A stretch of 64,000 nucleotides of DNA from Cetorhinus maximus (Eukaryota): the NCBI RefSeq assembly GCF_964194155.1, contig NC_135909.1, positions 11,408,001-11,472,000 on the forward strand, given 5' to 3'. The notes beneath the pieces were generated by a model that was given only the letters and a program-made list of their open reading frames with translations, was not told the DNA's origin and did no database searches. Of this stretch, positions 1-64,000 are shown in pieces (positions within the stretch are counted from its first letter, which is position 1; each line of letters starts with the position of its first letter). The translations under genes were made by a program, and so were the position numbers.

Positions 1-700
1 TTCTCAGCCTGTTTCTGAGAGTGTGAAATTAACCCTCCATTGATCAGTCTGTTATTGTGACTGTGAATTAACTTTCAATCTATCAATCTCTGTCACGTGT
101 GTAAGTGCGGATTTAGGTTTCTATCCAATCGTGACGGTTACTGTAGGTGAGTGTGAAATTAACTCTTTGTATGATAACCTGATTCTGTAGGTGAATTTGG
201 AATTAACTCTGTCAGTTTCTGTTACTGTATTGGACCATGGAAATAACTCTTTCAGGCTCTGTTACTTCAAGAAAGTTAATTTCACACTCACCATCTGTCA
301 ATCTGTGTTACTGTATATGAGTGCGACATTAACTCTCAGTCTCTGTTATGGAGTGAGGAATTAAATCTCAATCGTTTAGTCTCTGGTGCTTTCTGTGGGT
401 GTGGAATTCACATCTTACATGTCAACCTCTGTTACTGTACATGAATGTGGAATTAATTCTGTACCTGTCAGTCTCAGTTATGCCGAGTGTGGTATTCACT
501 CTCCGTCAGAATCAGTGACTGTGAGTGAGTGTGAAATTAAATTTCTGTTAGTTTTGGTTGCTGTGTGTGATTGTGGAATTATCATCCTGTCAATGTCTGT
601 TTCTGTATGTGAGTGTGAATAAAGAGTCTAATAATCTGAATTACAGCATGTATGTGGAATTAAATTTTTGTCAGTCAGTCTCTGTTGCTGAGTGTGGACA
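1..700 (+). repeat. Degenerate ~40-44 bp TG-rich satellite (approx. consensus tgtgtgagtgtggaattaactctctgtcagtctctgttac)
   Basis: gagtgtg(g/a)aatt...ctgtcagtctctgttactgt recurs about every 40 bp; the same family fills intergenic space across the window. Confidence 0.7.
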
Positions 701-1639
701 GGGTAGACAGGAAGACTTTTTTTCCCCATTGGTGGAAAGGTGGAGAAAGAGAGGGCGCAGATTTAAGGTAATTGGCAAATTAACCAATGACATCATGAGG
801 AAAAACCTTGTTCATGCAGCGAGTGGCTAAGAGAAGTGCCTGGGATTGTGGGGAGGCAGAGTCAATCGAAACATTCAAGAGGGAATTGGATTATCAAAAA
901 AGGAAAAATGTGCAGGGCTATGTGGAAAAGGTGGTGAAGTGGCAAGAGGTGAACTGCTCCTTCAGAAGGCCAGCATAGACATAATGGGCAGAAAGGCCTC
1001 CTTCTGTGTTGTAATCATTCTATGTTTCAATGAATTAACTCTCTGTCAATCTCTCTTACAGTATACGTGTGTGGGTGGAATTCACTCTGTCTGTCACTCT
1101 CTACTATTGTATATTAATGTGAAATTTACTCCCCGTCAGTCTCTGTTACTGTACAGGAAACAGTTAATAACATTTGATCAGAAATGGATGGGCCCTACTG
1201 TTCTCAAAAGTGCTCATGGTTAAACGCATCAGCTTCTCCTCTCTCTACTCTCCAGTTCAAAGTCAGCCCACAGGAACATACCTTCAAAGTAAGCGAGGAA
1301 CGACTTCCACGTCCAACATCCATTCTGATTCCAAGGGTTGTTCATTTCTCAGTTTGTGTTTCTGGCCTTGGTTTTGTGAGCGACACCAGCAATAATTCAC
1401 TGACAAAATCATGTGGATACTGGAAATCTGAAATAAAGAGTGAAAATGCTGGAAATACACAGCACCTCAGGCAGCATCTGTGGAGAAAGAAAAAGAGTTC
1501 ACATTTCGGTTCACTGACATTCAGCCTGCAATAAAACACTTACTAACATCTGCTCATGGTGACTGCAGATCCCGCAATTCCCTGCATCCCAGAAACCGCT
1601 CTATCAAATGCACTGACTTCCCCGGGTATTCTGAGGTCG

Positions 1640-2070
1640 AACTTTTACCACTGCTACTTGCCTGCCTATTCCACCAACCTTCCTATGTCCTTTAGAAGTT
1701 TAACACTATCCTCCTCACAGTTCACAATACCTCCAACTTTCATTCACAAATTTTGAAACGGTGTCCCGTACACCCAGGTCCAGGTCATTAACATATAACA
1801 TATAAGAGCAGGGGTCCAAACACCGACCCCTGGGTAACTCCACTATAAACTTTCCTCCAGTCTGAAAAACAACAATTCACCACTACCCTCTGTTTCCTGT
1901 CACTCAGCCAATCCCATATCCATGTTGCTCTGTCCCTTTCATTCCATAAGCTGTAACTTTGTTCACAAGTCTGTTGTGTGAGGCTTTATCAAATGCCTTT
2001 TGGAAATCCATGTAAAGCACATGAACAGCATCACCCTCCCCAACCCTCTCTGTTACCGCATCAAAGACTC
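1640..2070 (-). mobile_element. CR1-type LINE RT fragment
   Basis: ttatcaaatgccttttggaaatccatgta is the reverse complement of a YMDFQKAFDK-type RT motif. Confidence 0.65.
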
Positions 2071-2400
2071 GGTACAAACGGGAGAAGAAACCGGGAAGCG
2101 GCGGCTGGGATGAGGGAGGCGCTGCACCACCGGCTTCATGGTGCTGTCCTCCGGGTCCCTCTCCGCACGTCCGCCGGACCCGGCGGCTCTGATTCAGGCT
2201 CTGAGAGCCGCTGAAACTCGGTGTTACTGAGGCTGCGCTCGATCACGAGCAGCTCCCTGTTGCTGTACCGCGCATGCTCGGCGCAGAAAGGATTTCCGAT
2301 GTTTGACGTGCCAGTTCCTGCGCCTGCGCAGTGCGGTCCCCCTGGTATAGATAGGCCGTTTTATCTCCCCCAGCGCATTCTGGGAAGCGATGTCCGCCAT
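2070..2400. promoter_or_regulatory. CpG-rich promoter-like segment with NRF1-like GCGCATG/TGCGCA motifs; paralogue at ~27360-27610
   Basis: High CpG density; cgcgcatgctcggcgcag near 2269 and tgcgcctgcgcag near 2319. Confidence 0.45.
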
Positions 2401-2879
2401 TTCCCTATAAACTTGAACGCAGTGGCAAGCATTTGTGCTCAACCTTTTTGTGCAAACTCTTTTGTACCAAATGAGCCACACTCCCCTTATCCTTTTGAAT
2501 AGCCCTAAAAAAATTTCCCTTTTGTAGTTGTTCGTTTCACTTTTGAAAGTTTATATTGAATCTGCTTCCACCATCCTTTGCGGCAGAGCATTCAACTCAC
2601 AGCAACTCGCTACCTTCTAGATAAATGACAAAGGATGATCCATTCAATGTGGAGGGTGGTGGGGAGGAAGGTGAAGACAAGGGGAAGACTATCGGAATCC
2701 TGGGAGAGAGGGAATTGGTGGGAACAGCGGTCGCGAAAAGGAACAAAAATGGTTGGGGGCCCTGTCAATCGCAGAGAGGAGAGAAAATCAGTTGAGGAAA
2801 AAAGGAAGATAAATTAGCCGTGTTGGTATGGGATATTATCTCTCCTCACCAAAACAATTATTCCAGGTGAAACAGTGTT

Positions 2880-3350
2880 TTAAGTGCACTTTCTTCAATT
2901 TACTACCCCGTATTCACTGCTCACAATGTGATCTGCTCTACATTGGAAAGATTGAGTGATTGCTTTGTGGAAGCTCTGATCACTCTGCGAGCATGACACC
3001 GAGTTTCCGAACACATGTCATTTTAAGTTTCCATCTTGTCCTCGGCATCTTGCAGTGTTCTTATTAATCTCAATGTAAGCTCGAGGAATGGTATCTCATC
3101 TTTCAATTGAGCACTTTAAACCCTTCCAACCTCAATACTGAGTATAGCAATTTGAGGGGGAATCTCAATCCCCATTGTGTATCATTTAAATTGGATGTTT
3201 TGCTTTAGTTCACATCTTTCTCTTGATTTAGCATGGCAGCTGTTCATCATCATTCACACCTCTTTTGAACACATCTTTGGTTTTGTTACTTGTCCACATA
3301 TCTGAGCCTTGCACCATCAACTGTTTTGTCATTTAATCTCTTCTTCCTCC
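2880..3350 (+). mobile_element. Degenerate Penelope-like GIY-YIG/3' fragment
   Basis: tgctcacaatgtgatctgctctacattgga resembles the CxxCxxLYIG motif of the better-preserved copy at 32255-32578. Confidence 0.55.
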
Positions 3351-4201
3351 ACCCTGATTTGGAAACCACAAGAGAAAGGGTTATACTAGATTCAGTAATA
3401 AGTAACGAGAGAGAATTAATTAATCTTCTGACAGTAAATTAGCATCTAACAATGAGTGACAACAATGCGTTAGAGGCAAAGAAACGTCACAGAAATGTGA
3501 TAACTTTCACCTTAGTTAATGAAAATAAGGGCAGAATGAGCAGGAAACTGAACGCATTAACTTCCAAACAACTACTAACAGGCAAAAGGAAACAATCAGA
3601 GACACTCAAAGGAGTTTTTAGTGCATTATGTATCTGATGCAAGGCCGAAGGAAGGAAACTTCACTTTCTCTGTTCACGGTGATTACGGAACTGAATTCCA
3701 CGTTTAAAACCTGTAATTAAGCAGGAATGTCGATATCTGTCCTAATAATGATTAACTGTCTTTGACATGATGCTGTCTTCACGATTATGGCACTTCATTT
3801 CTTTTCGATGCTACATGTCACCGTGAGGAAGCAGTTGTCCAAATTAGAATGATGAATTACTGCAGGGTATTATATAGATCAGAAGTACTAATAAATATAA
3901 ACTTCACTATATTGTTTCCATCTCAGAAATTTCCGATTCAGATAACTTTGGAGTGATATTGAACGAGAAAAAAACATTCAGACTGTGCCAGCTCTTCGCG
4001 AGAAATGGGCTGACAGAAAGTCTCTGCTGGTGTGTGTTTGCAGCATTTGCCGCTATTGTCCCAGTGTGAATAAAAGGAATTTGAGAAGTTTGTTGCAGAT
4101 TTAAGTGTTTATGGGAAACGGAAATCCAATGCTGTAAACCGTAAAGATAAATAAGAGAAGCTTGTCGTAGCAGCCAATGTCTCTTTAAGTTAGACCATAA
4201 A

Positions 4202-4273
4202 TAGCAGAGGATGGTTTCGATCCATTGACCTCTGGGTTATGGGCCCAGCACGCTTCCGCTGCGCCACTCTGCT
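4202..4273 (-). tRNA. tRNA-iMet (CAT), one T-stem mismatch
   Basis: Reverse complement matches the vertebrate initiator tRNA AGCAGAGTGGCGCAGCGGAAGCGTGCTGGGCCCATAACCCAGAGGTCGATGGATCGAAACCATCCTCTGCTA at 71/72 positions (G>A at the first T-stem pair). Confidence 0.93.
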
Positions 4274-4569
4274 TCATAAAAATATTGGGTGCTGAATATC
4301 AGTGTTGTGTGTTAGGGAAATAAGTAATCACTTGCTTTGTGTATTTTGGGCTAGAATACATCTGTTGGGAGGATTAACTTAGCTACATATTTCTACTGAG
4401 TAACGCCAGAAACAGACAAACACATACAGAAAGGCAACAAGAGACTGTCAGGATACACAAGGTGACAGAGAAAGATGCCGAGCAAATTAGCAAGACACTG
4501 AGATGGAGAGACTGATCACTTATGTAAAGCTGTTCCTTGCTGCACAGAGTTCTCCCCTGTTTGTAAATA

Positions 4570-4965
4570 TGCTTCCCGTTGTGTAACTGTGCTCTCTGTT
4601 GTGTAACTGCTCTCTGTTGTATAACTGTGCTCTCTGCTGTGGAACTGTGCACTCTGCTGTGGAACTGTGCTCTCTGCTGTGTAACTGTGCTCTCTGTTGT
4701 ATAACTATGCTCTCTGTTGTGTAACTGCTCTCTGTTGTATAACTGTGCTCTCTGCTGTGGAACTGTGCTCTCTGCTGTGGAACTGTGCTCTCTGCTGTGT
4801 AACTGTGCCCTCTGTCATGTAACTGCGCTCTTTGATGTGTAACTGCGCCCCTATTGTGTAACTGTGGCCCCTGTTGTTTAACTGTGCTCTCTGTTGTGTA
4901 ATTGTGTTCTCTGTCATGTTACTTTGTTCTCTGTTGAGTAACATTCCTTTCTGTTATGTAACAGT
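4570..4965. repeat. Minisatellite, ~20 bp unit aactgtgctctctg(c/t)tgt(g/a)(t/g), about 19 copies
   Basis: Tandem periodicity directly visible; inverted remnant at ~29660-29770. Confidence 0.9.
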
Positions 4966-4989
4966 GCCCCCTGCCCACTGCCCCCTGCT

Positions 4990-7785
4990 CCAGGGAGCAG
5001 ACTCGGAGTGAGGAGCACCAGAGCGGTGACCTCGGGGTACAGAGTAACTGAAGCCAAAACTGAAAAAGTGTTGTCACAGGAAAGCTGCGACCTGATTGTT
5101 TGGTAGGAAATCTGCACCAAATTTGAAAAAAAACTGCAATGCTAATTAATAAATTAATTAACTAATTCGAGATGACTGGAAGGTGATGTGCTGTAGCAGT
5201 TCCATGTGGGAGCTGGCAGATCCCATTGCGAGCCGCAGTGAGCACATCTGCAGCAAGTGTTGGTTGCTCGAGGAACTCCGGCTCAGAATTGATGAGCTGG
5301 AGTCAGAGCTCCAGATGGGAGGGGGAGAGTTACCTGGACGCTTTGTTTCAGGAGGCGGTCACATCCGCTATATTAAGTACCTCAAATTCGGTCAGTGTCA
5401 TGGTCAGCAGGGTGTGACTTGCAAGTGAGGTAGGTAGCGGGATCCTGTGTTCAGGAACAGAGGAGACTCAGCTCTTGACCTTGTCCATTAGGTACGAGGT
5501 ACTTGCTCCCTGTGTGGATGAGGAACAGGGCTGTAGGGAGGATGAGGCAGCTGACCACGGCCGTTCAAGTGGGGGGAGCAAAAAGACAAGTGGTAGTTGT
5601 AGGGGATTCTATAATTAGGGGAATTGATAGCATCCTTTGTATGCAGGATTGAGAGTCCCGCATGATATGTTGCCTGCCCGGTGCCAGGGTGAGGGACATC
5701 TCTGACCGGCTTGAAAGGATATTGGAGATGGAATAGGAGGATCCAGTTGTTGTGGTCCACGTCGGGACAAATAACATAGGTAAGACTTGGAAAGAGGACC
5801 TGTTTTGGGATTATCAGGAACTAGGAACAAAATTAAAGAACAGGTTCTCAAGGGTTATAATCTCCGGATTACTACCCAAGCCACGTGCAAATTGGCATAG
5901 GGGCGCGAGAATAAGGGAAGTAAACACGTGACTAAAGGAGTGGTGTGGGAAAGAGGGGTTCCATTTCGTGGGGCACTGGCATCAGTATTGGAACATGAGG
6001 GATCTGTACCTTTGGGACGGTCTCCACCTGAACCGATCTGCGACCAATGTTCTAGCGAAAAGGGTAAATAGGGTGGTCAACAGGACTTTATTCTAGAAAG
6101 TGGGGGGGAAGGGAAGGGTAAAACTCCAAGAAGTCTGACTAATGGGAAACAAAGCAGCAGGTTAGCGTATGGGGGATTGAACTTCACGGAAAATTATGAA
6201 AAAACTGAAAAGAAAGCAAAGCCCAGGAGAGGCTATTAAAGTGTCCAGAACACAATATGGGGCAGAGTGTTTGGAAAGGGTTAGGAATCTAACTTCAAGC
6301 ACATCAGATAAAGGGACGACAATGAGAAGGGGGATGGGAAATACAGGACTGAATGTGCTGTATCTGAATGCACGCAGTATACGAAATAAGGTAAATGGGC
6401 TTGTGGCGCAGTTTGAAATTGACAGGTATGATGTGGTGGGCATCACGGAGACATAGCTGCAAGGGGATCAGGACTGGGAGCTAAATATCCAAGGGTATAC
6501 ATCTTATCGAAAAGATAGGCAGGTTGGCAGACGGTGTGGGGTTGCTTTGTTAGTAAGAAATGAAAATAAATCGACAGCAAGAAACGACGTAGGGTCAGAT
6601 GATGTAGAATCTGTGTGGGTAGAGTTGAGGAACCACAAAGGTTAAAAACAAATGCGTAATGGGAGTTATGTACAGGCCTCCGAACAGTAGTCAGGATGTG
6701 GGGCACAAGATACACCAGGAGATAGAAAAGGCGTGTAAGAAAGGCAAGGTTACAGTGATCATGGGGGGTTTCAATATGCAGGTAGACAGGGAAAATCAGG
6801 TTGGTAGTGGATAGCAAGAAAAGGAATTTGTGGAATGTCTACGCGATCGCTTTTTGGAGCAGCTTCTGGTGGAGCCCACTAGGGAACAGGCAATTCTCGA
6901 TTTAGTGATGTATGAGGCAGATTTGATAAGGGAGCTTAAGGTGAGGGAGGAAGTGACCATCATATGATAGAATTTACCCTGCAATTTGAGAGGAAAAAGC
7001 TGGAATCAGATATAACGGTATTACAGTTGAATAAAGGCAACTACAGAGGCATGAGGGAGGAGCTGGCCAGAATTGACTGGGAGATGAGCCTAGCAGGATA
7101 GACAGTTACAACAGCAATGGCAGGAGTTTCTGGGAGTAATTTGGGAGACACAGCAAAAATTAATCCCTAGGAAGAAGAAGCATACTAAAGGGAGGACGAG
7201 GCAACCATGTCTGACAAAGGAAGTCAGGCACAGCATAAAAGCTAAAGAGAAAGCATACAATGCGGCGAAGAGCAGTGGGAAGCCAGGGGTTTGGGAAGCC
7301 TACAAAGACCAACAGAGTGCAAGTAAAAAAGAAATAAGGAGGGAGAAGATTAAATATGAGGTTAAACTAGACAGTAATATAAAAGAAGATTGCAAGAGCT
7401 TTTTTTAGATATATAAAGGGTAAGAGAGAGGCAAAAGTGGACATTGGGCCGCTGGAAAATGACACTGGAGAAGTAGTAGTGGGGAACAAAGAAATGGCAG
7501 AGGAACTGAATAGGTACTTTGCGTCAGTCTTCACGGTGGAAGACACGAGTAACATCCTCAAAGTTAAAGAGCGTCAGGGGGCAGAGGTGAGTATGGTGGC
7601 TATTATCAAGGAGAAGGTGCTAGGAAAACTGAAAGGTCTGGAGGTGGATAAATCACCTGGACCAGATGGATTACACCCCAGAGTTCTGAAGGAGATAGCT
7701 GAAGAGATAGTGGGGGCGTCAGTGGTGATCTTTCAGGAATCTTTGGAGTCAGGGAGGTTTCCCAGAGGACTGGAAAATCGCTAAT
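4990..7785 (+). mobile_element. CR1 LINE, 3'-truncated and decayed (ORF1 with Cys/coiled-coil and SGNH esterase; ORF2 APE and linker)
   Basis: ORF pieces HICSKCWLLEELRLRIDELESEL, VVVVGDS, LYLNARSIRNK...VGITET, DKSPGPDGLHPRVLKE; stops and frameshifts. Confidence 0.9.
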
Positions 7786-8419
7786 AAGAACTTCTTGCCA
7801 TTCTGTCTCCCTCCTCCCAGAAGGCTGCTGTTTGTTCCCTTCCCCCGGGACTGTGGTCTCTCCAGTGGCGGCTCTTCCTGTCCCAGGTCGAACAGGGGGA
7901 GAGCAGCGTGCATGCGCTCTTCTGCTCACCGCACCCCCACCTCCCACCGGTCCTCACGCCCCACCCCAGTTCAGCTCTGGTGGGGGATTGGAATGACGCA
8001 TGCGCAGAAATCTACAACATCGCATGAAACTATTTTGTTTGGAAATGTTCTCCAAGTCACTTTTATCCGAGATTCAGCAAAAGACCTGGAGCTTATGAGG
8101 AGGAAACGATGAGAACTGCGACTTGCCCCTGCAAGAAACTCATTCTGGGATCTTTCTTTGCAGGCTGTTTGGTGTTCAGGGGCCCGTCTTCACAAAGCAA
8201 TCCTGCAGAATCACTGGAGGAAGCCGGGAATCGGGGTGTTTGCTGGGACCGTGAATGAGTTAATATCAGACAGGAACTCTCCAGATTCATTTAATCCAAG
8301 TGAAACACTCGCTGGGAGTAATATCCAACGGCCCTGAGCTGCAGGGAGTACAACAGGGAAGAGAGGGTTAAACATGGGCCATTGTTTCTCACTCACTGAC
8401 ACTGTCATCGAGTTATACA

Positions 8420-9180
8420 GTCACAGAGTCATGGAGACATTACTGCTCAGAAGGAGGTCATTCGGCCCATCCAATCCATACTGCCTGTCTGTAGAATAAT
8501 CCAGTCATCCTATTCTCCTGCTCTATCCCTGCGACTTTATTGCCCATAGGAGCCCACGCAATTTCCGTTTGAAATCTCCGTTTCCACAATGCCCATAGGG
8601 ATCAAGATCCAGGTCATTACCTGGAGAGTAACAAAGTTCTTGCACACATCCCCCCTGCACATCTTGTCTTAACTTTTAAATCCGTGTCCATTAATCCTTC
8701 TACCCTCAGCTCATGGGAACAGTTTTCCTTTGTTTACCTGATCTAAACCTATTATAATCTTGCACAACTCTCTGAGACCTCCCCTCAATTTCGTTTTCTT
8801 CAAGTAGAGCGGCTTCAGATTCTCCAACCAACCTTGCAGCTATAACCCCTCATCCCTGGAACTATTCTAGTAAATCTCCTTTGCACCATCTCAAAGACCC
8901 TCACATCCTTCCAAAAGTGTGGTGACCAGAAATGGACACAATACTCTAGTTGCAGCCTAAACAAAGCTTTATAAAGGTTAAACATAACGTTCCTGCTTTA
9001 ATGCTCAGTACCTCTGTTGATGAAATCAAGGATCCCATCTGCTTTCCTAACTACTCTCTCAAAATCTCCTGTCACCTACAAAGATCTAAAGATTTTCGGG
9101 CCCGCTGACCCTGCACACTTTTTAGAACGGGAACATTAAGTTTATGCCTCCTCTCCCTATCTCTTCTGTCAAACCACAGC
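8420..9180 (-). mobile_element. CR1-type LINE 3' fragment
   Basis: Reverse-complemented ORF2 C-terminus and tail (ggtgaccagaaatggacacaatactc; ggtcattcggccc). Confidence 0.6.
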
Positions 9181-9730
9181 ACTGTTCGTGAGTGTGGGAT
9201 TAATAATGTGTCTCTGCTACAGTATCAGTGAGAACTGAGGTTGCAGCTTCTGCCTCTCCAGGAGAAATTTTATGGATGGAATCATAATTTACAGGGATTT
9301 CTGCAACTGATGGATATATTGTCTGGTCGCCTGAGTCTCACCGTCCTCACTCACTCTGTCTCTGTCTATCCCTCCAGCCCCTCTCTATTGAATTCCATAT
9401 GAAGGAGAGGCACTGTTGTTTAGTGGCTGAGTGCACACAATCTGTATCTTCAAATGATCAAAAATAAGTCTGCTTGTGAACAAGACAATAATTTAAACCA
9501 GTTACGGGTTAACCCTGTGATTTGCTGCAGTCTCCTGAATGTGGGGAACAGACACTGTGAGCAGCTCCGGTCTCAGAGGGTTTAACAGTTACTGAGCTGG
9601 GAAAATACAACTAATCCCCGAGAATCCACAGCACAGGCCGAGAGGAGAGGAAAGCCTGTCCTGGGAGCTGTAAATCTGAGACACAGTTTGTCCTGTCAAT
9701 GTGTAGATGTGAACATTGTATCAGCGAGAG

Positions 9731-10200
9731 TGTGTTAAAGGGGCGGGCGGGTTAGACTAATGTCACTGTGTTTGTGTGTCCGGCCTCAGCGCCAGATTTC
9801 CGAGTCATTCTTGTATAAAATCACAAGATTTCCCTGTAATTGGATCGCGATGCTCCCCTGCTCAGCCCTGAAGAGAGAATTTAAGGCAAAGTTTGCGTTA
9901 ATTTCAAGATTTCAGTGGAAACACAGAGAAGAAGTCAGCGCTCGGCTAAGAGGTCGCGATCAAAGCAGCAAAGAAACGGGTTTAAATCGAAATTGCTGCA
10001 TTTAATTCGGATGGAACATTCTCGACAACAAACATTCGGATTTTGTTAACAGAAGGAAGCGAGTGTGGGAATCTGAAATGTCCAATTTGAAGTGGAATTG
10101 GGGAGTTTATGAGGAGAGAGAAACACAGAGAGGCTGGAGGAGCCGGGAGCTGACAGCAGGTTGTCTCTGCCCCGTCCGCTCTCTGTCTTTAAGTTGCTCT
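9731..10200 (+). promoter_or_regulatory. H1 promoter: TG box TGTGTTA (9731-9737), H1/AC box AAACACA (10121-10127), weak TATA
   Basis: Exact H1-specific motifs upstream of the H1 ATG. Confidence 0.7.
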
Positions 10201-10271
10201 GAGCCGCCACCACTGGTTTCATTTCTGATCTAGTTCTGACTGTCAGAGAGATTTTCCACACAGTCTCGGAT

Positions 10272-10940
10272 ATGACTGATACTGCAGCCGCCGAAACGGC
10301 TCCTCCAGCCGCTGCTGCTCAAGTCAAATCTCCCAAGAAGAAGAAGGCGGCTTCCCGATCGAAGGCAGCCGGTCCCAAGTTAGGCGAACAGATCCTCAAG
10401 ATTGTGGCGGGTTGCAGCGATCGCAAGGGGATGTCCCTGGCCGCGATAAAGAAAGCTTTGTCTGGCAGCGGTGTCGATGTGGGGAAGCTCGGCTCCCAGA
10501 TCAGGCTAAGTATCAGGAGGAAGGTGGAGAGCGGCTCCCTGGTGCAGGTAAAGGGACAGGGCGCCTCCGGCTCCTTCAAAATCCCTAAGAAGGAATCCCA
10601 GGGGAAAGTGGGAAAGAAGGAGAAGAAACCAACAGCCAAGAAATCTTTAGTCAAGAAACCAGCGGCCAAGAAGGTGAAAACAAAGAAACCAGCAGCTAAG
10701 AAATCTCCAGCCAGGAAAGTAGCAGCCAAGAAATCCCCAGCGAAGAAAGCAACAGTCAAGAAAACAAGCAGCAAGAAGGCGGCAACTCCAAAAAAGGCGG
10801 TGAAGAAAGCAGCGCTGAAGAAAAAATCTCCCGCCAAGAAGGTGACGGGCGGAAAGGCTTTAAAAAAAGTGGATAAATCGAAGGCCAAGCCCAAAGTGAA
10901 AGCAGCAAAGGCTAAGAAAGCAGCGTCAGGAAAGAAATGA
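10272..10940 (+). CDS. H1: Linker histone H1 (222 aa)
   Basis: Globular domain (RKGMSLAAIKKAL...SLVQVKGQGASGSFK), Lys/Ala/Pro tail with SPKK/SPAK/TPKK motifs, intronless, 3' stem-loop. Confidence 0.97.
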   Translation: MTDTAAAETAPPAAAAQVKSPKKKKAASRSKAAGPKLGEQILKIVAGCSDRKGMSLAAIKKALSGSGVDVGKLGSQIRLSIRRKVESGSLVQVKGQGASGSFKIPKKESQGKVGKKEKKPTAKKSLVKKPAAKKVKTKKPAAKKSPARKVAAKKSPAKKATVKKTSSKKAATPKKAVKKAALKKKSPAKKVTGGKALKKVDKSKAKPKVKAAKAKKAASGKK

Positions 10941-10976
10941 AACCAGCCGAGCAAATTGTAAACCTCTGAACCCAAA

Positions 10977-11017
10977 GGCTCTTCTCAGAGCCGCCCACGT
11001 CTCTCAGGAAAGAGCTG
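10977..11017 (+). terminator. Histone 3' stem-loop (10977-10992) and HDE AAAGAGCTG (11009-11017)
   Basis: GGCTCTTCTCAGAGCC. Confidence 0.95.
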
Positions 11018-11758
11018 ATCCCCGAATCAAATGTCCCTGTCCCGGCGCTGGGAGCAGGTTTCACACTGGAATGATTTATATTAAATTGAAATTTCCCGGT
11101 ATCTCACTGACATGCATTATACCCAGCCTCTCCCCCACTCTGCAATAAAACAGAGCGGTGTCCGTGCCCCATTGTAACTGGGGATTTGTTCAGCTGCTCT
11201 GTCAGTTTCTGCTCGTTCCCTTTTCACAGATTCAGGGTGAGAGTGTGTAAGACAGTTACCGGGCGCAGAAACCCCGCGTTACAACTCAAAGCCCAACACA
11301 TGAGTTTGTCTAGTTCAGCTGGAGTGAAGAGTCGATAAACTGCTCAACCCGTCTGGAGGGGAGGTGTGTGGGGATAGAACTGAAGCTGGGAGTGAAGCGG
11401 AAACAGACGGATTTGACAGGGTATGTACTTGGGCGGGAGTAGTACTGAATTTTCTTTGTAAAGCTCTTTATTTAAAAGCTGCGGGTTTCTAGCACCTTTG
11501 AACATGAAGCTCCAATCTATAAGTTTTGTGCCGAGCGCTGTGTTAACTTCCATTGTCGATAATCGAAAAAGAAACGTCGGTTCGAGCAGGCAGGGGGCGG
11601 AGCTGGATTATCAAAGACACCCCTCTGTTCTGTCTGTCACTCAGTCTCCTCACTGCCCCTCCTCTCTCTCTCTGCTCCTTTCTCAGTTAGGTCGGGGCGG
11701 GCTATATAAAAGAGGAGCGTGAAACCGTTCGTCTCTCATACTGCAGCGATCTGATTGA

Positions 11759-12079
<321 letters not shown>

Positions 12080-12113
12080 ACAATTCGACCCTTTCTACTG
12101 AACACACAACAAA

Positions 12114-12129
12114 GGCTCTTTTAAGAGCC
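12114..12129 (+). terminator. Histone 3' stem-loop
   Basis: GGCTCTTTTAAGAGCC followed by ACCCA. Confidence 0.95.
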
Positions 12130-13009
12130 ACCCAACACCTCACAGACAGAGCAGAGACCTGGGAGCGGGAGCTGGGATGGGCTGTGATCGGGAATGTTAG
12201 TGCCTGGTTTGTTCTGGCGGGGAATGTACTGAGAATCTCAGTTTGCTCGTTGTTTATTTACCCGGATGGCACATTCTGCACTGACACTGAAAAGTCTCTC
12301 CACTGCTTCATATTGTCGAAAGGTTTTGTTCTAGATAAATAATGAGTCGGATAGTAATGACAGGATCCGGCGGTTCCTCTGACATCAGCCGTTCAATCCG
12401 TCAGTGGAGTTGAGGTTACAATCAGATCAGCCATGATCTCACTGAATGGCGGAACAGACTCGATGGGCTGAGCGGCCTCCTCCTGCTCCTAATCCCAATA
12501 TTCGCACGGATGTCCGTCAAGACTCAGACCGGGAACAGGGGGAGCTTCGAGCCGCTCCCGTTCCCGCTCTTTATCGGAATGAACAGCCCAGAATGAGGGC
12601 AATGGGAAGGGGTCTGATGCATTCAGCACCGTTTCTATTTTATTACCCATTCCAGCCCTCTAAGCGAGCGGCGATTTTAAAGGTTGGTTGTGCTGTATGG
12701 AGCAATACTCAATTATTATTATATTAACAATTCAGTTATTGCCTGGGAAATTCAGCACTGACTTTACACAGTTCAAACAACAGACTGGTGTTTCTATCCA
12801 AAAATGAGCAGATTCACCAGGATGATGCGGGGTTTACAAATTGCCGGGACAGGTTACATGAACTGGAATTTCATTGGGGTTAGGAAATAGTGAGAGAGAG
12901 TGAAAAATGGTATTTATAATTTTCAAAAAAGGGAAGAACGAAGTCTATTGTCGAGACGGGAAACGGCTGCAAAAAAAGGCGGAATTTTTAAATGGACAAT
13001 TAAAAACAA

Positions 13010-13206
13010 CTCGACCAATGAGGACCAGAGTTGCCAGGGATTAATTCATTGGTTCGATTTTGGACGCAACTGCCTGGGTGGAAGGCTGCAGCCAATTACT
13101 GTTCGGGGCGGTTCCTCACAGAGTCTAAAAAGGCGGATTGTCGAGCAGATTGTATTAATAGTCCTTGTAACTCTGACTGGTGAATCTGTTCAGAAAATGG
13201 TCAGGA
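13010..13206 (+). pseudogene. H3 remnant: promoter (three CCAAT boxes, GC box), 5'UTR and first ~3 codons only
   Basis: Inverted match to the H3 upstream region at 58760-58950; gttcagaaaATGGTCAGGA (ATG 13197) then breaks off. Confidence 0.85.
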
Positions 13207-13314
13207 GAAACTCTAATTCCTCAACTTTCCCCGCTTCTTGCCGCCCTTTGCTACCGGCTTCTTTAAGGCTTTCTTGGCTCCCTTCTTGGGAGCTGGTTTC
13301 TTCTCATCCACCAT
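13204..13314 (-). pseudogene. H2B 5' remnant
   Basis: Translates [33 protein letters not shown]; promoter with ATGCTAAT (13386-13393) retained. Confidence 0.9.
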
Positions 13315-13959
13315 CTTCAGTTTCAGACACAGAAATAAACCAAACCCCTTCCGAGCGCCGATTAAATAGACAGTCTCCCAGTTCTATGCTAATGAAGGAT
13401 TGGGAAAAGATGACTCTGAATGGACAGTTTAAAGGCTAAACCAGCCTCTAAATATATAATTTCAGGATTGGATATGGAACCAGGCCAATCAGATTGTGAT
13501 TTCTCGCCCCCACTCCTCCTCCCACCCCGTTATCAGCCCATTTACTTTAGTCAGGAAATACATTTTACAAAGACTCTCTCCAGCCACAGTTCCTCAGTGT
13601 TTTACTATACATCGGGGAATGTCGCCTGATTGTTTTGCGAGGGTCCGTTCTCCACAGAGAGAGACTATACGGGAAAGCGGGATTCCATCTGTAACAGAGA
13701 GCCCCTGATAAGGTGTGCGAGTGTGGGATTTACTCACTCTGATACTGTGAATGAGTTTGGGATTCATTCACTGTTTGTAAGGCCGTGCTACAGTGAGAGA
13801 GTCTGGGATTTATTCTGTGCTTGTCAGGCTCTGGGACTGAAAGTGATTGTTGATGTTGTTCTGTGTCTGACTGTGATAGTGTTTGAGACTCATTGTGCAT
13901 CTGTCAGTTAGCGGTGCATGTGAGTGAGTGAGGGTTTCATTCTCTCCCTCTGACGGACG

Positions 13960-16900
13960 CCAAGTCCGGAGAGGAGAGGCGGACCCTCAGGGCCTCCAGT
14001 CGGTGGAGTTCAAAGTAACATCACGATTCAAAATATGACGCAGTAAGTAGGTCAGGTAAGTACTTCTACTAATTCTATTAATTAAACTGCTGCAGTCCAT
14101 TAGTTTAAACAAAATAATGTGAGGACTTTGGACTGTAGTAGGAGTGGAATAAGGACCCTAGTGTATTTAGTATTCTTTAAAAGGGAGTAACTAACAAGCT
14201 TGAATTAAAGGGAACTCATGGCAGCAGAGCTCACACCCGCGATATGCTCCTCCTGTGCTATGTGGGAATTCATGGACACTTCCAGTGACCCTGGTGAGCA
14301 TGTGTGCAGGAAGTGCGTCCAGCTGCAGCTACTGGCTAACTGCATTTCGGAGCTGGAGCTGCGGGTGGATTCACCTTGGAGCATCTGTGATGCTGAGATT
14401 ATCGGGGACAGCACATTCAGTGAGGCGGTCACACTGCAGGTAAAGACTGAACAGGCAGAAAGGGAATGGGTGACCACCAGGCAGAGTAGAGGGAGGCAAG
14501 TAGTACAGGAGTCCCCTGTGGCCGTCCCCCTCTCTAACATATATACCGTTTTGGATACTGCTGGGGGAGGCAACATCTCAGGGGAAAGCAGCAGAAGTCC
14601 ATGGCATCACGGGTGGCTCTGCTGCAAAAGAGGGGAGGAAGGAGAGTGGCCGGGCTATAGTGATAGGGGATTCAATAGTAAGGGGAACAGACAGGCGTTG
14701 CTGTGGCCCACAAAATAGACTCCAGGATGGTCTGTTGCCTCCCTGGTGCCAGGATCAAGGATGTCCCAGAGAGCGGCAGGGAATTCTGAAGGGGGGCGGG
14801 GGGGGGGGCGGTGTGAACAGCCAGTGGTCATGGTGCATATTGGTACCAACAACATAGGTAAAAAATAAAACAATGAGCTGCTACAAGCTGAATATAGGGA
14901 GTTAGGATGTGAACTAAAAAGTAGGACATCAAAGGTAGTAATCTCAGGATTATTACTAGTGTCACGTGCTAGCGAGAGTAGAAATATCAGATAGATACAT
15001 GGCTGAAGAAATGGTGTTGGGAGGAGGGATTCAGATTCCTGGGACATTGGGACCGCTTCTGGGGAAAGTGGGACCAGTACAAACAGGACAGGTTGCATCT
15101 GGGCAGAACTGAAGTCAATGTCCTCAGGGGTGGAGAGGTTGGGGGTGGGGGGGGTGGGAGTGGAGGGGTTGGAGGTGGGGGGGTGATGGGAGTGGAGGGG
15201 TTGGGGGTGGGGTGGTGGTGGTGATGGAGGAAAGTGTTTGCTAGTGCGGTTGGGGAGGGTTTAAACTAGAATGGCAGGGGGATGGGAACCTGAGTAGGGA
15301 GACAGAGGAAGGGGAAACGAGGATAGAAAAAAAATGCAGAAAAGTAAGAATCAAAAGTGAAAGGCAGAAAAAAAAGTGTGAAAAACAAATAGGGTCAGAG
15401 TGCAAAATAAAGTGAAGGTGGTTACAAAGTTAAAGAAAAGTTGAAAGGCATCATATCTTAATGTGTGTAACATTTGCAATAAGGTAGATGAATTAACGGT
15501 GCAAATAGTTATAAACGGTTATGATATATTTGCAATTATGAAGACATGGCCACAGGGTGATCAAGGATGCAAACTGAACATCCAGGGGTATTGAATATTT
15601 AGGAAGGGCAGACCAATAGGGAAAGGAGGTGGGGTGGCACTGTTAGTATTGGAGGAAATCAATGCAATAGTGAGGAAGGATATTGGCTTAGAAAATCATG
15701 ATGAGGAATCTGTTTGGCTGGAGATAAGAAACACCAAGGGGCAGAAAACGTTGGTGGGGGTTGTCTATAGGACTCTAAACAGTAATGGAGATGTAAGGGA
15801 AGGCATTAAGCAGGAAATTAGAGATGCATGCAATAAGGATACAACTGTAATTTTAATCTACATACAGATTGGACAAAACACACAGCAATAATGCTGTGGA
15901 GGAGGATTTCCTGGAGTGTGTATGTGATGGTTTTATGGACCAAGATATTGAGGAACCAACTAGAGAGCAGGCTATCATAGACTGGGTGCCATGCAATGAG
16001 CAAGAATTAACTCCCTTGGGGAACAGCGACCATAAAATGATGGAATTGTTCATTAGGATGGATAGTGAAGAAGTTGAATTCAAAACGAAGGTCCTGAACC
16101 TAAATAAAAGGAGCTACGAGGGTCTGAGGCACGAGTTGGCAATGATGGACTGGGGAACCGTACTTAAAAGGTTGACCAGTGGATAGGCAATGGCTAATAT
16201 TTAAGGAACGTATGCATGAATTACAACAATTATTCATTCCTGTCTGGCACAAAAATAAAATAGGAAAGGTGGCAAAACCATGGCTTACAAAAGAAATTAG
16301 GGATAGAATTAGATCCAAAGAGGAGACATATTAAATTGCCAGAAAAGAGAGCAAGCCTGAAGATTTGGAGCAGTTTAGGATTCAGAAAAAGTGGACAAAA
16401 AGATTCGTCAAGCAGGGGAAAATGGAGTATGAGATTAAACTCACAAGGGACATAAAAACTGACTGTAAAGGCTTCTATAAATATGTGAAGAGAAAAAGAT
16501 TAGCAAAGACAAATGTAGGTCCCTTATAGTCAGAACTGGGGGAAGTTATAATGGGAAACAAAGAAATGGCAGGAGAATTGAACACATATTTTAGTTCTGT
16601 CTTCACAAAAGAGGACACTAATAATTTTCCAGAAATGTTAGGGAACCAAGGGTCTAGCAAGAGGGAGGAATTGAAGAAAACTAGTATTAGTTTAAAAATT
16701 GTGGTCAAGAAATTAATGGGGTTAAAGGCTGAAAAACCCCCAGGATTTGATGATCTACATCCCAGACTACTAAAGGAAGTGCCCCAGGAAATATTGGATG
16801 CATTGGTGGTCATCATTGAAAATCTCTCGACTCGGGAGCAATTCCTACAGATTGGAGGGTGGCAATTGTAACCCCGCTATTTAAACAAGGAGGGAGAGAA

Positions 16901-17620
16901 AAAACAGAACTACAGGCCAGTTAGCCTAACATCAGTAGTGGGGAAAATTCTAGAGTCTATTATAAAAGACATGGTAACTGAACACTTGGAAAGCATTAAT
17001 AGGATTAGACAAAGTCAGTATGGGTTTATGGAAGGGAAATCATGCTTAACTAATCTACTGAAGTTTTTGGAGGGTGTAACTAGTAGAAAAGATAAGGGAG
17101 AACCAGTGGATTGTATTGAATATTGATGTACAGTCTATCACCAGAAAATGAGACAGAGAGCTCAAGGAAGGGAAGTGTCAGAGTTGGACCATGAAGGTGA
17201 TAAGGGATGGAAATTGGAAGCCAAATTGATCATTTTTTCCAGGTCCAGGTGAGAGCATGAAGCAGCACCGAAATGGTCATCGGTGTACCGAAGAAAGAGT
17301 TGCGGGAGGGGGCCTGAGTAGGACTGGAACAAGGAATGTTCCACATACCCCATAAAGATGTTTCAGTGCGGCTTCATGGTCTCGTTTTCACTGAGAGGGT
17401 GGTCAGCCTGTGGAATTCTCTACCACAGAAGGCTGGGGAGGCCGGGTCACAGAGTATATTCAAGAAAGAAATTGGTACATTTTTGGATATTTGGGGCATC
17501 AAGGGGTATGGAGAGAAAGAGGGAATATGGCGTTGAGATAGAGGACCAGCCATGATCATATTGAATGGTGGAGCAGGCTCAAGGGGCCGAATGGCCTACT
17601 CTTGATCATTGTTTCTATGA
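13960..17620 (+). mobile_element. CR1 LINE, internally deleted and decayed, with 3' tail
   Basis: ORF1 CSSCAMW...HVCRKC...IGDSIVRG; ORF2 GVVYR, GNSDH, LHPRLLKE, SQYGFMEGKSCLTNLL; tail aaggggccgaatggcctactc; absent from the paralogous flank at ~39150. Confidence 0.9.
17130..17356 (-). mobile_element. Penelope-like RT fragment nested in CR1
   Basis: MGYVEHSLFQSYSGPLPQLFLRYTDD...NFHP resembles the PLE RT RY(I/V)DD region. Confidence 0.8.
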
Positions 17621-18361
17621 TATACCAGTTTGGGATAAATGCTGTATCTGTCATTCTGACCACAATATGAGAGTGTTGGATTGATTCCATACCTGCTAGT
17701 CCCTGTAAATGTCTGTAAATGAAATTCATCCTGCGTTTGTCAGTCTCTGGCACTGTAAGTCAATGTGGTATCGATTCTAGATCATTCAGTCTATGGTACT
17801 ATCTAATTGTGCACTTCTCATTCACTGTCGGAGCCTGGTTCTGTGTCTGAAGGTGGGATTAATTTTGGACATTCCAACATCTGCTGCTCAATGTGAGTGT
17901 GGAATTCAGTCTGGATCTGTCAGTGTCAAGTGTTGAACAGGAATGTGGGAGTCATTCTCAATATCTGGGAATCTTTGAAACACATTGTGCATCTGTTAGT
18001 CTGTGGTGCTGTATGGGAAAGTGGGATTTATTTTGTCTGTCAGGCTCTGGTAATCTGTGCGAGTTTTCGATACATTTTGTAACACTCAATCCCTGATGCT
18101 GTGCACAACTTTGTCCATCCCTAATTGCCCTTGTTCAGAGGGTATTTAAGAGACAACCACGTTACTACGGGTCAGGGGTCTGGAGTTACCAGTCGGATCA
18201 TGTAAAAGAGGCAGGTTTTGCTTGGTTTTTGACGATAATCGACAATCAGAGTTTTGATTTCAAATTTCACAATCTGCCATGGTGGGATTCGAAACTGGGT
18301 CCCCTGGGTCTCTAGAATACTTGTCCAGTGACAATAACACTGTGGCACTCCCTCCTCATCT

Positions 18362-18433
18362 AGCAGAGTGGCTCAGCGGAAGCGTGCTGGACCCATAACC
18401 CAGAGCTCGATGGATTGAAACCATCTTCTGCTA
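18362..18433 (+). pseudogene. Degenerate tRNA-iMet
   Basis: Five substitutions vs canonical iMet, including B-box GATCGAAA>GATTGAAA and an anticodon-stem mismatch; TTTT follows. Confidence 0.85.
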
Positions 18434-19549
18434 TTTTCATTCTCATTAATGACTGTGGGATTCATTCTGTCTCTATCAGACTTTGATTCTGAACGTGTGC
18501 TTATGATTCCTCTGTGTCTCAGTGTTTGGCACTGGGTGAAAGTCTGATTCATTCTCAACTTCTGAATGTCAAACAGTCTCAGATGTATTCTGTATCTACT
18601 GGTCAGCTGTACTGTGTGAGATGTGGGATCCATTCTGCATTTGTCTGTCTCTGTTACTGTAGTGAGTGGGTGATTTATTCTGTACTGGTCAGTCGTTGGT
18701 GCTGTGAGTAATGGGCTTCATTCTGTATCTGTCAGACTCTGGTGGAGTGTGTGTATTGTGCAGTTTGTCAGTGCCTGGTAACATGTTGGGTTTGTTCAGT
18801 AGTTCACCCTGTCTGATTTTCTGTGTGAATGTGAGGTTTATTTTATCATTCTCAATCTTTGATGTGGGTTATGATTCTAGGGTTAACTCTGGATCTGTGC
18901 TCAATAGTTATTGGAGGGAACTGAAACGAGGTGCAGCCCTGTCGAAATTTGTTGATGCCATTATTCTCTCAATATTGAAAATCTCCAGTTCAGAACTAGA
19001 ATCCTACACACAGCGCAGCTCCCAGTAAATGTTGCAGTATCCTATCCAAGCTGCATTTCCCAGATTTTACCAGCTGTGAATCCTTTGATCAGTATTTGGG
19101 TATTTCAATGGAGGAACATCTGCCTGTTGACCCAATTCCATGGTGTTTTTGGGAGTAGTAGCCATAGGAGTGGAATTGAAATCCAGCTGTTTCCCTCTCT
19201 CTAATATTATTTCAATGAAATCGGTACTTAATACAGAAAGCATTAGTCCATCACACACTCTGATTAATTAAACCCTCTATCCATTATTACTAAGGCATTG
19301 GTTGTGATTTTGAGTCCCACCTGAGTTGAGTTTTCAGTCAAATTTCATGTTTTATTTGTGCAAAACTTAAACTCATCCAGGGAAAAGGAACAGACATTTT
19401 CTGTCAGAAAGAGGCAGCTAATTTGCACATAGGAAACCTCCAAAAGTGCCAATGTGACCATGTTTTGGGCTGTTGATTGAGACGTAAATATCAGCGACTG
19501 TGTGGGCGGAGGGGGAAGAGAATAATGCCACTGCTCGTGTCTTCGGCAG

Positions 19550-19720
19550 AGCACCATGGAATCACTTACAACAAAATGAGAGGCTGGAGGGAGCTTCGTT
19601 TTAATGCATCTTCTGAAGGATAGCACCTCGAATAGTGGAGCCCTCCCTCAGTGCTGTACTAGAGTATCAATCTTCTTTGTTACACACAAATTCCAGTGTG
19701 GGATTTGAAAAAAAACACCT
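19550..19720 (-). mobile_element. Degenerate DeuSINE-like fragment
   Basis: gcacctcgaatagtggagccctccctcagtgctgtact resembles the reverse of the Deu domain (recalled consensus). Confidence 0.45.
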
Positions 19721-20599
19721 TTGTGTTCCAAAGGCGACTGTGACCAGGTCAGTCCCAGTGAAAGTGTTTAAGAAATCGACCAATCAACAGCTACATGACT
19801 GGGGCAATTATGAGGTCTTCCCCTGGCAGGTCACATGACAGCTGGAGCCACAAGGCATCACAACCAGATTTGTGACTGGATTCAAACCCAAAATCCTGTC
19901 AATGATTTTTCAAATTAAGCTGTCAGCTGCTTGAAAATGCAGCAGTTAAACTTCCTGTCTGATCATGAGGAGAGCTAGGGAGCTAGAGCTAATTACAAAA
20001 CTAAATCCTTTAATAAAACAGTTCAAAAACCATCAAGATTGAAATCCTGTGAGGAAAAATCAAATTATTATTGAGAACTCTGCTGGGAGAACTTCATTGG
20101 ACAGCAGAGAAATCAGGTGAAGAATCCAAGTAAATCGACACCAGCGAACAAGTTAAAATCAAAAGCGGAGTAACTCCTGTCAAAAGCTGAGAGTTCTGTG
20201 CATCATCAGTTCATCGGGTCGAGATATTATCTGGATTAAGCTTTCTGTTTAGAACAGGGTTTAATGAACTAAGTGGAATAGACACGTCATTGCAGAACAA
20301 GTAAGTCATCTCTAGATTTTCTTGAGTTCCAATTTATTGAAACATTGAATTCTGATGAACTAGAATTACAGTGCAAATGAATTGATAATTCATAAACAAA
20401 CTGTTTTCGAATAAATAAAGTAGAACAATTATTTTACAAAAAGTCCCAGAGTGACCTGCAAGCTCAAACACAGAGAGAGTGAATTGCAGAGTGAAGAGTT
20501 TAAAATGTGGATTTTGTGGAGAGTGGGGATTAGGTGCAGACGGGGAAGGAGCTGATGTGTAATTGAAACCGAGACAACAGCAAAAGTAGAAGAGAGAAA

Positions 20600-23500
20600 G
20601 AGAGGAACATTCGAAATAACATGAACTTTAATTAAATGGCTCATTTCAGTGAAGTGTTGGGACAGCTGAGAGCTGTTGCCTACACATCCTGTGCTCTGTG
20701 GGAACTGCAAAGAAACATGATGATAAGTGTCAGATTCATAATACATTAGAGAACCAAGCAGAATATAGAAAGCACAGAGGAGAGCTGAAAAAGGAAATTA
20801 GGTCAGCCAAGAGAGTGTATGAGAAAAGACTAGAAAGTAACCTAACCAAAAACAGAAGACTTTTACCAATGTATAGACAGTTACTGAAAAGGTCATCTGA
20901 TTAGAAGATCCTGTGGTGGCAGAGGGCCGAGGCACTAAATGAGAACAGTTCATCTGTCATCACGAAACAAGCGGATGCTGCTAATCTCACAGTAAAGGAG
21001 GAGCTGGTGGAGAAATTGGATAGGATGAAAATAGATAAAGAGGAGGCCATCAGAAGGTTGGCAGCGTTCACTGTAGAAATGCCACATAACCTGGATGGGA
21101 TACATCCTGGATTCCTGAGGGAAGGAAGGGGGAAAATAGAGGAAGCTCGAGTCACAATCTTTCAAACCTCCTTGGATATGGGAGTGAAGCCAGAGAACTG
21201 CAGGTTGTTAATGTTACATCCATGTTTATAATGGAGACGGATAAAGCTAGGAACAACAGACCAGTTAGTCTAATGCTGGTGGTGGGGAAACATTGAGACA
21301 CAATAATCCAGGACAAAATTCATTGTCACTTGGTAGAACCTGGGTTGATAAATGACAACCAGCACAGATTGGTTAACAGAAAACCATGGCAAATACTTAA
21401 TGAAGTTCTTTGATGAAGTTTCAAAGAACATTGCCCAGGCTAGTGAGGTTGACAGTGTTTGTCAGGATTTCCAAAGGGGTTTGAAAAAGACTTGTTAGTA
21501 AAATTCAAGCAGATGGGACTAAAGGGGCAGGGGCAACATTGATGCAAAATTGAATAAGGGACAGAAAGGAGAAAGTAGTGGTGAATGGCTGTTTTTAAGC
21601 GTGGAGAGATTTATACTGAACTGATTCTCTGTCATGTCAGCTGGCTGTTGTGTTTGCATTCCCAGAGCTTTTACATTTCAAATACTTCCAGCCTATATCC
21701 AAGTTTGCTGATGGCACTAGGTTAGGTGACATGGTTAGTAGTGTAGGCAGGAGCAGCAAGTTTCAAAGGCTCATTGACAGATTCAGTGAGTGAACAAAAC
21801 TGTGGCCGATGGTGGTCAACATGGGGAAGTGTGAGGTCACCCATCTTGGGGCAAAGAAAGATCAGAGAATTTCCTAAACAGTCAGAAACTTGGGACTGTG
21901 GAGGAGCTGAGAGTGAGAGTGAGAGCTGAATGAGACTGGAGGGCGGATAAAGAGCAGCGGCAGAGCAGCCCGAGAGCAGCAGTGAGAGAGAGAAGGAGAG
22001 AAGAGAGAGAGCGGTGGGGGGGATAAAGAGCTGTGAGGGAGGGGTTGGAGCAAACCGGCCATTTTTATAATAAATAGTCAAAGCATGATATCAGGGGAAA
22101 GAAGGGAGCTGGTTGGTTTGTGCAGATTTCTCTAAATGAGGCATTGATTAAACGAGGAGCTGGAAAATTAAACATTTCAATCAGGGCAATTATAAGAGTA
22201 TTAGTGCAGAACAGGTCTTGAGGTATTTAATATAAATAACAATTTAAACAAGGTACAAACTGGATTCTAAAAGAGGGAATAGAGGTTTGTTTTCGATCAT
22301 GGATGGGCAGCTGAGAACCTGTTGTTTGCAGTTCCTGCCCCATGTGGGAACCTCAGGACACTTCATGTGACTTGGGGGCCACATGTGCAGGAAGTGTCTC
22401 CAGCTGCTTGAGCTCGAGCTCAGGATTTCCGAGCTTGAGGGGCAGCTGGAGTCACTGTGGAGCATCAGGGTGGATGACAGATTCCTGGATCGTACATTCC
22501 AGGAGCTGAACACCTCAAAGGGAGAGAGAGAGAGATCAGGATAGTAGATGAGTGTCAATCCGGAAGAGTAGGAAAAGGCAGGAAATACAGGAGTGTTCGG
22601 GTTGTGTGCCACTGTCAAACCGGTACTCGGCAGTGGAGACTGCTGGGAATGGTGATACCCTGAAGGAGTGCAGTCCAGACCATGGCATCAATGGGCAAGA
22701 AACTGCACAGGAGGGAACAGCAAAGAGTAGAAATGCAGTCATTAGTGGAGATTTCATAGTCAGGGGGACAGACAGGCATTTCTGTCACCGTCATTGAGAG
22801 TCCCACATGGTGTGATTTCCCTGCAGATGTGCTCCTCTATCTCCCTCTCTCTCACCTTTTTGGGGGCCAATTGAATATCCCCGTGAGTGTGATCATCCTC
22901 TTATTATTCCTCAGCTCCAATAAATGAATTCTGCCCTTGTCCTTTTGAGGATATTGTCTCTTACCAAGATTACAGTGACTTCCTTAATTAGTACTGCCAA
23001 CCCATCTCCCTTTTCCCTTCTCTATCTTTTCTGAACACTTTGCATCAGTGAAAATTAAGCACCCAGTCCTCACCATTTTTAAACCACGTTTTCGTCATTG
23101 CCACGACATCATATTCCCACACGGCTATTTGTGCTTCTAGCTCATCAACATTATTCACCACACTTTATGCCATAATACACATGTCCTTGTATCTCTCTTA
23201 GATTCCTTCTTCATCTACTCCTATCTTGTATGTTCCCACTTCTTCCACAATTATTCCTCAGTTCTGCTTCTATATACTGATGCCCACCCCGTGCCTATTT
23301 AGTTCAAACTCTCCTGAATCACACAAGTGACCCTCCCCATGAGGAAATTGGTCCCAGCCCTATTAAGGTACAACCTGTTCCTTTTGAATAGGTGTTTCCT
23401 GCCCCAGAACTGGTCTCAATGTTCCAAGAATCTGAATCCCTCCCTCCTGCACCAGCCTCAAGCCACATATCGATTCTCCCCATCTTCATTTCTACTCTCA

Positions 23501-24120
23501 CTAGCACGTGGCACTGGCAGTAATCCCGAGATTACTCCTTTTGAGGGCCCACTTTTTAACTACCTCCCTCGCTGCTGGAATTCTGACTGAGGGACCTCAA
23601 TACCTGTCCTCCCCGTGTCAATGATACTGACGTGTACGACAACCTCTGGCTCATTCCCTTCCCCCTGCTGGGTTCTCAGCTAGTTACAATTTATATTAAT
23701 GACTCGGATGAAAGGACAGACCAGACAAAGTTGCTGACAATACATAGATAGGTGGGAAAGGAAGTTGTGAGGAGGACACAGAATCTACAAAACAATATAG
23801 ATATGTTAAGTCAGTGGGAAAAATGTGGCACGTGGACTATACTGTCAGAAAATGTGAGGATTTCCACTTTGGTGGGACAAATAGAAAAGCAGATCATTAT
23901 GTAAATGTGAAGAGATTGCAAAATACTGTGGTTCAGACAGATCCTGGACATGAATCACAAAAAGTTAACATGTAGTTCGAGCAAGTAATTAGGAATGCAA
24001 ATGGATGTTGGTCTTTATTGCAAAGACAATGGAGAATGAAAGCAGAGATGCCTTGCTGCAACTGTACATTGGTGAGACTACAGTTCGAACACTGTGTACA
24101 GCTTTGGTCATTTTGTCGAA
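20600..24120. mobile_element. Nested CR1 fragments (+ ORF2 ~20600-21900; + 5'/ORF1 ~21900-22820; - ORF1/APE ~22850-23670; + RT end ~23670-24120)
   Basis: DGIHPGFLRE, caagtttgctgatg (KFAD), HMCRKCLQLL, ISGDFIVRGTDR motifs. Confidence 0.75.
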
Positions 24121-24124
24121 GGAG

Positions 24125-25311
24125 CAACATATGCCCAACATCGCCATCATTCTGATGGCCAGCTTTGTGTGTGGCTGCATCAAACTGTGCGTAGACCCCC
24201 GGTTCACAAACACCAAGTGTCACTACGTGCAGAGGTTCTACCTGTTGCGAAGGATGGGTCTGGCCACGCTGCCGCGGAACGCTCCAAGTAGTTGGACCGT
24301 GCGGTACCACCTGTCCCTTGTGGAAGAATTTATGCAGAGAAATACTTTTGACCACAAGTCCTTCAGACAGTGGTCGGCACATAATGTCTTAGAGGCCCTG
24401 CGGGAAAAGGAGAGGGTGGATCCTGCCGGGTGGTTCCTCGAGCAGACTGTCAAAGTCATTTGGCAGAATGCCTCATCACCAGAACTTTCCAACAAGCACC
24501 AAGATGTAGCTTGGCTGGTGGTGAGAAAGGCCCTCCCTATCAGATCCTTCCTGCACACCAGGAGTCTCACCCCCTCCGCACACTGCCCTTGAGGTGGCTG
24601 TAGTGGGGAAGAGACCATTGTTCACCTCCTTGTGAAATGTGCCTTTGTGGAAAGTCTGGGGAGAGATGCAGCGGTTTTTGTCGAGGTTCATCCCGAGCAG
24701 TTCTGTGACACAGGACTCTGTGCTCTATGGGCTGTTCCCAGGGACACACACCGAGACAAACATCAACTGCAGCAGGAGGATCATCAACTTGGTAAAAGAT
24801 GCCCTTTGGTCTGCCCGAAAGTTGTTGATCTTCCAGTGCAAAGAGTTGCCCCCGACTGAATGTTGCAGACTGGCACATTCCAAGGTCCAAGACTACGTGC
24901 TGCGGGATGCACTAAAGCTTGGGGCAGCCGCCACAAAGGCGCAATGAGGAAAGGTCACTGTCTATGACCTTTCTGCCATAGTGCACCGAGGGGCTGGGAA
25001 TTGTATAGACCCCTCGGCTGTATGACTCACAAGGAATGTACATAGTGAAAGCTACATGTGTCTCAATTATATTGAAGCACTTCAAAGTGCAACATGTTGT
25101 ATATCGATAACTCCAATACCATTGCACTGTCTGACTGACTGTGATGACTATATTGAAAATACTGTAATGTTCATTGCTGGTATTAATTGCTCCTCGTGAT
25201 CCATGAGGAAAAGTTGAATTTGATTGCACTTTTTGTGATGGCCATTTGGAAATGTTTTGTAATGTTCTTTCAGATATTTTATGAATAAAGTATATTTTTC
25301 CAAAAAAAAAA
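24125..25311 (+). mobile_element. 5'-truncated Tx1/L1-like LINE with poly(A), inserted in a CR1
   Basis: C-terminal zinc knuckle CP*GGCSGEETIVHLLVKC; VKDALWSAR; AATAAA 25284-25289, A10 25302-25311; CR1 sequence resumes afterwards. Confidence 0.75.
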
Positions 25312-25680
25312 GTAGCTCAGAGAAGGTTCACTTGGTTTATTCCTGGGATGAGGGGTTGTCCCTTGAGGAAACATTAAGCAGTTTGGGCCAATAGTCATTT
25401 AAGTTTAGAAGAATGAGAGGTAATCTTATTAGATCTTAAAATGTTCTGAGGGGGAAAGATGCTGAGAGGATGTTTCCCCTCATGGGGGAATCTAGAACGA
25501 GGGGGGGGGGGCACAGTTTCAAAATGATGGGTCTCCTTCTTAAGACAAAGATGAGGAGAAATTTCTTCTCTCAATGGATCTTAAATCTTTGAAATTCTCT
25601 ACCTCAGACAGCAGTGGATGCAGGGTCATTGAATATATTCAAAGCTGAATTAGACAGATTTTTGAATGACAAAAGCCTTG
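25312..25680 (+). mobile_element. CR1 3' portion
   Basis: tcagagaaggttcac...agaagaatgagaggtaatcttatt ORF2 C-terminus. Confidence 0.7.
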
Positions 25681-27879
25681 TTACTGTTAGTTAAACAGGT
25701 GACGGGCATTGATTATCCCACCTAAACAGAATAAAAAGATACAGCTGAAACACTTTGTGGGGAAGCTACTTGGAAGTCTGTAGCACTGAGGAGCTGTCTT
25801 GAAAATAAACCAGCTTGAACAAAAAGACCAGCCTGGATTAATTCTTCCACCACAACCACTTATTGTGAATAACAAAGGCCACAATCAGATCATCCATGAT
25901 CTTATTGAATGGCATCGAAGGCTAGGGTGGACAAATGGCTAACTCTTGCTCCTACTTCTTATGTTCTTATGTAGTGTGATGGAGGCAGGTTCAAACAATG
26001 TCTTCAAAAGAGATTTGGATTAACTGAAAAGGAAAAATGTGCAGGGCTACAGGAAAAGGTGGTGAAGTGGCACAAGATGAATATAATCAGCACAGACATG
26101 ACAGGCTGAATGGCCACCTCCTGGACTATGACCATTCTATGATTCTATGAATGAACTACCTGTCAATCTCTCTTACAGTATATGACTCTGAGTGGAATTA
26201 ACTCAGTCTGTCACTCTCTGTCACCAAATCAGAGTATGGAATTTACTTTGTCAGTCTCTTACAGTACAGGAAACAGCTAATGATTTTTGCTTGTATCCTT
26301 TTATCAGAAATAGATAGGCTCTACTGGTCTCAAAAGTACTCAAGGTGAAACACATCAACTACTCCTCCATCTACGCTCCAACTGAATGTCAGCCAACAAG
26401 AACATACCTTCACAGAAAGCGAGAGACCGACTTCCATGCCCAACATCCACCCTGATGCATAAGGACGCCTCATTTGTCAGTTTGTGTTTCTGGCCTTGTT
26501 TTTGTGAGCAACACCTGCAATAATTCACTGTCAAAATCATGTGGCTGCTGGGAGTCTTAAATAAAGACAGAAAATTCTGCAAATATGCAGCAGGTAGGCA
26601 GCATCTGTGGAGAGAGAAACAGAGTTCACATTTCAGGACAATCAGCCTGTAATAAAACACTTACTGACATCTGCTCATGGTGGCTGCAACTCCCACAATT
26701 CTGTGCCCGAGAAACCGCTGTATCCAATGCATTGACTTTCCCAGGCACAGAGTGTGCATATTCCCCAGGGTCGGCCCCAAGGCATTCTGATCCCAAACTT
26801 ATACCACTGCCACTTGTCTACCCACTCCACCAATCTGCCTATATCCTGTCTATATCTTTGGCTCTGAAGAAGGGTCATACAGAATTGAAAAGTTAACTCT
26901 GTTTCTCACTCCACAGATTATGATGTCAGAACTGAGTTTTTCCAGCATTTTCTGTTTTTACGCTTATATCCAGTTGAAGTTTAACACTATCTTCCTCACT
27001 GTTCATAATACCTCCAACTTTCATGAACTCTGCAAATTTTGAAATGATGCTCTGTACACCAAGGTCTAGGACATTCATTTATATCAGGAAGAGCAGGGTC
27101 CTCACACCGACCCCTGGGGAACTCCGCTTTAAACCTTCCTCCAGTCTGAAAAACAACCATTCACCACTACCCTCTGTTTCCTGTCACTCAGCCAATCCCA
27201 TATCCATGTTGCTCTGTCCCTTTTATTCCATGAGCTGTAACTTTGTTGACAAGTCTGTTGTGTGAGACTTTATCAAATGCCTTTTGGAAATCCATGTAAA
27301 CCACATGAACAGCATCACCCTCCCCAACCCTCTTTGTTACCGCATCAAAGACTCGGTGCAAACGGGAGAATCTGGGAAGCGGCGGTGAGGATGGGGGAGG
27401 CGCTGCACCATCGGCTTCACGGCGCCGACCCGCTCCCCGTCCCCGCGGCGGCGGCGCTGAGAGTTGGTGTTAATGAGGCGACGATCACCCACATTCAGCT
27501 TCCTGGTGCTGCACTGCGCATGCTCCGCGCAGCAGGCGTTTTCCGCTGGCGGGGCCTTCCCGCAGCTGCGCAGTGAGACCCTTCAGATGGAGATAGGGCG
27601 TATTCCCAGACGCGTGGAATCCTGGGTTATATTGTTCACCATTTCAAAAATAATATTAGCGAAGTCGGTGATATTTGGACTCATAGCATCTGTGCCACCT
27701 CTTTCAGACCGAATCAGTCCAACTCCTCTGCTTGCACTGAAAATATCTTCATTTCTGCATTTGTCCAATTCCCTTTTAAAATTTACTTTTGAATCTGATT
27801 GAACCAGTCTTTCAGGCAACACATTCCGGATCACAGCAATTTGCTGCTGAGAGAAAAAATAATACGTTCACACACAGCA

Positions 27880-28680
27880 TCTTTACTTTTTTATATATCA
27901 TGATTCTCACACTTTCCAGCACTTGGTCCATAGTCTTGTAGGTTATGGCACTTGAGGAGCATATGCAGGCACCTTTTCAATCAGTTGACAGTTTCTGCCC
28001 CTGATACAAGTTCAGACAGTGAGTTCCAGACCCTGGTTAACCTCTGAGTGAAAATGACATCCACAGCTCCTCTCCAATCTTTCTACGAATCACTTTAAAT
28101 CTGTACACCCTGGTCTCTGACCTCTTTGAGAAGGTAAATAGGCCCTGCCCATTTGCTCTATTCAGGCCCCTCACAATTATGTACATCTCAATCAAATCTC
28201 CTTTCAGCCTCCTCTGTTCCATGGAGAACTACTGCAGCCTACCTGACATATCCTCATTGCTGCATTTTTCCAGTACTGGCAACATCCCAATAAATCTCCT
28301 CTGTATTCTCTCCAGAGCAATTACATCCTTTTTGTAATAAGATGACCAGAAGGCACACGGTACTCAAGTTGTGGCCTAATGATTTATACAGTTCCTGCAT
28401 TACCCGCCCTCCCCCCACTCTTTTATTCTATAGTCAGCGAATAAGGGAAATGATTCCACATGCCCTCTGAACCACCTTATCGACCTCTGCTGGTATCTTC
28501 AAGGAGCTGTGGACATTCACTTTAACACCATCACTTCCTCTACAACTCTGAGCATTCTCCCATTAACAGTATAGTTTATTTTTCTTTGCCTTGTTTGACT
28601 TCCCTAAGTGAATCACCTCACACTTAACCAGGTAGAATTCCAGTTGGCACATTTTTGCGCACCTGACCAGTCCATTGCTA
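27880..28680 (-). mobile_element. CR1-type LINE 3' fragment
   Basis: MEQRRLKGDLIEMYIIVRG C-terminal motif. Confidence 0.75.
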
Positions 28681-28994
28681 TGGGAGACTGTGCAACACAG
28701 AATGATTCATACTTTCCACACAATCCCACTCACTGAAAAGGAATTAATTCCAAACTCCCACAAAGTATGGGAAACTGAGTGCTGAATAATGCTGCCAAAG
28801 CTCACATAGAATACCAGAGACATTCAGATACAGAATTTATCCCATTTTCCCTAACAGTGATGAGAATTTATAAATACAGAATGATTCCCACATTGACGTT
28901 CTGTACCACTGACTGATACAGACTTAAGCCCACCCTCACATACAGTACCAAACATTGACCCATAGAGAAGGAATTCCACTCTCACAAACTGTCC

Positions 28995-29205
28995 AAAAAC
29001 AACAAAAATGGAATGACGCAGTAGGCTAGACAGCATCTGTGGAGAGAAAGACAGTTAACATTATGAATCAGTCTGACTCTTCTTCAGCTCTGAAGAACAG
29101 TCATACGGACACAAAACGTTAACCCTGTCTTTCTCTACGCAAATGCTGTCAGGCCAGCATTTTTTGTTTTCGTTTCAGATTTTTAGCATCCGCAGTATTT
29201 TGCCT
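28995..29205. repeat. Back-to-back inverted pair of Penelope terminal-repeat fragments
   Basis: cagcatctgtggagagaaagacagttaac...tcttcag|ctctgaaga...gttaaccctgtctttctctacgcaaatgctg. Confidence 0.75.
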
Positions 29206-30487
29206 TTATCTCACAAACTGTTCCACCGACTGAGATACAGAATGAATCCTACACTCAGAGGCACTACCTGTGACTGACAGATACAGGACAAATCTCGCTC
29301 ACATACAGTAACAGAGTTTGATGGATATGATATGTATCCCACAATCACAATCACGACCAGAGGCTAATTGATGCAATTTAGATTTGACAATTGTCCAGTT
29401 GTGGCAAATCACGATTTTCACATAGGAAATGGGAAATTCTAAACATAACACGAGGCATCTTAACACGACTGGGGGACATTATGAGACCAGGAAGAAAATA
29501 TTTACCCACAGAAAACGTCTTCAAAGATCAACAGGTAATATCTTCGGACAACAGGGAACACCTGATCAGGTCACATTTTACAGAATGGAGAAGAAAAAAA
29601 GTACAAGTGGCATCGTAGTTATACAGCCTGGAACAGATTTGCACGGCAGGGAAGTATTTTACACAACAGAGAATATGTCTCAACAGTTCCACAGCAGACA
29701 GCACAGTTCCACATCAGACAGGACAGAACTGCAGCAGAGAGCACAGTTCTATAGCAGAGTGCAGAGTTCTTTTCTTCTATTTGTGGAACGTGGACATCGA
29801 TGGCTCGGCCAGCATTTATTGCCCAACCTTAATTGCCCTTGTTCCAAAGGCATTTAAGAGTCAAACACATTGCTGTGGGTCTGGAGTCAAATGTAGGCCA
29901 GATAAGTTAAGGGCGGCAGATTTCCTTCCCTACAGAACATTAATGAACCAGATGGATACTTACGACAATCGACAATGGTTTCATGGTCATCATTAGAATT
30001 TTAATTCCAGATGTTTTATTGAATTCAAGTTCCACCATCTGCCGTGGTGGGATTCGAACTCAGCAGTGAACACAGTTCCAAGCAGACAGCAAAGTTGCAC
30101 AGCAGGGAAGATATTTAATAAAAAACGGGAAAGCACTTTAAACAGCGCAACACCTTTCAACAAGAGTACACATGCACAGGGAGCTAATTTAGGCAACAGA
30201 AAATTCCTTACGAATGTGGGGCATATTTATGCAAGAGAGAATGCGTGGTGATTCATAAATGGTGATTCACTCCATGCTCCTTTGCCTTCCTATCGTCGTG
30301 TGTGCGGACAGTCTCTTACTGCTCTTCTGTGTCGTCCTCTGTCTGTCTGTTACATTCTTGGGAGTGTTGCAAAGTGGAATTGTGTCGCCAGGGGGAGCCG
30401 CCGAATTCGTGAGCTCTTGTTCAACCACAAAACAGGAATGAATGTTGCGTTTGCGCAACAAGACGTAGCAGGAAATTATCAGCAAGT

Positions 30488-30559
30488 AGCAGAGTGGCGC
30501 AGCGGAAGCGTGCTGGGCCCATAACCCAGAGGTCGATGGATCGAAACCATTCTCTGCTA
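30488..30559 (+). tRNA. tRNA-iMet (CAT)
   Basis: 71/72 match to canonical initiator tRNA; the single C>T gives a G-U pair in the T stem; T-runs downstream. Confidence 0.95.
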
Positions 30560-31979
30560 TTTATGTTTTCATTAAAAGCAGAAAAAATATTTGGCCTCTC
30601 CCCACAAATATATCTGATATTTCTTTACCATCCACAGGAATTTTAATCGGCTGCTCGCTTCCAGTAACCACTTCAGTCTGCAACAAACCTCTGTCATGTT
30701 TTTTATTCACACAAGAACACAAACCGCAAATGCGGCAAACACACACAAGCCTAGATTTCCTCTCATCCCATTTCTCCCAAAGAGCTGACACAGGCATGAT
30801 GGTCCGAGTGGCCTTCTCTTGTTCTCTAACACGCTATGATTGCCTGAAGAGCAAAAGCTATTCCCTTAAATGGAAAAAATGTATATAATGAAGTTTATAT
30901 GTATAAGCTGCAGTATGTCCGATCTACCGGACACCCTGCAGTAATTCACCATGCTAAGGTGACAACAGTGTCCTCCCTTCGACATGTCCCATCGAGAGTA
31001 TCAGCATAGCAGAGACAGCATCACGTCAAAGACACAGTTAATCAATATTTGGACAGGTTCCTTCTTAATCGCTAACTCAAAACAAGGAATTCTGACCCCC
31101 AAATCATCATGAACCAAGAACGTGAAGTTTCATTCCCTCGGGCTTGCATTCTACATATTGTACTAAATAATTCTTTGAGTGTCTGTTTGTTTCCAGTCTT
31201 GTTTTATCTGTTAATCGCCGATCGAATTTTAACGAGTTCAGTTTATCGCTCATTCCCTCCTTATCGGACTTGCTTAAGGTGAAAACTGTAGCATGTGTGT
31301 GACCATTCTCCTCGAACTGAATGCCTGCCTCTAACATATTGCGAGGTTTTTAGACGTTCATTTACTGTCCGATTATTAATTAATTCTCCTTCGCTACTCG
31401 TTAGTGAATTTAGTAAACACCTTTTGTCTTGTGGTTCAGTCTGCAGGGTAGAGGGCAGGAGAGATTCAATGGCAAAAGAATTAGTGCTGCAAGGGTACAG
31501 GGAATGGTAAAGGAACAAGTAACAAAAACCAGAGATGAGTCTAAAGGAGTGTGAAGGGAGGAATGATGAACAGCTGCCATCCGAAAGCATAAACAAGAGA
31601 AAAATGAGATTAAAACCAAACGTGCAAAGAAAAAGGAACCAGAATGGGGAAGAGCTTACAGGCATAAGAATATTAGAGATAGGAGCAAGAGGATCCTTTC
31701 AGCCCCTCGAGTCTACTCTGCCATAAATAAGACCATGGCTGATCTGATTATGGCCTCAACTCCACTTTCCTGCCTGTCTCCCTCATTCCTTGATTTGCTT
31801 GTAAAATCTGTCTATTTCACTCTGGAATATATTCAATGATCCAGCCTCCGCTGCTCTCAGGGAAAGGGAATTCCAAAGACTAACAATCATCTGAGTGAAG
31901 AAATGCCTCCTCATCTCCATCTTGACTGGGAGATCCCTTATTTTTAAAACTCTGCCCTTCTAGTTCACACTGCAAGTGT

Positions 31980-32590
31980 AATTCTCAGCTCAATCAGGAT
32001 TGCTTAGAAAGGATCATTCTCTGCCATTTCTGCTGACTCCAGCATGATGCCACAACCAAACACATCTTCCCCTCACCCCACTGTCAGAATTCTGTGGGTA
32101 CCTTTCCCTCCGGGACAACCTGGTCCATTCCTCCATCACCCCCAAAACCTCAGCCTCCTCCCACGGCACCTTCCCATGCAAGCGCAGAAGGTGCAACACC
32201 TGCCCCTTTACCTCCGCCCTCCTCACCATCCAAAGGCCCAAACAATCCTTTCAGATGAAGGAGCGCTTCACTTGCACTTCCTTCAATTTGGGCAACTGCG
32301 TTCGCTGCTCCCATTACAGTCTCCTTTACATTGCAGAGACCAAACGTAGGCTGGGTGACCGCTTTGTGGAGCACCTTCAGTCTGTCCACAAGCATGACCC
32401 AGACCTTCCTGTCGCTTGCCATTTTAACATCCCATCCTGCCCTCATGCCCACATGTCCATCCTTGGCCTGCTGCAATGTTCCAGTGAAACCCAACACAAA
32501 CTGAAGGAGCAGCACCTCATCTTCCAAGTAGGCACTTTACAGCCTTCCAGACTTAACATTGAGTTCAGCAACTTCTGACCATGAACTCTC
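31980..32590 (+). mobile_element. Penelope-like element fragment, GIY-YIG endonuclease
   Basis: FTCTSFNL..CVRCSHYSLLYIAETKRRLGDRFVEHL...VACHFN...EQHLIF...LN. Confidence 0.9.
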
Positions 32591-33599
32591 TCCTGCAAGG
32601 GATTTGTTCTATCAGTCACTTTCTGGGATTGTAAGTGAATTTGCGACTCTTTCTGAATCTCTTAAAGGTGATGTGTGTGAACATACGAATTGGGAGCATG
32701 AAGAGACCACTCAGTCCCTCAAACCTGCTCGATATTCATGAAGATAATGGCTTATCTGGTTTTAGCCTCAACTCCAAATTCCATTCTACCCCCGATAACC
32801 TTTCACCCCTTTGCTTATCAAGCATCTATCTACTTTTGCCTTAAAACTATTTAACTACTGCATGTTACTTTGAGTGTGTATTTGACTCTTTATCAGCCAG
32901 TGCTATTGCATGTGAATGTGGAAATCATTCTGAATCTGAAATCTCTGGTATTGCATGGGAATGCAGCAATCAGTCTGCATCTGTTATTCTCTGGAGCTGT
33001 GTATGAGTTTGGCAGGCATTCGGATCTATCACTAGGATATATATATATATAAAGCTCTCGTACTGTGAGTGAATTGATATTCACTCTAGTTCAGTCAATT
33101 GCATTCTATGTCTGTGATGCTATGTCAGTGTGGGAATCATATGTGTCTTTCAGTTCCTCGTGCTTTTTGTGAGTATGGGATTAATTCTCTATCTGTCAGT
33201 GGGATTACTTCTCTATCTATAATTACCTGGTACTGTATGGAATTGTGGGATTCATTTATTGCTTTTCAGTCACGTGTGTGTGTGTCTGTGTGTGTGGTCT
33301 TCCATTTGTATCAGTCAGCACCAGATAGCATATGTGAGTCTTGGACTCTCTCTAAATCTATCAGTGGTACAATTGGCGTGTCATCAGCAGTGGTGGCTTG
33401 GTATTGCTGCTGATCGAGAGTAATACTCCGGGGTTTTGAATCTCACCACAATAAATGGTGAAACCTGCTCTGGTACCTAAACTTCATTGTGTTGTATGGC
33501 ACTTACACTGTGCTAAATGGGATATATTTCAAACAGGCCAATAACAATGTGCACGATTTTAAAATGGCAGCATGCCACTCAGTTCTATGAAACGAATAA

Positions 33600-36280
33600 A
33601 ACCGAATAAACCACTTAGCATCAACTGGAATCCCTGTCAATCCTTAATAACGTTTTGGCACTAGTCAAGCAACAGCCTCACATAGTCATACTCATGGGAA
33701 CATTACTGATAATCTCCCAGATACCACCACCACTGAAAGGACAGATCACCAGCAGATATAACAGTTGCCCTGGGAGTCCTCAAAATCGATTCCAGTCTCA
33801 CCGCATCTGGTCAACCATGGTCAAGGAAACCCCTTGCAGATTAAACATAGTGACGCCCACTATCCACTCTTCAGCTCATGAAGCAATACTCGTCCACGTT
33901 GAACACCACTTGGAGGACGCACTGAGGATGGCAAGGGCACAGAACGCAAGCTGGGTGGGTCCATCACCAAAAATATCCTTGTAGCACCACCGCAGACCGT
34001 GTCTGCAGCAGATGGTGAGGAGAAAAACATTGTTGAACTCATCCTCAACGACCTGCCTGTGGCAGATGTATCTGTCCATGGCAGGAGCGGTAGGAGTAAA
34101 CACCGCACAGTCCCTATGGAGATGAAGACACATCTTTACATCGAGGATACACTCCATTGTGTTGTGTGGCACTACCACCCTGCTAAATGGCATATATTTC
34201 AAACAGATCTAACACCTCTAGTCTTGGCATCCATGAGGTGCTGTGGGTCATCAGCTGCAGAATTGTAATTAGCCACAATCTGTAACCTCATGGCCCGGCA
34301 TATTCTCCACTCTACCCTTACCATCAAGTCAAGGGATCAACCCTGGTTTAATGAAGAGGGCAGGAGGGCATTCCAAGAACAGCACCAGACATAACTACAA
34401 CTGAGGTGTCAACCTGCTGAAGCCACAAAACAAGACTAATTTTGTGCCAAACAACTTAAGCAGCAAGTGGTAGTCCGAGTTGAGCAATTCCACAACCAAC
34501 GGGTCAGATCTAACTGTGCAGTCCTGCCACATTCAGTCATGAATGGAGGCTTCACAAATAGCCCCATTGTCAAAGTTTGAGGAGCCCGGCACATCAGTGC
34601 AAAAGATAAGGCTGAAGCATTCGCAACAACCTTCATGCAGATGTGCTGAGTGGCTGACCCATGTCGGCATCGTTCGGAGGTCCCCAGCATCACAGATGCC
34701 AATCTTCAGTTAATTTGATTCACTCCACATGATACGAAGAAACGTCTGAAGGCACTGGGCACTGAAAAGGCTATGAGCCCTGACAATATTCCAGCAATAG
34801 CACTGTAGGCATGTGATCCAGAACTTGCTGCGCCCCTGGCCAAGCTGTTCCAGTATGGCTACTACACTAGTATCTATCCAGCGATGTTGATAGTTGCCCA
34901 GGCCTGTCCTCTATAAAAAAAGCAAGACAGATCCAACCTGGCCAATTACTGCCCCATCAGTCTACTCTCGATCATTACTAAGATGATAGAATGGGTCATC
35001 AACAGTGCTAACAAGTGGCACTGGCGCTCAATTTGGATTCCACCGGGGCCACTCAACTCCTGACTTCATTGCAACCTTGGTTCAAACATGAACAGAAGAA
35101 CTGAACTCCAAAGGGGAGGCGAGATGGATTGCCCTTGACATCAAGGCAGCATTTGACAGAGTGTGGCATCAAGGAGCCTTAGCAACACTGGAGTCAATGG
35201 GAATCAGGGGGAAAGCTCTCCGCTGGATGGAGTCATTTCTAGCACAAAGGAATGTGGTTGTGATCGTTGGAGATCAATCATCTGAGTCCCAGGATGTCAG
35301 TTATCCAGGGGAATATCCAAGGCCCAATCAACTTCATCTGCTTTAACAATGACTTTTGTCCATCAACTGTGGGAAATGGGCATATTTGCTGATGATTGCA
35401 CAATAGTCTGCACCATTCGCAACTCCTCAGCTACTGAAGCAGTCCATGTCCAAATACAGCAAGACCTGGACATTAACCAAATTTGGCCTGACAAGTGGAA
35501 ATTATCATTCGCACCAATGAAGATCCAGGCAACGACCATCTCCAACAAGAAAGAAACTAATCATCGCTCTTTGACATTCAATGGCATTGCCATTGCTGAA
35601 TTCCCAACTATCTACATCCTGGTGGTTACCATTGACCCGAAACTGAACTGGACTAGGCATATAGATACAGTGGCTACAAGCACAGGTCAGAGGCTAGGAA
35701 TCCTGCGGCAAGTAACAAACCTCCTGGCTCTCCAAAGCCTACCCACCATCTGTAAGGCACATGTCAAGAGTGTGATGGAATTCTCTCCACTTGCCAGGAT
35801 GATTGCAGCTCCAATCGCAGTCAAGCAGCTAGACACCACCCAAAACAAAGCAGCCCACTTGATTGGCAACCCATTCAAAAACATTCACTCCATCCACCAC
35901 CGATGCACAGTCGCAGCAGTGTGTACCATCTGCAAGATGCCCTTCAGAAATCACCATTCCTCCTGAAACAGCACCGTCCAAACCCACGACAACCAGTTTT
36001 TAGAAGGACGCAGCAGGCATATAGGAACCTGGAAATTTCCCTCGAAGCCACTCACCACCCTGACTTGGAAATATACCGCCATTCCTTCACAGTTTCTGGG
36101 TCAAAAACCTGAAATTCCTTCCCTTAACAGCACTGTGGGTGTACCTACACCACATGGACTGCAGCGGTTCAAGAAAGCAGCTCACCACCATCTACTCAAG
36201 GGAAACTAGGAATGGCTAATAAATGCTGGCCTAGCCAGCGATGCCCACATCCCATGAATGAATATCGGGAGAAAAAAAAA
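33600..36280 (+). mobile_element. CR1/L2-superfamily LINE, decayed APE-RT with 3' tail
   Basis: LDIKAAFDRVWHQG, FADDCTI, IDPKLNW motifs; tail aataaatgctggcctagccagcgatgcccacatcccatgaatgaat plus A-run; short tail copies at ~40150-40370, 40560-40710 and 46020-46125. Confidence 0.85.
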
Positions 36281-36825
36281 CAGCTGCCTCTTTCAGCATC
36301 TGGCACTGAACGTGTGTTGAGAATTATTGTCTATCTGTCAGTCACTGTCACTCAGTGTATGTGGCTGCGTATGGGATTCATTGTATAACGTTCAGTCTCT
36401 GGGATTGTTTACGTTTTGATTCATTCGATGCAAATTTTCAGCTCAGTTACAGACCACTGATGTGGTAGCTATTAAGCAAACAATATTTGTAAGTTATGGC
36501 CCAGTGTTAAATGGCTGTCACTGTGAACACATTTGTGAAAGATAATGTATCTTTCAACCTGCTACTCACTTGGGATGCGGGTGTAACTCAGGTTATACTG
36601 ATCGATTTGATCTGTAACACTGATTCTGATTCAGAGTGAGAATTTTGATATGGATGTAAAATGGAGATCAGTCTGTAACTGGCACAGTATTCTCAATCTG
36701 ACATTGAAAATTTAGGATTAGTATGAAAGTTACAGCTCAGTTCATACTCATCGAACTGATATTGTATCTTTTAGTGTCATAAAACTGGAATCAACGTTAC
36801 AATAACTCCATCTCCTGACAGTGAG

Positions 36826-36866
36826 CAGCCCTTTCAATGATCCTGTGAGTGGCTCTGAAAAGAGCC
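36826..36866 (-). terminator. Histone stem-loop (36851-36866) and HDE AAAGGGCTG
   Basis: GGCTCTTTTCAGAGCC on the minus strand. Confidence 0.95.
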
Positions 36867-36896
36867 TTTGGGTTATTAGATTAAAGAATGTCCGCT

Positions 36897-37334
<438 letters not shown>

Positions 37335-38148
37335 TCACATTCGCTTCTCTTATAGCTTCGGGAGGAATGGTGCTGCGGGCATTGCTGATTGGTCACTTTG
37401 TGCTGCGTCTCATAATGTTGTTCATATCACCAATCAGATATCTACTGAACTCACCAATCCGGAGACTCCACGGGCTGAGGGCGGAAAAAAACGGCGCCAA
37501 ATTTTGATATTTCAACCGATCTCTTTTCAAATTTTAAAAGCCCGCCAAATTTTTAAAAAGAAATGAAAAAGAACGGACTTCTTAGAACATAGTACGAATT
37601 GGAAGTTTTAAAAATACGCGTCCCTGATGGGACTATTTCACATTTTATCCCATGTTCCAAATCGCTTTTAGAATCCGTGATCCGGGGATCAATCTCGATC
37701 CTTTATGAAACCCGGTCAGCAGCCGCAGAAAGTCCCATTTACATCGTTCTGCAAACGGACGGTATATTGTAGATATTTATGACAGACAAAATTGAACATT
37801 TTTGCCAGTGTCGAGACTGAAGATTGCAGCACAACCGGGGCTGATAGGAAATGAACTGATCGATTATTCACGCATTTGCGTTCTCTACACTCTCTCGAAA
37901 ACCAGGGAAAGGGGTCGAATATTAACGCGTCTTAAAACAAAGCGCCGAGGGTAATCGGCAAGTCATTAATTGATGAGGCATTATTAACCTGACTCAATAA
38001 TTGAACGAGGGTTAAATCTACATTACCGAGAATCGCTGTGATTGAAACAAAAAGAAAATAACAATTAGATAATTCAAAATTCTTCACAGTAAAAATCATA
38101 AATTTAGAAGTGGAGCAATCGTATAGCTTTTTCAGAGAGATTGTGGGT

Positions 38149-38164
38149 GGCTCTTAAAAGAACC
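38149..38164 (-). terminator. Histone 3' stem-loop (one G-U pair)
   Basis: GGTTCTTTTAAGAGCC followed by ACCCA. Confidence 0.9.
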
Positions 38165-38201
38165 GTTGTGTTTCGGGTGTTTTTCAGTCGATTTTGGGGT
38201 T

Positions 38202-38579
38202 TTACTTGGAGCTGGTGTACTTGGTCACCGCCTTTGTCCCTTCCGACACGGCGTGCTTGGCCAGTTCCCCGGGCAGCAGCAGGCGCACGGCGGTCTGGAT
38301 CTCCCGGGAGCTGATGGTGCTGCGCTTGTTGTAATGGGCCAGGCGGGAAGCCTCACCCGCGATGCGCTCGAAAATATCGTTCACGAACGAGTTCATGATG
38401 CTCATGGCCTTGGAGGAGATGCCGGTGTCGGGGTGAACCTGCTTCATCACTTTGTAGATGTAGATGGAGTAACTCTCCTTCCTCGACTTTCGCCGCTTCT
38501 TGCCGCCCTTTCCTGCCGGTTTACTCACCGCTTTCTTGGCGCCCTTCTTAGCAACTGGTTTCTTCTTCTCTTCAACCAT
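38202..38579 (-). CDS. H2B: Histone H2B (125 aa)
   Basis: [12 protein letters not shown]...[23 protein letters not shown]...KYTSSK; TATA ~38632, octamer-like ATGCTAAT 38655-38662. Confidence 0.97.
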
Positions 38580-41500
38580 CTTCAATCTCAATTTCACACA
38601 GAAATAAACCAAATCCCTTCCGTCCGCTCATTATATAGACAGTCTGACAGATATATGCTAATGAGGAATGGGAGAACAATGATTCTGATTGGACATATTT
38701 AAAACAAAATACGTATTCTATTTTTGTGATTTTGTGAATGGATAGATCAATGGACCAATCATATTTAGCTTTCTCCACCAATCATAAGCCTCCTTACTAC
38801 AATCAGGAAATACATTTTACAAAGCCCCTCTCCAGCCGGAGTTTCTCAGTGTGTAAAGATCCACCAGGAAATGTCGCCTGGTTGTCGGTGCGAGGGACTG
38901 TATAGGAATGTGGGGTTCCTTCAGGAATTTTGAGGCTCTGGTAATGTGCGTGATTTACTCACTGTCTGATGCTGTGTGTGAGTGTGGGGTTCCTTCACTG
39001 TTTGGAAGGCCGTGGTACAGTGTGCGAGGGCTGGATTTATTCTGTATCTGTGACTTGATGGGACCATGTCTCAATGTTGGATTAATTTGATATCCTGAGG
39101 CTCATTGTGCATCTGTCCGTTATTGATGCATGTAAATGAAATAATTCGATTCTTGGGACTACACGCCAGTGCGAAATTAAATCAGTATGTGTTTCTCTCC
39201 GCCACGAAAATTATTGGATTTATTCTGTACCTGTCAGTCTCTGTAACTGTATGTTAATGATTTTTTTTATTTGTCAGTATCTGGCATTGTAGGTCAGAGT
39301 TGTATTGATTCGATGTCTTTCAGTCTGTGGTACTATCTCTGAGTCTGAACTTCTCATTCACTGTCAATGTCTGATAATGTGTGTGAATGTGAGATAAACT
39401 CTGTAGCTGTCAACATCCGTTGCTGAATGGGAGTGTGAAATTCAGTCTGTATCTGTCAGTCTCTGGTACTGATTCATAGTGTGTGATTCATTCGCAACAG
39501 GCCCATCTGTTGCAATTTTTGACAGAAGTAATCCCACTGTCACATAGAGCACCAAAGACTGTTAAATGTATAATTTGCCTCAATGGATAGTATTGGATAT
39601 GAGTGAGATCAATTCTCTCTCAATCAGTGGCACTGTATGGGAGCTTGCAATTCATTTTGTTTCTGTTGGACTCTGGTACCCTGTGTAAGCGTTGATGCCA
39701 TTTTGTAACTCAGTGCCGGATGTCTTCAGAAATCAAGGATTCATTTTGTCTCTATTAGTCCCTGGCTCTGAGATTCCTCTGTGTTTCTTAGGTTGTGGTA
39801 CAGTGTGAATGTCAGATTCATTCTGTATCTCTACATCTCTGGGACAATTTGAGAATCACCCTGTATCTATCAGTGAGTGTGCTTTGTGTGATGTGGGATT
39901 CATTCTGTATCTGTCACTCTCTGGCACTGTGGTGAATGTGGGATTTTTTTTTATGTATGTCTTTCAATCTCCAGTACATTGTGACTGTGGAATTCATTCT
40001 GTATCTGACAGTCTCTGGCACAGTGTGCATGCTGGGATTCATTCTGTGTTAGTCTCTTTTTTACTGTGCATGTATTGGTCTTCATACTGTATGTTTCAGT
40101 GTCTGGTGTTGTGTAAGATTTGCTGAGTAGTCTCTGGTGCTGTATTTTTTTAATTCATGAGATCTGGGCTACGGTGGCTTGACCAGCATTTATTGCCCAT
40201 CCCTTGTTGCCCTTGAGAAGGTGGTGGTGAGCTGCCTTCTTGAACCATTGCAGTCCATGTGTTGTGGGTGCACCCACAGTGCAGTTAGGAAGGGAGTTCC
40301 AGGATTCTGACCCAGCGACAGTGAAGGAAGAGCGATATAATTCCAATTCAGGATGGTGAGTGACTTGACTGTATGTGAGAGAAACAGTTATTGTTTAGTT
40401 GTCAGTCTTTAATGCTGCATGTGACTCTGGGATTGATTGTGTATCTGTATCTAATATTTATCTCAGGAATAGTGTTCAAAATGCTAAGTTTAACACATTC
40501 AAATATTTAGGAAAGTAGATTTATCATCCCCATCCTTACCTTGTCTGGCTTATATTGGATCCTAGGACCAAGCACAGCAATGAAGTTGACTCTGAACTTC
40601 CATCTACAATTGCTGTGTAAACGACGCATTTGTATTCAAAAAGGCAGCTCACCACTACCTACCCCACGGCAATTAGGAATGGGCCCATATCGCATGAATG
40701 AATAAAAAAGCTCACATCTCCTACAGTAACCAATTATCACTAACACTCTAGATGATTGTCAGAATTGGGCCTACCTGAAAATATCTCCACTTCAGAGTTA
40801 AGTTCACATTTTCATATCAGGCTGACTATCTTTATTTTTAACCGAGCAGTCTTATCAAGTGCCCTTTATATGCATAAATGTTAAAAAGTGTCAGAATTAT
40901 CAACTGCTCTTTAGACCTGTAATTATATGACCTTGTGTTGTGAGTGAGGAGATTCCCCACTGGGTCGTGCAAAACAGGAATCTGGATGGAAATTAATTCC
41001 AATGGAAATCAGGTAGAATACAAGTCTGAATTTCTGATTTACATCCTCAGTAGATCAGGCTTCTCGCTGGGAGTATGAATTTGCAAAGTGGTGTTTAAAA
41101 CCGTACAAACCACGGTAGATCCCTCCTCATTTGCTAAGGTAAATCCAATGAAAGCAGTTATACTTCAGTCAGAGAATTGAGATGGGTACCAGACACAGCT
41201 CAGGGCAACTAAACCTGCTATCAGAGAGTGTAAAGGGTAATGGAGAAGAGGATGGCAGATAAGTAAATCCCAATATGGAGTTATTCATATTGCAGTTGAA
41301 ACCTCATCAGTAATAAGCGTTGCCTTAGAATAGCTGTGTCTATTAACCTTGGGAAAGGATGGATGTTGAGTGGATATGATCGATGTCTATAAAGAGAAGC
41401 AATTGTGTCCATGTGAATAGATAATTTGAGCTCATTGGACAAGAGAGAAATTGAAAAAGAACAGAAGGAAAATTAAACAGGCCTGTGGGGAAGAATATGT

Positions 41501-41989
41501 CAGTGGGAGCAGCTCAGCTGCTCTCGAATAGAGCTGGCACAGATACTATGGGCCAAATGGCCTCCCTCTGCTGTATCAATTGTGAGATTCTGTTCTATGT
41601 ATTATGAGTGTAAGTCTGACCTATGTTTAACATAAAATGTGTTTTAACTGGAGTTAATGGAGATGTGGGTTTTAATCAGCTATTATGTCAGAGTTTTGGA
41701 TTAAAATTCCATTTCTGTGAACACAATCCTGAATGTCTGTATATCATACAATCTGATACATTGGCCAGTGTGTAAGATCTGCTTCATCTAGTTTGTTGAT
41801 ACTCTGAGGTTTGGGGAGTGTTCTGCAATGCATAGTTCAATCTGCAGTCTGGGTACAATATTGGGAGTCATGCAGTATCTTCCAAGCAGGTACTGTTTGC
41901 CTGTTCTGTTTGTCATTTAATGTGTATTTAAGGTTCTCCTTTTGTTTTGGTAACACAGTGCCTTGCAATCTGAGGGGGTGTGTAATTAT

Positions 41990-43120
41990 ACTCAGCGATT
42001 TGCAAAGGTCCCACACAGGAGATTATTACACAAAATTAGAACTTGTGAATGGGGATCAAACATTAGCATGGATCAAGGATTAGTAAATGGACAGAAAACA
42101 GTGTAGGAATAAACAGGGCACTTTTGGATTGGTAGGCTCTAACTTACTCTTGATAATACATGACCATCAGTTAGTTACAATATATATTGATGACTTAGAT
42201 GGGCACTGAATGGAACATATTCAAGTTTGTTGATGATACAAAATTGGGTGGAAAATTAATCTGTGAGAAGGACACAAAAAAGCTGCTAAGGCATTTAGAC
42301 AGGTTGTCTGAGTTGGCAAGAACATTGCAGATAGAATACAATATGGTGGTGTGAATGTGCCCAGTTTGTAGTGAGAAAAAGAACATGTGTGAATGTGAGA
42401 GACTGGAACATGTTTGCACTCAGAGGGAGCTGGGTGTCCTTGTACATGAATTACAGAAAGTTAATCTGCAGGTACAGCAAGCAGATAGGAAGGGAAGTGT
42501 TATGTTCACGTTTGTTCCAAAGGATTGGATTATAGGAGTGAAAAATGTTCCAATTATACAGGACACTGTTGAGACTACACCTGGAGTACTGTGTGCAGTT
42601 TGGTCTCCTTACATAAGGAAGGGCATGGTTGCTCTAGAGGGAGGGCAATAATTGTTCACGAGATTGGTTCCTGTAAGAAGTGGATTTTTTTATGAGTAGA
42701 TAGAGTAGACTAGCTCTATATTCCCTGGAGCTTAGAAGAATGAGCGGTGATCTAAATGAAACATTTTAAACTGTTAAGTGGATTGTCAGGGTAGATGCTG
42801 AGAAAATGGTTCTCCTGGCTCTGGAATCTAGAACATGTGGTCACCATCTCAGATCACAGCATTGGCCATTTTGTAATAATATGAGAAGAAATGTCTTCAC
42901 TGAAATTGTTGGGAATCTCTGGAATTCTCCACCCCAGAGTGATTTGGAAGCTCAGCCATTGAGTATGTTCCAGACAGAGGTCAATAGATTTTGGATGCTC
43001 GGGATATAAGGAGAGTGCAGCAAAGTGGAGTTGAGGTAGAACATCAGTCTTAATGAATGTTGGAGTAGGTCGAATGGCCAAATAGCCAACCCCAGCTCCT
43101 ATTTCTGAAGGTTTTATGCA
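41990..43120 (+). mobile_element. 5'-truncated CR1 LINE
   Basis: ttcaagtttgttgatgatacaaaa (FKFVDDTK), ELGVLV, CAVWSPY and a CR1 tail. Confidence 0.8.
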
Positions 43121-44189
43121 TCAGTCCATCTATTCTGCTCAATGTGAGATTCAGGTTCATTCTGTACCAGTCAGCCTCTGGTTCTATGTGTAAAGGTGGG
43201 AGCAATTGTATGTCTGTCAGCACCTCGCACAGGATGTGAATGTGTGATTCAATCTGTATCTGTGATTCATTCTCAATTTGCCATTCTATTAGTATTCAAT
43301 TTGAATATGTCATTTGTATCTGTCAGCATTCGGTACTGTACATGTGAGAGATTCATTCCATATCTCTCGGACTTTGTAATGTGTGACTGTGGAATTTACT
43401 CCATATTTACCACTCCATGATACTGTGAGTGTTTTCTCCTTATGTAACTGCCAGTCTTTGGTAATTGGTGTCTGATTATGTAACCGTGAAGCTTTGATCT
43501 GTTTGTGTGAGTGTTTGTGTTTTATGTGATTTTGTAACTATCTTTCACTGTCAGTGCTACTTTATGTCTGTGTCAGATAAATGGAATATTATTCAGACTC
43601 AGGAATTTTGAGTGTAGTATTTAGTATGTATCTGCCAGTTTCTGGTACTGGATATGTCGTTGATAATCATTCTGAATCTGTCAGTCACTGCTACTCTGAC
43701 AGTGTGGGATTCATTGCATATCCTTCAGTTTCTGAGACTGTTTACAAGACTAGGTTCAGTCCATGTTGAAATTTCAGAACAGAAACAGGCCACTGATGCT
43801 GTAGGTTTCAATAAAGTAATTGTGAGTTTGACCTAGTATTAAATCCCTTTCTGCGTGAACACACTTGTGAAAGCTCAGGTATCTTTGGATCTAACACTCC
43901 ATTGCTGTGTAAGTGTAATTCACTTGGTAATAATCAAATTGATACATTTTCATTCAAGCAGCCTGTGAGAATTTTGAACTTGCCTGTTGTGCTCAGTTTG
44001 CTCTGTGAGACTGAATACAGTATCTGCCATTCTGATACTCTGAGCTTTTCAGACTGGTATGTGGTCTCTATCTCAGTCTGTACGAATCAAATTGTTATTG
44101 TACCTTGAGGTTAAAAGTCTAGGTGAGTTTCAAACTTGAATCTGAGTTTGCAGCTGAGGTTATACTATATTTCAATGGCATTTCAACAC

Positions 44190-45330
44190 TCCACCCTGCT
44201 CTCATGCCCACATGTCCGTCCTTGGCCTGCTGCATTGTTCCAGTGAAGCTCAACACAAACTGGAGGAACAGCAGCTCATCTTCTGACTAGGCACTTTACA
44301 GCCTTCCGGACTGAACATGGAGTTCAACAATTTTAGATCATGAACTCTCTCCTCCATCCCCACCCCCTTTCCGATCCCCCTTTTTTCCAATAATTTTATA
44401 TAGATTTTTCTTTTCCCACCTATTTCCATTATTTTTAAATGTATTTCCATCCATTGTTTTATTTCTACCTTTTAGCCTATTTCGATCCCTTCCTCCCACC
44501 CCACCCCCACCTAGGGCTATCTGTACCTTGCTCGCCCTGCTTTCTACCCTTAATGTCACCAACTAGCACATTCCTTTGATAATATCACCACCTTCAACAC
44601 CTCTTTGTCCTTTTGTCTATCTCCTCCCATCACTGGCCCTCTATCCAGCTCTACTTATCCCAACCCCCCCAACCAGCTTTTATTTCACCTCTTTTCTATT
44701 TTTCCTTAGTTCATTTGAAGAGTCGTACGGACTCGAAACGTTAAGTGTGTTCTTCTCCGCAGATGCTGTCAGACCTGCTGAGCTTTTCCAGGTATTTTTA
44801 TTTTTGTTTTGGATTTCCAGCATCCGCAGTTTTTTGCTTTTATTCAAGGCCTTTCTGTTGTTTGCAGGCCCTTAAGGCTGTGCAAGGTTCATCTGGTAAA
44901 CTTCTACTGCCAATGTGCTTGGAGATTTTAAGTAATTCATTCCCTTTCAATAAGTTCTTAGTGTACCCCTAGATTGCCCCTAATAATTACTGTATCCCTT
45001 TATTTCCCCCTAACATCCCCGTTAGCACATCATTTAGATAATATCACTACCGTCAACACCCCTTTGTCCTTTTGTCTCTGACGTCTTTGGCAATCTCTTC
45101 TTGGCCTCCACCTATCACTGGCCCCCTATCGAGCTCTACCTGCCCCACCCCCTCAACCAGCTTATATTTCAGCTCATTTCTACATTTTTTAGTTCTGATG
45201 AAGGGTCATACGGACTCGAAACGTCAACTGTATCCCTCTCCGCAGATGCTGTCAGACCTGCTGAGTTTTTCCAGGTATTTTTGTTTTTGTTCTAGATTTC
45301 CAGCATCCGCAGTATTTTGCTTTTATCAGA
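44190..45330 (+). mobile_element. Penelope-like 3' end: GIY-YIG C-terminus followed by tandem terminal repeats (~44545-44845 and ~45020-45330)
   Basis: HAHMSVLGLLHCSSEAQHKLEEQQLIF...; two direct copies ending cagcatccgcagt...tgcttttat. Confidence 0.88.
45191..45229 (+). ncRNA. Minimal type I hammerhead ribozyme motif (Penelope type), intact core
   Basis: agtt-CTGATGA-A-GGGTC-atacg-GACTC-GAAA-CGTC-aact: stems I and II pair, palindromic ACGT stem III, GUC cleavage triplet. Confidence 0.85.
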
Positions 45331-45339
45331 AATGTTTAT

Positions 45340-45900
45340 TGTTGCTTTGTGGAGAGAAAGCAGCAATGATTTTCAATAACAGCTTCTTGCCATTCTGTCT
45401 CCCTCCTCCCAGGAGGCTGCTGTTTGTTCCCTTCCCCCGGGAGCGGGATCTCTCCATTGGCGGCTGTTTGAAACCATCTTCTTCCAGTCCCAGGCAGAGC
45501 TGGGGGAGAGCAGCACATCACTGCCTTTAACAAACACTTGGATCTGCACTGAGCTGCTGGGACTGACAGAACTCACGGAGCAAGAGCTGGAAAGTGACGT
45601 GAGGCTGGATCAAACTATTTGGGGGCTGGTGTCGACACGATGGGCCGAATGTCCTCGTTCTGTGCCGGATATGTTCAATATTTGTGTTTCCGGAATGTGT
45701 GCAGCATTCTGCGCATGCGCGCTGCCCTCCCCAGCACTGCCTGTGAGTGGTAGAAGATGGTTTCAAACTGCCGCTAATGCAGAGACACATTTTAAACAGC
45801 GGCTGTTTGCTTTCGCTTGAACGGTTAGTCCATGGGAGCGGCAAATAGAAATCTGACCTACACAATAGTCCCTGCTCCGTCACTCAGTCCCACTCCTGGA
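45340..45900. promoter_or_regulatory. Promoter-like segment with NRF1 site TGCGCATGCGC (45710-45720); related to 7790-8010 and 61140-61800
   Basis: Shared ttcttgccattctgtctccctcctcccag...ggctgctgtttgttcccttcccccggga block and NRF1 motifs. Confidence 0.45.
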
Positions 45901-48900
45901 GCAGTGGATTGTTTCTGGATGGCAGGAAATTGTTGTAACAGGAACAAAGTCCCTGGTGTTTAGCAGCTGAGTGCTGCAGGACTGCAGTGGATTCAGACAC
46001 TGACCCTGTTTGTCTTACCATTTTTTATTCATTCACGGGATGTTGGCTTCACTGGCTGGGCCAGCATTTATTGCCCATCCCGAGTTGCCCTTGGGAAGGT
46101 GGTGGTGAGCTGCCTTCTTGAACCTCTGACTTTGCGGTTGTTCGGAATGATTATTAATTTAATAATTGTTTTGGTTTCTTTGTATCTTCTACTTCACCTC
46201 TTCTTAAGTTATAATTAACAATGTTTTTCCTTCTGATATGCAAATACTTGAAAGCAGCAGAATAAATGTTGTGATTCTACAACACAAGGGGAAGTGCAGT
46301 CAGCTCCTCACACACAGTAAGTACAGTGTCACTCACAGGGAGCAGAGGTGGCCAAGAGGTTAACTTGGTGGAGTTCTGATCCATTGTACTTTGCAAGCAC
46401 AGGCACCAAGTCCAATTTTAGTTTATGGTTCACTAGGCTGGTTGGTGAAGATTTAATCTAAATTGGCAGAGGTTGGTCACCATCTTACAGAAGTACCAGA
46501 AAGAACTAAGGACAGACAGGAGGGAGAGTGATGGATAATACTGGAGAAGGAAGCGATGCCATATTAGATAGAGGCAGATTAAGAAGCACTATGAGGAATG
46601 CAAAGACCAGTTTACAATGCATGTATGTAAACACACAGTGTGATAAATGAGGTTGATGAGCTTGAAGGACAAATGGCAATGTGGGAATATGATGTAGTGG
46701 CAATGAAGGAAACGTGGTTTAAAAAGAGGGAGGACTGGGTGCTGAATATTTACAAATATGGTTTTCAGAAAAAGATCGAGAAGGAAAAAGTGGAGGTGAT
46801 GGTGGCAGCATTGATCAGGGAATCAGTCTTAGCTGCAATTACATTATTACCAGATAAAACTGAAAGATACAAACTCAGATTCTAGTTTGAAACTCACCCA
46901 AATTATTAAACTAAGGGATACTGTATCAAAATGATTAGTACAAATTGAGATACAAATCACAGAGCAATCTGAAAAATCCACACTGTATCAGACTGATAGA
47001 TGTTGTATTAATTCTATCATTGCAAATTGAGCTCAACAGCCAAGTTTAAAATTCTCACTCAGAAACAGATTGAATGACACAGCGTTAATTTGATTAGTAT
47101 AAACTGAGTTACACTTGCATAACAATGGAGTTTCACATACAAGAATTACACAAAATGGGATTTCATTTGAGGCCAAACTTGCAAATATTCCATTAAACCA
47201 ACAACATCAATTGCTTATTCCTGTACTGACATTTCAACATGGAATGAATCTAGATTGGTAAACAGTCCATGAAACTGAAGGTTATGTAATGAATCCCACA
47301 CTGTCACAGAGCAGCAGAGACTGACAGATTCAGAATCATTATTGAGCACATGTCCATTACCAGACACTGACAAATGCAGTCTGTTACTACACTCACTCAC
47401 AATACCTGAGCCTGAATGACACCAATCAATCTGACACACACATATGGTACCAAGGAAAGTCAGAAATAATCACAAATTCACAATTAAAGGATGCTACTTA
47501 CAGACTGATTCTCAGATTTGCATACAGGACTACTGAACTATATTAACATAATCTAAATAATCCCACATTCAGACCCAGCAGCACTCCTGACAGAAACATA
47601 ACAAATTCCATATTCACCTGCAGCACCAGAGTTTGACAGAAGGATAATCAACATAATTAAGCACACCTAAACTTGCACGCACATGCACACACACACAGTA
47701 TTACTGTCACAGCACACATTGAGGTTCAGCCCTTTGCGTCTACATCAGGCTTCAAATGAGTGATACATCTAGTGTCATTCCCCACCTTCTGCCCACAACC
47801 CTGCACATTCTTCCTTTTCAGATAATAATCCAATTCTCTCCTGTCTACCTTGATTACATCTGCCTCTAGCAGTGTCAGGACCCACTTCTGAGATCTTAAC
47901 CACTCACTGCATGAAAAAGTTTCTCCAAAAAGTATCCATCGCTTCTGTCAATTACCTTAAATTTGTGCCCTCTGGTCTTTGACCCATCCAGTAGTTGGCA
48001 CAGTTTTTCTCAATCTGGTGTGTCCAGACTCATCATAATTTTGAATACCTCTATCCTCTCCTCTCAACCTTCACTCCTCTGAGGAAAATGGCCACTACTT
48101 CACCAACTAAGTAACTGAAATTCCTTATTCTTCACAATGTGACTCACTTACAGATGCTAAGTGCTACATATAATCATGCGCAGGGCCCTTTTATCTATTG
48201 GCAAAAGGAACATGTCCAGGCATTGTGCCTATGTTGAATTAAACAAAAACATGCAGGGCAATAGTCCCCTGGTGAATTCTTCATGACAACACCTCGAACA
48301 ATTGGAGTCAACTTGCCAACCAATCAGCACCCCTTTTCTCATGCAGTATAACTTCTTCATCTTTTGACTTATTTTAACTCTTTTCATCAAAGATTGAGAG
48401 CAACAGAATAAACTCCACATTCATAAAGAACTGGACACTGGGAAGTCCCCAACAAATCCAACACGTTTCCAGGCACTGACACATACAGAATGAAGTCCAA
48501 GGCACTCACAGCACCAGAGATACACAGAAACAGAATAAATCACACACTCACTGACAGTGCCAGAGATAGACAACTGCAGAATGAATCGCATGTCTCACAC
48601 AGTGGAACTGACTGATAGGTACAGAATGAACCTCAAACAGTCTCAGAGATGTAGAGATGGAGAAAGAATCTGAAATTCACACGGTACCACAAACTTACAC
48701 ACACACAAAACATTCATGAACACACGTTCAGAACTTAGGTTTGATAGAGACAAATGAATCCCACAATCGTGCACAGCATCAGGAATTGAGAGTTGCAGAA
48801 TGAATCTAACACTCGGACAGAGTCCAGGAGCTTGACAGAGACAAAATCAATCTTATTCTCACATATAGTATTGCCACCTGGCAGAATTAAACCAACTCTC

Positions 48901-49129
48901 ACAAACATGCTACTGATTTACAGAATTAATCCCACTCTCAAGAACATTACCACAGACTGTCAGAATTAACCCCACATTCACATGTGGTATCAAAGACTGA
49001 CAGAATGAATCCTGCTTTCACATACAGTACCACCACCGGACAGAATTAATCTCACTCTCATCTGCCGTACCACAGATAGGCAGAACTAATCTCACTCATA
49101 CATACAGTACCAAACAGAATGCAGCTGAT

Positions 49130-51630
49130 CAAGCTGGCTAAAGACTTGAGTTTGGTGAGGGGGGAGATGTAAGTGTTAATTTTGTTCTTAAATTTTGCCC
49201 TTAAAATCTAATCTAGTCTCTAATTAGGAGTAACTGGAAAGTACTGTGTAAACAGGCTAAATTCTTTCTTTCAGTTCAGACAGAGTAAACTCATTCTCAG
49301 CTGTAGGAGTTGATTAGTTAATTAGCTAACTGGTTCAATCTGGTTACTGTTGCCCCAGTTCAGCTTACTATAAATTCAGGGTTCTTTAGTGCAGCCAAGG
49401 CAAACTGAGTGCAGCTGAGCTAACTGAGTGAAGACTTGGAGCTCGGTGAGATTGGAGCTCGGTGAGATTGGAGCTCGGTGAGATTGGAGCTCGGTGAGAT
49501 TGGAGCTCGGTGAGATTGGAGCTCGGTGAGATTGGAGCTCGGTGAGATTGGAGCTCGGTGAGATTGGAGCTCGGTGAGATTGGAGCTCGGTGAAGGGTGG
49601 GGAAGGAAAACAGGTAATTGTTCCCTTCTTCTATCCTTCTCACCCCATAGGAATTGGTTCTTGCTCTAATACAGGGAAAGGAGCTAGCTGTTTGCTGAAT
49701 ATCCAGTAAGTGTGTAAGGTTGATTCTATCCCTAAGGTTTAAAATAGTACACAAATTTGTGGTATAGAAAATAAAGTATATAAGAAAGTAACATAAATAA
49801 CTGAATAACATAAATAAGTAATTATTTAAAACACATTAAGGATGGCATGATAGGTGACGTGTCCAAGCTGCAGCATGTGAGAACTCCTGGATAACATTGT
49901 GATCCAGACGAAATGTCTACAGTAAATGTTCGCGGCTGGAGGAAATTCAACTCAGATTCATTGAGCTGCAGACTCTGTGACACATCAGCGAGAGGGGAAG
50001 TTTCCTTGATGCTTTATATCAGGAGGCAGTCACACATCTTAGAGTAGGGTCTTCGGATATGGTCAGCGACAGGAGGGTGTGACTGCGAATGAGGCAGGTA
50101 ATGGGACCCAGAGGGCAGGAGTGTGAGCCTCTGCAATGGTCCAATAGGTTTGATGTTCTCCCAGCTTGTTTGGATGAGGGCAGTGGCTGCAGATTAGATG
50201 AGCAAACTGACCATGGCACCGTGGTACAGGAAGCCATTCAAGTTGGGGGAACATTAAAAGGAATGTAGTGGTAGTATGGGGCAGTATATTGAGTGGGAAT
50301 GGCACTGTTCTCTGTAGCAAAGAGCGAGAGTCCAGACGGCTCTGTTTCCTGACTGGTGCCAGGGTTTGGGACATCCGTTCAGGGCTGGAAAGCAACTTGC
50401 AGTGGGAGGCGGAGGATCCAGTGATCATGGTCCATGTAGGGATCAACAACATGGGCAGGATGAGGAAGGAGGCTCTGCATAGTCAGTATGAGGAGCTAGG
50501 CACAAAATTAAGCAGCAGAACCTCAAAGGATTATTACCTGAGCCATGTTCAAACTGGTATAGGACAAATAAGATTAGAGAAATGAATGCAAGCCTCAAAG
50601 ACTGGTGTGGGAGAAGTGGGTTCCAGTTTATGGGCCACTGGCACCAGTTTTGGGTGTTCTTTCAGATTTTTCTGTACCGTTGTGGTCTGCACCTGAACTG
50701 TGCTGGGGCTGGTGTCCTCACAAGCTGCATAACTAGGGAAGTAGAGAGGGTTTAAAACTGAATAGTGGAAAGGATCACATTTTCAAAAAGTAGAGACAAG
50801 GCAAGAAAGAAAGGTATTAATATGAGAAGTGGTAAACCGACCATGACAGGAAAGGAGAAATAGCATAAATCTAAGGGTAAATCAGCAGATAAGCCTTGTA
50901 GCTACAGAAATAATAAAAGGACAAAACTAAAGGTTCTGTTTTCAAACACATGTAGCATTTGAAACGTAACAAATTAACTGATAATATAAATAAATAAGAA
51001 TGATCTGATAGCCATCAGAGAGGCACGGCTACAGGGTGACATAGTTTGGGACCTGAATATTGAAGGGTGTGTGATATTTAGGAATGAAATATGTCAGGAA
51101 AAGGTGTAGGGGTGGCTCTGTTAATTAATGATGGTATTAGCACATTAGAGAGGGATGACCTAAATTCAGAAATCCAGGATGATTAAGGTTTGGGTTGAGA
51201 CGTGAAATGACAAAGGCAAGAAGTCACTTGTGGGACGGGTGACTATTTACCTGCACGGTAGAACAGAGTATAAAAGAAGAGATCATGGGAGCTTGTCAGA
51301 CAGGTACAGCAATAATGATGGGGGATTTCAATCTACATATCCACTGGGAAAATCAGATGGACAAACGTAACGTAGATGAGGAGTTCATAGAGTGTTTTTG
51401 GGATTCTTTCTTAAAACAGCACATTCTGGAGCCAACCAGAGAGCAGGGTATTCAAGACCTGGTATTGAGTAACGAGACAGGATTAAATAAGAGCCTCATA
51501 GTGAAGGTACCTCTAGGTAACAGCGTTCATAATATGATTGAATTTTACACTCATTTTGGATGGAGAAATCAGTGCATCCATGACGAGTATTTTCAACTTA
51601 AATGAGGGCATGAAAGCAAAGTGAGCTAAA
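49130..51630 (+). mobile_element. CR1 LINE 5' part (5'UTR, ORF1, APE)
   Basis: LCFLTGARV, MVHVGINNM, IMMGDFN, LEPTREQ, GNSVHN. Confidence 0.85.
49436..49593. repeat. Perfect 16 bp tandem repeat TTGGAGCTCGGTGAGA, ~9.9 copies
   Basis: Directly visible, no mismatches. Confidence 0.97.
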
Positions 51631-53520
51631 GTGAACCTCACCCCCACATTCCTGTCTGCCCCCGATAGCCTTTCACCCCCTTGATAACTGACAATCCATA
51701 CAGCTCTACCGTTAAAATATTCAAAGACTGCGTCCACTGCCTTTTGAGGAAGAGAGTTCCAAGAATCACTGCGCTCAGAGAAATAAATGCTCCTCATCAA
51801 TGTCTTAAATGTGTGACCCCTTATTTTTAAACAATGACCCCCTAGTTCTAGCTTCTTCCACAAGAGGAAACATCATCTCCACATTCAACCTGTTAAGACT
51901 CTTCAGGGTCTTAAAGGTTTCAATCTAATCCCCTCTTACTCTTCTAAATTCCAGTCACAAAGATAGGCTAACCCGTCTAATCTTTCTTCATAAGACAACC
52001 GGCCCATTCCTGGTTTTAGTCTAATAAATATTCCCTGAACTGCTTAGAACACATTTAAATGTTTCCTTTAAATAAAGAGACCAATACTGTACACAGGACT
52101 CCAGATGTGGTCTCACCAGTGCCCTGTATAACTGATGTAGAACCTCCCTCTTTTTGAAATCAATTCCCCTCACAATAAATGTTAACATTCTGTTAGTTCT
52201 CCTAATTAACTACTGTACATGCATTCTAACCTTTTGTGATTTATGCTCTAGCACACCCAAATCCCTCTGAATCGCAGAGCTCTGCAATATCTCACCATTT
52301 AGATAAGGAGCTTCATTTTTATTCTTCCTGCCAAAATGAACAATTTCACATTTCCCCACGTTATACTCCATTTGCCAGAGCTTTGCCCACTCAAACATTC
52401 TATGTCCCTTTGTAGCCTCTTTAAGTCCTCTTCACAATTTACTTTCTACCTATCGTTGTGCCATCATTAAATTTAGTAACCATTCCTTCAGTCCCTTCAT
52501 CGAGTCATTTATATACATTATAAAAAGTTGAGGGCCCAGCAATGATTTGATGGCCGGCACGGGCAAGATGGGCTGAAGAGCCTGTTTCTGTGCTAGTTAA
52601 CTCAATGACACTGATCCCTCTGGCACACTACTCACCATATCCTGCCAACCAAAAAAGGACCCATTTATGTCAACTCTCTGCTTCTTATCAGCTCACCAAT
52701 CTTCCATCCATGCCAATATGTTAGCCCCTACACTGTGGTCTTTTTATTTTCCACAATTACCTTTGATGTGGAGCTTTAGCAAATGCCTTCTGGAAATCTA
52801 AGTACAGTGCATCCACCGGTTCCCCTTTATCCACTGCACATGTGACTCCATCAAAGAACTCCAATAAATTGGTGAAATATGATTTTCCTATCACAAAGCC
52901 ATGTTGACTCTGCCAGATTGCCTTGAATTTTTCTAAGTGCCCTGCTATCTTTAATAATAGCTTGTAACATTTTGCCTATGACAGATGTTCGGCTAACTGG
53001 CCTTTAGCTTTCTAATTTCTGTCTCCCTCCCTTTTTTAATGAAGGAGTTACGTTCGCTATTTTCCAATCTAATTGAACCTTCCCCATATCTGGGGAATTT
53101 TGAAAATTAAAACAAACGCACCAACAATCTCACTAGCCACTTCTTTCAAGAATTTGGGGTGAAATCCATCCAGACCTGGGGATTTCACAGCCCGACGCCC
53201 CAACAATTTTCTCAATACCACTTCCATGGTGATTGTAATTTTCCACGAGTTCCTGCCTCTCTTCCATTTCCTGATTTACAGCTTTTTCCAGGGTATTACT
53301 TGTGTCATCTATGGTGAAGACTGAAGCACGATACCTGTTTAGTTCATCCGCCATCTCCCTATTTTGCATTTTCAATTCCTGAAATGCTCTTACTATAGGA
53401 CTAACTCATTTCTTATTTAAACATCTACATAACCTCCCTTTGGAATTGTTGCTTCTGATTGGAATGCATGTATTTTGTGTATTCTGAAATATCCCTTTAA
53501 ATATCTGCCACTGCCTATCC
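51630..53520 (-). mobile_element. CR1 LINE ORF2 3' part, inverted
   Basis: EWAKLWQMEYNVGKCEIVHFGRKN...QRDLGV; MADELNRYRASVFT. Confidence 0.88.
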
Positions 53521-53624
53521 CTCGGCCATGATCTTATTGAATGGCGGAACAGGCTCGAGCTGCTGAGGGGCCTACTCCTGCTCCTGGTTCGTATGTTCAT
53601 ATCTATTTTAGTACCACCGACTGA

Positions 53625-53900
53625 AAGAATTAATCCCACTCTCACACACAGCACCACCGAATGACTGAATTAATCCCACTCTCACATACAGCACCACCGA
53701 ATGACTGAATTAATCCCACCCTCACATATAGCATCACCGAATGACTGAATTAATCCCACTCTCACAGACAGCACCACCGAATGACTGAATTAATCCCACT
53801 CTCTCACACAGCACCACCGAATGACTGAATTAATCCCACTCTCACAGACAGTATCACTGACAGAATTAATCCCACAGTCACATACAGTATCACTGACTGA
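53625..53900. repeat. 40 bp tandem repeat (aattaatcccactctcacacacagcaccaccgaatgactg), ~5 near-perfect plus diverged copies
   Basis: Period 40 visible; homogenised form of the local satellite. Confidence 0.9.
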
Positions 53901-54840
53901 CTGAAGTAATCTCACATTCAGCACTGAAGACAAACAGATGCAGAATATGTTCAAAAGACTCCCAGATATTGACAATGACTCACATTCCCATTCAATACCA
54001 GAAACTGACAGATACAGACTGAATTCCACACTCACCTTGCGGATCAGCACTAATCTCACATTCAAACACAGTCCCAGGCTCTGAAAGTGAATGAAAAGTG
54101 CACACTCGGATAGTAGCACAGGCTGAAAGATATACAATCAATGCTACACTGATCTACAGTGTCAGAGACTGAGAAACACGGTGTGAATCTCATTTGTAGT
54201 TCAATAAACTGACAGGTACAGAATAAATCCTGCACTCATATTTAAGCCGCAGGTGACAGATACGGAGTTCATCCAAAATTGCATATATTCCCAAATTGAG
54301 AATGGATCCCCCGCTCACTCACATTCATCCTGAACTGACAGACGCACAATGAGTTTTAAACACTCCCAAAGACAGGTACAGAATAAATTCTACACTCTCA
54401 CGACGTACCACAGCCTCAACCCACTACCACTCACACACACATACTCACACAATATCCCAGTGAGTAATTCGCACACGTTACAAGAGTTCCAGGAGGAATC
54501 CCGCTTTTCCGTTCAGTCCCTCTGTGGAGAAGGGCCCCTCGCACGAACAACCAGACGACAATTCCCGGTGTATCTTCACAAACTGGGACTGGAGAGAATC
54601 CTGATAAAATTTATTTCCTGATTGTAGTAAAAGGGATAATGATTGGTGGAGAAGTCGAAATTTGATTGGTGTCTTTAAATATGCAATCAGAGAAAAGTAC
54701 AAAATAAGTGGCTGTTGTATTTTTTTAAATGTCCAATCAGAATCATTGTTTCCCCATTCCTCATTAGCATAGGTCTGTCAGACTGTTTATTTAATTGGCG
54801 CTCGGAAGGGGTTTGTTTTATTCTGTGTTTGAAAGTGACG

Positions 54841-55215
54841 ATGGTTGATGAGAAGAAACCAGTTCCCAAGAAGGGAGCCAAGAAAGCCTTAAAGAAACCG
54901 GTAGCGAAGGGCGGCAAGAAGCGGCGAAAGTCGAGGAAGGAGAGTTACGCCATCTACATCTACAAAGTGATGAAGCAGGTTCACCCCGACACCGGCATCT
55001 CCTCCAAGGCCATGAGCATCATGAACTCGTTCGTGAACGATATTTTCGAGCGCATCGCGGGTGAGGCTTCCCGCCTGGCCCATTACAACAAGCGCAGCAC
55101 CATCAGCTCCCGGGAGATCCAGACCGCCGTGCGCCTGCTGCTGCCCGGGGAACTGGCCAAGCACGCCGTGTCGGAAGGGACAAAGGCGGTGACCAAGTAC
55201 ACCAGCTCCAAGTAA
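54841..55215 (+). CDS. H2B: Histone H2B (124 aa)
   Basis: [11 protein letters not shown]...KYTSSK; CCAAT and ATTAGCAT (54763-54770) upstream. Confidence 0.97.
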
Positions 55216-55242
55216 AACCCCAGAACTGATTCAAAACACAAC

Positions 55243-55258
55243 GGCTCTTTTAAGAGCC
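55243..55258 (+). terminator. Histone 3' stem-loop
   Basis: GGCTCTTTTAAGAGCC followed by ACCCA. Confidence 0.95.
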
Positions 55259-55379
55259 ACCCACAATCACTCTGAAAAAGCTATATCATTACATTACTTC
55301 TAAATTTATGTTTTAGCTATGAAGCATTTCGAATTGTGAAATTGTTATTTTGATCACGTTTCAATCAGAGATTCTCGGT

Positions 55380-55533
55380 AATGTAGATTTAAAACAAAAA
55401 CAGAATTACCTGGAAAAACTCAGCAGGTCTGTCAGCATCGGTGGAGAAGAAATCAGTTAACGTTTCGAGTCTTTATGACCCTTCGGCAGAACTGAACACA
55501 CTCGACCTCTCCCTGACGTGAATGTAGATTTAA
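55380..55533 (-). mobile_element. 128 bp Penelope-terminal-repeat insertion with 13 bp TSD and hammerhead-like motif (55453-55495)
   Basis: TSD aatgtagatttaa at 55380-55392 and 55521-55533; minus strand tcagtt-CTGCCGA-A-GGGTC-ataaa-GACTC-GAAA-CGTT-aactga. Confidence 0.85.
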
Positions 55534-56255
55534 TTCTCGTTCAATTGTTGGGTCTCGTTAATGATGCCCCATAAATTAATGACTTGCCGCTCACCCTCTG
55601 CGCTTTGTTTTAAGACGCGTCATATTCGACCCCTTTCCCTGGTTTTGGAGAGAGAGCGAATAGAACGTAAATGATTCAGTTTCCAATTTGGTTCAAGTTT
55701 GGCCTCCATAATCGATCAGTTCATTTCCTGTAAGCACCGGTTGTGTAGCAACCTTCAGTCTAAACACTGGCAAATTTACTCCAAGTATGTTCAATTTTGG
55801 CTGTCACAAATATCTACAATATACCGTCTATCAGCAGAACGATGTAAATGGCACTTTCAGCCGGCTGCTTAGTAGGTTTCATGACGGATCGAGATTATCT
55901 CGAATTGATGCCGGATTCTTAAAGCGGATCTGGAATTTAGGATAAAATGTGAAATAGTCCCATCAGGGAAGGACATTTGTAAAACTTTGTCATCAGACCG
56001 TGTTCACTATTAACTGGATTTTCTATATGAAATGTATTTCTTGTTTTATAAATATATCGGAGGTAATTTCGATGTCGAATAAAAAACAAACATTCCATAA
56101 GTTTGCGCCGTTATTTTCGACTTGTTTTCAGATACACATAAACCCAGACAGAAAATCAAAAACTGAAATATACAAAAAAATGTAGTCCAGGGAAAGAGAG
56201 AGAGAGAGAGATGAAGTGAATATAACATTCGAATACTAAATACTGAATAACTATT

Positions 56256-56369
56256 TCCAATTAGTACTCGAAACGTCAACTTTGTTCCTCGCCGCAGATG
56301 AATTTTTCCAGGTATTTTTGTTTCAGATTTCCAGGATCACCAGTATTTTGCTTTTATCCAATTAGTACT
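56256..56369 (+). mobile_element. 88 bp Penelope-terminal-repeat insertion with 13 bp TSD
   Basis: TSD tccaattagtact at 56256-56268 and 56357-56369; insert begins cgaaacgtcaact (3' half of the hammerhead). Confidence 0.85.
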
Positions 56370-56404
56370 ATGTTCGTCCGTTTTTTTTTTTGGCTTTTTT
56401 TTTA

Positions 56405-56615
56405 CAAATTTGGCGGGCTTTTAAAATTTGAAAGAAAAATCAGTTGGAATCTCAAAATTTGGCGCCGTAATTTTCCGCCCTCATCCGTAGAGTCTCCGGA
56501 TTGGTGAGTTCAGTAGATATCTGATTGGTGATGTGAACAACATTATGAGATGCAGCAACAAAGTGACCAATCAGCAATGCCCGCAGCACCATTCCTCCCG
56601 AAGCTATAAGAGAAG
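56405..56615 (+). promoter_or_regulatory. H2A promoter: E2F-like TTTGGCGG/TTTGGCGC sites, CCAAT boxes, TATAAG
   Basis: Motifs conserved with the paralogue at 37345-37555. Confidence 0.7.
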
Positions 56616-56659
56616 CGAATGCGAGCGCATTTCCTCATTCTTTGTGAAAGTATTTGTGA

Positions 56660-57061
<402 letters not shown>

Positions 57062-57091
57062 AGCGGCCATTCCTTAATCCAATAACCCAAA

Positions 57092-57132
57092 GGCTCTTTT
57101 CAGAGCCACTCACAGGATCATTGAAAGGGCTG
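57092..57132 (+). terminator. Histone stem-loop (57092-57107) and HDE AAAGGGCTG (57124-57132)
   Basis: GGCTCTTTTCAGAGCC. Confidence 0.95.
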
Positions 57133-57295
57133 CTCACTGTGTGAACTCATTTCATTCTGGCTCTGATGAAGCGTAATGCCGATTCGGGACGGTAACTCTG
57201 TCCCCACACAGATGCTGCCAGACCTGGGGGCGGGGGGAAGCTTTAGGTCATAACACGAGGCGCTGAGGTTCTGAGACTCCAAACGCGCGTCGGCG

Positions 57296-57535
57296 ATGCC
57301 AGTCACAGTGGGACCGTACGGGCAGTCACAGCCCAGCTGCTTTGACAGAGTTAAAATGGGCTTCATGATGGGCTGTGCAGTTGGCATGGCAGCTGGTGCA
57401 CTTTTTGGCAGTTTTTCATGCCTCAGGCTGGGGCTGAGAGGTCGAGAGCTGCTGGGTGGTGTTGGGAAGACCATGATGCAGAGTGGAGGCACGTTTGGAA
57501 CGTTCATGGCGATTGGAATGGGAATCAGATGCTAA
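57296..57535 (+). CDS. ROMO1: Reactive oxygen species modulator 1 (Romo1/Mgr2 family); intact, intronless retrocopy
   Basis: 79 aa [38 protein letters not shown]...[15 protein letters not shown], near-identical to vertebrate ROMO1; ATTAAA 57630-57635 and A10 57655-57664. Confidence 0.93.
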
Positions 57536-58085
57536 CAATCAGTCTTTTCTTTCTGCTGAAATTTCAAGTGTTGCAGATAATGTATGACCTGTCTCTGTCC
57601 CCTTGATTACCAGCTGTATAATAATGGAGATTAAAGTGTATGATTTACTATTGCAAAAAAAAAATTTGGAGAGCAAATGCAGACACGAAAGGAATGAATG
57701 GCCTCCTGTGCTATGCAAATTCTTTTATATTCTATGGTATATATGTGCACCGGAGGGATACACGTTTGTTGCTCAGGGCGTTGCCTTTATTGGGCACTGA
57801 CTTGTAACCCGCAGCTCACCCTTTTCCCGGGATAGTTGTCTGCTCGCAGTATTTAATACATTATCAGCGCCGCCATTTATTGTAAGTATCCTAGAGCACT
57901 AAGGTGACCGCAGTGCCAATTTTCTGTTGAAATTAAGACACCATCTGCGCTACAATTTACAACTGCATCGTCTGTGATTGTCAATCCCACAAAATAGATT
58001 TGTAGAGAACAAAAAATAAACTGTTGCAACTTAGTGAAATGTATCTAAGCAATGTCTAAGTGCTGGATTTGTAAACAGGAGATCG

Positions 58086-58126
58086 CAGCTCTTTCATGTG
58101 TCGATTTAGTGGCTCTTAAAAGAGCC
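58086..58126 (-). terminator. Histone stem-loop (58111-58126) and HDE AAAGAGCTG
   Basis: GGCTCTTTTAAGAGCC on the minus strand. Confidence 0.95.
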
Positions 58127-58156
58127 GTTTGTTGTACTTGGTGCTGAAGCCGGGTT

Positions 58157-58755
<599 letters not shown>

Positions 58756-58829
58756 CTGGCCATTTTCTGAACAGATTCACCACAATGTCAGCTGCAAGAA
58801 CTATTAAGACAAACTGCACTGCAACTCGC

Positions 58830-58950
58830 CTTTTTAAACTCTGTGAGGAACCGCCCCGAACAGTAATTGGCTGCAGCCTTACGCCCAGGCAGTTTTATCC
58901 AAAATCTAACCAATGAACTAATCCCTGGCAACTCAGGTCTCCATTGGTCG
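58830..58950 (-). promoter_or_regulatory. H3 promoter (CCAAT x3, GC box, TTTAAAAA)
   Basis: attgg 58866, ccaat 58910, attgg 58943, ccgcccc 58851; conserved with 13010-13130. Confidence 0.75.
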
Positions 58951-60053
58951 AGTTGTTTTTAATCGCTCATTTGAAAAATTCCGCCTTTATTTCCAGCTGT
59001 TTACCGCCTCGACATCAGAAGACTTTGTTCCTCCATTTTTAAAATTAAAAATTTTCACTGCAAATCATTATTTCCTAACCCGAATGAAATTCCTGTTCAT
59101 TTAACCTATTCCGACAATTTTTAAACCCGGCATCATCCTGGTGAACCTCCACATTTTTGGACAGAAACACCAGTCTGTTGTGTGAACTGTGTACAGTCAG
59201 TGCTGGATTTCGCAGGCAAAAATTGAAGGACTGTCCATTGCTCCCTCCAGCACAACCAAACCTTAAAATCGCCGCTCGCTTCGAGGTCTGGAGTGGGTAA
59301 TAAAATGGAACCGGTGCTGGGGGCTTCAGACCCCTTCCCATTGCCCTCTTTCTGGGCAGATCATGACGATAATGAGCGGGGAAAGGGACCGGCTCGATTC
59401 TCCCGCTGTTCCCGGCCTGACAGATCCCATTTCCTGAAAGGAGATTGACAAATTCAGACTGTTCCTAAAATAGCGCCAAGATTTTGTGACAGGGAGTGCA
59501 ATATAACAGATCATAAAGTGAGAGATTAAAAATTGTTGCCTGAAAATTAAGGTTATCTTGTATATTCCAACAGTGGAATTGGCGGGCTTTTCGAATTCGA
59601 AGAAAAATAAACCAATCATAATTTTCGACCTCATCCACATGACTCTGCGATTGGTTAAGAATTAGACAAAGAAGACGGTGACCAATCAGAGCTAGAGTCC
59701 GGCTCAGACTGCGGGAATTCCAGGTCGCCGAGTGGCTGAGCTGAAACTGTTCAGTTTCCCAAACCCTGTCAGTAACTTCACGAACATACGTGGGAACATT
59801 GAGTTTCGGAGCAGGAGGAGGCCACTCAGCCCTTCGAGACTGATCCTATTCAGTGAAATCATGGATGATCTGATTGTAACCTCAACTCCACTGACGCATT
59901 GAACGGCTGGTGTCACCGAGAATAAAACATTTGGAATATGTGAAGTAGCGGAGAGGCTTTTCAGCGTCAGTGGAGAATGTGCCATCCAGGTTAATAAACA
60001 ACGATTAAATCGAGTTACTTAGCACATCCCCCCGAACCCCGGAACAAATCAGG

Positions 60054-60221
60054 CACTAAAATAAATGAAAAATACTGCGGATGCCGGAAATCTGAATTAA
60101 GAACAGAATATGCTGGAAACCTCCGTATGTCTCACAGCTTCTGTGGATAGAAAAGAGTTAGCGTTTGTAGTCCGTTTCACTCTTCGTTAGTCCTCTTTTT
60201 TCTGTTTCAGACACTCACTAA
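60054..60221 (-). mobile_element. 156 bp Penelope-terminal-repeat insertion with 6 bp TSD, degenerate hammerhead
   Basis: cactaa at 60054-60059 and 60216-60221; aatactgcggatgccggaaatctgaa; absent at the H4 paralogue (~12198). Confidence 0.75.
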
Positions 60222-60288
60222 CATTCCCGATAACAGCCCATCCCAGCTCCCGTTCCCAGGTCTCTGCTCTCTCTGTGAGGTGGTGGGT

Positions 60289-60304
60289 GGCCCTGAAAAG
60301 AGCC
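60289..60304 (-). terminator. Histone 3' stem-loop (one U-G pair)
   Basis: GGCTCTTTTCAGGGCC followed by ACCCA. Confidence 0.9.
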
Positions 60305-60338
60305 TTTGTTGTGTGTCTGGTAGAAAGGGTCGAGTTGT

Positions 60339-60659
<321 letters not shown>

Positions 60660-61139
60660 TCACTCAGATCGCTGCAGAATATGAGACACGAGCTGCTTCA
60701 CGTTCCTCTTTTAAAGAGCCCGCCCCGACGTGACTGAAAAACGCGGTTTGAGAGCAGGGAGGGGAGGAGACAGAGTGAAGATTAAACAGAGAGCGGGAGG
60801 GGGGAGAGAGCCGGAGTGACAGACAGAGAGAGAACAGCCCCTGATCTTTCAGCTCCTCCTCCAGTTTCTGCAACCGCCAATTTCATCCCGTTTATTACCA
60901 ATGGAACCGAGACACAAACCTGGACAGACCCGGGCTTCACAGTCAGGAGTTTCCGCAAACCCGGGGCTTTGAAATATGCTCTCGTTATAATTAACACTCA
61001 GTAATATTCCGACCTAAACACAGTCTATACTAAAACAGGAATCATCCTCAGTAACATCACCATCCTCATACACACACGGTTCCAGCATTTTACAAGCTGT
61101 CTGGGGGAATCTCGGGTTAAAATTGATGTTGTAAAGCGG

Positions 61140-61800
61140 CCTTTACCCACCAGTGTACCCCCGCCACACGTCCACTCGCACCCAACGCCCCTTGCCCCCC
61201 GCGCCGACACAGGTTCGGAGATTTTGTTCTCTCTGTGATGAGATTGAAATGGGGAAAATTCCCATTGATTTTAGCGTTTGAATTGTCGCCGTGGAGTTCT
61301 GCGCATGCGCAGTTTAAACCCTTCCCCGGAGTCGTCACAATGAGGATAAGAGCGCATGCGCAACCCCTCCCCCAACAATGGCCGACAGCGTCATTCACTC
61401 AGTGAGCGGAATAGGGTTTAATTCAGCAGCGATCGGAGACATCACCGCCCCAGAGGGAAGTGAACAAACAGCATCTGCTTAAAGCAGCGCATCGGTTTGG
61501 AGCCGCGTCCGCAGATATGCTCAGAGATTGGCACTGAGTGTCCGGGCAGCTGAGGCGGAGGCGGCGGCTGTTTTTAATGGGCTCCCTGGAACACGAGCTG
61601 CTCCCGGAACATGGAGTGAGCGGGGGGAAGGGAGAGGCCATTCTCGAGCAGTGTCTGGACAGAGTGAGAAGAACTCGCCATTGAAGATCATTGCTGCTTT
61701 CTCTCCCCAAACCCGAGTGAAGCTTCCTGGCTTAGTTCCGGCTCCCACTGTCCCTTGTTATTGGACAGAGAATGGCGGGGGAAATAGCCGCACAGTAACA
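61140..61800. promoter_or_regulatory. CpG-island-like promoter with two NRF1 sites
   Basis: TGCGCATGCGCA 61300-61311, GCGCATGCGCA 61352-61362, YY1-like CAATGGCCG ~61377. Confidence 0.6.
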
Positions 61801-62749
61801 ATGTTTCCAGTTACACAAAGAAGATCAATTTCAGGCACCAGGTGAGAAGTGTGAAAGAGACATTTAAAACTGTGCCTGCTTGTTTCCAGGTCCACTGTTA
61901 GTTGAAAGGGAGCAGCAAATAGAAACCTGACTCTTGCGAAAGTCACTCCTCCATCGGATAGTCTAATTCAAGGAGCAGTGCACAGGACAGGTTGTTTCTA
62001 ATGTCATTAAATTGTTGTAAAACCGCTCAAAATAGCAGATGAGCAGAAACAGATTGCTCCAGTACCGTGATGGGGTCAGACACTGATATGCTGCTAGTTT
62101 TGCTTTGTTGATTGTTCATTATAATAAGTTATTTTTAAAATACATTGATCACTTTTGTATCTTCTACTTCATCTATTCTTCGGGTAATGGAGTTATGTTT
62201 TCTGTGTGTACGGAAAGAATTGAAGGAACCGGATGATTCCTCGAAACAAGGACAAGTGTAGCGTGATGATTCCAACTCACAGTAAGTACAATATCACTCA
62301 CAAAGCCCAGAGATACTGCCAGGTCTTTAGGCCAAAATATATCATATAGAGACCGACATAGACCCCAAGGTTGAGAGGCGCCCTTTCAATATAAGAGTCA
62401 AAAAGATCATTGGATGGGGAAGTTGATTCCATTTCCCTCCAACCCAGTACACCTGAGGACTAGGTACATCAATCCCAGGGCAAAAGCACAGCCACTATTT
62501 GATTTAAATACACGGAGTCACCTTGGCCAGTTATTAACTACATCAGACAACATTTACCTTAGTGTAAGATGCATGATGAATTGCTACTAAGCACCACAGA
62601 ATGTAGAGTGAGCTACACATTAAATACCAGTTCCAAAATCTGACGAAGTGTTAGACTAGAATATACAATTAAAGTATGAATTCCGTTTTTTTCAAACTGC
62701 AGGAATTACATAATGGACCATGCATCAGATTGATGCGAATATTATCACT

Positions 62750-64000
62750 TCAATTTGTTCTCACAGATACAAATTTAATACCACTGCACAACTCACACAG
62801 AACTACTGAATGTAGCCTGTAGATCATGCCTGAGATGCAGGTTAGGTACCAATACAGAAAACTCCCACACTTGCATTCAATGGCAGAGACACATAGATCG
62901 AGAATGAACCCCACACACACATGAAAGTCTAGAAACAGACATAAGAACAACAAATTCCAAATACACATTTAATCCAGGGATTGACAAATACAGAATTAAA
63001 GTTACTTTCATTTGCATTGCCATTGAGTAAAAGATGTAGAATGTAGCCCACTGTCACATACCCTATCAGAGACTGGCAAAGGTATAATAAATTCCAGAGT
63101 CTCTTATTGTACCTGAGACTGGCGGCCAAAAATAAACACATTCACATCGAGCAGTAGAGATTGAAAAATACAGAATGAAGCTCATAATCCCATTCGGTAT
63201 TGCACAGTGACAGGTAGAAATAAACCCCCCACACACACCCTTTACAAGGCAATGACTCAGAATGAAGCAGCACATTCACATACAATACCAGAAACTGACA
63301 AATATTGGATGATTCCCACCCTCAGTGTGGGCCAGATGCTGATGAAAACTGAATTAATGCACACTCACATTCAGTTTGAGAGATTGACTAATACAGAGGT
63401 ATGTCCACACTCACCAGAAACTGACATACACTGCATTAATCCCACTTTATACAGAGGACCAAACCCTGAAATGTAGAAAAGAAACCCCACAGGACTACAC
63501 ACAGATAAAGACAATAAGGCACAGACCAAAAGCAGTCATTTAAAGTGCCACCGACTAACAGGCAGAAGACAAATCTCATTCACAGACATTAATAGATGAA
63601 GAAAAAAGTAAAATCAACATCAGTGACACAATTATTTCCAGATATGGACAGCAAAAGCCTGAGTGCCACATTCACAGATGTTACGGTTGCAATTAATCTC
63701 CCTCTCATGTAAATTACCCTGGACCTACTGATACAGAAAGAATAATAAATCCAAATGCAAGACAAGACTTGGACACATACAGATTGAATGCAACAATATT
63801 GCACTTTACAGGTAACTGAAAGGAAGCACGGAATAGAACACTTTTTTATTTCACAAGTGATATATTGAAGCAAATCGAATCCCACACTGACATAGTATCA
63901 GAGAATGACATTCATATAATTTATCCTGCACTCATACACAGTCCCACAACTGACAGATACAGAGAGAAATCAACATTTGGTTACAGGCCCAGAGACTGTT
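62750..64000 (-). repeat. Degenerate satellite matrix (CA-rich orientation)
   Basis: Recurrent ccagagactgacagatacagaatgaatcccacact-like units. Confidence 0.6.

Follow-up and report, generated by a model that had tools for sequence, protein, structure and literature searches.

Processed ROMO1 copy in one H2A-H3 spacer

In a single H2A-H3 spacer of a large histone array, the ROMO1 mRNA is present as a processed copy specific to this lineage, most likely a neutral pseudogene that remains intact only through its youth. The window, i.e., the whole stretch of 64,000 nucleotides analyzed (G000:C32:11408001-11472000), holds H1, H2A, H2B, H3, and H4 genes. The copy and its parts are located as follows.

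57257 to 57664, plus strand: ROMO1 processed retrocopy, recognized by identity to the parent at 399/399 positions, by empty sites, and by the joint in a related species
57257 to 57295 (exon 1, 39 nt), 57296 to 57426 (exon 2), and 57427 to 57655 (exon 3), plus strand: segments of the retrocopy, followed by the A tail
57296 to 57535, plus strand: ROMO1 open reading frame (ORF) of 79 codons, matched by Pfam PF10247
57630 to 57635, plus strand: ATTAAA poly(A) signal, of parental origin as judged by comparison with the parent

The sequence-only reading had described a complete and intronless ROMO1 ORF of 79 codons, and this description was borne out by the intact frame, by the match to the Pfam Romo1 family (E = 1.8e-25), and by the precise removal of both introns. 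A check for an intron-containing parent found an intact gene with three exons and two GT-AG introns on G000:C13 (721888 to 719109). Window positions 57257 to 57655 were identical to its spliced exons, UTRs included, so that the copy showed no private SNP, and both parental introns were missing exactly at the GT-AG junctions. The ATTAAA signal and the A10 tract were both present as claimed, the tract lying at 57655 to 57664, ~20 nt past the signal. At the copy's end point the parent has other bases and no A run, which indicates that the tail is non-templated, and the parent's genomic sequence downstream of the poly(A) signal is missing from the copy. The fallback offered by that reading, a young processed pseudogene, thus agrees with the full identity to an intron-bearing parent and with the empty site in a related species.

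The 164 nt claimed from the H2A downstream element to the start of the copy holds for its ATG, and the retrocopied sequence begins earlier, at 57257. This position lies inside parent exon 1, and the parent's first bases are missing. One older ROMO1 retrocopy extends 29 nt further 5', and a ROMO1 mRNA contig of related organism B, from an RNA-like run, continues into parent exon 1 and not into the H2A spacer. The copy is therefore slightly 5'-truncated and without the parental promoter. The dN/dS ratio between copy and parent is undefined because there are 0 differences, from which neutrality is not demonstrable. Our literature search returned no paper on this ROMO1 copy and none on ROMO1 processed pseudogenes.

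Older ROMO1 retrocopies

A six-frame search of the genome gave 13 ROMO1 matches. One is the window copy, two are exons of the C13 gene, and the remaining 10 belong to seven other loci. These other retro-loci (L002-L006, L008, L010, and L012) were 90 to 97% identical and all decayed, with in-frame stops in six and a loss of 18 coding bases in the seventh. ROMO1 has evidently been retrocopied repeatedly in this genome, and its copies decay. The longest flank word shared at eight other ROMO1 loci examined (seven distinct places) was 6 nt or less, so that no target site duplication (TSD) was seen there, and age may have erased such duplications. Processed pseudogenes in this genome may usually be without TSDs. 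The locus on C5 showed an inverted duplication of its 3' half. Retrocopies have been reported to be common in cartilaginous fishes, amounting to 5.4% of loci, with 95.7% species specific (bioRxiv 10.64898/2026.06.26.734816). The repeat types suggest that the host belongs to this group. Counting the window copy, this retrocopy-rich genome holds at least eight retrocopies of ROMO1, and the window copy, taken alone, is of little import.

Insertion site and empty sister units

Flank searches placed the histone array at ~8.9 to 21.3 Mb of C32, in long, near-identical segmental units of both orientations. We aligned the best 15 of the 41 3'-flank matches listed, the window unit among them, over ~3.4 kb each, and two also at 10 kb. 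The site was empty in 14 of these 15 H2A-H3 units and filled only in the window's unit, which answers the earlier proposal to look into other histone repeat units. Two empty units matched both searched flanks at 100% in the flank search. These two, the nearest sister units, differed from the window unit at 43 of 10,000 and 39 of 9,689 aligned bases; they lie 4.3 and 6.4 Mb away, yet they are ~99.6% identical to it over 10 kb. The filled junction occurred exactly once in the 3.99-Gb assembly. That the filled form has spread to further units of the array was rejected, given this single junction and a single C32 match among the 13 ROMO1 matches.

Comparison with the empty sites showed that 2 to 3 bp of the target (TC or TCA in ACAC-TCA-TTTGG) gave way to the insert and that nothing was duplicated, in agreement with the earlier remark that no TSD is visible. 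The target itself is a repeat remnant, split as follows.

57244 to 57256, plus strand: 5' half of a decayed remnant of a LINE 3' end, into which the copy was inserted, found by alignment with dispersed copies
57664 to 57723, plus strand: 3' half of the LINE 3'-end remnant, found in the same way

The empty-site 18-mer occurred 50 times, 31 times on C32 (a set not verified throughout as histone units) and 19 times elsewhere. All seven dispersed copies fetched aligned to the empty site with 79 to 85% identity over 59 to 78 nt, and an eighth place aligned over 23 nt. These dispersed copies are 3' ends of a LINE, one of them with an RVT_1 ORF upstream; therefore, the ROMO1 sequence was inserted into an old LINE remnant. 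The copy derives from a spliced mRNA and occupies a single filled site.

Identity of 100% to the parent and a single occurrence would also be expected if an assembly artefact or cDNA contamination had put parent mRNA sequence into one histone unit. We regard this as extremely unlikely, however, because the breakpoints are clean, with the small target loss set within otherwise collinear 10-kb units, because five older ROMO1 copies with A tails likewise have no TSD above 6 nt, and because the locus lies in a 24-Mb contig. A filled and empty pair of this kind, with two sisters whose flanks are 100% identical, is usable as a marker of histone-array turnover, and the same pair offers a simple way to ask whether a new retrocopy can be activated by read-through from a histone gene.

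Age of the copy

Four of the 24 sequencing runs listed were compared; the best word share with the window was 0.51, and the two related organisms, A and B, differ at fixed sites, so that none of the four runs appears to come from the species of the window. In organism A, contigs of both runs (2 of 2, one sample) joined 57256 to 57664 via TC, which is the empty form. No filled junction was seen in organism A among the joints and pieces listed, bearing in mind that contigs cannot prove absence, and organism B had no site-bridging contig among those listed. The sister-species check of the earlier reading thus gave an empty site, on contigs of one sample. An orthologue kept under purifying selection in relatives, as expected of a conserved retrogene, was not found, the site in organism A being empty.

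Two positions in the 3'UTR gave a relative date. At 57542 and 57586 the parent and the copy both have G, and organisms A and B both have T at the first position and C at the second. Among six older copies examined, T was found at 57542 in 5 of the 5 aligned there and C at 57586 in 6 of 6. Because parent and copy share G/G and relatives and older copies share T/C, the copy arose after both substitutions in its lineage, and on these sequence comparisons it is lineage specific. The 0 differences in 399 positions allow a divergence of 0.75%, corresponding to an age of less than ~10 million generations at the mutation rate reported for the epaulette shark, 7e-10 per site per generation (PMC10587355). 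The word young is therefore relative for this copy, and the absolute bound is loose.

Spacer features older than the insertion

The earlier reading had placed a hammerhead remnant and a GC box between the H2A gene and the ROMO1 ORF. Homology with the window's other H2A flank ends at ~57140 as described, and the motifs themselves were all present, with CTGATGA at 57163 to 57169, GGGA at 57186 to 57189, and the G-rich box at ~57226 to 57237. The first two belong to the following repeat.

57142 to 57226, plus strand: decayed dispersed repeat with a minimal-hammerhead-like core (CTGATGA...GAAA, changed to GGGA), with a 75% match to window positions 45194 to 45260

The spacer from 57140 to 57256 was found in all 14 empty sister units with 89 to 100% identity, the repeat piece included, which rules out its arrival with the retrocopy. 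The GC box lies at the joint of two repeat remnants, resembles a purine-rich stretch of the LINE repeat, and is also present in the empty units. Both features are evidently repeat debris older than the insertion, and the hammerhead-like remnant has no part in the retrocopy.

Rfam gave no hammerhead hit at E ≤ 10 in window positions 55800 to 59000 and none in 44600 to 45400. The remnant has lost GAAA, and its minimum free energy (MFE) fold is not hammerhead-like. A first look across the genome gave 1017 candidates of this repeat, and better-kept copies lie in the window at 45185 to 45245 and 44700 to 44762. In the copy near 45185 to 45245, CTGATGA and GAAAC are both retained and a helix I may form; Rfam gave no hit. 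A tie between the repeat and a Penelope-type ORF at 32255 to 32578 was rejected, since Pfam was uninformative for this ORF and the repeat does not follow directly behind it.

Read-through and expression of the copy

The histone genes and 3' signals on either side of the copy are as follows.

56669 to 57061, plus strand: histone H2A coding sequence of 130 aa, whose protein is identical in the two nearest sister units
57087 to 57132, plus strand: H2A 3' stem-loop and downstream element, intact (Rfam Histone3, 38.2 bits)
58015 to 58020, plus strand: pre-existing AATAAA, also present in 14/14 empty units
58157 to 58567, minus strand: convergent histone H3 coding sequence, with its stem-loop element at 58086 to 58131 (Rfam Histone3)

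The convergent H3 gene is placed as the earlier reading had it. Downstream of the H2A 3' element the copy follows after 125 nt, and downstream of the H3 element it follows after ~420 nt. That reading had further suggested that the copy could give H2A a new polyadenylated isoform. The score of the H2A 3' element equals that of the window's other H2A, and in each of the 14 empty units a same-strand AATAAA follows the stem-loop of H2A at 519 to 536 nt, with the copy's ATTAAA at 541 nt. Because such a signal was already present ~520 nt behind the stem-loop in every empty unit, the copy adds no new poly(A) option, and the suggested isoform finds no support.

The copy could nevertheless alter the RNA output of its unit without being a gene, either as a stronger poly(A) trap for H2A read-through or as a source of sense and antisense RNA. 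In this second form, convergent read-through from H2A and H3, e.g., in oocytes, would give RNA perfectly complementary to the parent ROMO1 mRNA. Its short distances to both histone elements and its perfect identity to the parent favor such effects, as do reports of histone read-through into downstream DNA in newt and Xenopus oocytes (cited in 10.1101/2024.02.05.577752) and of downstream poly(A) signals used by some human histone genes (PMC5100578). We nevertheless consider the two forms, taken jointly, unlikely, because the equivalent AATAAA is found in the empty units, the stretch from H3 to the copy holds three minus-strand AATAAA or ATTAAA hexamers, the genomic sequence downstream of the parent did not come along, and one unit is affected among at least 15.

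Whether ROMO1 protein could be made from the copy was judged from its leader. H2A and ROMO1 share a reading frame; an in-frame TAA lies 8 codons past the H2A stop and another at 57251 to 57253, ruling out an H2A-ROMO1 fusion through stop read-through. Three AUGs in the spacer (57166, 57176, and 57212) precede the ROMO1 start. Neither weakened U7 processing nor an open frame or clean leader was found, and bicistronic translation of ROMO1 appears unlikely owing to the in-frame stop and the three upstream AUGs, contrary to what had been suggested. A nascent functional retrogene, with ROMO1 translated from a bicistronic RNA shared with H2A or expressed by a promoter in the spacer and so under S-phase control of the histone locus, is favored by the intact ORF and UTRs, by the shared frame, and by the G-rich box ~20 nt upstream of the insert. 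However, the stops bar a fusion protein, the box is equally present in empty units with nothing there to drive, and an intact parent exists alongside decayed older copies, so that we hold this explanation to be very improbable.

Other young insertions in the array

The window's unit carries a second private insertion, close to its H3 gene.

58578 to 58755, minus strand: young SINE-like element of 178 nt, with an 18-bp TSD (58560 to 58577 and 58756 to 58773)

This element was absent from the 14 sister units, and its TSD duplicates the H3 start codon. It puts an out-of-frame upstream ORF of 41 codons before H3, which likely impairs the H3 of the window unit. The SINE family is young and genome-wide, with at least 40 places identical over a 103-nt probe and 962 candidates. 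A shared flank word of 10 to 21 nt was seen in 15 of 30 young SINE copies, unlike the older ROMO1 retro-loci. Strict targeting of histone genes by the SINE was rejected, as 28 of the 30 fetched copies lay away from histone genes and the junction pattern of the SINE with an H2A or H4 start was seen once.

Among the 15 units compared, five private insertions were counted: the H3 SINE, the ROMO1 copy, and three in sister units. The same SINE lies at the H2A ATG in L043/L066 (G000:C32, 16.797 Mb) with an 18-bp TSD, an inverted SINE pair lies ~20 nt into H2B in L061 (C32, 17.84 Mb), and a 1.8-kb 5'-truncated, A-tailed LINE (RVT_1, zf-RVT) was recently inserted ~10 nt before the H3 ATG in L022/L117 (C32, 10.02 Mb) with a ~10-bp TSD. 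A further insertion of ~175 nt upstream of H3, common to three units, was left out of the private count. Four of the five lie within ~25 nt of a histone start codon, which points to a possible hot spot of retro-insertion at histone starts in this array, at a small sample size. Part of the clustering may come from microhomology of the SINE tail with start-codon contexts. A literature search found no paper on a Tx1-type target-specific non-LTR retrotransposon at histone genes, and the concentration of young SINEs and LINEs around the start codons of histone genes may merit separate study.

Other differences were seen in and around this unit. Its H4 (60339 to 60650, minus strand) ends in GFGS instead of GFGG, in common with both nearest sisters. 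A cluster of differences from both sisters at 60344 to 61350 suggests gene conversion. A decayed copy (89%) of the zf-RVT LINE inserted before H3 in L117 lies at window positions 24005 to 25311.

There is a small chance that the ROMO1 copy, through its place behind the H2A 3' end and opposite to H3 read-through, is a retrogene at birth. Histone promoters (e.g., on oocyte lampbrush loops) would then drive either a polyadenylated H2A-ROMO1 transcript or double-stranded RNA acting back on the parent gene, and the copy would be one case of a wider attraction of retro-insertions by active histone genes of the array. A junction-spanning RNA, if found, would represent a route for retrocopies to gain expression without a promoter.

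Proposed origin and comparison with known systems

Under the pseudogene reading, the probable maker of the copy, judging by its A tail, is a LINE reverse transcriptase primed on poly(A) and working in trans. Such machinery has been active in the array, since the A-tailed LINE was recently inserted there. Mammalian L1 products typically have TSDs of 7 to 20 bp and a TT/AAAA-like target. Because the ROMO1 copy has neither an L1-type target nor a TSD, the latter in contrast to the ~10-bp TSD of the array LINE, a different enzyme or route (e.g., capture at a break) may be responsible. Processing at the intact stem-loop would normally end H2A transcripts. Those that occasionally run past it may receive their poly(A) tail at the ATTAAA of the copy, just as the AATAAA could serve in any empty unit, and such RNA would give H2A and little or no ROMO1. 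The copy would be expected to decay like its seven predecessors.

Penelope-like elements are reported to bear minimal hammerheads without helix III (PMC6155905). The dispersed repeat of the spacer is like these in the CTGATGA...GAAA core of its copy near 45190 to 45245. In contrast to them, the remnant at 57142 to 57226 is without GAAA, neither copy was matched by Rfam, and no linked Penelope-like ORF was found.

In polyadenylated replication-dependent histone mRNAs, such as those of human HIST2H2AA3 and HIST1H1C, the poly(A) sites have RNA support and are conserved among mammals. In contrast, the ATTAAA of the copy is a private passenger of the retrocopy, a putative signal, and redundant next to the hexamer that all empty units possess.

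The copy differs from mammalian processed pseudogenes made by L1 in its missing TSD, its 2- to 3-bp target deletion, and its site in a histone-array spacer. It resembles processed pseudogenes of housekeeping genes in its precise intron loss, its poly(A) tail at a pre-existing site on a new chromosome, its separation from the parental promoter, and its restriction to one species.
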